64,000 bases of DNA, taken from Methylococcaceae bacterium (GTDB lineage Bacteria; Pseudomonadota; Gammaproteobacteria; Methylococcales; Methylomonadaceae). This document shows positions 1 to 64,000 of this stretch, piece after piece. Within the stretch, counting starts at the first letter, position 1. Each line of letters opens with the position of its first letter. A program made the position numbers and the translations under genes. The stretch spans positions 700 through 64,699 of the forward strand of contig JAGXGJ010000094.1 in assembly GCA_024636875.1 (NCBI GenBank), given 5' to 3'. The notes under the pieces are model-generated. The model made no database searches. It saw only the letters and a program-made list of their open reading frames with translations, and was not told the origin of the DNA.

Positions 1-518
<518 letters not shown>

Positions 519-547
519 TTATTTTGCTTTTCTCGTAATATGTTAAT

Positions 548-1585
548 ATGACAGCCTTAGATTTTTTGATTACTGTTATGACCGAGCCATCCAATCCTGG
601 TCAATTAATCGACCGTTTCGGAAGAACCGTCGATTATTTGAGAATTTCTATCACTGATCGTTGTGATTTTCGATGCGTGTACTGCATGGCGGAAGAAATG
701 ACATTCTTGCCGCGTGCGCAGGTTCTGACGCTGGAAGAGATTTATACTGTAGCGAAAGCGTTTGCTGAGCTCGGTGTCAAAAAAATCAGGGTGACAGGCG
801 GCGAACCCCTGGTCAGAAAAGATGCATTAAGTTTGCTGGAAAACATAGGCCGAATTGAAAGCCTGAATGAACTGGTAATAACCACGAATGGCTCCCAACT
901 CGCTACCATGGCTGCTTCCTTAAAAGCGGCCGGCGTAAAACGCATCAATATCAGCCTGGATACACTGGATGCCGATAAATTTAGAGCGATCACCCGAACC
1001 GGTGACTTGCACCAGGTACTTAACGGGATCAGGACAGCTGAATCGGTCGGTTTTGAGCGGATAAAAATTAATGCCGTTATACTTAAAGACAGAAATCATG
1101 AGGAAGTCAACGAACTGGTACAGTTCGCAGTTGATCATGGCATTGACATCAGTTTTATCGAGGAAATGCCGCTGGGCATAGTCGGCCAGCATGACCGGTC
1201 AGAAGCCTATTATTCCAGCGACTTGATCAAAAACGATTTGGCGCGGAATTTTTCTTTGCTCGCAACGATTGAAAAAACCGGCGGTCCTTCAAATTATTAT
1301 AAGGTTGCTGGCACTCAATCCCGCGTCGGTTTTATTTCTCCGCACAGTGAAAACTTTTGCGGCACCTGCAACCGTGTGCGCCTGACCGTTGAAGGGCGGC
1401 TACTGTTATGTCTGGGCAATGAGCATTCTGTCGATCTGAAAAAAGTGCTTAGAGCCAATCCGGGAAATACCGCTATTCTCAAGCAAGCCATTATCGATGC
1501 AATGCTGATTAAGCCTGAAAAACATGAATTTAATATCCATGAGCAGCCGGTCATATTACGCTATATGAATATGACCGGGGGTTAA
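548..1585 (+). CDS. moaA: GTP 3',8-cyclase (molybdenum cofactor biosynthesis protein A)
   Basis: Radical-SAM CxxxCxxC motif (CDFRCVYC) and full-length MoaA-like sequence (GGEPL, C-terminal CGTCNRVRLT cluster). The in-frame ATG at 578 (MTEPSNPG) is an equally plausible start. Confidence 0.93.
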   Translation: MTALDFLITVMTEPSNPGQLIDRFGRTVDYLRISITDRCDFRCVYCMAEEMTFLPRAQVLTLEEIYTVAKAFAELGVKKIRVTGGEPLVRKDALSLLENIGRIESLNELVITTNGSQLATMAASLKAAGVKRINISLDTLDADKFRAITRTGDLHQVLNGIRTAESVGFERIKINAVILKDRNHEEVNELVQFAVDHGIDISFIEEMPLGIVGQHDRSEAYYSSDLIKNDLARNFSLLATIEKTGGPSNYYKVAGTQSRVGFISPHSENFCGTCNRVRLTVEGRLLLCLGNEHSVDLKKVLRANPGNTAILKQAIIDAMLIKPEKHEFNIHEQPVILRYMNMTGG

Positions 1586-1637
1586 GAGTATTAAGGTAAC
1601 TCACAAAAAATACCAAAAAGCTCCAGTTAAACCGTAA

Positions 1638-1937
1638 TCATAATTTTGATTTTTGCTTGCGCTCATAAGCAGCGAGTTGTTCGGCTGTCGCCTCGCTTTG
1701 AAATTTATCCTTCCATTCTTGATATGGCATACCGTAAATCGCTTCTCTGGCCTGTTCATAATCCATCTCAACTCCGCGCTCTACCGCCGCCGCTGTATAC
1801 CACTTGGCCAGGCAGTTTCTGCAAAAATCCGCCAGAATCATTAGATCGATATTTTGCACCTCGGTATGCTGCTGCAAGTGACTGACTAGCAGCCTGAATG
1901 CCGCCGCCTCTAATTCTGTCTGTATATTTTTATCCAT
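1638..1937 (-). CDS. DUF1244-family small protein
   Basis: The 99-aa ORF (..ILADFCRNCLAKWY..YGMPYQEWK..) resembles the conserved DUF1244 family. It is convergent with moaA. Confidence 0.7.
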   Translation of the reverse strand: MDKNIQTELEAAAFRLLVSHLQQHTEVQNIDLMILADFCRNCLAKWYTAAAVERGVEMDYEQAREAIYGMPYQEWKDKFQSEATAEQLAAYERKQKSKL

Positions 1938-2096
1938 AGCTATTCTCCAAAATGAAGACTATTCTAGCAGATACAAGCATGCAAACATGTACATTCGTTA
2001 GTAAAGATTCTACAATATTACCTTTTCAAGTTTGCCATGGAAGACAACGCACTTATGATAATTCAGATCACCGTTTGACCACTCCCGCTTGCTACT

Positions 2097-2633
2097 ATGA
2101 AACAGCTTATTGAGTTTTTCCCGATTATTTTATTTTTTGTCGCCTATAAGCTATATGATATTTACATTGCGACTGCCGTTATTATTGTGGCTACTGTTAT
2201 TCAGGTAGCTTATACCTGGTTTAAACACCGCAAAGTCGAAACCATGCAATGGATTACGCTGGCATTGATTGTTGTATTCGGAGGAGCAACCATTTATTTG
2301 CATGATGAGCAATACCTTAAATGGAAATTTTCCATTATAGAATGGTTATTTGGGGCCGCTTTTTTAAGCAGCCACTTTATTGGCAAAAAAACTTTTATTG
2401 AGAGGATGATGTCCGGCAACCTGACCTTGCCCTCACTGATCTGGAAACGCCTGAATTTCAGCTGGGCCAGCTTTTTTATCAGCTTGGGTTTTCTCAATGT
2501 TTATGTCATGTACAATTACAATACCGATGACTGGGTTAACTTTAAAACATTTGTGGCGCCGGGTTTGATGGTTATTTTTATGGTTGTGCAAATGCTTTTT
2601 TTATACAAATATATCCCGGAAACAGAGGAATAA
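2097..2633 (+). CDS. yciB: Intracellular septation protein A (YciB/IspZ)
   Basis: 178-aa polytopic membrane protein with the typical YciB N-terminus (MKQLIEFFPIILFFVAYKLYDIY). It is followed by yciI, as in many proteobacteria. Confidence 0.88.
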   Translation: MKQLIEFFPIILFFVAYKLYDIYIATAVIIVATVIQVAYTWFKHRKVETMQWITLALIVVFGGATIYLHDEQYLKWKFSIIEWLFGAAFLSSHFIGKKTFIERMMSGNLTLPSLIWKRLNFSWASFFISLGFLNVYVMYNYNTDDWVNFKTFVAPGLMVIFMVVQMLFLYKYIPETEE

Positions 2634-2939
2634 ATGGCTTTATACGCAATTATCAGTGAAGATGTAGAAGATAGCCTGGAAAAAAGAATGTCTGCCCGCC
2701 CTGCCCACATTAATCGGCTGCAAGCGCTTCAAGACGCCGGACTCCTGGTGTTAGCCGGCCCGCACCCAGCAGTTGATAGTGACAATCCAGGTGAGGCGGG
2801 TTTTACGGGCAGCCTGGTCGTTGCCGAGTTTAATGATCTGGAAGCTGCCCAACAATGGGCTGATAGCGATCCCTACAACAAAGCCGGCGTTTACGCCAAG
2901 GTTACCGTTAAACCTTTCAAAAAGGTATTTCCACAATGA
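2634..2939 (+). CDS. YciI-family protein
   Basis: 101-aa ORF with YciI-like sequence (RPAHINRL...DPY..AGVY). Its start abuts the yciB stop. Confidence 0.8.
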
Positions 2940-3202
2940 CATCCGAAACAATTAAACGCTTGTTAAATGATGCTTTTAAACCTGAGCTATTAGAAATTAT
3001 TGATAATAGCGCAGCTCATGCCGGACATGCCGGCGCAAGAAGCGGCGGAGGCCATTATCATATCACTATTGTCGCTGACGCTTTTGAAGGAAAATCGTTA
3101 GTTCAGCGCCACCAGCTTGTCTATAAAGCGCTGGGCGACATGATGAAACAACAGATTCATGCCTTAGGCATCAATGCTCTATCCCCCTCTGAAAAACCAT
3201 AG
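2936..3202 (+). CDS. BolA-family protein
   Basis: 88-aa ORF with a BolA-like core ([31 protein letters not shown]). It overlaps the upstream gene by ATGA. Confidence 0.85.
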
Positions 3203-3212
3203 GAATTAATAA

Positions 3213-4265
3213 ATGAAAAAACAAATCATCCCCCTGCTTGTTGCAGTTACGGCACTGCTTGCTGCTTGTGACCAAAAAACCAGTACTCCGACTGTTGAAA
3301 AGGCTGATGCTGTTGCTGTCGTAAATGGCCACTATATTTCCAAAGCCACCCTGGAGCAGCTGGAAAAAGAAATCGCCGAGCGCGGTCATGGTCAAACTTT
3401 CCCTAAAGAAAAATTGATTGAAGAGCTGGTCCAACGTGAACTGCTGGTTCAGGACGCCATGCAAAAGCAATTGGATAAATCGCCTGAAGTCATAGCCCAG
3501 CTCGACAGCGCAAAAAAAACCTTATTGACACAAGCTGCTGTCCAGGATTACATAAAAGCTAATCCTGTTACCGACGCTGAAATCAAAGCTGAATATGACA
3601 GTAAAGTCGCCGGTGAAAACGGGACTGAATATAAAGCCCGCCACATTTTGGTTAAAACTGAAGCTGAAGCCAAAAAACTCATCGCAGATTTAGATAAAGG
3701 TGCGGATTTTGCCAAATTAGCCAACAAGCACTCATTAGACGCCAAAGAGTCTCAAAATGGTGGTGATTTAGGCTGGTTTGCTGCCGGTCAAATGGTCGCA
3801 CCTTTCTCCGAAGCAGTCGCAAAACTGGAAAATGGTAAATACACTAAAACACCTGTGCAAACCCAGTTTGGCTGGCATGTCATCTTGAGAGAAGATTCCC
3901 GCGCGCAAACTCCGCCTCCACTGGAATCGGTCAAAGAGCAACTGATGCCTTACCTGCAGCGTAAAAAGGTCCAGAATATGGTAGAAACGTTGCGCAAACA
4001 GGCAAAAGTAGAAATATTGGTACCACTAACAGAAGAGCCGCCAAAAGCACCCGCTGATGCAGAAAAAGCACCGGCTGAAGCACCCGCAGCAGATAAAGCC
4101 GCTGAAACTGCTGAAACTGTAGAAAAAACAGCTGAGGAAGCAGCCGATAAAGTAGAGGAAACTGCTAAAGACGCTGAAAAAACGGTTGAAAAAGCAGCAA
4201 CAAAAGCAGCCGATAAAGTGGAAGATGCCGCCGAAAAAGCAAAATCTTCTGAACCCAAAAAATAG
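3213..4265 (+). CDS. Parvulin-type peptidyl-prolyl isomerase lipoprotein with Ala/Glu/Lys-rich C-terminal tail
   Basis: Lipobox LLAAC at the N-terminus. PpiC/parvulin domain present (YKARHILVK...GGDLGWF...FGWHVILRED). The last 77 residues (4032..4262) are low-complexity. Confidence 0.85.
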   Translation: MKKQIIPLLVAVTALLAACDQKTSTPTVEKADAVAVVNGHYISKATLEQLEKEIAERGHGQTFPKEKLIEELVQRELLVQDAMQKQLDKSPEVIAQLDSAKKTLLTQAAVQDYIKANPVTDAEIKAEYDSKVAGENGTEYKARHILVKTEAEAKKLIADLDKGADFAKLANKHSLDAKESQNGGDLGWFAAGQMVAPFSEAVAKLENGKYTKTPVQTQFGWHVILREDSRAQTPPPLESVKEQLMPYLQRKKVQNMVETLRKQAKVEILVPLTEEPPKAPADAEKAPAEAPAADKAAETAETVEKTAEEAADKVEETAKDAEKTVEKAATKAADKVEDAAEKAKSSEPKK

Positions 4266-4280
4266 CTCTTTTTAGTGTGC

Positions 4281-4312
4281 AAAAAGGGTGGCAACCTTGC
4301 CGCCCTTTTTTT
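4281..4312. terminator. Bidirectional intrinsic terminator between the PPIase gene and recJ
   Basis: The sequence aaaaaGGGTGGCaaccttGCCGCCCttttttt forms a GC-rich stem flanked by an A-run and a T-run, so it can terminate both convergent genes. Confidence 0.7.
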
Positions 4313-6074
4313 ATGTTATTTTTTCCAGGTACTGCAAAATAAACTGTACACTCCGGTTGCCCCTGAACTCATTAATATCCAGTTTGTATGCCGCCCTGAT
4401 TTGTCTCAGCCCCAACCAAAGCTCCGGTTGATCGACAAAAAAAGCGATGGCGTCGATAACCAGATCACCACCCGGTTTTCTCAAGACTAATTTAAGATGC
4501 CGCTGTCCAACAATACGCGACTGAATCACATCAAATACCCCGTCAAAAACAGGTTCCGGAAATTCCTGCCCCCAGGTAGCAGCATTTTGTAATAAATCGG
4601 CGATTTCAAGCGTCATTTCCTGTTCAGTCAATTCGCCGTCAGAAAGTATTTTTTGTTCCAGGTCCACATCAGCCAGACGTTTACTGACCATATCATCAAA
4701 AGCCAGGGCAAATGGCGGAAAATCGTGCATTTTCAGACTCAAGCCTGCCGCCATGGCATGACCGCCAAATTTGCTCAGCAATTTTGGGTGCAATGCGGCA
4801 ATATCGCTCAACACATCACGAATATGCACCCCTGCGATAGAGCGCGCCGAGCCTTTTATTAAATCCTTGCCCGCAGGGGCGAAAGCAATAACGGGGCGAT
4901 GCAAGCGGTCTTTTATACGCGACGCCAGAATTCCTATGACACCTTGATGCCAGTTGGCATCAAATAAACAGACACCGGCAGGTAAATGGTGTTCATCCAG
5001 CGCCTTCATTTCACTCAACAACGCCATTGCCTCATGTTTCATGACGCCTTCAACCTCCCGCCTGTCATTATTCAACTCATCAAGCTGAACAGCCATGTCC
5101 TTTGCCAGCGCCGGATCATCAGTCAATAAACACTGAATCCCCAAGGACATATCGTCCATACGCCCCGCCGCATTCAGTCTGGGGCCCAGTGCGAAGCCCA
5201 AATCCGATGCCGCAATGGTTTGAGGATTTCTCCCCGATACGTCAATCAATGCCTTCAAGCCGGGGTGACAGCGTCCTGTACATATTCTCAATAAACCCTG
5301 ATGCACAAGAACCCGGTTAGTTTGCTCCAGCGCAACCACATCAGCAACTGTACCCAGGGCGACATAATCCAGTAACTGAGCGAGATTCGGCTCCTGAAGC
5401 TGATTGCTATCAAACCAGTTCATTTCCCTTAACCGGCTTCTTAAGGCCATTAATACATAAAATATAACGCCCACACCAGCCAGTGATTTACAAGGGAATT
5501 TATCATCAGCCAGATTGGGATTTACGATGGCATCGGCTGCGGGTAGTTCATGACCCGGCAAATGATGATCGGTAATCAGAACTTTTATCCCTGCTTCTTT
5601 TGCCGCCTTTACGCCGTCAACACTGGATATGCCGTTATCAACGGTAATAATAACATCCGGGTTTTGCAGCTTAACCAGCTCGACGATTTCAGGGGTCAAG
5701 CCATAACCGTATTCAAAGCGATTGGGAACAACGAATAATACCTGCCCTGCCCCCATTAACTGCAAACCCTTGATAGCCACTGCGCAACTGGTTGCCCCAT
5801 CGGCATCAAAGTCGGCAACAATGGAAATTCGTTGTTGCTTATTGATGGCAGAGATCAAATGAACAACCATCTCATCCATACCCGATAATAACCACGGAGA
5901 GGGCAATTTTGACAAGGTCCTGTCCAGCTCTGCTTCTGAAGTGACGCCTCTGGCTAAAAACAGTCGCTTTAACAGTGGATGAATATTACCCAAACAAGAA
6001 GGTTTTTTTTCAACAGAACGAACGACTATGGTTTTTTTTACGCCTTGATAATACATAATACATAAAGTGCCCAA
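4311..6074 (-). CDS. recJ: Single-stranded-DNA-specific exonuclease RecJ
   Basis: DHH and DHHA1 motifs present (VADFDADGATS, TVDNGISS, ITDHHLP, GGHAMAAG). Comparison with the E. coli RecJ N-terminus favours the internal ATG at 6056 (MYYQGVKKTIVVRS) as the true start. Confidence 0.93.
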   Translation of the reverse strand: MGTLCIMYYQGVKKTIVVRSVEKKPSCLGNIHPLLKRLFLARGVTSEAELDRTLSKLPSPWLLSGMDEMVVHLISAINKQQRISIVADFDADGATSCAVAIKGLQLMGAGQVLFVVPNRFEYGYGLTPEIVELVKLQNPDVIITVDNGISSVDGVKAAKEAGIKVLITDHHLPGHELPAADAIVNPNLADDKFPCKSLAGVGVIFYVLMALRSRLREMNWFDSNQLQEPNLAQLLDYVALGTVADVVALEQTNRVLVHQGLLRICTGRCHPGLKALIDVSGRNPQTIAASDLGFALGPRLNAAGRMDDMSLGIQCLLTDDPALAKDMAVQLDELNNDRREVEGVMKHEAMALLSEMKALDEHHLPAGVCLFDANWHQGVIGILASRIKDRLHRPVIAFAPAGKDLIKGSARSIAGVHIRDVLSDIAALHPKLLSKFGGHAMAAGLSLKMHDFPPFALAFDDMVSKRLADVDLEQKILSDGELTEQEMTLEIADLLQNAATWGQEFPEPVFDGVFDVIQSRIVGQRHLKLVLRKPGGDLVIDAIAFFVDQPELWLGLRQIRAAYKLDINEFRGNRSVQFILQYLEKIT

Positions 6075-6075
6075 T

Positions 6076-6100
6076 AAAAAAGCCGGTTTTTGCCGGCTTT
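6076..6100 (-). terminator. Terminator-like hairpin immediately 5' of recJ
   Basis: On the minus strand, AGCCGGcaaaaaCCGGCT is followed by TTTTTTATT. The hairpin lies about 200 nt downstream of mazG but only about 20 nt upstream of the likely recJ start. Confidence 0.4.
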
Positions 6101-6299
6101 ACATCAAATGCTTACGAATTTTATACTGTTTTTCACATTAAAATTCGTCTATAAATCTCCTGTCCAAAGCCCTCTCGGCACCCGCTCCCCGCGTTGCTCA
6201 ACCTCCTGCATCCGTCCAGCAGGAGAGGGAATGAAAATGCTGAATTTTGATGTGTGATCAATAACCATGCAGCAAGCACAAAAAAATCTGTCTATCCTA

Positions 6300-7103
6300 T
6301 TATTTCGGATTTTTCAAAACCGTTTTCGCCTCATGCCAGAATGCATCCAGCTCCTTTAATTCGCAGTCTTTTAAGCGCCGCCCAGACGCTTCTACCTGCT
6401 GCTCGATGTAGTGGAAACGCCTGGAGAATTTTTTAGTGCTTTCTTTAAGCGCCATTTCAGGATTGACGTTTAAATGACGAGCCAGATTAACTGCGACCAG
6501 CAGCAAATCTCCGATTTCTTCCCGGATATGCGCCTGATCTCCGGATGTCCATGCCTCCTTGACTTCATCCAGTTCTTCCTGGACCTTTGCAAAAACCGGC
6601 GGGACGTCCGGCCAATCAAAACCGTGTTGTGCAGCCCGATCCTGAATTTTTTCACATTCCATTAACGCTGGAAGACTGCCCGCAACACCTGATAAAACAC
6701 TGCTCTGCGCAACAGCTTTATTTTTTTCCTGGCGCTCGGCGGCTTTGGCCTGCTCCCAGGCTTGATGGCGTTCTTCATCGCTGTCAAACACCGCATCGGC
6801 AAAAACATGCGGATGCCGGCGGATCAACTTTTCAGCAATGGCTGCCGAAACCTGATCAAAGTTAAACAGCCCACGCTCTTCGGCAATCCGGGAATGAAAA
6901 ACCACTTGCAACAGCAAATCGCCTAACTCCGAGCGCAAATCATCCAGATCATTACGCTCAATCGCATCGACGACTTCGTAGGCTTCTTCAATCAAATAAG
7001 GAATCAGGCTGGTGAAATCCTGCTTAAGATCCCACGCGCACCCGTCCTCCGGGCGGCGCAGGCGAGCCATCAGGTCTAATAATTGTTGGGTATTTTTCAG
7101 CAT
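6300..7103 (-). CDS. mazG: Nucleoside triphosphate pyrophosphohydrolase MazG
   Basis: Tandem MazG domains (EEAYEVVDAI..ELGDLLLQVVFH and EELDEVKEA..EIGDLLLVAVNLARH). Confidence 0.92.
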   Translation of the reverse strand: MLKNTQQLLDLMARLRRPEDGCAWDLKQDFTSLIPYLIEEAYEVVDAIERNDLDDLRSELGDLLLQVVFHSRIAEERGLFNFDQVSAAIAEKLIRRHPHVFADAVFDSDEERHQAWEQAKAAERQEKNKAVAQSSVLSGVAGSLPALMECEKIQDRAAQHGFDWPDVPPVFAKVQEELDEVKEAWTSGDQAHIREEIGDLLLVAVNLARHLNVNPEMALKESTKKFSRRFHYIEQQVEASGRRLKDCELKELDAFWHEAKTVLKNPK

Positions 7104-8035
7104 TAAAATGAGCAGCCAAAGTTTTCGTGGTAGCGTTGTTTAAATTCGTCCATGTCAATTGAATGATTTTGGGTGCCGTGATGCTCGATTTTAATCGCGC
7201 CCATGAGTGAGGCAATTCTTCCGGTAGTTTCCCAATCCAGTTCATTCATCAGGCCGTACAAAATCCCGGCACGATAGGCGTCGCCGCAGCCGGTAGGGTC
7301 AAGCAAGGCTTCAGGTTTCGCAGAAGGAATTGTTATGCACTGCCCATTCGTGTAAATTTTCGATCCTTTACCGCCCAGGGTAATAATCAAGGCTTCCACC
7401 CGCTCCGCCATTTGTTCCAATGACAAACCGGTGCGTTCCTGCATTAACTCGGATTCATAATCATTCAAGGTCACCCAGGTGGCCTGATCGATAAATTTAA
7501 GCAATTCTGCGCCATTAAACATGGGCATACCTTGACCTGGATCAAAAATAAACGGTATATCCAGTTCTACAAACTGTTCGGCATGTAGCTGCATACCTTC
7601 TTTGCCATCGGGTGATATGATGCCTATGCTGATGTCTCTGTTGGTAGGAATCGAATTCATATGTGAGAAACTCATGGCTCCCGGATGGAACGCAGTAATC
7701 TGATTACCGTCTTCGTCAGTAGTGATATAAGCCTGACCCGTGTAATGATTATCCATAATATAAATCAATTCACCGGATAAACCATTCTGGCTCATCCATT
7801 GGCTGTAAGCTTCAAAATCATGACCTACAACTGCCATGGCTAATGCTTCTTCGCCAAGCAAATTCAAATTGTAAGCAATATTACCCGAACAACCGCCATA
7901 TTCCCGGCGCATAACCGGCACTAAAAAGGATACATTCAGGATATGAACTTTTTCCGGCAATATATGGTTTTTAAATTTATCATGAAACACCATGATGGTG
8001 TCATAAGCCATTGATCCGCATATTAATGCACTCAT
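7103..8035 (-). CDS. PfkB-family carbohydrate/nucleoside kinase
   Basis: 310-aa ORF with the PfkB signature 2 (DPTGCGDAYRAGILYGL). Its stop overlaps the mazG start by 1 nt (TAATG). Confidence 0.8.
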   Translation of the reverse strand: MSALICGSMAYDTIMVFHDKFKNHILPEKVHILNVSFLVPVMRREYGGCSGNIAYNLNLLGEEALAMAVVGHDFEAYSQWMSQNGLSGELIYIMDNHYTGQAYITTDEDGNQITAFHPGAMSFSHMNSIPTNRDISIGIISPDGKEGMQLHAEQFVELDIPFIFDPGQGMPMFNGAELLKFIDQATWVTLNDYESELMQERTGLSLEQMAERVEALIITLGGKGSKIYTNGQCITIPSAKPEALLDPTGCGDAYRAGILYGLMNELDWETTGRIASLMGAIKIEHHGTQNHSIDMDEFKQRYHENFGCSF

Positions 8036-8047
8036 CTCTATTCCTCT

Positions 8048-8407
8048 TTAAAATAAAATTAATGCCCAGGTTACTGCTGCCCAGGCCAAAGACATCATAA
8101 CGGCGGCAGAACCTATATCCTTAGCTCTGCCTGATAATTCATGATGTTCGAAACCCACCCGGTCAACCACCGCTTCTACCGCTGAATTTAATAATTCAAC
8201 CAGCAGAACTAAAACCATACTGCCGATTAACAACAGTTTTTCAATATTGGTTTCTCCCAGCCAGATTGCGAGAGGTGTTGTTATCACAAACAGAATAACT
8301 TCCTGTCTGAATGCCTCCTCGTGTTCCCAGGTTGCTTTAAATCCAGCAACAGAGAAATAACAAGCATTAACAAGGCGTTTAAAGCCTTTTGCATTTTGAT
8401 TTGCCAT
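8048..8407 (-). CDS. dgkA: Diacylglycerol kinase
   Basis: The 119-aa ORF is colinear with E. coli DgkA (EAAFRQE.., ELLNSAVEAVVDRVGFEHHELSGRAKDIGSAAV). Confidence 0.92.
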   Translation of the reverse strand: MANQNAKGFKRLVNACYFSVAGFKATWEHEEAFRQEVILFVITTPLAIWLGETNIEKLLLIGSMVLVLLVELLNSAVEAVVDRVGFEHHELSGRAKDIGSAAVMMSLAWAAVTWALILF

Positions 8408-8488
8408 TGTTTCACTATTATCCGCATTAATAAGGAGTGAATCGTATCTAATTTAAATGTTTAAAAATTCAGGTATTGAACGTTAACA

Positions 8489-8872
8489 TCATTGCTCAAT
8501 ATGCACTCGATAGGCATAAGCATCCATTAACTGATCCAAATCCGATAGATCATCTGCCTTGATACAAAAAAACCATGCCTGATAAGGCGAATTATTGACT
8601 TCCTCGGGTTCATCTGCCAATGCTACATTAACAGCAACAATTTCACCGGCAACCGGGCTGAACAGGTCTGAAGCAGTTTTAACAGATTCAACCACGGCAC
8701 ATTGCTCGCCTGCCTTTACCTTGCTCCCCAACTCAGGCATCTCAATATAAACCAGATCTCCCAACTGCTCCTGAGCAAAATCGGTTATCCCCACACGAAC
8801 TACATTATCGTCTTCCAGTTGCGCCCATTCATGCGTCTCCGCATACTTTAAATTTTCCGGTAAATCACTCAT
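8489..8872 (-). CDS. gcvH: Glycine cleavage system H protein (lipoyl carrier)
   Basis: 127-aa ORF with the lipoyl-lysine motif ESVKTASDLFSPVAGEIV. No gcvT or gcvP is adjacent. Confidence 0.9.
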   Translation of the reverse strand: MSDLPENLKYAETHEWAQLEDDNVVRVGITDFAQEQLGDLVYIEMPELGSKVKAGEQCAVVESVKTASDLFSPVAGEIVAVNVALADEPEEVNNSPYQAWFFCIKADDLSDLDQLMDAYAYRVHIEQ

Positions 8873-8942
8873 GCTAATCCCTCAAAAATAATCAGATAAG
8901 GTAACAAGATTCAAGATGCGAGAAACAAGGCGCACTTCTAAA

Positions 8943-8970
8943 CCTTGAATCTTGACCCTTGAACCCTTAG
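8943..8970. repeat. Degenerate CTTGAAC-type short tandem repeat
   Basis: The units read ccttgaat-cttgac-ccttgaac-ccttag in the gcvH/grxC divergent spacer. The segment 8944..8954 is the exact reverse complement of 8905..8915 (caagattcaag). Confidence 0.6.
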
Positions 8971-9006
8971 ACTACAGCGACATATATTAACAAACATCTT
9001 TAAAAC

Positions 9007-9264
9007 ATGCCTGAGATACTGATCTACACCACCAAAATTTGTCCCTACTGCGTTATGGCTAAACGCCTTCTCGACAAAAAAGGAGCCGCTTATACCGAAA
9101 TTAATGTGGATATTCGAGCCGGCCTGAGAGAAGAAATGATGCGCAAAACAAACCGCCGGACGGTGCCACAAATCTATATAGGCGATCTTCATGTTGGCGG
9201 CTTTGACGAATTATATACCCTGGACCAACAGAAGAAACTGGATGCTTTACTGACATTTGCTTAA
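9007..9264 (+). CDS. grxC: Glutaredoxin 3
   Basis: 85-aa ORF with the CPYC active site and the TVPQIYIGD..GGFDEL glutaredoxin core. Confidence 0.92.
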   Translation: MPEILIYTTKICPYCVMAKRLLDKKGAAYTEINVDIRAGLREEMMRKTNRRTVPQIYIGDLHVGGFDELYTLDQQKKLDALLTFA

Positions 9265-9756
9265 AACAATTGGTCTTCTGACAAACAGCATTAAAATACG
9301 ACACAGAGCTAATAGAAGAAAGTCAAGGAAAGCCACCATTTTTGTTCTACCGTTTCATCAATAAAAAGATGGCAAACGCTAAAACTGTCTTACCCCACGG
9401 CCTGCACGGATTAGCATAAACAATAACTGGCTTGGGGAGAACCTGAAGCTATTGTCTAACGAGGCTTCGCCTCAGACCAACGAGTCGTGATTTGGTCGCT
9501 TTTTTGTTACACTGTGGCTCTAGCCCTTTTGGCTAACACTTCGTGAGGATGCACATGTAATTCCTGTAATTCGGACTCAAGAACGCACATTATTTTGTAC
9601 GTTACGCTGACGCTGTTTAATCCGCCAGCGACTACTCTAGTCACTATCCGTAAGTGGTGCACCCTACAAAGTGGTTTTAAAAAAGCCCCTTTTTTGGAGA
9701 GAGGATTTTTATTGCCTAAATTTTTAAACTTGACTCATTTTTAAAGATCTTCTCAC

Positions 9757-9790
9757 CTAAAGGTATCTAAAGGTATCTAAAGGTATCTAG
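9757..9790. repeat. Tandem 10-bp repeat (CTAAAGGTAT) x3.4
   Basis: Three perfect copies of ctaaaggtat plus a partial ctag. A degenerate copy (taaagatct) lies just upstream at 9742..9750. The array overlaps the stop of the 75-aa orphan ORF. Confidence 0.85.
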
Positions 9791-10014
9791 TGAATAAAGC
9801 CCCTACAGCCTTGGGAAAATGCGGCATTCCACTGCCATTTGATGGGTGCGGTATTCGCTGGACGGACGGGCGGCGGCCTCCTGGCGAGAACCACTCCAGC
9901 TCCTTCATCTGCCAACTTGTAAAACAGCATTGAAAATTTGCCGCTTTCGGCGTCTATTTTACCCATTTGAAAAATATCCCGCTCTTCAAATGTGAGCCAA
10001 ACCATGAAACTCAC
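9787..10014 (-). CDS. Hypothetical protein (orphan, 75 aa)
   Basis: The call rests only on an open frame lying 29 nt downstream of the preceding orphan ORF on the same strand. I recognise no family. It may be a gene remnant. Confidence 0.3.
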   Translation of the reverse strand: MSFMVWLTFEERDIFQMGKIDAESGKFSMLFYKLADEGAGVVLARRPPPVRPANTAPIKWQWNAAFSQGCRGFIH

Positions 10015-10043
10015 TCTGGTTCAACCTAACGCCGACGCTATGC

Positions 10044-10595
10044 CTATAATTTGGTGTTACAACTTGAGATTGTTGACGGATGACTTTCAATTGTTACCGC
10101 GTCTTTGACCTCGCGCCTTACCCTGGATTTTTTTGTTATTAAATCCTGTTTTGATCGGCGATTTCGGCTTTTTTTGGATAACTCAGCTTGTGCAAGATTT
10201 TGCACAGGCTCCACTTCTTCTTGTTGATTATTGCTGTTAATGTCTATTTTCTGGAACTGGCCGTCCTGCTCACATACCAGCTGAAATATCTCATTCTCAA
10301 GCACAGCAACAGCCTCTTTCACCTGTTCGTGCCTCGGATGTTTAGGGTTGTGCAGGGGGCTGCGGACATCATTCATTATTTCATCAAGAATCTGTTGCGC
10401 TTCTCTTAATTTTTCATGGTCTAAATAATTATATTGTGGTATTTTCATTGGGCGGTCTTCAATGTTAAGGCTATTAGCCAGACTCATTTTGTACGTGTGA
10501 CAAGTTCGGATGTTAATATGTTTCCAACGAATAACACCAAGTCCATAAATACTCGCTTTGGAAACGCTGGATGTTGAAAAGAGTGTAGAAAACAA
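10044..10595 (-). CDS. Hypothetical charged/coiled protein (orphan)
   Basis: Open frame of 183 codons. The internal ATGs at 10487 and 10448 (MKIPQYNYLDHEKLREAQQILDEI..) are more plausible starts. The sequence is Lys/Glu/Gln-rich and I recognise no family. Confidence 0.4.
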   Translation of the reverse strand: MFSTLFSTSSVSKASIYGLGVIRWKHINIRTCHTYKMSLANSLNIEDRPMKIPQYNYLDHEKLREAQQILDEIMNDVRSPLHNPKHPRHEQVKEAVAVLENEIFQLVCEQDGQFQKIDINSNNQQEEVEPVQNLAQAELSKKSRNRRSKQDLITKKSRVRREVKDAVTIESHPSTISSCNTKL

Positions 10596-10959
10596 TGCTG
10601 CATTATGCCGAAAATACCGGTTGTTTTTATCTTATCTAATTATCAGAAAATTAAAGAAATAGCTCTATAGCCGGAACAAGCGCATGTCTTATTCGATACC
10701 ACATGATGTTTTTCTTTTACTGGGAGCAGCGTTTAACAATGATCGAGAAAAGGCGGAAATATTGATCGGGATTACTGTTTTCGGGTTGACCTTATTTAAT
10801 CCTGCGTTCGTCAAATGAGCCCGGCTGGTTATGAAATAAAGCGAGTTCGTAATTGGACTATGCAAAGCGCAGCCCAGCGCTAGTTGTCCCAATGTGTTGA
10901 GTTACGGGTTACGGCTAACGCCAACCCACGGAACTTGGCGTTGCTTGGTTGCTCCTGTT

Positions 10960-12393
10960 TTACCGCTTCAGTTTTGCTTTAAGCATTTTATTAACTTCAC
11001 CCGGATTTGCTTTACCCTGCATTTCTTTCATTACCTGCCCGACAAAGAAAGCGAACACTTTATCCTTACCGCTACGGTATTGCTCAACCTGACCCGGATT
11101 ACCGGCAATGATTTTATCAATAATAAGCTCTATTGCGCCGGTATCAGTGATTTGTTTTAAACCTTTTGCGGCGATAATTTCATCGGCTGTGGCGGTGCTT
11201 TGCCACATTTCTTCAAAGACTTGTTTGGCGATTTTTCCGGAAATAGTTTTGTCGCGAATGCGCGCCAATAAACCCGCCAGGCGTTCGGAACTGACAGGCG
11301 AATCCATAATCTCCAATCCGGCTTTATTGAGCGCGGCGGAAAGCTCGCCTGTTATCCAGTTGGCGCATAGCTTTGCTTCGCAACCTGATTCTTTAAGCGC
11401 TGTTTCGAAATAATCAGCCAACTGGCAGGAATACGTAAGAATAGCCGCATTCTCTTCATCCAGTGCGTATTGGTCCTTAAAACGGTGTTTTTTAGCCTGC
11501 GGTAATTCAGGCAATTGCGCTTTTATCACAGCCTTGTAATCTTCGCTTATAAAGACGGGTAACAAATCGGGGTCGGGAAAATAGCGGTAATCATTGGCCT
11601 CTTCCTTGCTGCGCATCGATCGCGTTTCATCCTTGACGGAATCATACAAACGGGTTTCCTGAACGACTTTACCGCCGTTTTCTATCAGCTCGATCTGACG
11701 CTCGATTTCATAATTGATGGCTTTCTCGACAAACTTGAACGAATTGATGTTTTTTATTTCAGCCCGTGTACCAAATTCATTCTGGCCTTTTGGACGCACC
11801 GATACGTTGGCATCACAGCGGAACGACCCTTCCTGCATATTGCCGTCACAAATATCCAGATAGCGCACCAGCTCATGCAGTTGTTTCATATAAGCGACGG
11901 CTTCTTTCGCCGAACGCATATCCGGCTCGGAGACAATTTCCAGCAGCGGCGTACCGGCACGGTTTAAATCAATCCCGGTCAAGCCATGAAAATCTTCATG
12001 CAGCGATTTACCGGCATCCTCTTCGAGATGGGCACGGGTGATGCCGATGCGCTTGCTTACTCCATCGACTTCAATTTCCAGATGCCCCTTGCCGACAATC
12101 GGCAATTCCATTTGACTGATCTGATAACCTTTGGGCAAATCCGGGTAAAAATAATTTTTTCTGGCAAAAACGGAATAAGGGGCGATTTCCGCTTCAATTG
12201 CCATACCAAAAATGACTGCTTTATGTACGGCTTCTTCATTTAATACCGGCAACACGCCGGGCAAGCCTAAATCAACTGCACAGGCTTGAGTATTGGGTGC
12301 TGCGCCATAAGCAGTAGGAGCACCGGAAAAAATTTTCGATTTGGTGGCCAGTTGGGTATGAATTTCGAGGCCGATGACTGTTTCCCATTCCAC
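10960..12393 (-). CDS. gatB: Asp-tRNA(Asn)/Glu-tRNA(Gln) amidotransferase subunit B
   Basis: 477-aa full-length GatB ([15 protein letters not shown].., C-terminal YqeY-like domain). Last gene of a gatC-gatA-gatB operon. Confidence 0.96.
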
Positions 12394-12404
12394 TTGTTTG
12401 CTCC

Positions 12405-13856
12405 TTACTCAAAACCTTTGGGGGGTTGTAAATGCCAATCTGTGACTTGCTGATACCGATGAGCAATGTTCAACAATCTGTCTTCGGCAAAATAATTGCC
12501 GATAATTTGCAGGCCTACCGGTTTATCTTTGACAAAGCCGGCGGGAATCGAAATAGCAGGCACCCCTGCGAGGTTGATGGCAATGGTATAAATATCCGAC
12601 AAATACATTTCAATCGGATTGCCGATTTTTTCACCGATGCCAAAGGCAGTGGTAGGCGATACCGGCCCCATAACCACATCGACCTGCGCTAAAGCATTTT
12701 TGAAGTCTTCACTGATTAAACGGCGTATTTTCTGCGCTTTAATATAATACGCATCGTAATAGCCCGCGGATAACGCATAAGTGCCCATGAGAATGCGTCG
12801 TTTTACTTCCTTGCCAAAGCCTTCGCCGCGCGAGCGCGTATACAAATCGGTTAAATCCGCCGGGTTTTCACAGCGGTAGCCATAGCGTACGCCGTCAAAA
12901 CGCGACAGGTTTGCCGAACATTCAGCGGGCGCAATCACATAATAAGCCGGAATGGCCAAGTTAAGGTTAGGCATGGCTATTTCCCTGATTTCCGCACCCA
13001 GTTTCCGGTATTCATTGACAGCTGTTTCAAGGGCTGCAGCCACATCACTGTTTAGACCGTCGCCAAAAAATTCTTTGGGCAAACCGATTTTCAGGCCTGC
13101 AATCGAGTTATTTAGCCCTGCGCTGTAGTCAGGCACAGGCAGATCGACGCTGGTTGAGTCTTTTTCATCAAATCCCGCCATGGTTTGCAGCATGATGGCC
13201 GCATCCTCAACGCTGCGGGTCATGGGCCCGCCTTGATCCAGACTGGACGCATAGGCAATCATGCCGTAGCGGGATACGCGTCCGTACGTGGGCTTTAAGC
13301 CGGTAATACCACAAAGAGCCGCGGGCTGCCGTATCGAGCCGCCGGTATCTGTACCGGTAGCAGCAACTGCCAGCCGTGCCGCCACGGCTGATGCTGAGCC
13401 GCCTGACGAACCGCCTGGAACGGTATTCATATCCCAGGGATTTTTAACTGGACCATAATAACTGGTTTCATTGGATGAACCCATGGCAAACTCGTCCATA
13501 TTGAGCTTGCCCAGCAGCACCGCGCCCGCCTGATTGAAATTTTCGACCACAGTAGCATTGTAGGGAGCAATAAAATTATCCAGCATTTTAGAACCACAAG
13601 TGGTTTTAACGCCTTCAGTACAAAAAATATCTTTTTGCGCAATGGGTATGCCGGTCAACAGCTCAGGATTTCCGTTAGCAAGCCGAACATCAGCTGCTTT
13701 GGCATTCCGCAGCGCTGAATCTTCGCTGATGGTTATATAGGTATTCAGCTTCTGATGTCGTTTGATCCGTTTTAAAAAAGCCTGCGTCAGTTCTACGCTG
13801 GAAAATTCACCGGAGCGCAAACCCTGAGCTAATTGTATAATTGTTTTGTTGTGCAT
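12405..13856 (-). CDS. gatA: Glu-tRNA(Gln) amidotransferase subunit A
   Basis: 483-aa ORF with the amidase signature ([13 protein letters not shown].., [12 protein letters not shown]). Confidence 0.96.
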
Positions 13857-13870
13857 TGTCTGCCTTCCCT

Positions 13871-14158
13871 TTATTCAATCACTTTCGGCACTAGATAAAG
13901 ACCGGCTTCTACTTGTGGTGCAATAGTCTGAAATTTTTCACGATTATCCCGCTCCGTGACGACATCATCCCTTAACCGCTGTACCTGATCCATCGGGTGG
14001 GCCATCGGTTCGATGCCGTCAGTATTTAGCTCATTCATCCGAGCCATCAACTCCAGTATCCCAGACAAATCCCTTGCATAAGATTCAACATCCTGCTCGT
14101 CTATCCCCAAGCGCGCCAAATGGGCAATTTTTTTCACTTCATCCGTCGTTAACGACAT
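13871..14158 (-). CDS. gatC: Glu-tRNA(Gln) amidotransferase subunit C
   Basis: 95-aa ORF ([17 protein letters not shown]..) located upstream of gatA. Confidence 0.92.
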
Positions 14159-14357
14159 TTTTTACTCCATAACAAAGTCAGTAAGAAAGGTGGACCGTAT
14201 AGAACCAAAACACGTGCCTTGCTCCTCGTATCTTTCGTCTTTCACCTTGTATAACGTATTCCTCAGCTGTACTATGTATATTACTACAAATAAGCTAGTT
14301 ATAGCTTGCTCAAATACCCGCTTGATTGATAAAGTAGTGGTATTTTTAATTTCCTAA

Positions 14358-15416
<1,059 letters not shown>

Positions 15417-15553
15417 GCCCCTTAAAAACTTTTTCTGACGCTCAATCGAAAAGCCAAACCGGTCGCTGCACTTTTAAACTGAAAAGTAATCGATCAAATG
15501 TTTTTTCATTTTATTAAAAGGCTTTTGTTTATCTGTTTACGAGGGATCCCGCT

Positions 15554-16441
15554 ATAAAACTATTATTTGCCTCCGGTCCATCAATCAACACCCGTCTGCT
15601 TGTAGCCATCATCGCTTCCGTTGCTCTGCTTGCTACCGAGAACAAAAGCCAACAATTGGATCCACTGCGGGTAACATTATCAATTTTCATAGACCCAATA
15701 AAATATCTGGTCGATTTGCCTGCTATACTGGTCAAAAATGCTACCGACACCGTTATCTCATATGAGGCCTTAAAAAGGGAAAATGAAAGATTACGGGAGG
15801 AGCAACTCATCCATCAAACCCGGCTGCTTAAATTTGCTGCGCTGGAAAAAGAAAATATTCGTTTGCGTGCCTTATTAGAAAACTCTTTTGAACTCGGTGA
15901 ACAGGTTTTGGTTGCCGAATTATTATCGATTAATACGGCGCCGTATGAACATATCGTTGTCGTCAACAAAGGCACCCGTTTTGGCGTTCATCCCCAACAA
16001 GCGGTACTGGATGCAAACGGTGTTGTCGGGCAGGTTTTCAGGGCATTTCCATTCAGCTCCGAAATTATGTTAATTACCGATCCGAATCATGCCATTCCCG
16101 TCCAGGTCAACCGCAACGGTTTATTAACTATCGCAGTAGGCAGCGGACAGTTGAACCGCTTGGTGTTGCCTTTTTTACCCAGCAATGCGGATATTCGCCC
16201 TGGCGACTTATTGATCACATCAGGTTTAGGCGGTACTTTCCCAAAAGGCTATCCGGTGGCTGTCGTCGATAAATTTGCCTCACAGCCCAATAAAGCATTC
16301 GTCAACATTACTGCGACACCCAAAGCCCACCTGGACCGCAACAGAGAACTGATGATAGTCTGGAGCAACTCAAAGCCGATTCCGCTCATTTCAAAGCCAA
16401 CAGCAAATGCTCCAGAAACCAGTACCCTTATCAATGAATAA
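15554..16441 (+). CDS. mreC: Rod shape-determining protein MreC (start codon non-canonical, position uncertain)
   Basis: The C-terminal 261 aa are in the ORF track. The same frame stays open back to a TAA at 15515..15517 and encodes the conserved MreC N-terminus and TM helix (KLLFASGPSINTRLLVAIIASVALLA). There is no ATG, GTG or TTG before 15656. ATA at 15554 follows a GAGGG Shine-Dalgarno-like site by 8 nt, and CTG at 15533 is the alternative. Confidence 0.8.
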   Translation: MKLLFASGPSINTRLLVAIIASVALLATENKSQQLDPLRVTLSIFIDPIKYLVDLPAILVKNATDTVISYEALKRENERLREEQLIHQTRLLKFAALEKENIRLRALLENSFELGEQVLVAELLSINTAPYEHIVVVNKGTRFGVHPQQAVLDANGVVGQVFRAFPFSSEIMLITDPNHAIPVQVNRNGLLTIAVGSGQLNRLVLPFLPSNADIRPGDLLITSGLGGTFPKGYPVAVVDKFASQPNKAFVNITATPKAHLDRNRELMIVWSNSKPIPLISKPTANAPETSTLINE

Positions 16442-16916
16442 ATACGTCGGATTTGGCCGCATTGCCTTGACCATAGTCCTGGCAATGGGTCTTAGAATAG
16501 CACCCTGGCCGGGTGTTTTAGCGGACTTCAATCCTGACTGGGTGCTGTTAGCACTTATTTACTGGTCACTTGCCGTACCTGAACGCGTAGGCATTTTTCA
16601 TGCATGGACATTTGGCTTGCTCACCGATGTCTTAACCGGCAGGCTGCTTGGTCAATACGCCCTGGCTTATTCATTGGTAATCTATATTTGCCTGAAATTA
16701 CACAAACGTTTGCGCCAATTTCCTTTGATTCAACAGGGATTGTTTATTTTTTTCTGCTTACTGCTGTCGCAATTACTGCTTTTTATAATAATGAATATTC
16801 AGCATCCTGCGCAACTTCACGCGACTTTCTGGCTGCCTGTTCTTACCGGCACAGTATGTTGGCCCTTGGTCTATACTGTATTGCGCTTTGTCCGTTTGAC
16901 ACGACGTACTCAATAG
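16434..16916 (+). CDS. mreD: Rod shape-determining protein MreD
   Basis: Polytopic membrane protein aligned to MreD (..APWPG..FNPDWVLLALIYW..). The ATG at 16434 overlaps the mreC stop (ATGAATAA). The track ORF starts 27 nt earlier, at 16407. Confidence 0.85.
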   Translation: MNKYVGFGRIALTIVLAMGLRIAPWPGVLADFNPDWVLLALIYWSLAVPERVGIFHAWTFGLLTDVLTGRLLGQYALAYSLVIYICLKLHKRLRQFPLIQQGLFIFFCLLLSQLLLFIIMNIQHPAQLHATFWLPVLTGTVCWPLVYTVLRFVRLTRRTQ

Positions 16917-16931
16917 CATACACAGCAACAC

Positions 16932-18776
16932 ATGCGCCGCATCTATCCTGTAAAAGACAATAAAGTTGAAAACCATCTATTTCTCAACCGCATTGTTGCT
17001 GCATTCATTATTATTATCTTGTTAACGTTAGGCCTGATTGTTCGCCTGATGTATTTGCAAATTGCCGGCCACGAACATTATGCATCGCTGGCAAAAGATA
17101 ACAGCATCAAAATTGTCCCTCTGGTGCCAACCCGAGGCAAAATTTATGACCGGCACGGCAAGATTCTGGCAGAAAACAGGCCCTCGTACAGCCTGGAACT
17201 CATCCCTGAAAAGATCCCTGACCTTAACGACACGCTGTCAAGGTTACAAAAACTTCTTGCCATTCCGGACGAAAAAATCGAACTCTATCAGAAGCTGCGC
17301 AAACGCCAGAAACGCTTCACCAGCACGCCGTTGTTGTTAAACATGAATAACGAAGAACTGGCAAAATTTGCCGTAGCCAGGCCTTTTTTTCCCGGCGTCG
17401 ATATCCAAACTCGTCTGGTCCGGCATTATCCCTACAGTGATCTGGCGGCTCATGTGATTGGCTATGTAGGCCGCATTAACGAAGCGGAACTTAAGGAATT
17501 GCCGGTCGCCGAATATCGCGGCTCTTCTCATGTTGGTAAACTGGGTATAGAGGGTTCCTATGAAACGCTGCTGCACGGCAAAACCGGTTACGCAGAAATT
17601 GAAACCAATGTCCATGCACGACTTCTCAACATTCTAAATGAAAAAGTTCCAGACCCGGGCGCAAACCTGTATTTGACACTTGACATTGATTTACAAAAAA
17701 CCGCTTATGATGCTTTGGGCAATTTCGATGGCGCTGTCGTCGCCATTGAAATTAAAACTGGCGGCGTACTGGTCTTTGCCAGTCGGCCTGGATTCGACCC
17801 TAATCCTTTTGTCGTCGGCATATCTAATGATGACTATCAAGCGCTGCAATCATCGACAAATCAACCGCTCTTTAATCGTGCGCTCCGGGGATTATATCCG
17901 CCCGGTTCCACGATCAAGCCGTTTATCGCGCTGGCGGGACTTGAATATGATGCGATCAGCCCACAGCAAAAAATTTTCTGCCCGGGCTATTATCAAATAC
18001 CCGGAGTGAGTCATAAATACAGAGACTGGAAAAAAGGCGGGCATGGCTCAGTCAGCTTGAACAAAGCCCTTACTGAATCTTGCGATGTGTATTTTTATCG
18101 TCTGGCTGCGGCGCTGGGCATAGATCATATGCATAGTTTTTTGCAGAAACTTGGCTTTGGTGAAAAATCAGGTATTGATCTGGTCGGGGGAAAATCAGGC
18201 TTAATGCCCTCGCGCGAATGGAAGCGTGATCGAAAAAATCAGGTATGGTACCCCGGGGAAACCTTGATCACCGGCATAGGCCAGGGTTATCTTCAGGTTA
18301 GTCCTTTACAACTGGCCAGAGCAACGGCAACGCTGGCGAATAGGGGGAATGTTGTGACACCTTTTCTGGTAAACAAAATCGCCACCGCCCAGACAACTCT
18401 CCCCGGCCCTGAAACCCACCAGCAAACCATCCCGCTTAAACCGGACAATATCGATGCTATTGTTGCCGCCATGGTTAATGTTGTTCATGGCGCGCACGGC
18501 ACTGCCAAGCGCATTAACCAGGACATCGGCTATCAAATCGCGGGTAAAACAGGGACCGCCCAAGTACTGGGCATTAAACAAAACGCAAAATATAACGAAA
18601 ATGACATTGACATCAAATTTCGTGACCATGCTCTATTTATTGCTTTTGCCCCGGCAGATGATCCTAAAATTGCCGTCGCCGTCGTGGTTGAAAATGGTGG
18701 CCACGGTGGTTCAGTCGCGGCACCCATCGCAGGACAGGTTATCAAACAATTTTTAAAGGCAAATGATGAACACTGA
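16932..18776 (+). CDS. mrdA: Penicillin-binding protein 2 (elongasome transpeptidase)
   Basis: 614-aa ORF with the SxxK (STIKP) and KTG (AGKTGTAQ) motifs. It sits between mreD and rodA. Confidence 0.95.
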   Translation: MRRIYPVKDNKVENHLFLNRIVAAFIIIILLTLGLIVRLMYLQIAGHEHYASLAKDNSIKIVPLVPTRGKIYDRHGKILAENRPSYSLELIPEKIPDLNDTLSRLQKLLAIPDEKIELYQKLRKRQKRFTSTPLLLNMNNEELAKFAVARPFFPGVDIQTRLVRHYPYSDLAAHVIGYVGRINEAELKELPVAEYRGSSHVGKLGIEGSYETLLHGKTGYAEIETNVHARLLNILNEKVPDPGANLYLTLDIDLQKTAYDALGNFDGAVVAIEIKTGGVLVFASRPGFDPNPFVVGISNDDYQALQSSTNQPLFNRALRGLYPPGSTIKPFIALAGLEYDAISPQQKIFCPGYYQIPGVSHKYRDWKKGGHGSVSLNKALTESCDVYFYRLAAALGIDHMHSFLQKLGFGEKSGIDLVGGKSGLMPSREWKRDRKNQVWYPGETLITGIGQGYLQVSPLQLARATATLANRGNVVTPFLVNKIATAQTTLPGPETHQQTIPLKPDNIDAIVAAMVNVVHGAHGTAKRINQDIGYQIAGKTGTAQVLGIKQNAKYNENDIDIKFRDHALFIAFAPADDPKIAVAVVVENGGHGGSVAAPIAGQVIKQFLKANDEH

Positions 18777-19896
18777 AACCCGTCGAGAACAATTTCAGCC
18801 GCCTTCACTGCTAGGCACTCTGCTCAGAAAGCTGCACATAGACATTCCGTTGTTTATTGGCCTTTTTCTTACTTCCTTGCTTAGCTTCGCAATTTTGTAC
18901 AGCGCCGGCAGTCAGGATATGGACATACTGACCCGCCAGGCTGCGCGCATCGGACTAGCTTTTCTGTTAATGACGGTACTGGCTCACATAGACCCTTATC
19001 AGTTTAAACGTTATTCCGTGCTGCTGTTCGGCCTGGGTATTTTCCTGCTTGTTGCTGTGTTAATCATGGGGCAGACAGGTAAAGGTGCGCAACGCTGGCT
19101 GGAACTGGGTTTTTTCCGTTTTCAGCCTTCAGAAATGATTAAAATTACTACGCCGATGATGATCGCCTGGTATCTGGCTGATCACCCGTTGCCGCCGAAT
19201 GTCAAGCAACTGTTTACAGCGACAATTCTTATTTTTGTCCCGACCTTATTAATAGCCAAACAACCTGATCTCGGTACTGCACTACTGGTTGCAAGCTCCG
19301 GCGTCGGCGTCCTTTTTTTTGCCGGACTTTCCTGGCGACTTATGCTGGCGATCATCGCCGTGCTGTCTTCATTTACCCCCATCATTTGGCATTATATGCG
19401 CGACTACCAACGCGATCGGGTACTCACCTTCCTAAACCCTGAAACTGATCCCTTGGGCAGAGGCTACCATATTATTCAATCCAAAATAGCCATCGGTTCA
19501 GGCGGTATCTATGGTAAAGGCTGGCTAGGCAGCACCCAATCGGAACTGGATTTTTTACCTGAAAGTTCTACCGACTTTATTTTTGCCGTATTTGCCGAGG
19601 AATTCGGTTTATCCGGCTGCCTGGGCTTGTTAATTCTGTATCTGTTAATTATCGGACGCAGTCTGTACATCGCCTCTCAGGCTCAGGACACCTACAGTCG
19701 ACTATTGGCGAGCAGCCTGGCTTTTACTTTTTTTGTTTATGTTTTTGTTAACATCGGCATGGTCATAGGCATCCTGCCTGTTGTTGGTGTGCCTTTACCT
19801 TTGATCAGTTACGGCGGCACATCTATCGTAACCTTACTGGCCGGTTTCGGCATTCTTATGTCAATCCACACTCATAAAAAATTTCTTCCACTCTGA
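18763..19896 (+). CDS. rodA: Peptidoglycan glycosyltransferase RodA (SEDS family)
   Basis: 377-aa SEDS protein (QPSEMIKI.., PESSTDFIFAV.., LPLISYGGTS). It overlaps the mrdA 3' end. Confidence 0.95.
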   Translation: MMNTETRREQFQPPSLLGTLLRKLHIDIPLFIGLFLTSLLSFAILYSAGSQDMDILTRQAARIGLAFLLMTVLAHIDPYQFKRYSVLLFGLGIFLLVAVLIMGQTGKGAQRWLELGFFRFQPSEMIKITTPMMIAWYLADHPLPPNVKQLFTATILIFVPTLLIAKQPDLGTALLVASSGVGVLFFAGLSWRLMLAIIAVLSSFTPIIWHYMRDYQRDRVLTFLNPETDPLGRGYHIIQSKIAIGSGGIYGKGWLGSTQSELDFLPESSTDFIFAVFAEEFGLSGCLGLLILYLLIIGRSLYIASQAQDTYSRLLASSLAFTFFVYVFVNIGMVIGILPVVGVPLPLISYGGTSIVTLLAGFGILMSIHTHKKFLPL

Positions 19897-20981
19897 TGAA
19901 ACTAAAAACTACCTTAGCCCGCATACTAATCAGCGGCATTTGCCTGACTGTGAATTCATGTGCCACAAACATAAAAGGGCCAGAATCGATCACCAAGCCT
20001 GAAAAATATCCCGTAAAAACCTACCCGTCTGACACATCGAAAGCTAACGGGATCCTTCAAGCCGTTGACATACAAGCAGCAATTAATGTCTTTATCAAAA
20101 AGATGGTAACAGCGCACCAGTTTAACGAAGCCGAGCTTACCCGGCTGTTTCAATCCGTCGAAATTAAAGAGGATATTCTCAAAAGAATTTCGTCACCCGC
20201 AGAAGGCTTGCCCTGGTATAAATATCGCAAAATATTTATGACCGATGCACGTATCAACGGCGGTGTAAAATTCTGGCAAGAAAATGAGCCTGCATTGACC
20301 GCTGTCGAACAACAGACAGGTGTTCCGGCGGAAATTATTATTGCCATCATCGGCGTTGAAACCCTTTATGGACAAAAGACCGGCAACCATCGAGTCATTG
20401 ACGCCCTGTCCACACTGGCTTTTGCCTATCCACCACGCGCTAAGTTCTTTCTCAGTGAGCTGGAAAACTTTTTGCTATTGTGCCGCGACGAACACATGAA
20501 CCCCCTGGAGCCAACAGGCTCTTATGCCGGCGCAATGGGGATGCCGCAATTCATGCCCAGCAGCTTCAGAAGCTATGCCGCGGACTTCGATAACGACAGC
20601 CGCCGCGATATCTGGCATAACAAAGGCGATGTGATCGCCAGCGTTGCCAATTACCTTGTCAAGCATCGGTGGCAGACCGGCCAGGCTATAGTTATCCCTG
20701 TGCGTGCGGCAGGGGAAAATTATAAAACCGCATTGACCAGGGATCTTAAGCCAGACTTAAGGCTTGACGCGTTAGAATCTTTAAATTTGAAAATATCGAG
20801 GCCGCTACCTTCAAGTACTAAAGTAAAACTGCTTGCTTTTGAACAGCAACAAGGTGATGAGCTCTGGGCCGGTCTGGACAACTTTTATGTCATTACCCGA
20901 TACAACCACAGCCCCCTATATGCCATGGCTGTTTATCAGTTAAGCCAATCCATTCTAAATAAAAAAGGTCATTTCCCATGA
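19896..20981 (+). CDS. mltB: Lytic murein transglycosylase B
   Basis: 361-aa ORF with lipoprotein-like N-terminus and MltB/SltB motifs (IIGVETLYG.., GAMGMPQFMPSSF). Confidence 0.88.
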   Translation: MKLKTTLARILISGICLTVNSCATNIKGPESITKPEKYPVKTYPSDTSKANGILQAVDIQAAINVFIKKMVTAHQFNEAELTRLFQSVEIKEDILKRISSPAEGLPWYKYRKIFMTDARINGGVKFWQENEPALTAVEQQTGVPAEIIIAIIGVETLYGQKTGNHRVIDALSTLAFAYPPRAKFFLSELENFLLLCRDEHMNPLEPTGSYAGAMGMPQFMPSSFRSYAADFDNDSRRDIWHNKGDVIASVANYLVKHRWQTGQAIVIPVRAAGENYKTALTRDLKPDLRLDALESLNLKISRPLPSSTKVKLLAFEQQQGDELWAGLDNFYVITRYNHSPLYAMAVYQLSQSILNKKGHFP

Positions 20982-21805
20982 AAAAACTCATATTAGCAAT
21001 TTTAATGATTGCCCTATACGGGTGTACTACAGAACAAATTAAAACGACCGAGGCTACATTTCATTTACCGGCGTCTATTGATCACACAGCTCACACAGCA
21101 GCCAGTCATCAATCAAGACAGCATTTGATATTGCCAATGAATAATCATGATGAACCCAATGAGATTGCCCAACAAGAAAATCTGCTGCCGCGTATTGCCC
21201 GCTACATAAAACAGGGTATTGCTTCATGGTATGGTCCCGGATTTCATGGAAAGAAAACCGCTACCGGCGAAATATTTGACATGTATGCGATGACTGCCGC
21301 TCATAAAACGCTGCCGATTCCTTCTTACGCCCAGGTAACCAATCTGGAAAATCACCGCAGTATTATTGTCAGAATAAATGACAGAGGTCCTTTTGTCGGC
21401 AACAGAGAACTGGACTTGTCCTTCGCTGCCGCAAAAAATCTGGATATGGAACAAGACGGCCTGGGGGCAGTAGAAATCAAGGTAATATCGCCCAGCCAAG
21501 CCTTGCCTCAAATGCAACAAATTGCAGCCACACAAGGGCAAAATGTATATCTGCAGGTTGGCAGTTTTGGCAGTGAAAGAAAAGCCATGAAATTAAAAAA
21601 GAAAATTGCCGCCAATCATTTACCCGAGCCTGATATTCGCTCATCTACCTACAAGAAATCGACCCTTTACAAAGTTCAAATGGGACCGATTAACTCAACA
21701 GCCACAGCTTATCAACTGAATGAACAACTGGCGGAAATAGGCATAACCGATACACAATTTGTTACTGAATCCAGACTTTCTCAAACCTCGCGTGCTACAA
21801 TGTAA
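20978..21805 (+). CDS. rlpA: Septal ring lytic transglycosylase RlpA (DPBB + SPOR)
   Basis: Lipobox LYGC, a DPBB domain (GIASWYGPGFHGKKTATGE..VRINDRGPF) and a C-terminal SPOR-like segment (VYLQVGSFGSERKA). Confidence 0.9.
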   Translation: MKKLILAILMIALYGCTTEQIKTTEATFHLPASIDHTAHTAASHQSRQHLILPMNNHDEPNEIAQQENLLPRIARYIKQGIASWYGPGFHGKKTATGEIFDMYAMTAAHKTLPIPSYAQVTNLENHRSIIVRINDRGPFVGNRELDLSFAAAKNLDMEQDGLGAVEIKVISPSQALPQMQQIAATQGQNVYLQVGSFGSERKAMKLKKKIAANHLPEPDIRSSTYKKSTLYKVQMGPINSTATAYQLNEQLAEIGITDTQFVTESRLSQTSRATM

Positions 21806-21833
21806 GTTGTTTTACTGTCGATGTTAGAGAGCA

Positions 21834-23003
21834 ATGAACCCTTTTAAAAAATTTACCCTGTTTTTATTTTTTTGCCTGCTGGTCACCCTCTTTCAGGCAA
21901 ACGCAGAAAACGCTGAAATAGTTACCCCTCCTGCCCCCACAATAGACGCCAGCGCCTATATATTACAAGACTTTCATACTGGCAAGGTACTGGCGGAAAA
22001 CAACGCGGATGCCAAGCTTGCCCCCGCCAGCCTCACCAAGATAATGACCGTTTATGTGGTGTTTAAGGAACTCAGCAATAGCCACTTACATCTGGACGAT
22101 ATGGCCACCATCAGCGAGAAGGCGTGGAAAACGCCCGGTTCACGCATGTTTATTGAGCTCGGCAACCAGGTTAGTGTTGAAGATCTGCTAAAAGGTGTCA
22201 TCATTCAATCCGGTAACGATGCCAGCGTGGCACTGGCTGAATATGTTGCAGGCCATGAAACAACTTTTGCCGACATGATGAATCAACATGCCGCACGACT
22301 GGGAATGACGAATAGCCATTTCAAAAACAGTGATGGACTGCCGATGGAAGATCATTACACCAGCGCACGTGATCTGGCTATTCTGACTGCGGCTTTAATT
22401 AAAGAATTTCCTGACTACTATCGCTGGTTTGCAGAAAGAGAATTTACCTTTAACAAAATAACGCAGCAAAACCGCAACAAGCTGCTTTCGCGTGATGAAT
22501 CCGTTGACGGCGTTAAAACCGGATTTACCGATGAAGCAGGCTATTGCCTGGTTGCATCAGCGCTCAGGGAAGACATGCGACTTATTTCAGTAGTCATGGG
22601 AGCAAAAAGTACGAAAGCCAGAGCTAGCCAGAATCAGAATCTACTCAACTACGGCTTCCGGTTTTTTGAATCGCACAGGTTGTATGAAGGAAATAAACCT
22701 CTAAATGAAGCAAGAATCTGGAAAGGTGCCAGTAAAAGCATACCGTTAGGCTTGGCCGAAGATATTTTTGCGACCATTCCCCGCCGCCATTATAATGATC
22801 TTAAAGCCGTTATTACGGTTGATAAAAAAATTACAGCGCCAGTGGAAGAAGGCGCCAAGCTGGGCTCTGTCAAGGTTACGCTCAAAGATGACGTGATCGC
22901 TGACAAAGATCTGATAGCCCTGAAATCGGTGGATAAAGGCAACATTTTTCGAAGACTCTATGATGGCGTCATGATAATGATCGAGGAGCCGGATGGAAAA
23001 TAA
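21834..23003 (+). CDS. dacA: D-alanyl-D-alanine carboxypeptidase (PBP5/6 class)
   Basis: Signal peptide plus SxxK (SLTKIMT), SGN and KTG motifs. The symbol is assigned by its rlpA-dacA-ybeD-lipB synteny position. Confidence 0.9.
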   Translation: MNPFKKFTLFLFFCLLVTLFQANAENAEIVTPPAPTIDASAYILQDFHTGKVLAENNADAKLAPASLTKIMTVYVVFKELSNSHLHLDDMATISEKAWKTPGSRMFIELGNQVSVEDLLKGVIIQSGNDASVALAEYVAGHETTFADMMNQHAARLGMTNSHFKNSDGLPMEDHYTSARDLAILTAALIKEFPDYYRWFAEREFTFNKITQQNRNKLLSRDESVDGVKTGFTDEAGYCLVASALREDMRLISVVMGAKSTKARASQNQNLLNYGFRFFESHRLYEGNKPLNEARIWKGASKSIPLGLAEDIFATIPRRHYNDLKAVITVDKKITAPVEEGAKLGSVKVTLKDDVIADKDLIALKSVDKGNIFRRLYDGVMIMIEEPDGK

Positions 23004-23835
23004 AACTGTTTACCTGAACGGTCAGTATCTGCCACTTAATGAAGCCAAAATATCGGTACTGGATCGCGGATTTTTATTCGGCGATGGGGTTTATGAAGTC
23101 ATCCCTTCCTACTCCGGTCATTTATTCCATTTTCAGGACCATTTGAAACGTTTGGAAAACAGCCTGGCGGCTATTCGTTTGTCCAACCCCCACACCAGTG
23201 AGCAATGGCTGGAAATTCTGACCCCGTTACTGGATGCAAATTTCGATCAGTATATTTATCTTCAGATTACGCGCGGAACTGCAGAAAAAAGAGATCATGC
23301 CTTTCCATCCAATACACCGGCTACTGTTTTTGCAATGTGCTCAAATATCGTCCCTTTACCCGGTTTAAATGCAGGGGTAAAGGCCATCAGCATGGATGAC
23401 AGCCGCTGGAAGTTATGCAATGTCAAAGCCATCACGCTATTGGGTAATATTTTGCACAGACAAGAGGCTATAGACCAGGACTGTACTGAAGCCCTGCTGG
23501 TGAAAGATGGTTTTGTAACTGAAGGAGCCGCCAGCAACGTTTTTGCGGTTATTGATGGCGTCTTGTGTACGCCGCCCAAAGGCAATGACATCTTGCCTGG
23601 CATTACCCGCGATGTTATTCTGGATATTGCAAGAAGAAACAACATTCCTTGCCGTGAAGAAAAAATTTCATTTGCCGCCTTGCAAACAGCCAGCGAAATC
23701 TGGGTAACCAGTTCTACCCGTGAAATCATACCGGTCGTTGAACTTGATTCCAGAATTGTGTCAGATGGCAAACCCGGCCCGGTATGGCAAATCATGAATC
23801 AACTTTTTCAAGATTATAAACAATCCCTGTTATGA
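22993..23835 (+). CDS. Class IV aminotransferase, D-amino-acid transaminase-like
   Basis: 280-aa ORF (LDRGFLFGDGVYEVIP.., ..EGAASNVF..) with the fold-type IV PLP enzyme pattern. Confidence 0.8.
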   Translation: MENKTVYLNGQYLPLNEAKISVLDRGFLFGDGVYEVIPSYSGHLFHFQDHLKRLENSLAAIRLSNPHTSEQWLEILTPLLDANFDQYIYLQITRGTAEKRDHAFPSNTPATVFAMCSNIVPLPGLNAGVKAISMDDSRWKLCNVKAITLLGNILHRQEAIDQDCTEALLVKDGFVTEGAASNVFAVIDGVLCTPPKGNDILPGITRDVILDIARRNNIPCREEKISFAALQTASEIWVTSSTREIIPVVELDSRIVSDGKPGPVWQIMNQLFQDYKQSLL

Positions 23836-24095
23836 GCGAAGAAACGCTTTTGAAATTTCCCTGCCAGTTCCCCATTAAGGCAATGGGTAAAGCCGATCTG
23901 GAACTTGATCTGCTGGTTGTAGAGATTGTGCGTCGCCATGCTCCTGATATCAAAGAGGGTGCTGTGACTACGCGCCCCAGCAAAGATGGCAATTATATCG
24001 CCATCACTGTCACGATAGAAGCCTCAAGCAAACAGCAACTGAATGCCATTTATCAGGATTTACATGATCATCCTCATGTTCTGATGGTATTGTAG
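23832..24095 (+). CDS. ybeD: YbeD-family (DUF493) protein
   Basis: 87-aa ORF (FPCQFPIKAMG..) in the conserved position upstream of lipB. Confidence 0.85.
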   Translation: MSEETLLKFPCQFPIKAMGKADLELDLLVVEIVRRHAPDIKEGAVTTRPSKDGNYIAITVTIEASSKQQLNAIYQDLHDHPHVLMVL

Positions 24096-24129
24096 GGTCC
24101 AATTCCTGAACAAACATATAACACTCTGA

Positions 24130-24735
24130 ATGGTAGTGATACGTAACTTAGGATTGCAAGATTATAAAATCACCTGGCAGGATATGCAGCGATTCACCCA
24201 GGGACGTAAAACCGAAACCGCTGATGAGCTTTGGATAATGGAACACTTTCCCGTTTATACCCTGGGTTTAAACGGGAAACGCGAGCATTTGTTGAATACC
24301 GGTTCCATTCCGGTCATTAATTCCGACCGGGGCGGGCAAGTCACCTATCACGGCCCCGGGCAACTGGTTATTTATACCTTGCTGGATATTAAAAGACTAA
24401 ATCTTGGCATACGGCAGTTAGTCACGGTTCTGGAACAAGCCATGATTTATACTTTGGCTCAGTACGGCATCCTCGCTGAATCCAGAGCCGATGCGCCCGG
24501 CGTTTATGTGAATGATAAAAAAATCGGTTCTATCGGTTTAAGAATTAAAAAAAACTGTAGTTATCATGGCCTGAGTCTCAATAACGACATGGATTTGCGC
24601 CCTTTTGACCATATCAATACTTGCGGTTATTCAGATCTTAAGGTCACTCAGATGGCTGATCTGGGTGTAACTATCAGCACCGATCAACTCGCAAATTCCG
24701 TTATTCAGGCCATCACCACGGCACTAAAACCATGA
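24130..24735 (+). CDS. lipB: Octanoyltransferase
   Basis: 201-aa ORF with LipB motifs ([24 protein letters not shown]-terminal NPCG-type CGY region). Confidence 0.93.
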
Positions 24736-25688
24736 CTATTCAAGCGCCTTCCCGTTCTACTCCCGAATCACACCAGCGTAGTGCTGACAAACTGGCACGT
24801 ATTCCAATTAAAGTTGAGCCTGTAGACACAGTTTTGCGTAAACCCGGCTGGATACGCGTAAAACTGTCAGCCAGCAACGAAATCACCCGAATCAAGCAAT
24901 TATTGCGCGCACACCAGCTACACACCGTTTGTGAAGAAGCTGCCTGCCCAAATCTGTCTGAGTGTTTTCAACACGGCACCGCCACGTTCATGATAATGGG
25001 TGATTTATGTACGCGCCGCTGCCCTTTTTGCGATGTAGCGCATGGCAAACCGCTGGCGCTGGATAAGGAAGAACCGCAAAACCTGGCCGATGCGATTGAG
25101 GCAATGGCTTTGAAATATGTGGTCATAACCTCTGTGGATCGTGATGATTTAAGAGATGGTGGAGCCGGACATTTTGCCGAGTGTATAAAAAAAATCCGCC
25201 GGCAAACACCCGCGACCAAAATAGAAATTCTGGTTCCCGACTTTCGCGGGCGCATGGATAAAGCCATAGCCATACTCGCCGAAGAACCCTGCGATGTGTT
25301 CAATCATAATCTGGAAACCGTGCCCAGACTGTATAAACAGGTACGCCCTGGTGCGGATTATCAGGGTTCGCTGGAATTATTACGCCGGTATAATGAAGCC
25401 CAGCCGCAAACGCCAACCAAATCAGGGCTTATGCTTGGCGTGGGAGAGCAGCAGCAAGAAGTTCATCAGGTTATGAAGGATTTACTGGCAAACGGTTGTT
25501 CAATGCTGACCCTGGGCCAATATCTGCAGCCCAGCAATGCACATTTACCCGTTATAAGCTATATTACCCCGGCGCAGTTCGATGAGTATGGCGCTGTTGC
25601 AATGGCCCTAGGTTTCAAACAAGTCGCCAGTGCGCCAATGGTCAGATCGTCCTATCACGCAGATGTTCAGGCTAAGGCTATTATCTGA
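24732..25688 (+). CDS. lipA: Lipoyl synthase
   Basis: 318-aa radical-SAM enzyme with both Cys clusters ([12 protein letters not shown] and CTRRCPFC). Confidence 0.96.
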
Positions 25689-25964
25689 GACTTATCATGT
25701 ACCTGGAAAAATCAGTTACCTACGATAGATGCCCGGATAATCCAGGTATCAATATATAAGGTCTGCTCACCTTCCATCAAGCAAACACTCTTTACCAAGG
25801 AACCTTTCGGGAACAACTGTATTCTTCAGCTTATCGAAACATCAAAAAATCCTGCATCCAATTTTTAGCGGCCTCTTGCCTTCCCCACTATTGCAGAACG
25901 GGGTACATTGCGCTAATCGGTTGCCTGCATAAATTTGAGTCATCAATCACTGAGGAGAATAACC

Positions 25965-26747
25965 ATGAATTTCTCGCGCATAGCACTATTGGCTTTTATC
26001 GTGGTCCTGATTGCTGCTTTTTTTATCTTCGATTTGCACAGCTACCTGACCTTTGAAGCCTTGAAGTCGCAGCAAGAAGCTATTGGTACTTACCGCAGCA
26101 TACATCCGGGCTTAGCCGTTGCTATTTATGCGCTTATTTATATCGCAGTGACCAGCCTGTCGCTGCCGGGCGCAGCCATTCTTACCCTCGCCGGAGGCGC
26201 TGTGTTCGGTTTTCTGTGGGGAACGGTGATTGTTTCCTTTGCCTCCAGCTTTGGCGCGACACTGGCCTTTCTGGCGGCCCGCTTTCTGTTTCGCGATGCA
26301 GTTAAAGCGCGTTTTGGCGAGCATTTGCAAGCCATCGATAAAGGGGTGGCAAAACAAGGCGCCTTGTATCTTTTTACCCTGAGAATGGTGCCTGTTGTTC
26401 CGTTCTTTGTGATCAACCTGGCGATGGGTTTGACGACTATAAAAATCCTGACTTTCTATTGGGTCAGTCAGGTGGGCATGCTGGCCGGTACGCTAGTTTA
26501 TGTCAACGCAGGGACTCAACTTGGCAAACTGGAGTCCCTGTCGGACATTCTGTCGCCCGGACTGCTCGGTTCTTTTGTCTTGCTGGGCATTTTCCCGTTA
26601 CTCGCCAATAAAATCGTCGAAACCGTTAAAGTCAGCAAAGCGACCGAGGCCAACAAATATGCAGCCGGCGTCTGGAAACGCAACCATGCGCCGGTAGGTT
26701 TTCTGCGTTGGGTTGGACGTTTCCATGCCTGGCGCAGGGGGAATTAA
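25965..26747 (+). CDS. TVP38/TMEM64 (DedA-related) family membrane protein
   Basis: Polytopic membrane ORF (..LSLPGAAILTLAGGAVFG..RMVPVVPFFVINLAMG..). The ATG at 25965 follows a GAGGAG SD. The track ORF begins 30 nt upstream. Confidence 0.8.
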   Translation: MNFSRIALLAFIVVLIAAFFIFDLHSYLTFEALKSQQEAIGTYRSIHPGLAVAIYALIYIAVTSLSLPGAAILTLAGGAVFGFLWGTVIVSFASSFGATLAFLAARFLFRDAVKARFGEHLQAIDKGVAKQGALYLFTLRMVPVVPFFVINLAMGLTTIKILTFYWVSQVGMLAGTLVYVNAGTQLGKLESLSDILSPGLLGSFVLLGIFPLLANKIVETVKVSKATEANKYAAGVWKRNHAPVGFLRWVGRFHAWRRGN

Positions 26748-26813
26748 TATTCAGATTCAATCTGTTGTTATTTGCGCTGCTTGTTATGTTTTCTATTTAT
26801 TATCCACTTGCTT

Positions 26814-29297
26814 ATGACCCGTTTTAATCTCGCACTAAGACTGCTTTGGCGTGACAGCCGCTCCGGCGAATTGACGATTTTATTGTTGGCATTAATTATT
26901 GCCGTTACCAGTTCAACGGCTATTGCCCTGTTTTCAGACCGCCTGCAGCGCACAATGACCACTCAGACTGCTGAATTTCTGGCGGCGGATTTAGCGATAT
27001 CCAGCCCGACGACGATTCCAGCCGCATGGGCTGAGAAGGCTGCACAACTGCATTTGGCGCAAGCGCAAACGGCTGAATTTTCCAGTGTCTTGATAGAACA
27101 TGACGAGCTGTTATTAGCGAGTATTAAAGCCGTCAGCGCAGCTTACCCCTTACGTGGTTTTTTAAAAACTACAACAGCGGATTATTCAAGCGAAACTATT
27201 ACACACAGTGGACCGGAGAAAGGTACAGCCTGGCTTGAAAAACGCATTTTGCCGGCACTGAAACTCAAATTAGGCGACCCGTTAAGAGTTGGTGAAAAAC
27301 AGCTGACCATAAGTAAAATCATTACCTATGAGCCCGACAGGCAAAGTAATTTTTACAGCTTTTCTCCCCGCGTGATGATCAACGTGGCAGATTTACAGTC
27401 TACCGGAATAATTCAACCCGGCAGTCATGTCCATTATTTTTTTCAATTTACTGGCGAAGCTAAAACGTTAAATGAATTCAAGCATTGGCTTAAACCACAG
27501 TTAAATCCATCGCAACGCATTATGGATATTCATGAGGACCGCCCAGAATTAGGGTCGGCTCTGGAGCGCGCCGAGCGTTATCTGGGGCTATCCAGCATTG
27601 TTGTCATTTTGATTTCCGGCGTAGCTATAGCAATGGCTACACGGCGTTATACCGAACGACATTTTAATGCTACCGCTCTATTACGTTGCTTGGGTCTTAA
27701 ACAAAACGAAATTCTCTGGCTGTATGGCAGCCAGTTTATTGTAATAGGCCTGTTAGCCAGTGCCACAGGTTGTTTGTTTGGCTGGTTTGCACAACAAGCC
27801 TTGTTTCATTTATTGAGAGGATTACTGCCGCAGCACGTCGCCAACCCCGGCTTATTGGCAGTTACTTTCGGCTTTATTATCGGTATGGCGGTTTTATTGG
27901 GTTTCGCTCTGCCGCCGTTATTACGGCTTAAAAAGGTGTCTCCTCTGCGAGTATTGCGCCGCGAACTGGAGCCTTTGCCTGGCAGCGCCTGGCTGATCTA
28001 TGGTTTATCCATCGGTATTATTGGCCTGTTAATATGGAAATATACCGATGATATTAAAATGACGGCAACCATTTTAGGCGTTGGCCTGATGACTTTGCTA
28101 GCGCTGGGCTCGCTGGTTTATGGCTTGTTGAATTTAACCCGCACTGTGTTGCCGTCCATGAGCCTGACCTTGCGTTTTGGCCTACAGGGCTTATTAAGAA
28201 ATAGTCGCACCAGTGTCAGTCAAATTCTGGCTTTCAGTATTACTCTGGTCGCCATGGTGCTCAGTTTTACCGTGCGCACCGATTTAATTGATAACTGGCA
28301 AAAACAGTTACCCGATAATGCGCCTAATCATTTCGCATTGAATATTTTCCCGGACCAGAAAGCAGCCTTTCAACTAGAATTGCAGCAACAACACATCAAC
28401 GTCAGTCAGTTTTATCCGGTAGTTAAAGGCCGTCTGGTAGAAATCAATAACACGCCCGTCCAACAAATTGTCAGTAAAGACAGCCAGGGCGAAAACGCCA
28501 CGCATAGAGAATTGAGCCTTACCTGGACCAAAGAACTGCCTGAAGAGAATAAAATTGTTGCCGGAAACTGGTGGGATAATCAACAAACCGGGTTGGTGTC
28601 TGTCGAACAAAAATTGGCCGATAGCCTGAAAATAAAACCAGGCGATCATTTAACTTTCACTGTTGGCGGCCAGCAAATTAACGCAGCTGTAGCCAGTATT
28701 CGTGAGCTTCGGTGGGATACCATGAAGCCAAATTTTTATATGATTTTCTCACCGGGTACACTGGATGGCTATCCCAGCACTTTTATCACCAGTTTTTATT
28801 TGCCTGAACCACAAAAAAACGTGTTAAATACGCTGGTAAAAAAATATCCCGGCACGACCATTCTGGAAGTTGATTTAATTTTGCAACAATTTAAAACCAT
28901 ATTGACGCAATTGACGCAGGCCATCAATTATTTACTATACTTTGCTTTGATGGCTGGCTTTACCGTGTTGTTTGCCGCCGTTTATGCAACCTTGGATAGC
29001 CGGATTTATGAAGGCGCATTAATGCGAACGCTGGGAGCGAATCGTTCCCTGTTAAGAAAGACCCATATCATCGAATTTAGCGTACTCGGGCTGATTTCCG
29101 GTTTGTTGGCTGTAGTCATTTCGGAGGCCTTGATTTACGTTTTGTATACGCAAGTGATGAATATGGAGTATCGTCCAAGCCCGTATTTGTGGGCTGTTGT
29201 ACCTGTTACAGCAGCTATATTCGTAGGCATGGCAGGATGCTGGGGTGTAAGACATGTGCTCAATAAATCTCCGCTACAAGTTTTAAGGGAACTTTAA
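26814..29297 (+). CDS. FtsX-like ABC transporter permease (YbbP-like, duplicated FtsX domains)
   Basis: About 827 aa, with N-terminus MTRFNLALRLLWRDSRSGELT typical of YbbP-type permeases and two blocks of TM helices separated by soluble loops. No ATPase gene is adjacent. Confidence 0.82.
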   Translation: MTRFNLALRLLWRDSRSGELTILLLALIIAVTSSTAIALFSDRLQRTMTTQTAEFLAADLAISSPTTIPAAWAEKAAQLHLAQAQTAEFSSVLIEHDELLLASIKAVSAAYPLRGFLKTTTADYSSETITHSGPEKGTAWLEKRILPALKLKLGDPLRVGEKQLTISKIITYEPDRQSNFYSFSPRVMINVADLQSTGIIQPGSHVHYFFQFTGEAKTLNEFKHWLKPQLNPSQRIMDIHEDRPELGSALERAERYLGLSSIVVILISGVAIAMATRRYTERHFNATALLRCLGLKQNEILWLYGSQFIVIGLLASATGCLFGWFAQQALFHLLRGLLPQHVANPGLLAVTFGFIIGMAVLLGFALPPLLRLKKVSPLRVLRRELEPLPGSAWLIYGLSIGIIGLLIWKYTDDIKMTATILGVGLMTLLALGSLVYGLLNLTRTVLPSMSLTLRFGLQGLLRNSRTSVSQILAFSITLVAMVLSFTVRTDLIDNWQKQLPDNAPNHFALNIFPDQKAAFQLELQQQHINVSQFYPVVKGRLVEINNTPVQQIVSKDSQGENATHRELSLTWTKELPEENKIVAGNWWDNQQTGLVSVEQKLADSLKIKPGDHLTFTVGGQQINAAVASIRELRWDTMKPNFYMIFSPGTLDGYPSTFITSFYLPEPQKNVLNTLVKKYPGTTILEVDLILQQFKTILTQLTQAINYLLYFALMAGFTVLFAAVYATLDSRIYEGALMRTLGANRSLLRKTHIIEFSVLGLISGLLAVVISEALIYVLYTQVMNMEYRPSPYLWAVVPVTAAIFVGMAGCWGVRHVLNKSPLQVLREL

Positions 29298-29370
29298 TAG
29301 TGTCATAATATTCAGATTGTATTCATAATTAACCATTAAACTATAAATAAAACTCTCAAAGGTAAACTGT

Positions 29371-29766
29371 ATGAAAAAATTAATAACCAGCACTGTTTTT
29401 GTAGCCGGCGCCTTGATCTCAGGGTGCTACAGCTACGGAGGATGGCAGCCCACCGTCGATACCTACAATGATCCTAATGCTTATCGAATCAACCAGGATA
29501 TAGCAGAGTGTAAACAACTTGCCAGCCAAGCATCGGGTGGAACCACAAAAGAAACCGCTATAGGAGCAGGGACCGGCGCCTTAATTGGAGCAGCAGGAGG
29601 TGCAATTGTTGGTGCATTCACCGGAAATCCAGGCGCGGGGGCAGCTATAGGCGCTGCAGCGGGCGGTTTTGGCGGCGGTGCGACAAAGGGTTTTAGTTCC
29701 GAAGAAAAATACAAAAATACTTATAACAACTGTATGAGCAACCGCGGACACCGCGTTGTCAGATAA
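29371..29766 (+). CDS. Glycine-zipper outer-membrane lipoprotein
   Basis: Lipobox LISGC and a Gly/Ala zipper (GAGTGALIGAAGGAIVGAFTGNPGAGAAIGAAAGG). Confidence 0.8.
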   Translation: MKKLITSTVFVAGALISGCYSYGGWQPTVDTYNDPNAYRINQDIAECKQLASQASGGTTKETAIGAGTGALIGAAGGAIVGAFTGNPGAGAAIGAAAGGFGGGATKGFSSEEKYKNTYNNCMSNRGHRVVR

Positions 29767-30104
29767 TTTGATTAACAATTAAAAGCGTCAATACTTGTAA
29801 CAAAGGGATAGGTTGCCAGAACTTTACTACATGCGGTCACGTAAATTATCAGCATCCTCTAGAAACGGCCTTACAGGATTAGTTAAAAGCCGTTATGGTG
29901 ACCGCATGGATTCAATATCCATGCCCACAATAGAATATGGGATGCCAACGACTCTTATTTAAGGGCAAGCCGTCCTTCATAGAAGACAAGCTTGAATACT
30001 GAACCTCAATCCTATCAATAATAAAATCCTGCTTGGCTTTTTGATACTTCCCGAGTTTTCTTATCATTCCTGGATCCAATCCTAACTCAGGACTTACAAC
30101 ATGA

Positions 30105-30671
30105 TCAGGAATTCAATTTATTCATCACAGCCGCCATATCCCCGGCGACCATTTCATTAATAAAGCCTTTGCTTTGATCAAAAGCTGAAACCAGCAACTC
30201 CCATTCATTTTTTGAGGGCGCAGACAACACAAAATCGGCAACTACTTTTCCTGCTGCAGGGCGGCCGATACCAATTCTCAGGCGGTAAAATTCATTTGAA
30301 CCCAAATGAGCAATAATGTCTCTTAAACCGTTATGCCCTGCATGACCACCATCTTTTTTGAGTTTTACCACGCCGGGATTGAAGTCCAGTTCATCATGAA
30401 CAACAAGAATTTCTTCAGGGAGTAATTTGTAATACCGGGCGATTTTGCCCACAGACTGGCCACTTCTATTCATAAAAGTATCCGGCTTTAACAGCATGAT
30501 CTTGCCGTTTGCAACGCTGCCCTCTGCAAACAAACCTTGAAACCTGGACTCATGGGTCCAGGTGCAGCCCATTTGCTGTGCCACGGCGTCTAAAAACAAA
30601 AACCCGGCATTGTGCCGGGTCTTTTCATACTGCCGGCCTGGATTACCCAAGCCAACGATAAGTTTTATCAT
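30105..30671 (-). CDS. pth: Peptidyl-tRNA hydrolase
   Basis: 188-aa ORF (LIVGLGNPG..YEKTRHNAGF.., GHAGHNGLRD). Confidence 0.95.
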   Translation of the reverse strand: MIKLIVGLGNPGRQYEKTRHNAGFLFLDAVAQQMGCTWTHESRFQGLFAEGSVANGKIMLLKPDTFMNRSGQSVGKIARYYKLLPEEILVVHDELDFNPGVVKLKKDGGHAGHNGLRDIIAHLGSNEFYRLRIGIGRPAAGKVVADFVLSAPSKNEWELLVSAFDQSKGFINEMVAGDMAAVMNKLNS

Positions 30672-30691
30672 CTTTGTTCTATAAGAATGCT

Positions 30692-31318
30692 TTACTCAGC
30701 AGCAGCAGCAGAAGCATCTTCAGCTTCATCGCCTTTACTGGCTTTAGAAGCCATCATGGAGACAACTGGCAAATTATGCTCAGGCCCCTGGGCCAAAACT
30801 ACAATCTCAACGCCAGCAGGCAATACCAGATCAGACAAATGAAGAGTCTCGCCAATATCCAGGCCAGCCAGATTAACTTCAATATATTCAGGCAAAGCTG
30901 AAGGCAGGCAGGAAACCTCTACATCAACCATTGAATGGGCTGCAATACCGCCTTTTTTTCCACCAATGGAGGTCTGCTCATTGATAAAATGCAAGGGTAC
31001 ATGCACCTTTACAGCCTCGGACATGCTAACCCGGAGAAAATCCAGATGCAAAATCTGAAATTTTGCAGGGTTACGCTGAACCCCTTTCAAAATTGCTTGC
31101 TCTTTTTTTCCATCAACAGTGACATCCAGCACATGAGAATAAACCGCCTCATAATTAAGATGCTTAATGACTTCATTATGATTTAGCACCAGCATTTGTG
31201 GCTCACTATGGCCACCGTATATCACTGCAGGCACATTACCCTGACGACGCATGCTTCTTGCTGCGCTCTTGCCTGATCGCCCACGACTTTCGGCAACAAA
31301 TTCAAACACCTTAGACAT
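30692..31318 (-). CDS. rplY: 50S ribosomal protein L25 (Ctc form)
   Basis: 208-aa ORF (..RRQGNVPAVIYGG..) with an acidic Ala-rich tail. It lies between prs and pth. Confidence 0.93.
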   Translation of the reverse strand: MSKVFEFVAESRGRSGKSAARSMRRQGNVPAVIYGGHSEPQMLVLNHNEVIKHLNYEAVYSHVLDVTVDGKKEQAILKGVQRNPAKFQILHLDFLRVSMSEAVKVHVPLHFINEQTSIGGKKGGIAAHSMVDVEVSCLPSALPEYIEVNLAGLDIGETLHLSDLVLPAGVEIVVLAQGPEHNLPVVSMMASKASKGDEAEDASAAAAE

Positions 31319-31383
31319 TTTACCTCACCTTTTTTGAAGTGCCCGACTTATAGCACGCACATTGAATTCTCAATCAACAATCT

Positions 31384-32337
31384 TTAATCTACGTAGAGCG
31401 AGCTAACCGATTCACCGACAGCCATACGTCTTATAGTTTCAGCCAGCATCTCTGCAACACTTAGCTGTCTTATTTTTCCTGAATCAACAGCATCCCGTCT
31501 CAACGGTATGGTATCGGTAACCACCAGCTCATCAAGTTCAGAGCCATTCAGATTTTTCATCGCAGAGCCTGACAATACTGCATGAGTACAATAGGCAACC
31601 ACTTTTATTGCCCCGTGTTTTTTTAAAGCAGCAGCGGCATGACACAGAGTCCCTGCTGTATCGACCAGATCATCAATCAGCACACAGCTGCGGCCATCAA
31701 CATCACCGATGATATGCATAATCTCCGAGACATTAGCCTTGGGCCTGCGCTTGTCTATAATGGCTAGATCAGCGTCATCCAGGCGCTTGGCAAGTGCTCG
31801 CGCTCTGACAACACCGCCAACATCCGGCGATACAACAATCAAATCTTTATACTGCTGCCGCCACACATCTCCTAAAAGAAGGGGCGACGAATAAACATTG
31901 TCTACAGGAATATCAAAAAAACCCTGAATTTGGTCGGCATGCAAATCAACTGTCAAAACGCGGTGAGCACCCGCTTGCTCAATCATTTTAGCAACCAGCT
32001 TGGCGGTTATTGGCACCCGGGCTGATCGTGAACGTCTATCTTGCCGCGCATAACCATAATAAGGCATTACTGCAGTAATCCGTGATGCTGAAGCCCGCTT
32101 GAGAGCATCAATCATCACCAGTAATTCCATTAAATTCTCATTAGTGGGCGAGCAGGTTGGCTGAATAATAAAAACATCCTTACCACGGACATTTTCTTGA
32201 ATTTCTACAGCAATCTCACCATCGCTAAATCTACCTACAGCCGCAATCCCCAGACGCATGTTGAGTTTTTTTGCTATTCCGTCAGACAAAGCCAGGTTAG
32301 CATTTCCAGAAAACACCATCATCGGGGTGTCATCCAT
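31384..32337 (-). CDS. prs: Ribose-phosphate pyrophosphokinase
   Basis: 317-aa ORF with the PRPP-binding site ([12 protein letters not shown]) and the YARQDRR motif. The start may be the ATG at 32322. Confidence 0.96.
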
Positions 32338-32377
32338 TCAAGCACTCCCAAATTGAATTTAACCGAGTGGAGGTAAA

Positions 32378-32452
32378 TGGCTGGGTCGCAAGGATTCGAA
32401 CCTTGGTATGCGGAGATCAAAACCCCGTGCCTTACCGCTTGGCGACGACCCA
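32378..32452 (-). tRNA. tRNA-Gln (anticodon UUG)
   Basis: The reverse complement, TGGGTCGTCGCCAAGCGGTAAGGCACGGGGTTTTGATCTCCGCATACCAAGGTTCGAATCCTTGCGACCCAGCCA, folds as a cloverleaf. It has a 7-bp acceptor stem, anticodon loop TTTTGAT, a GGTTCGAATCC T-arm and an encoded CCA. Confidence 0.93.
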
Positions 32453-32465
32453 ATAATCAAGATAA

Positions 32466-33338
32466 CTATTTACCGATCTTCAGTTTTGAAATCAAAGGCG
32501 ATTCATTTACACCTTTACTCAAAAAAACCTGCCACTTATCTTTAAGCGACCGATAAGCGCTAACGGCTGCGCTTTCTGAATCAAACTGTGCAAAAACACA
32601 AGCCCCTGTTCCGGTTAGCCTTGCCTCTGAAAATCTGGACAAATCAACCAATGCATCCTTAACAATCGGGTAAAGCTGACATACCACCTCGACGCAATCG
32701 TTTTGGTGTTGGCCCGCTATAAAGTCGGCTATTTTGATCGATTTGCTGTTGCGTGTCAAATTTTTAGATGAAAATATTTCTTTTGTATTTACATGGCACT
32801 CAGGCTTTATAACCACAAGCCAGTGTTCCTTGATGCTGATTTTCTCCAGTTTTTCACCCACGCCTTCCGCCCATGATGAATTGCCATACACAAACACCGG
32901 CACATCGGCACCCAAAGCCAGCCCCAGTTCCATCAATTTCTCCATCGATAGATGCAGACCCCACAATTCATTCAATACCACCAACGTGGTTGCGGCATCA
33001 GAGCTACCGCCGCCAAGACCACCCCCCATGGGCAGGTTTTTTTCCACTTCAATGCGGACGCCCGACTCACATCCTGTTGCCGCTTTTAACAGCTTCGCCG
33101 CTCTAACCGTTAAATCATCTGCCTCTGCCACGCCTGGAATCGGTTTTTGCAAGCTCACTCGTCCATCATCAACAGGGTGAAATGTTATCCAGTCACACAA
33201 ATCAATAAATTGAAACACCGTTTGCAACAAATGATAACCATCAGGTCTTTGTCCAACAATCCTCAACATTAGATTCAACTTTGCCGGTGCCGGCCATTTT
33301 CCCGGCCATGCAGATTGATCATATTGTTTTTGCGACAT
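32466..33338 (-). CDS. ispE: 4-diphosphocytidyl-2-C-methyl-D-erythritol kinase
   Basis: 290-aa GHMP kinase (KLNLMLRIVG.., PMGGGLGGGSSDAA). Confidence 0.94.
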   Translation of the reverse strand: MSQKQYDQSAWPGKWPAPAKLNLMLRIVGQRPDGYHLLQTVFQFIDLCDWITFHPVDDGRVSLQKPIPGVAEADDLTVRAAKLLKAATGCESGVRIEVEKNLPMGGGLGGGSSDAATTLVVLNELWGLHLSMEKLMELGLALGADVPVFVYGNSSWAEGVGEKLEKISIKEHWLVVIKPECHVNTKEIFSSKNLTRNSKSIKIADFIAGQHQNDCVEVVCQLYPIVKDALVDLSRFSEARLTGTGACVFAQFDSESAAVSAYRSLKDKWQVFLSKGVNESPLISKLKIGK

Positions 33339-33915
33339 TTAAAACCCATTGATCTATGAATAATTTTAATTTGACCCGCTCATTTGTAACTGTGATTTTA
33401 CGCGGCATAGACTGAGCATCGACTTGCTGCATCTGCCAGTATTCTATCAACCATCCTCCCTGCGTAAAACCAGTAGCAGTCTCCACAAATGCACGGCCTG
33501 GTTCGGGCAGGCCCACCACCCAATAGCGCAGGGAACGTACCGGTACAAACATACCCAACTGTTGGTTAATAAACTCTTCAGGCTGAGTTGATGATTGCAC
33601 GTCATCATCCCCGCGATCTATCGTGACCAGATCACCTGTTAATTGAATAACAGTTGCACCCTGCCCCAAGGGACCACTTAACTTTATTTTCTCATTATCA
33701 GGCCGGTGCCCCCAGTTTATGCTTGCCTGCCAGGAATCATTGTTTCCGGTTAATGCCAAGCGGCCTTCAAGTGACCATCGCTCCATCTGGTAAAGATGCT
33801 CTCTTGCTATCTTTGAATAATGAACTTCCGTCTCTACAGGCACAGTAGTACAGGCCGACAACATCAATATAAAACAGCACCAACCCGGCCACTTTGCTTT
33901 AATACTTGACATCAC
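33319..33915 (-). CDS. lolB: Outer-membrane lipoprotein LolB
   Basis: 198-aa ORF with lipobox LSAC, in the conserved position upstream of ispE. Confidence 0.85.
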   Translation of the reverse strand: MMSSIKAKWPGWCCFILMLSACTTVPVETEVHYSKIAREHLYQMERWSLEGRLALTGNNDSWQASINWGHRPDNEKIKLSGPLGQGATVIQLTGDLVTIDRGDDDVQSSTQPEEFINQQLGMFVPVRSLRYWVVGLPEPGRAFVETATGFTQGGWLIEYWQMQQVDAQSMPRKITVTNERVKLKLFIDQWVLNVAKTI

Positions 33916-35666
33916 TAGTGCGCGCCGTTCAATATTCTTCGTTGAAAATCCAATAGATATTCATCTTCCGGGGAGTCTTTAATGGCTTTATTAAACAGCT
34001 CTCTAGCCTCATCTTTTCTACCTGAAGCCCACAGTGCCTCGGCAAGATGGGCGGCTATCTCATTTTCCTGCTGCTTTTGGTATGCCTGTTGAAGATACTT
34101 CAGGGCCTTTTCAGTATTGCCTAATTTAAACTGCAACCAGCCATAACTGTCGATGATCACTGCTTCATTTGGCCGAAGCCTGAGCGCCTTCTGGAGATAT
34201 TTTTCAGCCTCAACATATCGCTCAGGCTTGCTTAACAAGGTATATCCCAGGGCATTTAAAGCCTCTACATTATCCGGCTCCTGAGCCAATATTTTTTTCA
34301 GATCAGCTTCCACGACTTCTGATCTTCCAATACGCTCCGCTATTAATGCACGGGTATACAACAGCTCTTTTTGATCGGGTGAATCGGCTAATGCTTTTGT
34401 CAATAAATTAAAGGCCTGCTCGTACTGTTTTTGCTGATTATACAGCTCTGCCTGAACCAACAGAATACGCTGCTTTTGTTTCGGAAACTTCGCTTGCAAT
34501 GTACTTAGCCGATAATTGGCATTATTGAATTGTTTATCTTTTGCAAGCAAAGAAATCGCTGATAACGATGCCTCAAAAACTAACGGCCCGTCCGTTACCT
34601 TGTCAAACCAGGCTAGCGCTTTTTTCGTATGCCCCCGTTTTTCTTCAATTTTCCCTAAATAAAAACTGGCCTGATATTGCCATTCCGTATATTCCAACAG
34701 TTTTTTAAAAACATCTTCAGCCTGATCGACCTGATCCAATTGCAGATATATCAATCCCAGTGCAAATTGACTTTCATAATCTTTGGGATCAACCGCTATC
34801 ATATTCTGATAGACCTCGCCGGCTTGTTGATATTCCTCGGCCTTGATTAACACCTGCGCCAGCAGTTTTTTAATTTTGTTATTATCAGGATACTTGTTGG
34901 ATGCTGCTTTTAACAGTGATACTGCTGTATTCAAATCGCCTGAAAACGCCGCGATCTGGGCTTGAAAAATCATTGCCTTATCCCAATCGGGTTTCAGCTT
35001 CAATGCCTGTTGTATATTTTTTTCAGCCAGCTTTTTATCTTTCATTTGCATAGCCAACAGTGACTGCATAAAATATAACTCGGCCTGATTCGGGTGCTGC
35101 AACGACAAAGCCCCCAGCACATCGTAAAGAAGGGGTACCTTAGCGTCCTTTTGTAATACATTGGCCAATTCAAGGACCGCGTTTTCAAAACCTGCCGGAT
35201 CAACCTCAAGCAAAACAGTTAAGTGCTCAACGGCAACTTGCTTATTTCCAGCGCTTAAGGCCGATAAAGCCGCAATTTTATGCGCGGTCGGATTTTTGGG
35301 ATCCTGACGCAGCCATAAAGCGACCGCTTCATCGGTCTTATCCTTATCTTTCATGTACATGGCAATCATTGCCGCCCTTTCTGCAAACCTTGGGTCCTGC
35401 ACACGCTTGGCGGCTTCCAGATAACCCTCCAGGGCAATTTCATATTGCCCTCTTTGTCCGGCAAGCTCTGCCGTCAACAGCATAAATAACACATCAGGAT
35501 CAATTGAAGTTTTTACTTCTTTTTGTTGCTTTTTTCCTTCTGACTCAGCTATTTTAACAGGGGCAACAGATTGTTCCTGCCCACCGGGTTTCGCAGGCGA
35601 AGTAGTGCAGCCATTAAGCCACATAAAGACTATTACTGAAAACACTCTAAAAATTAACACACACAA
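33915..35666 (-). CDS. TPR-repeat lipoprotein
   Basis: 583-aa ORF with lipobox LNGC and many 34-residue TPR-like units (..A...Y..AL...P.N..A..). A TPR gene upstream of lolB is common in gammaproteobacteria. Confidence 0.8.
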   Translation of the reverse strand: MCVLIFRVFSVIVFMWLNGCTTSPAKPGGQEQSVAPVKIAESEGKKQQKEVKTSIDPDVLFMLLTAELAGQRGQYEIALEGYLEAAKRVQDPRFAERAAMIAMYMKDKDKTDEAVALWLRQDPKNPTAHKIAALSALSAGNKQVAVEHLTVLLEVDPAGFENAVLELANVLQKDAKVPLLYDVLGALSLQHPNQAELYFMQSLLAMQMKDKKLAEKNIQQALKLKPDWDKAMIFQAQIAAFSGDLNTAVSLLKAASNKYPDNNKIKKLLAQVLIKAEEYQQAGEVYQNMIAVDPKDYESQFALGLIYLQLDQVDQAEDVFKKLLEYTEWQYQASFYLGKIEEKRGHTKKALAWFDKVTDGPLVFEASLSAISLLAKDKQFNNANYRLSTLQAKFPKQKQRILLVQAELYNQQKQYEQAFNLLTKALADSPDQKELLYTRALIAERIGRSEVVEADLKKILAQEPDNVEALNALGYTLLSKPERYVEAEKYLQKALRLRPNEAVIIDSYGWLQFKLGNTEKALKYLQQAYQKQQENEIAAHLAEALWASGRKDEARELFNKAIKDSPEDEYLLDFQRRILNGAH

Positions 35667-35933
35667 TCCTATTTTTTAGTCAATACACTATAGCATTATA
35701 GATTATCAGAAAAACCCGTTAATTTAGACAGCTGATTTAATCCATTTGGATAAAGTCTTTATATTTCTTAGAATACGGCAACATAATACAGGGGTATTTT
35801 GTCGGAAACCATTAGATCCGGATACATGTTATAAAAACTGACGAACGGTTGCAGGAAACCGGGGAAAAAATTATTTCCTTGTAACATCCGCCCAAACATC
35901 TAACTTGAATATACACTTTTAACCATTAATATT

Positions 35934-37193
35934 ATGACACTTCTTGCCGTAGGGATTAATTACCATACCGCACCGGTTTCCATACGTGAACGCCTGTCAT
36001 TCCCTGCCGACATACTGGAATCATCGCTACAGGAGCTATGGCGCCTCAAAGAGATCAGTGGAGCCGCCATTCTTTCGACGTGTAATCGCACCGAGTTTTA
36101 CTGCACATCCAGCACCGCCAACCAGCAAATTCTGATTGATTGGGTAGCTCAAAGCAAGCAGATCAATACTGCTGATTTTGCTCCCTATCTGTATTGTCAT
36201 ACAGACAGGTCTGTGTGTCGTCATATATTTAGGGTCGCATGCGGGCTTGACTCGATGATTTTGGGTGAACCGCAAATTCTTGGACAAATGAAAACTGCCT
36301 ATCAGGCTGCTTACCATGCGGGCACTTTAGGCAAACGTCTAGGCAGACTCTTTCAGCACACATTTACCGCTGCTAAAAAAGTACGTACCGATACTGCTAT
36401 TGGTTCCAGCCCCGTATCGGTTGCCTTCGCTGCCGTTCAACTGGCACAGCAAATTTTCGATAAACTCAGCGAACAGACCGCTTTACTCATAGGCGCTGGT
36501 GAAACCATAGAGCTAACCGCGCGGCATTTATCCCAACAAGGTATCGGCCGCATCATTATCGCCAACCGTACCTATGACAAAGCGCACACCCTGGCTGCAC
36601 AGTTTAATGGCTATGCGATTGCTTTGTCCGAATTACCTATACATCTGTCTGAAGCTGATATCGTTATTTCTTCAACAGCCAGTCAATTGCCGATACTGGG
36701 CAAAGGCCGCGTGGAAAGCGCACTTAAAAAGCGCAAACATAAACCCATGTTTATGGTAGACCTTGCTGTACCACGCGATATTGAAGCCGAGGTTGAACAG
36801 CTTAGAGATGTCTATCTTTACACCGTTGACGATTTGCAACAAACGATAGATCAAAACATGAACTCGCGCCGGCTGGCAGCAGAACAGGCTGAGGAAATAA
36901 TCGACACACAGGTTGATTATTTTTTAGCCTGGTTACGCGCCCAGGGTGCACAATCAACGATTCGTGATTACCGCCATCAAGCCGAACTATCCCGTGATGA
37001 AACTTTAAAAAAAGCGCTGGCGTTACTGAAAAATGGCGTCCCTGCTGAAGAAGCCCTTAATCGACTCGCTTACAGCCTGACCAACAAACTCATTCATACG
37101 CCCAGCACCCAAATCAGAGCAGCCGCCGAAAACGAACGCCACGACTTGATTGCCGCTGCCCGTGAAATTTTTAAATTAACCCAATCTCAATGA
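35934..37193 (+). CDS. hemA: Glutamyl-tRNA reductase
   Basis: 419-aa ORF with active-site segment [11 protein letters not shown] and NADPH site [10 protein letters not shown]. Confidence 0.96.
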
Positions 37194-38275
37194 AACACTC
37201 AATTCAAGTTAAACTGGAAAATCTCTGCGAAAGTTATGACGAAATCGCCGCCTTGCTTTCAGAACCCGAGGTGCAAAGCAATCAAAACAAATTTCGCACG
37301 CTGAGCCAGGAATATGCCCAAATCGGCCCATTGGTTGATTGTTACAAACGCCATGACCAAGCCTTAAAAATGATCGCTTCAGCCAGGGAAATGGCCAACG
37401 ACGCAGACCCCGAATTAAGGGAATTAGCCAAAGAAGAAGTCCAGGACGCGGAAGCTCTGATTGAAGCACTCGAGCACGAATTACAAGTATTACTGCTGCC
37501 CAAAGATCCCAACGACAATCGCAATATTTTCCTGGAAATACGCGCAGGCACGGGCGGCGATGAAGCAGCGATTTTCTCAGGCGACCTAAGCCGTATGTAT
37601 CAACGCTATGCCGAAAGGAAAGGCTGGCAAACAGAAATTATCAGTGAAAGCCCGGGCGATCACGGCGGCTACAAAGAAGTTATTTTACGCGTTTCCGGGC
37701 ACGATGTGTATTCACAATTAAAATTTGAATCCGGCGCTCACCGTGTACAGCGGGTGCCGGAAACCGAATCACAAGGGCGCATTCATACCTCCGCCTGTAC
37801 CGTAGCGATCATGCCCGAGGTCGATGAAGTCGATGCCATCGACATCAACCCGGCCGACCTTAAAGTGGATACCTACCGCGCATCAGGAGCAGGTGGACAG
37901 CACATCAATAAAACCGAATCTGCGATACGGATTACCCATATTCCTTCGGGCGTGGTAGTGGAATGCCAGGACGAACGTTCACAGCACAAAAACCGCGCCA
38001 GAGCCATGTCTTTACTGGCATCCCGCTTGCTCTCAGCAGAACAGGAAAAACACAATGCAGAACAATCAGCAACCCGAAAACTGCAAGTCGGCAGCGGCGA
38101 CCGTTCCGAGCGTATCCGCACCTACAATTATCCGCAAGGCCGCCTGACCGATCACCGCATCAACCTGACGCTGTATAAACTGGATGACATCATGCAGGGT
38201 GGACTGGAACAGGTTATTCAGCCGCTGATTAGCGAACATCAGGCGGAACTTTTAACCCAGCTTGGCGAAGATTAG
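37190..38275 (+). CDS. prfA: Peptide chain release factor 1
   Basis: 361-aa ORF with the GGQ motif ([10 protein letters not shown]) and the PxT region. ATGA overlap with hemA. Confidence 0.97.
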
Positions 38276-38280
38276 GTTTA

Positions 38281-39120
38281 ATGCAGCGTATAAAATCTGT
38301 GCTGGAAGAAGCGGCAAGTACACTTGCATCATGCTCTGATTCAGCATTACTGGATGCAGAAGTATTGCTGTGCCTGATTCTTGATAAACAACGCTCGTAT
38401 CTTCGCGCCTGGCCCGATAAACCATTGCAGCCTGAACAGATAAACAGATTTTCGACATTGATAAAAAAAAGGCAAAAAGGTATCCCTATAGCCTATATCA
38501 CTGGCAGCCGGGAATTCTGGTCGCGGGATTTTCACGTCACGCCGGATGTCTTGATCCCCCGTCCCGAAACTGAATTGCTCATCGAACTCAGCCTGAAACT
38601 GATACCGGCCGATAAACCGATCAAGATCATGGATCTCGGTACCGGCTCAGGCATTATAGCCATCACGCTGGCTGCAGAACGTCCACATGCGCAAGTCAGT
38701 GCAGCCGATGTCAGTAGGGCTGCGCTGCGCATCGCCCGGCTCAACGCCAACAAACACCACACTAATAACATTCAGTTTTATCAAAGCGACTGGTTTGCCA
38801 ATGCGCCTGATGGCAAATTCAACCTGATTGCCAGCAACCCTCCGTACATCGCAGAGAACGATGACCATCTGCAGCAAGGCGACATCCGCTTTGAACCTCA
38901 AACAGCCTTGTGTGCCGCCGATCAGGGACTCCGTGACATCAAGATCATTGCCGATACTGCGCGTAGCCGTCTGGAAGCCAGTGGACACTTACTAATTGAA
39001 CATGGCTACGATCAACAAGGCCGTGTTCAAGCCATTTTTAAACATTTCCATTATGATAACGTTCAAACAGTCACCGACCTATCCGGTCAACCCCGGGTTA
39101 CTTACGGGCAATGGAATTAA
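38281..39120 (+). CDS. prmC: Release factor glutamine N5-methyltransferase
   Basis: 279-aa ORF with a SAM site (DLGTGSGIIAI) and the NPPY motif (ASNPPYI). Confidence 0.94.
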   Translation: MQRIKSVLEEAASTLASCSDSALLDAEVLLCLILDKQRSYLRAWPDKPLQPEQINRFSTLIKKRQKGIPIAYITGSREFWSRDFHVTPDVLIPRPETELLIELSLKLIPADKPIKIMDLGTGSGIIAITLAAERPHAQVSAADVSRAALRIARLNANKHHTNNIQFYQSDWFANAPDGKFNLIASNPPYIAENDDHLQQGDIRFEPQTALCAADQGLRDIKIIADTARSRLEASGHLLIEHGYDQQGRVQAIFKHFHYDNVQTVTDLSGQPRVTYGQWN

Positions 39121-39144
39121 AACATGGGGACGAATATGTCGCCA

Positions 39145-39172
39145 CTTGAACCTTGAACCTTGAACCTTGAAC
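39145..39172. repeat. Tandem heptamer repeat (CTTGAAC) x4
   Basis: Four perfect tandem copies (cttgaac cttgaac cttgaac cttgaac) plus a partial ctga, ending 5 nt before the ATG of the JAMM gene. Confidence 0.9.
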
Positions 39173-39177
39173 CTGAT

Positions 39178-39600
39178 ATGAAGACTCCAGAAGAAATCCA
39201 GATCCCCCGTAAAATAACCAACCAATTACTGCATCTTGCGCAAATCTCACCTGACTTTGAAGTATGTGGACTTATCGGCAGTAAAAATGGCTTGCCGAGC
39301 CATTGCTATCCGGTAAAAAATTCCGCCGAAATTCCCCGGCAACGGTTTCTGCTTGATGCGAAGCAACAAATCGCGGCCATGGCTAAAATGCGTGAACTGG
39401 GAGAAGAGCTTTTCGCCATCTACCATTCCCACCCGGCTGCACCGGCATTACCGTCAAGTGCTGATTTAGAACTGTCGGCTTACCCTGATGCGCTGTACCT
39501 GATCATTTCACTCAATACCAAAGGTATCCTGGAAATGCGCGGTTTTAAAATAAACCAAAAAACCGCACTGGAAATACCATTGATTTTGAGCGATGATTAA
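39178..39600 (+). CDS. Mov34/MPN/JAMM-family metalloprotease
   Basis: The JAMM motif is complete: E (FEVCGLIGS) followed by HSHPAAPALPSSAD (HxHx7Sx2D). The ATG at 39178 is preferred over the TTG at 39160, which lies inside the heptamer repeat. Confidence 0.85.
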   Translation: MKTPEEIQIPRKITNQLLHLAQISPDFEVCGLIGSKNGLPSHCYPVKNSAEIPRQRFLLDAKQQIAAMAKMRELGEELFAIYHSHPAAPALPSSADLELSAYPDALYLIISLNTKGILEMRGFKINQKTALEIPLILSDD

Positions 39601-39711
39601 TCAGTCAATCTAAACAAGCACAAGCGAAAACTCGAACTGAATTAATTGCGTGTATTCGTAATCATCTGTCACAATAACATACTATGTGTGGCTAACTAAA
39701 AGGACGGCTAA

Positions 39712-40980
39712 ATGACCGAGATAACTGAAGTACCGAGTCCTTTTTGCGGTATCGGCACGGATGATCTGACCATCAGGGTTGATGGTGTATCGCTGAAAGT
39801 AATTGAGAATGGCTGTGCAGTTAATACGCCTGCGTTTGAGCAGGCGGTTACCGATACCAGCCCCCGGGTTGACGGCAAAGAAGTCAGTCTGGAAGTTGCC
39901 ATAGCCGCAGCCGCGGCTTTGTTAAAAGACACCGGGCTGCCCGTGATCGGCGGCTGTGCAACCGATGTCAATGGCATGCGTGGTTTGCTGGCGTTGGCGG
40001 ACCGCTGCGGCGCCGTGGTCGATAACATGAATTTCACCGGTGCACGCAATAACTTTCTGGCGCTGCAAGATTCCGGCTGGATGAATACCACGCTGGCGGA
40101 AGTTAAAAATCGCTGTGATTTGTTGCTGGTTGTCGGTACGGATTTGGAAGCCTTTGCACCGCGCTTTTTTGAGCGTTATCTGTGGAATAAACAAGCCATG
40201 TTCCTGGATGATACCGGTCATCGAGAAGTCATCTATTTGGGTAAAACGCCTTCGGGTGATGCATCAAGCACGCCAAGCGGTCAAAAAGCGCAGGTAAGTG
40301 AATGTGCAACTGAAGATTTGCCGGAAGTCGTTGCCGTATTGAGGTCTCTGGTGAAAGGGCAGCCGATACGCGCTGAATCGGTTTGCGGCATAGCAGTGGC
40401 TGATTTACAAACTATTGCCGATAAATTCAAAGCGGCCAAATATAGTGTGGTCACCTGGGCTGCAGGCGCTTTAACGTACAATCATGCGGAATTAACCGTA
40501 CAGACGCTATCAGAAATGATCAAGGATATTAATAATCAAAATACCCGTTGTTCCGGCTTGCCCTTGGGCGGCAAGGAAGGTGATCAAACAGCTAATCAGG
40601 TCTGCGGTTGGACAACAGGTTATCCTGCGCGGACCCGTTTTTCCAGGGGTTATCCTGAATACGATCCTTACTTGAACGACACTGTATTTTTGCTGGCCAG
40701 TGGCGAGGCAGATGCTTTGGTTTGGGTGCAGGCATTTAATGTCAATGCGGTGCCGCCGGTAGCGGAATTGCCTACTATTGTGGTTGGCCGTTCAGGAATG
40801 ACTTTCATAAAGGAGCCGGATGTATTTATTCCTGTGGGTACACCGGGCATTGATCATGCCGGCTACGCCTATCGCATGGATAACGTGGTCGCCATTCGCC
40901 TGAAGAAATTGCGCGACGCCGGCTTGCCCAGTACAGCTCAGGTATTGAATGCCATTGAACAAGCTTTGCAGGAAAGATAA
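39712..40980 (+). CDS. fhcB: Formyltransferase/hydrolase complex subunit B (formylmethanofuran dehydrogenase subunit B homologue)
   Basis: 422-aa FwdB/FmdB-like protein. It is the first gene of four translationally coupled fhc genes. Confidence 0.85.
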   Translation: MTEITEVPSPFCGIGTDDLTIRVDGVSLKVIENGCAVNTPAFEQAVTDTSPRVDGKEVSLEVAIAAAAALLKDTGLPVIGGCATDVNGMRGLLALADRCGAVVDNMNFTGARNNFLALQDSGWMNTTLAEVKNRCDLLLVVGTDLEAFAPRFFERYLWNKQAMFLDDTGHREVIYLGKTPSGDASSTPSGQKAQVSECATEDLPEVVAVLRSLVKGQPIRAESVCGIAVADLQTIADKFKAAKYSVVTWAAGALTYNHAELTVQTLSEMIKDINNQNTRCSGLPLGGKEGDQTANQVCGWTTGYPARTRFSRGYPEYDPYLNDTVFLLASGEADALVWVQAFNVNAVPPVAELPTIVVGRSGMTFIKEPDVFIPVGTPGIDHAGYAYRMDNVVAIRLKKLRDAGLPSTAQVLNAIEQALQER

Positions 40981-42647
40981 TGTTGATAAAATTAATAGGT
41001 GGAACTGTCTATGATCCTGCAAGCGGGGTTGATGGCCAGCGGCAAGATATTTACATTGAAGACGGACACATTGTGAATAAACCGTCTGGCGATTTTCAGG
41101 TTGACAAAGAATATAATTTAAAAGGCAAGGTAGTAATGTCCGGCGCGATTGATATGCACACGCATATCGGCGGCGGTAAAGGCAATATTGCCAGAACCTT
41201 GTTGCCGGAAGATCATCGGCAGGATCCTGTTATGCGCACGGATATTTGCCGTTCCGGCTGCGGTCATGCCATGCCCAGCACCTTCGTAACAGGCTACCGC
41301 TATGCGGAAATGGGTTATACCGCCGGTTTTGAACCGGCATTATTACCGGTTAATGCACGCCAGGCACACATGGAAATGGCGGATATTCCGATTCTGGATA
41401 AAGGCGGTTATGTCATGTTAGGCAGTGATGATTATTTGCTGCGGCTGTTGACGGCTAATAAAGATCAGAAAGCCATAAATGATTATGTGGCGTGGACGAT
41501 GCAATCAGCTAAAGCCATCGGCATTAAAGTGGTTAATCCCGGCGGTATTAATGCCTTCAAATTTAACCAGCGCAAACTGGATCTGGATGAGCAAAACAGT
41601 TATTACGGCGTGACGCCGCGTGACATTCTGCGCGTGCTGGCAACGGCGGTTAAAGAAATTGGCGTGCCGCATCCGCTGCATGTGCACGGTTGTAATCTCG
41701 GTGTACCAGGCAATATGCAAACGACGCTGGATACCATTCAGGGCATCGGCGGCCTGCCCATGCACTTGACCCATATTCAGTTTCATAGTTACGGTACTGA
41801 AGGCGATTTCAAGTTTTCTTCCGGCGCCGCGCAAATTGCCGAAGCCGTCAACAACAACAAAAATATCACCATCGATGTAGGGCAGGTTCTGTTTGGTCAA
41901 ACGGTAACAGCTTCCGGCGACAGCATGCGCCAGCATGCCAATCATAAACACGCCAGCCCCAATAAATGGGTGACGATGGATATTGAATGTGATGCGGGCT
42001 GTGGCGTTGTGCCATTCAAATACAAGGATAAAAACTTTGTCAATGCCTTGCAATGGGCAATAGGCCTGGAGACCTTTCTGCTGGTTAATGACCCGTGGCG
42101 CATTTTCCTGACCACCGACCACCCTAATGGCGCTCCATTTATCTGTTACCCGCATTTGATACGTTTGTTAATGGACAGAAGCTTCCGTAATGAGGTGTTA
42201 TCAACGATTCATCCCGAAGCCCAAAAAATGACGACGCTGGCATCCATAACCCGTGAATACACGCTACAGGAAATCGCCATTATGACCCGCGCCGGCGCGG
42301 CTAAATTGATTGGTTTAAAAGATAGAGGCGGCTTAAGTGCAGGTAACTGGGCGGACATTACCGTTTACACCGACAATGCCGACCGCCAAAAGATGTTTGA
42401 AAAACCCGATTATGTGTTTAAAGACGGTCAGTTGGTCGTGGTTGACGGCAAAGTGGTTTCTACAAAATGGGGAACAACCCACACCGTCAAGCCCAACTTT
42501 GATGCACAGGTTGAAAAAGGTTTGAAAGATTATTTTGACCGCTACCTGACCATGAAACTGGGTAACTTTAAAATCAGCGATGATGAAATCACCGAAGATG
42601 GGCGCGGTAGTATCACCGTGCATCCGCTGAAAGGAGATGTGGCATGA
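40980..42647 (+). CDS. fhcA: Formyltransferase/hydrolase complex subunit A (formylmethanofuran dehydrogenase subunit A homologue, amidohydrolase fold)
   Basis: 555-aa amidohydrolase-superfamily protein (GAIDMHTHIGGG.., HPLHVHGCNLG..). TAATG overlap with fhcB. Confidence 0.88.
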   Translation: MLIKLIGGTVYDPASGVDGQRQDIYIEDGHIVNKPSGDFQVDKEYNLKGKVVMSGAIDMHTHIGGGKGNIARTLLPEDHRQDPVMRTDICRSGCGHAMPSTFVTGYRYAEMGYTAGFEPALLPVNARQAHMEMADIPILDKGGYVMLGSDDYLLRLLTANKDQKAINDYVAWTMQSAKAIGIKVVNPGGINAFKFNQRKLDLDEQNSYYGVTPRDILRVLATAVKEIGVPHPLHVHGCNLGVPGNMQTTLDTIQGIGGLPMHLTHIQFHSYGTEGDFKFSSGAAQIAEAVNNNKNITIDVGQVLFGQTVTASGDSMRQHANHKHASPNKWVTMDIECDAGCGVVPFKYKDKNFVNALQWAIGLETFLLVNDPWRIFLTTDHPNGAPFICYPHLIRLLMDRSFRNEVLSTIHPEAQKMTTLASITREYTLQEIAIMTRAGAAKLIGLKDRGGLSAGNWADITVYTDNADRQKMFEKPDYVFKDGQLVVVDGKVVSTKWGTTHTVKPNFDAQVEKGLKDYFDRYLTMKLGNFKISDDEITEDGRGSITVHPLKGDVA

Positions 42648-43540
42648 TTATAAACGGTGTAACCATAGACCAAACGTTTGCGGAAGCGTTTCCGATGAAA
42701 GCCACCCGCGCCATTATCACCGCGCAAAACGAAAAATGGGCGATGATTTCCGCTCAGGCCATGACGGGCTTTGCCACGTCGGTCATTGCCTGTGGTTGTG
42801 AAGCCGGGATCGAACGCGTTTTGGGTTCATCAGAAACGCCTGACGGTCGTCCGGGAGTATCTATCATGATATTTGCCATGGGTGGCAAAGGTTTGGCCAA
42901 GCAGCTTGAAACCAGAGCCGGACAATGCGTGTTAACCTCGCCAACATCCGCACTATTTGCAGGCATTGATGGCGGCATAAGAATACCGTTGGGTAAAAAC
43001 CTGCGCTATTTCGGTGATGGTTTTCAGATCTCCAAAGTCATTTCCGGCAAACGTTACTGGCGAATACCCGTGATGGATGGAGAATTTTTAGCTGAAGCTA
43101 CCACGGGACGAGTCGATGCCGTCGGCGGCGGCAATTTTTTAGTATTGGCCGAGTCCCAACCGCAAGCACTGGCAGCCTGTGAAGCCGCAATTGAAGAGAT
43201 GCGTAAAATCGCCAATGTGATTATGCCCTTCCCTGGCGGCGTTGTTCGCTCAGGTTCTAAAGTGGGCTCAAAATACAAGGCCCTGAACGCATCGACCAAT
43301 GATGCTTTCTGCCCTACATTAAAAGGCATGACCAAAACCGATTTGTCACCCGCGATTGAATCAGTGATGGAAATTGTCATTGACGGCTTGACCAAGGAAG
43401 ACATCGCCAAGGCTATGCGGGTGGGTATTCAGGCAGTCTGCGATTTGGGTGCGGATAATGGCATCAAGCGCATTAGTGCAGGTAATTATGGCGGCAAGCT
43501 CGGTCCGTTCCATTTTCACTTACAGGAGATTATGGCATGA
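42644..43540 (+). CDS. fhcD: Formylmethanofuran--tetrahydromethanopterin N-formyltransferase
   Basis: 298-aa Ftr-like protein (MIINGVTIDQTFAEAFPMKATRAIITA..). ATGA overlap with fhcA. Confidence 0.88.
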   Translation: MIINGVTIDQTFAEAFPMKATRAIITAQNEKWAMISAQAMTGFATSVIACGCEAGIERVLGSSETPDGRPGVSIMIFAMGGKGLAKQLETRAGQCVLTSPTSALFAGIDGGIRIPLGKNLRYFGDGFQISKVISGKRYWRIPVMDGEFLAEATTGRVDAVGGGNFLVLAESQPQALAACEAAIEEMRKIANVIMPFPGGVVRSGSKVGSKYKALNASTNDAFCPTLKGMTKTDLSPAIESVMEIVIDGLTKEDIAKAMRVGIQAVCDLGADNGIKRISAGNYGGKLGPFHFHLQEIMA

Positions 43541-44349
43541 ACGCCTTAACATTTACGTTAAAACACAGACCCGACCAACGTGTCGATATGTCGCCGCTGG
43601 TATGCCATCAGTTAAAAGAGTTGGCAGCGTCTGATATTGCAGCTTTAACACTGCAAAGCGGCAAACGCAAGCTGCGTGTTGATGAGCTATTTACTATTGA
43701 CGGCTCCGATGCACAAAACATCGTTATTAATAACAGCGCCGCCAAGCTTGATTTTATTGGCAAAGACCTCGAAGGCGGCAGCATTACAGTAGCAGGCGAT
43801 GCCGGCGCCTACCTGGGTTTTGGCATGAAATCGGGCGAGATTAAAGTATTGGGCAATGCCGGACTTTACGCTGCTTGCGAAATGAAAAACGGTTACCTGG
43901 AAATTGCCGGTAATTCGGGTAACTTTTTGGGCGCAGCACTGCCAGGCAATAAAATGGGCATGAAAGGCGGCATAATTCTGGTTAAAGGGTGTGCCGGCGA
44001 GCGCGCCGGCGACCACATGCGCCGTGGTACTATTTTAATTGAAGGCAATGCCGGAGATTACTGCGGCTCACGCATGACCGCAGGAACGATTGCAGTTATG
44101 GGGCAAACGGGCCGGTATCTGGGTTATGCGATGCGCCGGGGAACGTTGCTGTTATGGAATCAGCCGCAGCTATCGGCCAGTTTTAATGATTGCGGTGCGC
44201 ATACACTGGCATTCTTACCGATTTTATTTGCTTCATTAACCAAGCTCAATTCCAGTTTTGCTGACAAGACTGCGGCATTTAATCGTGTTCGACGTTATGC
44301 AGGTGATATGTCAGAAACGGGGCGTGGTGAAGTTTTGGTCAAGCTTTAG
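43537..44349 (+). CDS. fhcC: Formyltransferase/hydrolase complex subunit C (formylmethanofuran dehydrogenase subunit C homologue)
   Basis: 270-aa protein with beta-helix-type G-x-x repeats (GDAGAYLGFGMKSGEIKVLGNAG.., IEGNAGDYCGSRMTAGTIAVMG). ATGA overlap with fhcD. Confidence 0.88.
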   Translation: MNALTFTLKHRPDQRVDMSPLVCHQLKELAASDIAALTLQSGKRKLRVDELFTIDGSDAQNIVINNSAAKLDFIGKDLEGGSITVAGDAGAYLGFGMKSGEIKVLGNAGLYAACEMKNGYLEIAGNSGNFLGAALPGNKMGMKGGIILVKGCAGERAGDHMRRGTILIEGNAGDYCGSRMTAGTIAVMGQTGRYLGYAMRRGTLLLWNQPQLSASFNDCGAHTLAFLPILFASLTKLNSSFADKTAAFNRVRRYAGDMSETGRGEVLVKL

Positions 44350-44446
44350 CTGTTTCAGGAACTTCTAAAATCATCTTTCCCTCAGAGAGAAGTGTATATG
44401 TAAAATACAGATGCCGGATTAATGCCAAAATGCGAGTAACGAAACA

Positions 44447-45082
44447 GTGGAAAAACCCTTTCGAGTATTATTGATTGATTTGGAAAATTGCCCTAATCAA
44501 CTTCAGCAACTCATGGAAAATTTAGAACAATATTCTCATGTAGTTGTTTGTTATGCACAAAGTGGGGCTAAAATACCCCTTGATTGGGTTGTTCCGCTCA
44601 CCGCTACCGTCAATGAAAATAGATTAAAAATTGTCAAAATGCCGAACACCGGCAAGAATGCCGCCGACTTTGGAATTACTTTTTGGGCGGGCGTATTCAT
44701 GGCGCAATTTCCTTTAGAAACTCATTTTGATATTGTATCTAATGATACTGACCTGGACCATGTTGTTAGCTTGCTAAAAAGTCAGGAGCGTAGTGCACAA
44801 AGAATCGGCACAAAAAAAGAAACTCCCGCACTGGTTACAGCAGCAAAAGAGACTGAAACGGAGATTCAGGACTATTTGCAAAAATATTGTGAGCATTTAA
44901 AAAATCATAGTAAGCCGACAAAAAAAGAAACCCTGCTTAACAGCATTAATAACAAATTTAAGGTTAATAATATCGATCCTGAAGAAATATTTCAGGAACT
45001 GAGTAAGCAAGGTATCATCACAATAAAAAATAACAGAATCACCTATAACCTCCAGAAATTAACTGAATTTGCGGGGCAATAA
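44447..45082 (+). CDS. NYN/LabA-like (PIN-fold) predicted nuclease with small C-terminal domain
   Basis: 211-aa ORF with a GTG start. The NYN signature blocks are in the right order: VLLIDLEN, GKNAADF, IVSNDTDLDHV. I cannot assign the C-terminal ~60 aa (..LLNSINNKFKVNNIDPEEIFQELSKQGIITIKNNRITYN). Confidence 0.7.
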   Translation: MEKPFRVLLIDLENCPNQLQQLMENLEQYSHVVVCYAQSGAKIPLDWVVPLTATVNENRLKIVKMPNTGKNAADFGITFWAGVFMAQFPLETHFDIVSNDTDLDHVVSLLKSQERSAQRIGTKKETPALVTAAKETETEIQDYLQKYCEHLKNHSKPTKKETLLNSINNKFKVNNIDPEEIFQELSKQGIITIKNNRITYNLQKLTEFAGQ

Positions 45083-45141
45083 GGTTAAATCAGCATTCGC
45101 AGTACAGTATAACAAGCCGGATTTCAGGCTTATAGCCTTTA

Positions 45142-45170
45142 TTGACAACAGACAAATGAGCTGATACTTT
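45142..45170 (+). promoter_or_regulatory. Putative sigma70-type promoter of the hrcA operon
   Basis: TTGACA (45142..45147), a 17-nt spacer ending in TGa (extended -10), then TACTTT (45165..45170). The CIRCE-like element follows immediately. Confidence 0.35.
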
Positions 45171-45176
45171 TCGCTA

Positions 45177-45204
45177 TTATCACTCACCCTAAGTAGAGTG
45201 CGTG
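45177..45204 (+). promoter_or_regulatory. CIRCE-like inverted repeat (HrcA operator candidate)
   Basis: The element reads TTATCACTC-accctaagta-GAGTGCGTG, against the consensus TTAGCACTC-N9-GAGTGCTAA. The core CACTC/GAGTG arms are conserved, but the spacer is 10 nt rather than 9. Confidence 0.45.
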
Positions 45205-45223
45205 TTTGGATATAGAGGTATGT

Positions 45224-46282
45224 GTGGTTAATAAGACTCGGTATTTAAATGAACGATCGTTGCAATTACTAAAAAAGCTGGTTGAACGTTATATCAGCGA
45301 TGGGCAGCCTGTAGGCTCCCGGGTATTGTCAAAAGACCCGGAACTAAACTTGAGCCCCGCAACCATTCGTAATGTCATGGCGGATCTTGAAGATTTGGGT
45401 CTGATCCATTCTCCGCATACATCAGCGGGGCGCATACCCACTGTCAGCGGCTATCGTTTGTTTGTTGACAGTTTATTAACAGTCCAGCCGTTGGATACCA
45501 GAGATATAACACGACTGCATCAGGGTTTATCGGAAAGAGATGAAACCGGTGATGTTATCGGTGTTGCGTCACGCTTGCTTGCAGAATTAACACAAATGGC
45601 CGGCGTGGTAACGCTGCCCAAGAGAGAAATTGTTTTTTTGCGGCATATCGAATTTTTGCCTTTATCACATAAACGCGTACTGGTTATTTTTGTCACCAAT
45701 GAACAGGAAGTTCATAACAAAGTCATCCATACCGGCAAAGTCTTTAGCGCGGCTGAATTACAACAGGCTGGCTCGTATCTCAATTCCATTTACTGCGGAC
45801 GCAGCCTGGTTGCTGTTCGTGAAGCAGTTTTAAAAGAGTTACTGGACGATCAGGAGCGCATGAATCAGGCCATGCTGGACGCAATAAAAATGGCGCAATT
45901 GACGTTTGAATCAGACAATAAAAAAGACGATTATGTGTTGGCCGGAGAAACCAATTTAATGGGTTTTTCGGAGCTGTCAGACAGGGATCATTTGAAAAAA
46001 TTGTTTGATGCCTTCAGTCAAAAGCAGGATGTTATTCATTTGCTGGATCAATCCATGAAGGCTGAAGGCGTGCAGATATTTATTGGTGAAGAATCCGGTT
46101 ACCAGGTATTTGATCATTGCAGTCTGGTAACATCCTCCTATTCGGTCAGTGAAGAAGTGGTCGGCGTGCTGGCTGTTATCGGACCGACACGCATGGCTTA
46201 TGAGAAAATCATCCCGTTTGTCGATGTCACTGCAAAATTATTAGGCGCGGCCTTGAATCCAAAATTCACATCCCCATTGTAG
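45224..46282 (+). CDS. hrcA: Heat-inducible transcription repressor HrcA
   Basis: Typical HrcA N-terminal wHTH (LNERSLQLLKKLVERYISDGQPVGSRVLS). The GTG at 45224 is preceded by GAGG. The track ORF starts at the TTG at 45206. Confidence 0.9.
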   Translation: MVNKTRYLNERSLQLLKKLVERYISDGQPVGSRVLSKDPELNLSPATIRNVMADLEDLGLIHSPHTSAGRIPTVSGYRLFVDSLLTVQPLDTRDITRLHQGLSERDETGDVIGVASRLLAELTQMAGVVTLPKREIVFLRHIEFLPLSHKRVLVIFVTNEQEVHNKVIHTGKVFSAAELQQAGSYLNSIYCGRSLVAVREAVLKELLDDQERMNQAMLDAIKMAQLTFESDNKKDDYVLAGETNLMGFSELSDRDHLKKLFDAFSQKQDVIHLLDQSMKAEGVQIFIGEESGYQVFDHCSLVTSSYSVSEEVVGVLAVIGPTRMAYEKIIPFVDVTAKLLGAALNPKFTSPL

Positions 46283-46428
46283 ACAGTTAGGCAAAAGCCT
46301 TTTTATATAATGAATATTTACCATGAAGCATACGAAGACCATGAAGAAGCAGCAAAAATCTTCGTGTTTTCCTGGTGAGTAAAGAGTTACTCAAACGGCA
46401 TAACTAATTACTACTGGAGCTATAAATA

Positions 46429-47031
46429 ATGAGTACAGATCAGGAAGCGCCCGAGTCCCGAATTGACGCTGAAAATGAAGGGGAGAACAAAGAGCCTCAG
46501 CATACTGAAGTAGGCGAACATGAATATACGATTGACGAGCTAAAACAGGAATTGGCTGAAGCCAGGCAAAAATCCCATGATAACTGGGATAAAGCAGTTC
46601 GTATGCAGGCTGAAATGGAAAACCTGAAAAAAAGAACGCGAAAAGATCTTGAAGATGCGCATAAATTTGCATTGGCAAATTTTGCCAAAGAATTGCTGTC
46701 AGTATTGGACAGCCTGGTACTGGGTTTGCAAGCGGCAACAGGCGATAGCGAAGAAGTGCAGAAGTTTCGAATTGGCAGCGAAATGACTATTAAACAGTTT
46801 GAATCAGTATTTGCAAAATTTAATATCGTTGCTATTGATCCTATCGGCCAACCTTTCAATCCTGAACTGCATCAGGCGATGGCCATGCAGGCAGTGGAGG
46901 GTGCAGAACCCAATACCGTGGTTAACGTGTTTCAAAAAGGCTATATGCTGAATGGTCGTTTACTACGTCCGGCAATGGTTGTTGTAGCAAAAGCGGCAGA
47001 AAAACCGTCAGAAATCGATGAGCAGGCTTGA
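46429..47031 (+). CDS. grpE: Nucleotide exchange factor GrpE
   Basis: 200-aa ORF (..RMQAEMENLKKRTRKD.., ..GYMLNGRLLRPAMVVV). Confidence 0.95.
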   Translation: MSTDQEAPESRIDAENEGENKEPQHTEVGEHEYTIDELKQELAEARQKSHDNWDKAVRMQAEMENLKKRTRKDLEDAHKFALANFAKELLSVLDSLVLGLQAATGDSEEVQKFRIGSEMTIKQFESVFAKFNIVAIDPIGQPFNPELHQAMAMQAVEGAEPNTVVNVFQKGYMLNGRLLRPAMVVVAKAAEKPSEIDEQA

Positions 47032-47102
47032 ACACAATAAAACCGCCCCCATATCGGCAATAACTTTTACATTTTTTATTTAATTCAAGTCTGGAGCATT
47101 CA

Positions 47103-49034
47103 ATGGCTAAAATAATTGGGATTGATTTAGGAACCACAAACTCGTGTGTTGCCGTATTGGAAAACGGCGTAGCGAAAGTGATTGAAAACAGTGAAGGCGC
47201 CCGAACTACACCTTCAATCATTGCTTTTAGCAGTGATGATGAGGTGTTGGTGGGGCAGTCGGCAAAACGTCAGGCTGTTACCAATCCAAAAAACACCCTG
47301 TTTGCAATCAAACGCTTGATTGGTCGCCGGTTTAAAGACGATGTCGTGCAAAAGGACATCAAAATGGTGCCTTATAAAATCATCGAAGCAGAAAACGGTG
47401 ATGCCTGGGTTGAAGTGCATGGCAAAAAAATGGCCGCACCTGAAATTTCAGCCCGCGTGTTGATGAAGTTGAAAAAAGACGCGGAAGCCTATCTGGGCGA
47501 AGAAGTCAAAGAAGCGGTCATTACCGTACCGGCCTATTTTAATGATTCCCAACGCCAGGCGACTAAAGATGCAGGCCGTATTGCAGGCCTGGAAGTTAAA
47601 CGTATTATCAACGAGCCGACTGCATCTGCGCTGGCATTCGGCATGGACAAGCCTAAAGGCGATACCAAAATTGCAGTCTATGACCTGGGTGGCGGCACCT
47701 TTGATATTTCAATTATTGAAATTGCCGAGATAGAAGGCGAACATCAATTCGAAGTTTTATCGACTAACGGCGATACTTTCCTGGGAGGTGAAGATTTTGA
47801 CTCCCGCATCATTGAATATCTTGCAGCCGAATTCAAAAAGGAAAGCGGCGTAGATGTGCATAATGATCCATTGGCCTTGCAACGTTTGAAAGAAGCGGCA
47901 GAAAAAGCCAAGATTGAATTGTCTTCCAGCCAGCAAACCGATGTCAATTTGCCTTACATTACTGCGGACGCCTCAGGTCCCAAACATTTAAATGTCAAAT
48001 TGACCCGCGCCAAACTGGAGTCTTTGGTTGAAGAGCTGATTAACCGAACTAAAGGCCCCTGTGAAATAGCGCTTAAAGACGCTGGCCTATCGGCAAAAGA
48101 TATTAATGACGTGATTTTGGTGGGCGGTCAAACGCGTATGCCGAAAGTCCAGGAAATAGTAAAAGATATTTTTGGCAAGGAACCTCGTAAAGACGTGAAT
48201 CCGGATGAAGCGGTTGCTTTAGGCGCGGCGATTCAAGCGGGTGTTTTGGCAGGCGACGTTAAAGACGTGTTGTTGCTGGACGTTATACCATTGTCTCTGG
48301 GTATAGAAACAATGGGCGGCATCTTGACCAAGCTGATTGAGAAAAATACGACCATTCCAACCAATGCGTCACAAGTATTCTCTACCGCTGATGACAACCA
48401 AACTGCGGTAACCATTCATGTCTTGCAAGGCGAGCGTGAAAAAGCGGCAGCGAATAAATCGCTGGGGCGTTTTGATTTAGCGGACATCCCGCCAGCGCCG
48501 CGCGGTATACCGCAAATTGAAGTGTCTTTTGATATTGACGCTAACGGCATTTTGAACGTGTCTGCGAAAGACAAGGCAACCGGTAAAAAGCAATCCATTG
48601 TGATTAAAGCCTCCAGCGGTTTGTCAGATGATGAAGTTAAGCGCATGATCAAAGATGCCGAAGCCCATGCCGATGAAGACCGAAAGCTGACTGAATTGGT
48701 CCATGCCCGCAACCATGCCGATGGCATGATACATGCCACTGAAAAATCAATGAAAGAATTGGGCGACCAGGTCGGCGCGGATGAAAAATCCAGCATTGAA
48801 CAGGCGATTAATGCTTTAAAAGAAGCGGTTAAAGGCGATGATAAGGCAGACATTGAAGCCAAAACCAATGAGCTAACCGAGTTATCAGGTAAACTTGCTG
48901 AGCGTGTTTATGCACAAAAAGCGGGTACTGAAGGTGATGAAACGCATTCTGGCGGTTCTTCTTCAGCTCATGCGGCCGATGACGGTGTCGTCGATGCCGA
49001 ATTTGAAGAAGTTAAAGACGACGACAAGAAATAA
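47103..49034 (+). CDS. dnaK: Molecular chaperone DnaK (Hsp70)
   Basis: 643-aa ORF with Hsp70 signatures ([33 protein letters not shown]). Confidence 0.98.
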
Positions 49035-49065
49035 TACAAGCGCAAGATTCAAGGTACAATTGGAC

Positions 49066-49099
49066 TTCAGCATTCCCTCCGGATTGGGGGAGTGCTGAA
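49066..49099 (+). other. Strong hairpin downstream of dnaK
   Basis: TTCAGCATTCCCTC-cggatt-GGGGGAGTGCTGAA forms a 14-bp stem (two G-U pairs) 32 nt after the dnaK stop. There is no clean U-tract. Confidence 0.5.
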
Positions 49100-49334
49100 C
49101 TTGTTACTTCAATCTCGTTACGTTCGTCAGAATACAGACTTAGCGGTTGAATACCTTTTAAGAGCTTTTTCGACAGCTGTTAATTACATCACAGTTTATA
49201 ATGTCAAATTACATTTCGCTAATCTGAAAAACAAACTTAACATGAGATCATTCCGCGCCATTATTGTGCGCGGCTCATAATAACCTCGCAGCAATGCTTT
49301 ATCTCCTGAACAACAATCAGGAGCGGATTGAAAC

Positions 49335-51276
<1,942 letters not shown>

Positions 51277-51392
51277 GGTATATTAATGACTTAAACTGAC
51301 AATCACTCGTTGTTAGTAATGTCTGTCAGATTAATTCATTCTGGGAACTTATAGCTAGCCAGCCTGGCATAACATCGACAAAAGCGTCTGAT

Positions 51393-51566
51393 TTAGATTA
51401 AAGAATGCTTTTTTATCTTCCGTTTTAAACCTTGTTTCAATTCCGCTATGCGAATTGAATTAATATCAAATCCAATCACTTGCCGTCTTTTTCCAAACTC
51501 TACCGCTACCGGCAAACCCACGTAGCCCAGGCCGACAACTGAAATCTTTCTATTATGAGCATTCAT
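51393..51566 (-). pseudogene. Truncated 5' remnant of a nucleotide-sugar dehydrogenase (TviB/WbpO/Ugd family)
   Basis: The minus-strand ATG overlaps the epimerase stop (ATGA). It encodes [46 protein letters not shown], the NAD-binding N-terminus of the family. Similarity is then lost and the frame stops after 57 codons. Family members are about 400 aa or longer, and dapB ends only 116 nt away. Confidence 0.75.
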
Positions 51567-52606
51567 CAAACTATCCTGTAAAAATCTTTATACCATTCAA
51601 CAAAATTCTTAATACCTTCTTCCAATTCGGTCCCGGGCCTGTAGTCCAGATCGTTTACTAAATCCGAAACATCCGCGTAGGTATCCGGCACATCGCCTGG
51701 CTGCAAAGGTAGCAAGTTTTTTATTGCTTCTTTGCCTAAACACTTTTCCAGGGTCTCAATAAACTTCAATAGATGAACAGGATTATTATTGCCTATGTTA
51801 TAGACTCTGTAAGGCGACCGGCTTGTACCCGGATCAGGATTAGCTCCCGTCCAATTGGCATTAGCCTGTGCAGGCTTATCGATCACCCTGATAACACCCT
51901 CAACAATATCATCTATATAGGTGAAATCACGGCGATGATTACCATAATTAAATACGTCTATCGGCTTCCCTTCAAGAATATTACGGGTAAACATAAACAG
52001 TGACATATCCGGTCTACCCCAAGGACCGTAAACGGTAAAAAACCGCAAACCGGTTGTCGGCAACTGGTAAAGATGGCTGTAGGTATGGGCCATCAACTCA
52101 TTGGCTTTTTTACTGGCCGCATAAAGAGAAACAGGGTGGTCGACATTGTCATGAATAGAAAACGGCATATTGGTATTCGCCCCGTAAACCGAGCTGGAAG
52201 AAGCATAGGCCAAATGCTCTACAGCATTATGCCTGCATCCTTCCAATATATTCATGAATCCGACGATATTCGAGTCTATATAAGCATGAGGATTTGTAAT
52301 TGAATACCTTACGCCTGCCTGAGCTGCCAGATGCATGACCCTCTGGAAATTTTCCCTGGCAAATAAAGTTTCTACAGCGGCTCTGTCTGCTATTTCAAGT
52401 TTTACGAATTTAAAATTGTCATAATTTTTTAAGCGATCTAACCTTGCCAGCTTCAAATTTACATCGTAATAATCGTTAAGATTATCGATTCCGACTACCT
52501 CATCACCGCGCTCCAATAATCTTATACTAAGCGTTGAACCAATAAATCCAGCCGCCCCTGTTACCATTATTTTCAAAGATTTCTCCCAATTAATATCTAT
52601 AGCCAA
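51566..52606 (-). CDS. NAD-dependent nucleotide-sugar epimerase (UDP-glucuronate/UDP-GlcNAcA 4-epimerase-like, CapI/TviC type)
   Basis: 346-aa SDR-fold enzyme with a GxxGxxG site ([10 protein letters not shown]) and YxxxK (YAASKKANE). Confidence 0.85.
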
Positions 52607-53073
52607 ATATAGAGCACATGTTTTGAACGATCACAATTGAGGAAAATCAATATAGATCGGGTAAAGCTAGAAACAACTATTAATTGTTTCTTGTTATGAT
52701 AAAATTGATCATTTAAAATATAATCAGCTAAATGTTTATTCTACAAATAATTATTTCGTGATAGAGTCAACAAGTGTGCTGCATGCGCCTTTCTAACGCA
52801 CAGAGTGAGTTTATCAGTCTTCTCTCTCACGGTATTGCTATATTCTATCACGGATATTATTTTTTACTCTGCCCTGTAAATAACATCGTGCAGTCTGTAT
52901 CCACCGCACACTTGTACTTTCAATCTGTCAGAAAAGCACTGCAGGGTTGTCCTCTAGGTTTAATGTCAAAAATGCCAGCACTCGTTCCGGTCTTCACAAA
53001 CGCTTATTTTGCGAAGCCTTTATTCCTCTTTCAATTGCAAGAGCGCTTTAGCCTGAGTCGTTAAAAAAATCAT

Positions 53074-53802
53074 ATGCCATTAATAACCAAGCAACAAGAA
53101 CAGTTTCTTGTATTGATTGCTGATAACGCTATTGATAGTTCATTATTGGAGCATCAATTGAACCAGCATTGTTTGAGAGCCGTTTTAAACAGTGAACCCA
53201 GCGAAACTTCAACACTGCTTAACACTATCTTATTCGATCTTATACTGCTGGATGCTGGCTTTATAAAACTTGTTAAAGCGGCTGATTGCATAAACAACCA
53301 ATCGCCCGTCATTGCCATCATTGATTCTGCAAATAACAGGCAAAAACAAAATATCATTGCTGCGGGATTTGACGATTATCTAATCAGACCGGTTACTCTA
53401 AGCAAGCTCAAGGAAATTATTGATCTTTGGGACATAAAAAATAAATCCACATCCGCATTTGATTATATTCAGGCAATACTGAATGCGACTCAAAATAACC
53501 GCCATCTTGCTTTAACTATTTTTAAGAAACTGTTCGAAGAATTTCCCTTGCAAATCACCTCTATCAAAGATGCTCTGGCACATCAGCATTTCCAATCGGC
53601 CCAAGAAATCACCCATAAATTACATGGGTCGGCAAGCTTTTGCGGTTTAACAGCCATTCAAAGATCTGCAAATTTATTAGAAAATTGTTTAATAAGTAAA
53701 GACTACCCGGCTATAAAGCCGCATTTTCTGAAATTGCAACAATCTATAGATAGCCTTATTAAGCAGCAAAAAAACATACTGGCATTATTAAAAAAAGATT
53801 AA
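53074..53802 (+). CDS. Receiver-like domain fused to an Hpt phosphotransfer domain
   Basis: The N-terminal ~120 aa resemble a CheY-like receiver (FLVLIADN.., DLILLDAG, GFDDYLIRP). The C-terminal ~110 aa carry the Hpt histidine motif (HKLHGSASFCGL). Confidence 0.72.
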   Translation: MPLITKQQEQFLVLIADNAIDSSLLEHQLNQHCLRAVLNSEPSETSTLLNTILFDLILLDAGFIKLVKAADCINNQSPVIAIIDSANNRQKQNIIAAGFDDYLIRPVTLSKLKEIIDLWDIKNKSTSAFDYIQAILNATQNNRHLALTIFKKLFEEFPLQITSIKDALAHQHFQSAQEITHKLHGSASFCGLTAIQRSANLLENCLISKDYPAIKPHFLKLQQSIDSLIKQQKNILALLKKD

Positions 53803-53850
53803 AAACCCAAAAAAGCTTTAGGGTATTTTTATTGGCAATAGACAAATAGG

Positions 53851-56373
53851 TTATTTCAATCTATCAAGCAGCGCCTGAGCGGTCAATTGTTGCTCTGGCG
53901 TACCCTTCTCAAGCACCTCTCTGGCAATATCTCTGGCTGCGTCAGAATCATTCATATCAATATAAGCCATCGCCAAATCCAGCTTCGTTTCCAGCTCATC
54001 CAGATCAGAATCCTGTCCTTCTTCTGATATATCAAAGTCAAAATCATCTTCCAAGGGATCATTTGAGATATTTTCACTCAAAGCGGCCCGATTATCGGTT
54101 GAAAAATCTATACCATGATAACCTTCATCAAAGCCCTTTACAACGCTTGAAACAAGCTTATCGAGCTCCTTTTCCTTATCAGCTTTCTCACTCAGGTCAA
54201 AATCAAACGCTTCAAATTCATCCTTACCCGCAAGTTCTCGCGGTTTCCACAAGACGTCATCATGAGCCTTGTCTAATTCTGTGTTATCAGTTGGCCCACC
54301 TGAATCAAAATCAATACTTTCGTTATTCTTCCACTCATCATCTGGAACGTCATCATCAAAGGAAGTCAAATTAACATTCAACAAACCACCTGCTGTCTCA
54401 GATGTTTCTTTAACTGCCTCCTCATCAAGTGGCTCATTAGAAGCAACCGGGATAAAATCCGCATTCTTGATGCCGATGACTGGCCGGTTTGCTTCAACTC
54501 CATCAGGTTCGGCTAGAGTTGCATGGTTTTTTTCAAAAGTTGTCTTCTTTTCAGCAGCAAAACGATCCACTCCAGAAGAAAACAATATTGAATCCGGGCA
54601 AATATCACGGCCCATTTGGGTCACTTTCGCCCAAAACCCAATATCATCTTTTTTACCCGTCTCTGCCAATTCGCTGACATAGGCTTCAAAAGCATGCTTG
54701 TCTTTTCTGGAATAAATAATTTCCAGAAGTTTCAATTTGCAGTCATCACGATCAGGCTGATCTTCAAGTGCATCTCGCATCAGCTCCTCCGCTTGTTGAT
54801 AACGCCCATAAGCCAGATAAACATCAGCTTCGGAAACCGGATCAATTTCATTCTGATCCGTATCAAATAGGTCAACGTCGGTACTTGAAATTTCACCTAG
54901 GAAAGAACTTTCACCTGTACCATCTGCATCATAAGCAACGCTATTTTTAGCACGCGACGGAGAAGAATTCCCCTTGGATTTATATATGTTTGAAGCATCA
55001 AACGGAGTTTGAATCTCTGTTTCTTGATCAAGCTTATGTTTTCGCCACCAATACCATCCTAGCAATGTTAACGTTCCCATGCCTATACCGGCAACCCATA
55101 CATAATAACTATCCCGCCCCCCCTCTGCTTCGGATTCTGGCTTAATAGTCGACTTGACAACAGCTTTGGCCGGTTTTGGTTGAGCCACAGCAGACTCAAT
55201 ATCGACCTGGCCTGGCGCTGCCTGGATAACTGGCTCCTGATTAACCGGCTTTGCCTGCAACTGTTTTTGCATAACGGCAAGCTGCTGATCTTTTGAAGCA
55301 ATGATTTGTTGCATCGTAGCCAACTGTTTTTCAAGATCTGCTACTTTGGCTTGCAGTGCATCGTCTACAGGAGTTGCAACGTCAACCTCATTGCCCGCTG
55401 TTTCAGAAGGCGCCGGCAACTTATCAAGGCCTGTCCTTATAGTGTTTATTTGTTCATTTACTGCAGCCGGCTCTACTTTTTCAGGGATAGCGGCTTCGGC
55501 AGGAGCAAGCAATGTTAACTTTTTAGATGCATCAGCTTTGTTAACATTTGCCGTTTCAATCGGGGTTTTGGTCAAGCGGTGTTTCCAGGCTTTTGTTTGC
55601 CTGTTGAGTTCAGCCAAGGCCTGATTTCGTGAAAACTTTAAAGCAGCCTTTCTATCCGGAATCTTCAGTATTTTTCCAATCAACAAGGCATTCATATTTT
55701 CCTGATAGAACGCACGCGGATTTTCTTCGTACAGAGCAATCATCATCTGCTCAACAGACACACCATCCCACCTGCCTGCCCGTTCTGCAATTTTCCAGAG
55801 CGTATCATTTTTTTCAGTCGGGCCATATTCCCTCGCTCCACTTGAACTCTTTCCAGTTCCTGTTTGCTGTCTTTTTAAGGCTGGATGTACTGGGAAAATT
55901 CCCTGCTCCGGTTCATAACTTTCGGAACGCGCTGCAATGGGAATAGTTGTCTGTTTATAGGCATCCGGAGGATCCACAAGCACAGTAAATTCACGATACA
56001 GACTACCTTTTGGCCAGCTCACTTCGAGCAGGAAATCCAGAAAGGGTTCTTTTACAGCTACATCAGAACTCAGCCTGATAACCACCGAACCATTAGCGCT
56101 GACTACTGTTGTAAATTTAATTTTTGATAGAAAAGGAGTCCATGGCACTCCTGCTTCATCAAACTTATCAGGGGAGGCTAAATGTACCTTTATGTCAGAA
56201 GCCTTTTCACCCGACGATTCAACCAATGAAATCACGGCATTCAGATTCTGATTAAGCGATGAGAGCAATTTAATATCGCCAATCCCTAATGTATGGCCAC
56301 TAGCTGGAGCCAGTAACGATAATACCGCTAGAATGTTGGTTAAATTGCGCAAACTGCTTTCCTTCATACTCAT
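53851..56373 (-). CDS. fimV: FimV-family peptidoglycan-binding type IV pilus assembly protein
   Basis: 840-aa ORF with a signal peptide, a LysM segment (YGPTEKNDTLWKIAERAG..), one TM helix (YYVWVAGIGMGTLTLLGWYWW), an acidic cytoplasmic region and the FimV C-terminal motif (LDLAMAYIDMNDSDAARDIAREVL). It is adjacent to asd, as in Pseudomonas. Confidence 0.88.
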   Translation of the reverse strand: MSMKESSLRNLTNILAVLSLLAPASGHTLGIGDIKLLSSLNQNLNAVISLVESSGEKASDIKVHLASPDKFDEAGVPWTPFLSKIKFTTVVSANGSVVIRLSSDVAVKEPFLDFLLEVSWPKGSLYREFTVLVDPPDAYKQTTIPIAARSESYEPEQGIFPVHPALKRQQTGTGKSSSGAREYGPTEKNDTLWKIAERAGRWDGVSVEQMMIALYEENPRAFYQENMNALLIGKILKIPDRKAALKFSRNQALAELNRQTKAWKHRLTKTPIETANVNKADASKKLTLLAPAEAAIPEKVEPAAVNEQINTIRTGLDKLPAPSETAGNEVDVATPVDDALQAKVADLEKQLATMQQIIASKDQQLAVMQKQLQAKPVNQEPVIQAAPGQVDIESAVAQPKPAKAVVKSTIKPESEAEGGRDSYYVWVAGIGMGTLTLLGWYWWRKHKLDQETEIQTPFDASNIYKSKGNSSPSRAKNSVAYDADGTGESSFLGEISSTDVDLFDTDQNEIDPVSEADVYLAYGRYQQAEELMRDALEDQPDRDDCKLKLLEIIYSRKDKHAFEAYVSELAETGKKDDIGFWAKVTQMGRDICPDSILFSSGVDRFAAEKKTTFEKNHATLAEPDGVEANRPVIGIKNADFIPVASNEPLDEEAVKETSETAGGLLNVNLTSFDDDVPDDEWKNNESIDFDSGGPTDNTELDKAHDDVLWKPRELAGKDEFEAFDFDLSEKADKEKELDKLVSSVVKGFDEGYHGIDFSTDNRAALSENISNDPLEDDFDFDISEEGQDSDLDELETKLDLAMAYIDMNDSDAARDIAREVLEKGTPEQQLTAQALLDRLK

Positions 56374-56421
56374 TAATACAGACTATTACCGCGAACAGTC
56401 GACTATAAAGACAAGCTTAGC

Positions 56422-57444
56422 CTAGATGTAATTTTTTACCAGAACTTCTGCTATTTGCACACTGTTAAGAGCAGCACCTTTCCGGACATTATCACTTACT
56501 ACCCACAAATTAATACCTTGCGGATGCGATATATCGTCTCTGATACGCCCCACAAACACATCATCACTACCAGATGATTCCGTCACAGCCGTCGGATATC
56601 CACCATTGATGCGCTCATCCATCACTGTTATGCCTGGCGCTTTTTCCAGCAACGCCCTGACTTCGCCGGCACCAATTTTTTTACCCGTCTCAATATGTAC
56701 CGCTTCGGAATGTCCGTAAAAGACAGGCACCCGAACCGCAGTTGCATTAACTTTAATGTTGACATCACCAAGGATTTTCTGGGTCTCCCATACCATCTTC
56801 ATTTCTTCCTTGGTATAGCCGTTATCCATAAACACATCAATTTGAGGCAGCACGTTAAAGGCAATCTGCTTTGGATAAACGCCAGGCGTAATCGCTTGCA
56901 AATTAAGAATATTGGCGGTTTGCAAGCCCAATTCTTCGATGGCCTCTTTACCTGTCCCGGAAACCGCCTGATAGGTACACACATTGATTCTGGTGATACC
57001 TGCTGCATCATAAATAGGCTTTAACGCGACTAACATCTGAATGGTTGAACAATTAGGATTGGCGATAATTCCACGATTCTTATACTCTGCAATTTTCTCC
57101 GGATTCACCTCGGGTACTACCAAAGGAATATCATCGTCATAACGAAACTGTGAAGTGTTGTCAATAACGATACAACCGGCAGCAGCGGCTTTTGGCGCGT
57201 AAATTTCCGAAACAGATGCGCCCGGAGAAAATAAACCTATATGCGCTTTGGAAAAATCAAAAGTTGCCAAATCTTGTACATTTAAAGAACCGCCTTTAAA
57301 TGGCATTCTTTTACCCACTGAATTTCTGCTGGCTAAAGCATAAACCTCACCTACAGGAAAATTACGCTCTTCAAGAATTGCCAGCATGGCTTCACCCACT
57401 GCTCCCGTCGCACCAACAACTGCAACGTTATAAACTTTACTCAT
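56422..57444 (-). CDS. asd: Aspartate-semialdehyde dehydrogenase
   Basis: 340-aa ORF (VAVVGATGAVG, active-site NPNCSTIQM, GHSEAV). Confidence 0.95.
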   Translation of the reverse strand: MSKVYNVAVVGATGAVGEAMLAILEERNFPVGEVYALASRNSVGKRMPFKGGSLNVQDLATFDFSKAHIGLFSPGASVSEIYAPKAAAAGCIVIDNTSQFRYDDDIPLVVPEVNPEKIAEYKNRGIIANPNCSTIQMLVALKPIYDAAGITRINVCTYQAVSGTGKEAIEELGLQTANILNLQAITPGVYPKQIAFNVLPQIDVFMDNGYTKEEMKMVWETQKILGDVNIKVNATAVRVPVFYGHSEAVHIETGKKIGAGEVRALLEKAPGITVMDERINGGYPTAVTESSGSDDVFVGRIRDDISHPQGINLWVVSDNVRKGAALNSVQIAEVLVKNYI

Positions 57445-57493
57445 TTAGTTTTACCTTTTTGTTATAGCAAACCATAGAATTGAAATTCACACC

Positions 57494-58168
<675 letters not shown>

Positions 58169-58323
58169 CTAAAATAACTGCCAGTTAACAGCCAAAAAAA
58201 CAAGGTCTTGTGACTTTAACAAAGCAAGAGTGCGTATTTTATAACACAAGCGCTTTAATCTCTTGTAAAAATAAGATATTTTCCTTATTCTTATGCAGTT
58301 AACTACAATCAGGAGAACAAAAG

Positions 58324-58800
58324 ATGCGTGTTGAAGATTTAATGAAAACAAAAGTATTTACAGTAGAGCAACACGAGTTGATCGATCGGGTCTTTTTTTT
58401 AATCCATTACGAAAAAGTTCGCCACATACCCGTCGTTGAAAAAGGCAAAGTTATCGCGATCGTATCCGACAGAGATCTGTACAAAGCCCTGGGGCCGAAA
58501 CACAACTCCAGCGCAATTGAAGCAGCGCCCGGCAAAAGCACTGTAGAACTGCATGTTATCCCACAAAAAGTACACCACATTATGCGCCGAGGCGTATTGA
58601 CTGTTAATCCTGACACCTATGCATCAGAAGCTGCAGCAATTATGGCCGACAAAAAAGTTGGCGCATTGCCGGTGGTCGACAAGGCTGGCAAATTAGTCGG
58701 CATAATATCAGCTATAGACATACTCCGGGTTTTTTCAAAAATAGAAAAATCGAGTGAAAAAAGAGAGCAAAGAATAGCGACTGGCATCAGTCATACATAA
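58324..58800 (+). CDS. CBS-domain pair protein
   Basis: 158-aa ORF with two CBS-like units (..HIPVVEKGKVIAIVSDRDL.. and ..GALPVVDKAGKLVGIISAIDIL). Confidence 0.8.
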   Translation: MRVEDLMKTKVFTVEQHELIDRVFFLIHYEKVRHIPVVEKGKVIAIVSDRDLYKALGPKHNSSAIEAAPGKSTVELHVIPQKVHHIMRRGVLTVNPDTYASEAAAIMADKKVGALPVVDKAGKLVGIISAIDILRVFSKIEKSSEKREQRIATGISHT

Positions 58801-58822
58801 AATCCTGGTATTCGCTGCACGC

Positions 58823-58848
58823 AAAAAGTCCCGCAGTGGGACTTTTTT
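58823..58848 (+). terminator. Intrinsic terminator after the CBS gene
   Basis: aaaaAGTCCCgcagtGGGACTttttt is a stem-loop followed by a T-run, 23 nt after the stop codon. Confidence 0.75.
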
Positions 58849-59116
58849 GTTTTAAGCAGACAAATTGCTGCTCCTTCATACTTTTTCATAGTAAGAAGTT
58901 GCTGCTGCAAACCCTGCCCGGTAAAAATTAATCATTTTTGATTTCAATATCTTCGCACCCGCAGCAGCATAAAACAGAATTCCCTGCGCATTCATTTCAG
59001 CATCAACTACGACCCGGTAGTAAAATATACCAATAATTTCCCCAGTAGACCTTGGCAATGCAGCACATCACGATTTAATATAGATACAAACCCCATGCAG
59101 AATAATTTGGATAGCC

Positions 59117-61945
59117 ATGATGAGTAACCTGATTAAACTTTTTCAAGACTCTTCTTCCCTACAAGGCAGCAATGCCAGTTTCGTCGAAAACTTATATGAA
59201 CGGTTCCTGGAAGATCCTGAATCTGTTGAGCCCAGCTGGCAAAAAGAATTCAACGCCATTCATCACGGAACAGTTTATGAGGCCCCGCACAGCCCTGTTG
59301 TAGAACGCTTTGCACAGCTTGCCGTTAAATCTCAAGGCAGACTGGCTCAATTACAAGGCTTCACCGAAGAAAGCGTAAAAAAACAGGCAGCTGTCTCCCG
59401 TCTAATTAACCATTACCGCGTTCGCGGACACCAAATTGCCAACAATAATCCACTAGGGAAAACCGCCCCCCCACCTGCCGATATGGATCTGGCCTATTAC
59501 GGGCTTGCCGAACCGGATATGGATACCCTGTTCGATACAGGCGCGCTTTATGGAGTTGATCGATTACCTTTACGTGACATTATTGCCAGCCTGAAAGAAA
59601 TCTATTGCGGCAGCATCGGCTCTGAATTCATGCACATAGTCGATACCTATACCAGACGCTGGGTCATAAACCGTCTAGAAAATTCTAAAGCCAACTTAAA
59701 ACTGGAACCTGAAAAAAAACAATGGCTATTAAAACTTTTGACTGCGGCTGAAGGTATAGAAGTCCATTTGCAACATAAATTTGTAGGACAAAAACGCTTC
59801 TCTCTGGAAGGCGGTGAATCCCTGATTCCCATTCTGGATGAATTAATTCAAAACGCGGGAGAGAAAGGCGTAAAAGAAATTGTTATCGGCATGGCGCATC
59901 GAGGCCGCTTGAATGTTCTGGTCAATATTTTGGGTAAAAGCCCTGCCAGTTTATTTGATGAATTTGTCGGCACGTATACACCTTCACCCGGCGTCAGTTC
60001 GGGTGACGTAAAATATCACATGGGTTTTTCATCTGATGTTGACACGCCCGGCGGCCCTGTACATTTAACACTCGCCTTCAATCCTTCACATCTGGAAATC
60101 ATCAATCCGGTTGTTGAAGGCTCGGTCAAGGCCCGCCAGGACCGCGCCGGAAAAAAGGGCATAAGAACCGTTATTCCGGTATTAATTCACGGGGATGCGG
60201 CCTTTTCAGGACAGGGTATCGTCATGGAAACCCTGAATATGTCGCAAACCCGCGCTTTTTCTACAGGTGGAACCATTCATATCGTCATTAACAATCAAAT
60301 CGGCTTTACTACCAGCAACCTGCTGGATGCACGCTCCACGCTTTATTGCACCGATGTTGCCAGCATGCTTCAGGCGCCGGTTTTTCATGTCAACGGTGAT
60401 GATCCTGAAGCGGTACTATTTGTTACCAAACTCGCTCTCGATTACCGGATGACTTTCAATAAGGATGTGGTCATAGAACTTATTTGCTATCGCCGACTCG
60501 GTCATAACGAGGCTGACGAACCTGCAACTACCCAGCCCATCATGTATAAAAAAATCCGCAAACACAAAACCACGCGGAAACTTTATGCTCAAAAGCTTAT
60601 TACTGAAGGCATTATTAGCGACGAACAAGCTGCAATAATGGAGCAGGATTACCAGAATTTGCTTGAAGCGGGGCAAATTGTTTCCCGGCCCGTATTGGAA
60701 AATGCCAGTTATTCCTACACCAATCAATGGCACCAATACTATAATAAAAGCTGGGATAGCGCCTGTAACACGGCCATTTCACTGGATCAACTGCGCTATT
60801 GTAATGATCAGATGCAGCTGCTTCCTGCAGGTTTTGAATTGCATCCCAGAGTTGCTAAAGTCATGGATAACCGCCGTAAAATGGCCGCCGGCGCTATGCC
60901 CCTGGATTGGGGATTTGCTGAAAATCTGGCTTATGCCAGCCTCATTATAGAAAAATACCATGTTCGACTGACCGGTCAGGACGTGGGGCGGGGCACATTT
61001 GTTCACCGCCACGCAGTTTTACATAACCAGCTCAATAATAAAACCTACACACCTATCAAACATCTGGACAAGGATCAAGGCCGCGCCCAGATTTTTGATT
61101 CCCTGTTGTCTGAGGCTGGCGTCCTGGGTTTCGAATACGGCTACAGTACAACAATGCCAAATACCCTGGTCATCTGGGAAGCGCAATTTGGCGATTTTGC
61201 CAATGGCGCTCAAGTAGTCATCGATCAGTTTATCAGTTCCGGCGAAACCAAATGGGGACGCTTGTGTGGACTGGTTATGTTGTTGCCCCATGGCTACGAA
61301 GGCCAGGGACCTGAACACTCATCTGCAAGACTGGAACGTTATCTGCAACTCTGTGCCGAACATAATATCCAGGTTTGCAATCCGACCACTCCCGCACAGA
61401 TATTCCATTTGTTGCGCCGCCAGATAATACGTCCATATCGAAAACCACTGATCATTATGAGTCCTAAAAGTCTTCTGCGGCATAAACTTGCAGTTTCCAC
61501 GCTTGAAGATCTGACCAACGGACAATTTCAGACTATCATCGGAGAGCAGGATGACATCAATCCCAAAAAAGTCACACGCTTTATCTTATGTTCAGGCAAA
61601 GTCTATTATGATCTGCTGGAAACGCGTCGGCTGGACAATCTGAAACATGTTGCTATTGCCCGTATCGAACAGCTTTATCCTTTCCCCGATAAATTATTTA
61701 AAGCAGAAATTGCAAAATATGAGCATCTGGAAGAGTTCATCTGGTGTCAGGAAGAGCCGAAAAATCAGGGTGTCTGGTATCAATCCAAACATCACTTTAC
61801 CGACAATCTGCCAGAACATATCAGCGTAACTTATGCCGGACGTGATGCATCGGCAGCGCCCGCTGTAGGCAATTTCCAAGTTCATATAGAACAACAAAAA
61901 GCTGTCGTCCAATCGGCCTTATACGGCAAACCTTCAGGAAAATAA
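59117..61945 (+). CDS. sucA: 2-oxoglutarate dehydrogenase E1 component
   Basis: 942-aa ORF with ThDP-fold motifs ([25 protein letters not shown]). It appears full-length and uninterrupted. Confidence 0.96.
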
Positions 61946-61946
61946 C

Positions 61947-63200
61947 ATGAGCATTGAAGTCCTAGTTCCCAATCTACCCGAATCTGTTTCTGATGCAACG
62001 CTGATCACCTGGCACAAACAAGCCGGTGATTTTGTTACCAAGAATGAAAACCTTGTTGATCTTGAAACAGATAAAGTGGTGCTTGAAGTAACGGCACCTG
62101 AATCGGGCGTACTCAGCCAAATACTTAAGGACAACGGCGCTATCGTTACCGGCGGTGAGGTACTGGCATTATTGGAAGCTGAAACGGCTCAACAGCGCTC
62201 AGCCGTCGAAAAACAGGCAATACCCGATAAAGCACCTGAGCACAACGATGAAGATATACCCTTAAGTCCTTCAGTCCGCCGGTTGATTCATGAGAATACC
62301 CTGGATGCTTCGGCAATAAAGGGCACCGGAAAAAGCGGCCGGCTCACCAAAACAGATGTGCTGGATCATCTCGACAAACACACACCAGCAACTGTAAAGG
62401 CGCAAAAGCCAACCGCAGAGACTCAAAATATTGCGTCTCCAGAAGCAGCAAAGCCGGAAACAGAAAAACCGTCCGAAACCACAACGATCACCTCAAATCT
62501 ACGGCCTGAACAACGTGTTGCAATGACCCGCTTAAGGGCAAAAGTTGCTGAACGGCTGTTACAAGCACAACAAAATGCAGCCATGTTGACAACTTTCAAC
62601 GAAGTCAACATGCAGAGTGTCATTGACCTTCGTAACCAGTACAAAACCAGATTCGAACAGAAACACGCCGTCAAACTGGGTTTTATGTCGTTTTTTGTCA
62701 AAGCCTCAATTGAGGCTTTGAAACACTTCCCGGCAATCAATGCTTCTATTGATGATAACGATATCATCTATCATGGCTACTACGACCTGGGCATTGCCGT
62801 CAGCACACCGCGAGGCCTGATTGTGCCGGTGTTGCATGACGCCGATCAACTTGATTTTGCCGGTATTGAAAAATGCATTGTCGATTTTGGAGAAAAAGCC
62901 AGAGCTGGCACATTAACCTATGACGACTTGAAGGGCGGCACGTTTACTATTACCAACGGCGGCGTATTTGGCTCAATGTTGTCTACTCCCATACTTAATC
63001 CACCCCAGTGCGCAATTTTAGGGATGCACGCCATCAAGGAACGAGTTGTTGTTGAAAATAGCCAGATGGTTATAAGGCCGATTATGTATCTGGCTCTTTC
63101 ATACGATCATCGCCTGGTAGATGGCCGCGAAGCCGTGCAATTTTTGGTCACGATAAAAGAATGCCTGGAAGCTCCCGCCCACCTGCTACTTAACATTTAA
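61947..63200 (+). CDS. sucB: Dihydrolipoyllysine-residue succinyltransferase (E2o)
   Basis: 417-aa ORF with a lipoyl domain ([11 protein letters not shown]), an E3-binding domain ([12 protein letters not shown]..) and a catalytic DHRLVDG motif. Confidence 0.96.
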
Positions 63201-63204
63201 CGCT

Positions 63205-64000
63205 ATGTCAAAAAAGCATTCACATTACGATGTTATCATCATTGGTGCAGGGCCGGCCGGTTATGCCAGTGCTATTCGCTGTGCACAGCTCGGATTAACA
63301 ACCGCCTGCATTGATAGCTGGCGCAATAAAAAAGGCCAGAGTCGATTAGGCGGTTCCCACCTCAATACCGGCGGCCTTGCCACCATGACCTTGCTGGAAT
63401 CCGCAAAAATCTATCATCAGTTCAACCAGGAGATTGCTAAACACGGCATTCATGTCGACGCCATTTCAATGGATTTACCGGTAATGATTCAACGCAAAGA
63501 TAAAATTATCGATGAAATCGGCCTCAAAATGGCTGACTTGTTCGCGCATCACAAGATAGACCACATTCAGGCAAAGGCCCGATTACTGAATGCACGCCAG
63601 GTGGAAGTGACCGCCCTGGATACCCAGGCGTATTCAATCCTTAATGCCGAGCATATTATTCTGGCGACGGGTTCTTCACCCATCAAATTACCCTGTGCAA
63701 CAGTTGACAACGAATTTATTATTGATTCCATCACCGCTTTAAATCTTCAAGAAGTTCCCAAAAAATTGGCCATTATCGGCGCCGGCGCGGTTGGCCTTGA
63801 ATTAGCAAGCATCTGGAATAGACTCGGCGCTGAAACCATACTGCTGGAAGCACAAGAAAACTTTTTATCCTTACTCGACCAGCAAATTTCACGTGAAGCC
63901 TATCGTATTTACTGTCAACAGGGACTGGACTTGCGATTGGGCGCACGGGTTGTTTCTGCAAAAAAAATCAACCGGAAAGTCACAGTAGATTACCAAGACC
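63205..64000 (+). CDS. lpd: Dihydrolipoamide dehydrogenase-like flavoprotein lacking the redox-active CxxxxC (partial, runs off window)
   Basis: My own translation from the ATG at 63205 reads MSKKHSHYDVIIIGAGPAGYASAIRCAQLGLTTACIDSW...RLGGSHLNTGGLATMTLLESAK...KKLAIIGAGAVGLELASIWNRLGAE... It is colinear with sucAB-linked Lpd. The canonical GGTCLNVGCIPSK motif is replaced at 63349..63396. Confidence 0.85.
   Translation, partial: MSKKHSHYDVIIIGAGPAGYASAIRCAQLGLTTACIDSWRNKKGQSRLGGSHLNTGGLATMTLLESAKIYHQFNQEIAKHGIHVDAISMDLPVMIQRKDKIIDEIGLKMADLFAHHKIDHIQAKARLLNARQVEVTALDTQAYSILNAEHIILATGSSPIKLPCATVDNEFIIDSITALNLQEVPKKLAIIGAGAVGLELASIWNRLGAETILLEAQENFLSLLDQQISREAYRIYCQQGLDLRLGARVVSAKKINRKVTVDYQD

What the first reader, a model, noticed from the sequence alone, without database searches (positions are those of the whole stretch)
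63205..64000. E3 (lpd) gene of the sucAB operon has lost both redox-active cysteines
Translating the + strand from ATG 63205 gives a clear dihydrolipoamide dehydrogenase N-terminus in the E3 position right after sucB. The FAD Rossmann motif IIIGAGPAGY is present, and so is the NAD Rossmann motif IIGAGAVGLE near 63770-63810. Class-I pyridine-nucleotide-disulfide oxidoreductases carry the motif GGxCxNxGCxPSK at this point. This gene instead encodes LGGSHLNTGGLATMTLL (63349..63396). The first Cys is replaced by His and the second by Gly, and the following Pro-Ser-Lys is also gone. The flanks stay in frame and many codons differ, so this is not a single-base error or a frameshift. Without the disulfide, the canonical FAD-to-dihydrolipoamide electron relay cannot work. 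The product is therefore a dead E3 (pseudoenzyme or structural subunit), a flavoprotein with altered chemistry, or a gene in early decay. sucA and sucB next to it look fully intact.
Basis: partly seen in the sequence, partly recalled or inferred. Interest (0 to 1): 0.7.

Follow-up and report, generated by a model that had tools for sequence, protein, structure and literature searches.

The report
Conserved cysteine-less E3 in methanotroph sucAB operon
The third gene of this methane-oxidiser's 2-oxoglutarate dehydrogenase operon encodes a well-preserved copy of the E3 enzyme that has lost its catalytic cysteines, lysine and histidine; the same loss is kept under selection across a whole clade of methanotrophs and may bear on why these bacteria show no 2-oxoglutarate dehydrogenase activity.

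Summary
The gene after sucA-sucB encodes an LpdG-type dihydrolipoyl dehydrogenase homologue of 481 aa (completed from an identical public contig). In it Cys48 is His, Cys53 is Gly and the CIPSK lysine is Met. Beyond the window, the catalytic His450' is Arg.

This is not an error or decay. All 81 species-level genomes recovered (Methylobacter, Methylovulum, Crenothrix, Methylomicrobium lacus and others), 119 further protein clusters and 91 metagenome contigs lack Cys48 (His/Tyr/Phe instead). The gene follows sucA-sucB wherever upstream DNA is present. ORFs are intact, dN/dS is about 0.1, and the replaced codons show synonymous turnover.

The FAD and NAD fingerprints, the interface domain and the fold are kept (TM 0.97 to P. 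aeruginosa LpdG). Other catalytic residues were lost independently in sublineages.

Best reading: a selected, disulfide-dead "pseudo-E3" flavoprotein that still binds FAD/NAD(H) and probably docks on SucB, but cannot reoxidise dihydrolipoamide by the canonical route. Its actual role (brake/scaffold or diaphorase-like enzyme) is unresolved. I could not check for a canonical lpd elsewhere in these genomes. Databases name it dihydrolipoyl dehydrogenase. It may bear on the long-missing 2-OGDH activity of type I methanotrophs.

The parts
59117..61945 (+). sucA, 2-oxoglutarate dehydrogenase E1o (942 aa), first gene of the unit
   Evidence: NF006914 scores 1338 bits against a cut-off of 764. Pfam finds E1_dh, Transket_pyr and OxoGdeHyase_C. 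It lies upstream of lpd* in every locus with enough DNA. dN/dS is 0.057.
61947..63200 (+). sucB, E2o succinyltransferase (417 aa) with lipoyl domain, E3-binding domain and catalytic domain
   Evidence: NF004309 scores 574 bits against a cut-off of 449. Pfam finds Biotin_lipoyl, E3_binding (residues 105-139) and 2-oxoacid_dh. LETDKV and DHRLVDG are present. dN/dS is 0.081. It starts 1 nt after the sucA stop.
63205..64000 (+). lpd* (cysteine-less E3 homologue): first 265 of 481 codons, cut by the end of the window
   Evidence: The full ORF is L001:2026-3471, with DNA 100% identical over the overlap. It starts 4 nt after the sucB stop. TIGR01350 scores 448 bits against a cut-off of 408.8. dN/dS is 0.105-0.12.
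63235..63264 (+). FAD-binding Rossmann fingerprint IIIGAGPAGY (residues 11-20), intact
   Evidence: Seen. G14, G16, P17 and G19 are kept in at least 85% of the clade.
63346..63402 (+). Degenerate redox-disulfide loop LGGSHLNTGGLATMTLLES (residues 48-66), where canonical enzymes have LGGTCLNVGCIPSKALLDS
   Evidence: Ungapped alignment to 5u8u, 1lpf and 3lad. Clade table. T47, C48, I54, P55 and K57 are the canonical-invariant positions lost here.
63358..63360 (+). CAC = His52, in place of the interchange cysteine (Cys48 in A. vinelandii numbering)
   Evidence: Across 81 orthologues the site is His 39, Tyr 39, Phe 3, Cys 0. Both His codons and both Tyr codons are used.
63373..63375 (+). GGC = Gly57, in place of the flavin-proximal charge-transfer cysteine (Cys53)
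   Evidence: Across the clade the site is Cys 50, Gly 21, Ser 10. It was lost at least 3 times on the NJ tree. All four Gly codons are used.
63385..63387 (+). ATG = Met61, in place of the invariant lysine of CIPSK (Lys57)
   Evidence: The site is Met, Ile, Leu or Val in 81/81 orthologues.
63772..63801 (+). NAD-binding Rossmann fingerprint IIGAGAVGLE (residues 190-199), intact
   Evidence: Seen. G192, G194, G197 and E199 are kept in the clade.
63847..63849 (+). Glu215 at the end of the second strand of the NAD domain (the acidic residue typical of NAD(H)-specific sites), intact
   Evidence: Seen. E215 is kept in at least 85% of the clade. The functional role comes from general knowledge of Rossmann folds.
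58823..58847 (+). Terminator-like hairpin (11-bp stem plus T run) after the upstream CBS-domain gene; likely left boundary of the sucA-sucB-lpd* transcription unit
   Evidence: Found, which is a consensus scan only. No comparable site lies between sucA, sucB and lpd*.

Best explanation
lpd* is a conserved, disulfide-dead derivative of the OGDH-type dihydrolipoyl dehydrogenase (LpdG type), in effect a pseudo-E3.

Shown here:
- It descends from a genuine E3 and keeps the E3 gene slot, tightly coupled to sucB.
- It keeps the whole fold, both dinucleotide fingerprints and the interface domain.
- It has lost the catalytic apparatus on the si face of the flavin: Cys48 and Lys57 in every member, plus Cys53, His450' or Glu455' in different sublineages.
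- It evolves under strong purifying selection.

Inferred:
- The protein still binds FAD and NAD(H), dimerises and docks on the peripheral subunit-binding domain of SucB.
- It cannot accept electrons from dihydrolipoyl-SucB through the canonical thiol-disulfide relay.
- The operon-encoded E1o-E2o-E3* assembly therefore cannot turn over with NAD+ by itself.
- Any sustained 2-oxoglutarate oxidation would need a canonical Lpd encoded elsewhere (as in E. coli, where sucAB borrows the PDH-operon Lpd) competing for the same SucB sites.
- On this reading E3* acts as a non-catalytic, possibly NAD(H)-responsive placeholder or brake on oxidative TCA flux. That would fit the undetectable 2-OGDH activity long reported for type I methanotrophs.

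Sub-confidences:
- Loss of canonical E3 chemistry: about 0.9.
- A functional, selected flavoprotein: about 0.9.
- Docks on SucB: about 0.55.
- Brake or placeholder role: about 0.35-0.4.
For: Ancestry and position:
- The best PDB and NCBIfam matches are Lpd.
- The nearest canonical homologues sit in sucA-sucB-lpd-sucCD operons.
- sucA-sucB-lpd* synteny holds in every locus with upstream DNA.
- Intergenic gaps are 1 and 4 nt, with no terminator-like site inside the unit.

Catalytic loss:
- Clade table, 81 genomes: Cys48 0/81; Lys57 0/81; Cys53 50/81; His450 to Arg in 26; Glu455 to Lys in 25.
- On the NJ tree Cys48 and Lys57 were lost once at the base. Cys53 was lost at least 3 times, His450 once and Glu455 twice.
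- No compensating conserved Cys pair exists.

Selection:
- All complete ORFs are intact at 471-503 codons.
- Median NG86 dN/dS is 0.105-0.12, against 0.057 for sucA and 0.081 for sucB.
- The substituted codons show synonymous turnover.

Retained parts:
- 63 of 83 canonical-invariant positions are kept, including both GxGxxG motifs, E199, E215, R283 and G322-D323.
- The FAD domain, which carries the dead loop, is the most divergent domain (0.66 versus 0.77-0.83 mean pairwise identity).
- An AF2 model of a relative 82.5% identical has pLDDT 92.6, TM 0.97 and rmsd about 1 A to P. aeruginosa LpdG.
- D417 and E441 are invariant or nearly invariant. They align with human E3 Asp413/Glu437, which I recall from the literature as contacts for subunit-binding domains.
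- SucB keeps its E3-binding domain.

Environment:
- 0 metagenome contigs pair this clade's sucB tail with GGxCLNxGC, against 91 with GGxxLNxG. In the 80 read, the Cys48 site is Tyr 38, His 34, Phe 8.

Literature:
- The OGDH genes are present but the activity was 'never demonstrated' in gammaproteobacterial methanotrophs (PMC5023229; PMC517821).
- In M. alcaliphilum 20ZR extracts, PDH was 120-290 nmol/min/mg while 2-OGDH was not detected (PMC5802761).
- Cys-less Lpd relatives such as Irc15p and Mtb LpdA bind FAD and are reduced by NADH but reduce no disulfides (PMC6296175).
Against: - No biochemical data exist for this protein.
- I could not establish that a canonical lpd exists in the same genomes. 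No second Lpd-like gene lies in the 64-kb window or in about 170 flanking loci, and whole genomes were not searchable.
- Strict conservation of the NAD(H) site and of the substituted residues (position 48 only aromatic, 53 only small, 57 only hydrophobic) would also fit a new redox activity rather than a passive placeholder.
- The link to missing OGDH activity is indirect. The quoted assays and the 13C data showing a complete oxidative TCA cycle come from Methylotuvimicrobium, Methylomonas and Methylococcus, whose sucAB-linked E3 status I could not determine.
- The PSBD-contact mapping rests on remembered human E3 literature. It was not tested here.
Confidence: 0.55

Rival explanations
1. Neo-functionalised flavoenzyme. 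E3* is an NADH:acceptor oxidoreductase (diaphorase, quinone or metal reductase, or transhydrogenase-like), as found for other Cys-less Lpd relatives. On this reading its place in the suc operon is historical or serves co-regulation, and it plays no docking role in the complex.
For: - The FAD and NAD(H) fingerprints and Glu215 are strictly kept, and the NAD and central domains are the best conserved.
- The substituted active-site residues are themselves constrained, with synonymous turnover.
- There are about 20 clade-specific invariant residues.
- Precedents: Irc15p is reduced by NADH at 250 s-1 and has diaphorase and menadione reductase activity but no disulfide reductase activity. Mtb LpdA is a quinone reductase. 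STH lacks one Cys and the His (PMC6296175).
Against: - The sucA-sucB-lpd* order with a 4-nt gap holds in all loci across about 35% protein divergence. That argues for stoichiometric co-production with E2o.
- The interface-domain residues aligned with the PSBD contacts are invariant.
- The active-site states differ between sublineages (H-G-R, Y-C-K, H-C-H, Y-S-D). That is unexpected for one defined new chemistry.
- The STH and LpdA-type family models score far below their cut-offs (306 versus 465; 234 versus 479).
Confidence: 0.27
2. Non-canonical but still working E3. Dihydrolipoyl-SucB reduces the flavin directly (a thiol-C4a adduct, with the dithiol substrate supplying both sulfurs), or through the single remaining Cys53. 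His, Tyr or Arg would replace the missing base, so the complex stays active.
For: - E1o and E2o are under very strong purifying selection, which implies that the complex turns over.
- Cys53 is kept in 50/81 orthologues. Where it is lost it becomes Gly or Ser, which would open space at the flavin. Position 48 is always His, Tyr or Phe.
- Flavins can be reduced by dithiols chemically, and single-Cys flavoprotein disulfide reductases exist (group 3 in the classification quoted in PMC6296175).
Against: - Four different combinations of active-site residues occur in the clade, including forms with no Cys, no Lys and no catalytic His.
- From my own knowledge, not checked here: Cys-to-Ser/Ala mutants of the disulfide in E. 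coli and A. vinelandii Lpd lose essentially all lipoamide activity.
- Irc15p and LpdA show no disulfide reduction.
- No OGDH activity has been reported in extracts of type I methanotrophs.
Confidence: 0.08
3. Artefact or recent pseudogene: a sequencing or assembly error, or a gene in early decay.
For: None beyond the unusual motif itself. The window shows only 55% of the gene.
Against: - An identical sequence occurs in a second public assembly.
- The 481-codon ORF is intact.
- The same loss occurs in 81 genomes, 119 protein clusters and all 80 metagenome junctions read, of 91 matching contigs.
- dN/dS is about 0.1.
- Several codons differ from any Cys codon by one or two steps, and synonymous variants are fixed in the clade.
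Confidence: 0.01
4. It belongs to a different flavoprotein family that never had the disulfide (STH, LpdA-type quinone reductase or another) and merely sits next to sucB.
For: Weak, sub-threshold matches to the STH model (306 bits) and the LpdA-type model (234 bits).
Against: - TIGR01350 (lipoamide dehydrogenase) is the best model and scores above its cut-off.
- Identity to solved LpdG structures is 47%, ungapped through the motif.
- The closest canonical relatives (53-58% identical, CxxxxC and HxxxxE present) are sucAB-linked E3s.
- The loop still reads GGxxLNxG, and HAxPTLSE is otherwise kept.
Confidence: 0.02

Closest known systems
OGDH-type dihydrolipoyl dehydrogenase LpdG (P. aeruginosa 5U8U, P. 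putida/fluorescens 1LPF/6AWA, A. vinelandii 3LAD)
   Same: - About 47% identity over the full length.
- Same four-domain fold (TM 0.97, rmsd about 1 A for the model).
- Same gene position after sucA-sucB.
- Same FAD and NAD fingerprints and the same HAxPTLSE loop context.
   Different: - Cys48, Cys53 (in the window's lineage), Lys57 and His450' are replaced.
- The TIGR01350 score is 448-482 bits, against 526-546 for the nearest canonical relatives.
- sucCD does not follow the gene.
Saccharomyces cerevisiae Irc15p (Lpd1p paralogue lacking both redox-active cysteines)
   Same: An Lpd-derived FAD protein without the CxxxxC pair. Irc15p is dimeric, is rapidly reduced by NADH, has no lipoate, glutathione or cystine reductase activity, and has diaphorase and quinone reductase activity (PMC6296175). 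It is the best functional analogue for what E3* can and cannot do.
   Different: - It arose independently, in a eukaryote.
- It is microtubule-associated and is not encoded with, or known to bind, a 2-oxoacid dehydrogenase E2.
- It keeps the His-Glu dyad, whereas the window protein has lost the His.
Mycobacterium tuberculosis LpdA (Rv3303c), NAD(P)H quinone reductase
   Same: A member of the flavoprotein disulfide reductase fold that lacks one Cys and the His-Glu dyad. It reduces no disulfides but does reduce quinones (as summarised in PMC6296175).
   Different: - It is a different subfamily. The NF005883 model scores only 234 bits against a cut-off of 479.
- It is not linked to sucAB.
- It keeps one Cys, whereas the window protein has none.
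Soluble pyridine nucleotide transhydrogenase SthA/UdhA
   Same: A relative of the Lpd fold that lacks at least one redox-active Cys and the catalytic His.
   Different: The NF003585 model scores 306 bits against a cut-off of 465. It is a distinct family with its own conserved features and is not part of a 2-oxoacid dehydrogenase operon.
E3-binding protein (protein X) of eukaryotic pyruvate dehydrogenase complexes (analogy only)
   Same: From general knowledge: a catalytically inactive paralogue of a complex subunit that is retained as a structural component of a 2-oxoacid dehydrogenase complex.
   Different: It is a dead E2, not a dead E3. It has no sequence relationship to lpd*. A structural role for E3* is only inferred here.

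Membership tests
Dihydrolipoyl dehydrogenase, E3 (EC 1.8.1.4; TIGR01350; group 1 flavoprotein disulfide reductases) | FAD domain, NAD domain, central domain and dimerisation domain (Pyr_redox_2 / Pyr_redox / Pyr_redox_dim fold) | tested here: met
   - Pfam finds PF07992 and PF00070 in the window part, and PF02852 in the full gene.
- The AF2 model has pLDDT 92.6. The Foldseek top hits are Lpd structures with TM 0.97. The model is of P0334, which is 82.5% identical to the window protein.
Dihydrolipoyl dehydrogenase, E3 (EC 1.8.1.4; TIGR01350; group 1 flavoprotein disulfide reductases) | Profile score above the curated equivalog cut-off | tested here: met
   TIGR01350 scores 448.2 bits against a cut-off of 408.8 for the full protein. 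Relatives score 456-482 and canonical neighbours 526-546. This is why NCBI and JGI name clade members 'dihydrolipoyl dehydrogenase'.
Dihydrolipoyl dehydrogenase, E3 (EC 1.8.1.4; TIGR01350; group 1 flavoprotein disulfide reductases) | Redox-active disulfide CxxxxC next to the flavin (GGTCLNVGCIPSK) | tested here: not met
   The window has GGSHLNTGGLATM. Cys48 is absent in 81/81 orthologues and the motif lysine is absent in 81/81. No compensating Cys pair exists.
Dihydrolipoyl dehydrogenase, E3 (EC 1.8.1.4; TIGR01350; group 1 flavoprotein disulfide reductases) | C-terminal His-Glu catalytic dyad (HAHPTLSE) supplied by the partner subunit | tested here: not met
   The protein completed from L001 reads HARPTLSE. 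His is Arg in 26 orthologues and Glu is Lys in 25 others; the dyad is intact in the remainder.
Dihydrolipoyl dehydrogenase, E3 (EC 1.8.1.4; TIGR01350; group 1 flavoprotein disulfide reductases) | Encoded with, or serving, E1/E2 of a 2-oxoacid dehydrogenase complex | tested here: met
   The order sucA-sucB-lpd* is found in the window and in all related loci with upstream DNA. Physical association with the complex was not tested.
Dihydrolipoyl dehydrogenase, E3 (EC 1.8.1.4; TIGR01350; group 1 flavoprotein disulfide reductases) | NAD+-dependent oxidation of dihydrolipoamide | not testable with these tools
   An enzyme assay is needed. The sequence predicts loss of the canonical mechanism.
Pseudoenzyme (catalytically dead homologue kept by selection) | Clear homology to an active enzyme, with the essential catalytic residues replaced | tested here: met
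Pseudoenzyme (catalytically dead homologue kept by selection) | Purifying selection and long-term retention of an intact ORF | tested here: met
   Median dN/dS is 0.105-0.12 over 329-934 pairs. All 79 ORFs that are complete in their contigs are intact. The replaced codons show synonymous turnover.
Pseudoenzyme (catalytically dead homologue kept by selection) | Demonstrated lack of the ancestral activity | not testable with these tools
   This can only be inferred, from the missing residues and from Irc15p and LpdA as precedents.
Soluble transhydrogenase STH (NF003585) | Profile score above the curated cut-off | tested here: not met
   306.5 bits against a cut-off of 465.
LpdA-type NAD(P)H-quinone dehydrogenase (NF005883, M. 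tuberculosis Rv3303c) | Profile score above the curated cut-off | tested here: not met
   233.9 bits against a cut-off of 479.

The most novel reading that the evidence does not exclude
The sucAB-linked E3 of the Methylobacter / Methylovulum / Crenothrix / Methylomicrobium lacus clade is a selected pseudo-E3 that occupies the E3 sites of SucB. On this reading it keeps the 2-oxoglutarate dehydrogenase complex uncoupled from NAD+, or only weakly active. It would then be the molecular lesion behind the classical 'missing 2-oxoglutarate dehydrogenase activity / incomplete TCA cycle' of these type I methanotrophs, and a built-in, possibly NADH-sensing, brake on oxidative TCA flux.
Probability: 0.25. 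Interest if true: 0.85.

Novelty: new variant of a known kind. Interest (0 to 1): 0.66.

Why it matters
Since the 1970s, type I (gammaproteobacterial) methanotrophs have been described as lacking 2-oxoglutarate dehydrogenase activity. Genome sequencing made this a puzzle, because the genes are present (PMC517821, PMC5023229, PMC8527097, PMC5802761).

For one large and environmentally dominant clade (Methylobacter and relatives, including Crenothrix), the operon's own E3 lacks every residue of the thiol-disulfide relay, yet it is carefully preserved. This yields a concrete, testable hypothesis for the missing activity.

It also flags a systematic annotation error. Pipelines name these proteins dihydrolipoyl dehydrogenase, so metabolic models assume a complete OGDH complex.

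Finally, it adds a bacterial example to the few known cysteine-less Lpd derivatives (Irc15p, LpdA, STH). Unlike those, this one is encoded with its complex partners. The stepwise, lineage-specific loss of further catalytic residues is a clean natural series for studying how an enzyme subunit becomes a pseudoenzyme.

Tried and rejected
1. Sequencing error or decay: rejected.

2. A second, canonical lpd nearby: none in the 64-kb window or in about 170 flanking loci. The two ORFs of about 480 aa at 10960-13856(-) are gatB and gatA.

3. Finding the canonical Lpd of the same genomes:
   - Naming the closest canonical representatives gave Arenicellales, Wenzhouxiangellaceae and Neisseriaceae, not Methylococcales.
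   - The closest canonical representative, P0122, sits next to gcvT in an unrelated gammaproteobacterium. Its ClpB is only 62-78% identical to that of Methylovulum.
   - The question stays unresolved.

4. Status of Methylomonas, Methylotuvimicrobium and Methylococcus: not reached.
   - The searches with P0017 and P0166 were saturated by this clade or by other orders.
   - No protein from those genera appeared. That is not evidence either way.

5. P0166 (Methylothermaceae B42; Cys48 to Ser, His to Tyr) looked like a deeper member of the clade. It belongs to a tiny separate lineage that is not linked to sucAB. One relative keeps both Cys but has lost the His.

6. Acceleration test: against an outgroup operon (L086), SucA is 54%, SucB 52% and Lpd 51% identical. 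There is no gross speed-up of lpd*.

7. Relocated redox Cys pair: none. C26, C164 and C311 are enriched in the clade but not universal, and the window protein lacks C311.

8. Literature: no paper in the held library mentions a cysteine-less E3 in methanotrophs. Fu et al. 2017 (the 5GB1 TCA cycle paper) is not held.

9. The first protein search returned mostly partial sequences and missed full-length RefSeq members, so absences in that list were not used as evidence.
Full report
**Observation.** The + strand from ATG 63205 to the window end translates without stops into 265 residues: MSKKHSHYDVIIIGAGPAGY...LGGSHLNTGGLATMTLLES...IIGAGAVGLE....
- Pfam finds Pyr_redox_2 and Pyr_redox. NCBIfam ranks TIGR01350 (lipoamide dehydrogenase) first.
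- Against solved structures the best matches are the OGDH-type Lpd of Pseudomonas and Azotobacter (5u8u, 1lpf, 3lad; E about 1e-69). The alignment is ungapped through the active-site loop, so LGGSHLNTGGLATMTLLES lies opposite LGGTCLNVGCIPSKALLDS.
- Cys48 (A. vinelandii numbering; the interchange thiol) is therefore His (CAC, 63358-63360). Cys53 (the flavin-proximal thiol) is Gly (GGC, 63373-63375). The lysine of CIPSK is Met (63385-63387).
- sucA (59117-61945) and sucB (61947-63200) precede the gene with gaps of 1 and 4 nt and score far above their curated cut-offs.
- SucB has its lipoyl lysine (LETDKV), an E3-binding domain and the DHRLVDG catalytic motif.

**Completing the gene.** An exact look-up of the window's SucB found a public contig (L001, Logan SRR13628066) that is 100% identical to the window over 851 overlapping bases and carries the whole gene.
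- The gene is an intact 481-codon ORF.
- Its C-terminal active-site loop reads IHARPTLSEA where canonical enzymes have HAHPTLSE. The catalytic histidine of the His-Glu dyad is therefore also gone (Arg), while the Glu remains.
- The full protein scores 448 bits on TIGR01350 (cut-off 408.8). The nearest canonical relatives score 526-546. The STH and LpdA-type quinone reductase models are far below their cut-offs.

**Not an error and not decay.**
- A scan of one genome per species returned 80 loci. All are Methylococcales: Methylobacter psychrophilus, tundripaludum, luteus, marinus and svalbardensis; Methylovulum miyakonense and psychrotolerans; Crenothrix; Methylocucumis; Methylomicrobium lacus; and many MAGs. 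They are 66-88% identical to the window protein.
- Every locus with enough upstream DNA has sucA-sucB immediately before the gene.
- Every gene that is complete in its contig is an intact ORF of 471-503 codons.
- At the Cys48 position the 81 sequences have His (39), Tyr (39) or Phe (3), never Cys.
- The CIPSK lysine is Met, Ile, Leu or Val in all 81. Cys53 is kept in 50 and is Gly or Ser in 31.
- The catalytic His is Arg in 26 (the window's sublineage). The Glu is Lys in 25 others (the M. tundripaludum group) and Asp in 2.
- A further 119 protein clusters found with a Methylicorpusculum member all lack Cys48.
- A DNA pattern joined this clade's sucB tail (…DHRLVDG…PAHLLLNI) to GGxCLNxGC 138-168 nt downstream. 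It found nothing in 241 million metagenome records. The same pattern with GGxxLNxG found 91 contigs. The 80 that were read have Tyr 38, His 34, Phe 8 at the Cys48 site. The control on known loci hit 71 of 81.
- Among the best 150 representatives of the family at 50% identity, only this clade and two unrelated sequences lack CxxxxC.

**Selection.**
- Pairwise Nei-Gojobori dN/dS for lpd* has a median of 0.12 over 934 pairs with dS 0.05-1.5.
- On 329 pairs shared with its neighbours it is 0.105, against 0.057 for sucA and 0.081 for sucB.
- The substituted sites show synonymous turnover: His CAC 21 / CAT 16; Tyr TAT 18 / TAC 21; Gly with all four codons; Arg with five codons. The replacement residues are thus old and maintained.
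- On a neighbour-joining tree rooted with canonical Lpds, Cys48 and Lys57 were lost once, at the base of the clade. Cys53 was lost at least three times, His450 once and Glu455 twice.
- This is the pattern expected when a first inactivating change removes selection on the rest of the catalytic apparatus while the protein as a whole stays useful.

**What is kept and what is lost.**
- Of 83 positions conserved at 85% or more in 63 canonical Lpds, 63 are equally conserved in the clade. They include both GxGxxG fingerprints, E199, E215 (the acidic residue at the end of the second NAD-domain strand), R283, G322-D323 and H333.
- The 11 positions that are lost cluster in the disulfide loop (T47, C48, I54, P55, K57), with a few others (G104, L108, G119, V207, A331, E461).
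- Within the clade the FAD domain, which carries the dead loop, is the most divergent (0.66 mean pairwise identity). The NAD, central and interface domains are at 0.77-0.83. In canonical Lpds all four domains are alike.
- No new conserved cysteine pair replaces the lost one.
- An AlphaFold model of a member 82.5% identical to the window protein has pLDDT 92.6. It superposes on P. aeruginosa LpdG with TM 0.97 and rmsd about 1 A.
- Asp417 and Glu441 are invariant or nearly invariant. They align with human E3 Asp413 and Glu437, which I recall from the human E3-E3BD structures as contacts for subunit-binding domains. This mapping is inference, not a test.

**Relatives and context.**
- The nearest canonical homologues (53-58% identical over the full length, CxxxxC and HxHPTLSE present) are E3 genes of sucA-sucB-lpd-sucCD operons in other Gammaproteobacteria.
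- Against one such operon, SucA, SucB and Lpd are 54, 52 and 51% identical to the window's proteins. lpd* is therefore not grossly accelerated.
- In the window's lineage the gene is followed by a convergent dihaem cytochrome c gene and a NUDIX gene, not by sucCD.
- A terminator-like hairpin (58823-58847) separates the upstream CBS-domain gene from sucA. Nothing comparable lies inside sucA-sucB-lpd* (a consensus scan only).

**Mechanism.**
- Shown: the thiol-disulfide relay that carries electrons from dihydrolipoamide to FAD in every group-1 flavoprotein disulfide reductase cannot exist in this protein. The FAD and NAD(H) sites, the dimer interface and the fold are under selection.
- Precedents for Lpd-like proteins without the disulfide: yeast Irc15p binds FAD and is reduced by NADH at 250 s-1. 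It reduces ferricyanide, DCPIP and menadione but not lipoate, glutathione or cystine. M. tuberculosis LpdA is a quinone reductase. STH is a transhydrogenase (PMC6296175).
- My best-supported reading (inference) is a pseudo-E3. It would be produced stoichiometrically with SucA and SucB, bind FAD and NAD(H), dock on the SucB subunit-binding domain, and be unable to reoxidise dihydrolipoyl-SucB.
- Sustained turnover would then depend on a canonical Lpd encoded elsewhere, as in E. coli, where sucAB uses the Lpd of the PDH operon. That Lpd would compete for the same sites. E3* would act as a placeholder or brake, possibly responsive to NAD(H).
- The main rival is a neo-functionalised NADH:acceptor oxidoreductase. 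It is supported by the strict conservation of the NAD(H) site and of the substituted residues. It is weakened by the invariant operon coupling and by the four different active-site solutions in the clade.
- A non-canonical but working lipoamide dehydrogenase cannot be excluded, but it is unlikely.

**Link to a known puzzle.**
- The literature states that gammaproteobacterial methanotrophs carry 2-oxoglutarate dehydrogenase genes but that the activity 'has never been demonstrated' (PMC5023229; PMC517821; PMC8527097).
- In M. alcaliphilum 20ZR extracts, PDH was 120-290 nmol/min/mg and 2-OGDH was not detected (PMC5802761).
- 13C tracing, however, indicates a complete oxidative TCA cycle in M. buryatense 5GB1, and genetics suggests the same in Methylomonas DH-1 (PMC6373157; PMC6456754).
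- I could not determine whether those genera carry E3* or a canonical E3. All three protein searches were saturated by this clade or by other orders.
- The link is therefore a hypothesis, so far restricted to the Methylobacter-type clade.
- No paper in the held library mentions a cysteine-less E3 in methanotrophs.
- NCBI and JGI name these proteins dihydrolipoyl dehydrogenase.

**Limits.**
- There is no biochemistry.
- The presence of a canonical lpd in the same genomes is untested. None lies in the window or in about 170 flanking loci.
- The boundary of the clade within Methylococcales is unknown.
- The structure model is of a close relative, not of the window protein itself.
- The dN/dS values are pairwise estimates without a tree-based model.

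**Verdict.** The 'early decay' reading is refuted. The gene is a conserved, catalytically disabled E3 derivative: a new variant of the known kind 'cysteine-less Lpd homologue'. It is unusual in being retained inside the OGDH operon of a whole methanotroph clade, and it makes an old physiological question directly testable.

Noticed in passing
L082/L083 8001-9416 (protein P0166, Methylothermaceae bacterium B42): This is a separate small lineage of Lpd-like proteins with a degenerate active site (GGTSLLNGCIPAK; HAYPSLSD). The gene overlaps the stop of an upstream Cupredoxin_1 gene and is not next to sucAB. Relative P0423 has Ser and Phe at the Cys48 and His positions. Relative P0424 keeps both Cys but has lost the catalytic His. 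TIGR01350 scores 394.8 bits, below the cut-off, and the protein is named hypothetical.
   Followed up: partly
Proteins P0524 and P0267: Two other Lpd-family proteins have partly or fully degenerate active sites. P0524 keeps CxxxxC but reads HAYPSLAG (His to Tyr, Glu to Gly). P0267 (402 aa, metagenome only) reads GGTGLNYGSLAATS, with both Cys lost. Their contexts were not examined.
   Followed up: no
window 58324-58800 (+) and hairpin 58823-58847: A 158-aa CBS-pair domain protein gene lies just upstream of sucA and is followed by a strong terminator-like hairpin. The gene is conserved at this position only in the window's sublineage (17 loci). A regulatory link to the suc genes is possible but untested.
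   Followed up: partly
Clade members in public databases (e.g. P0121 = MDP3009935.1, P0274, P0292, P0481): Complete clade members that carry a source name are called 'dihydrolipoyl dehydrogenase' by NCBI and JGI, because they pass the TIGR01350 cut-off despite lacking the catalytic residues. This is a systematic annotation and metabolic-model error. Truncated copies are instead labelled 'FAD-dependent oxidoreductase'.
   Followed up: yes
L001 3520-4086 (-), i.e. just beyond the window's right end: A convergent gene for a 188-aa secreted-looking dihaem cytochrome c follows lpd* where canonical operons have sucCD. A NUDIX hydrolase gene comes next. This arrangement is seen only in a few close relatives (4 loci).
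   Followed up: partly
window 53851-56373 (-), 56422-57444 (-), 57494-58132 (-), 10960-13856 (-): The neighbourhood consists of ordinary housekeeping genes: a FimV-like protein, aspartate-semialdehyde dehydrogenase, adenylate kinase, and gatB/gatA. There is no sign of a mobile element around the suc genes.
   Followed up: no
lpd* residues 26, 164 and 311 (window 63280-63282 and 63694-63696; residue 311 lies beyond the window): Three cysteines are enriched in the clade relative to canonical Lpds: C26 (0.91 vs 0.14), C164 (0.71 vs 0.05) and C311 (0.95 vs 0.17). The window protein has Phe at 311. They are not universal, so they are unlikely to form a relocated redox pair, but their structural positions were not examined.
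   Followed up: partly
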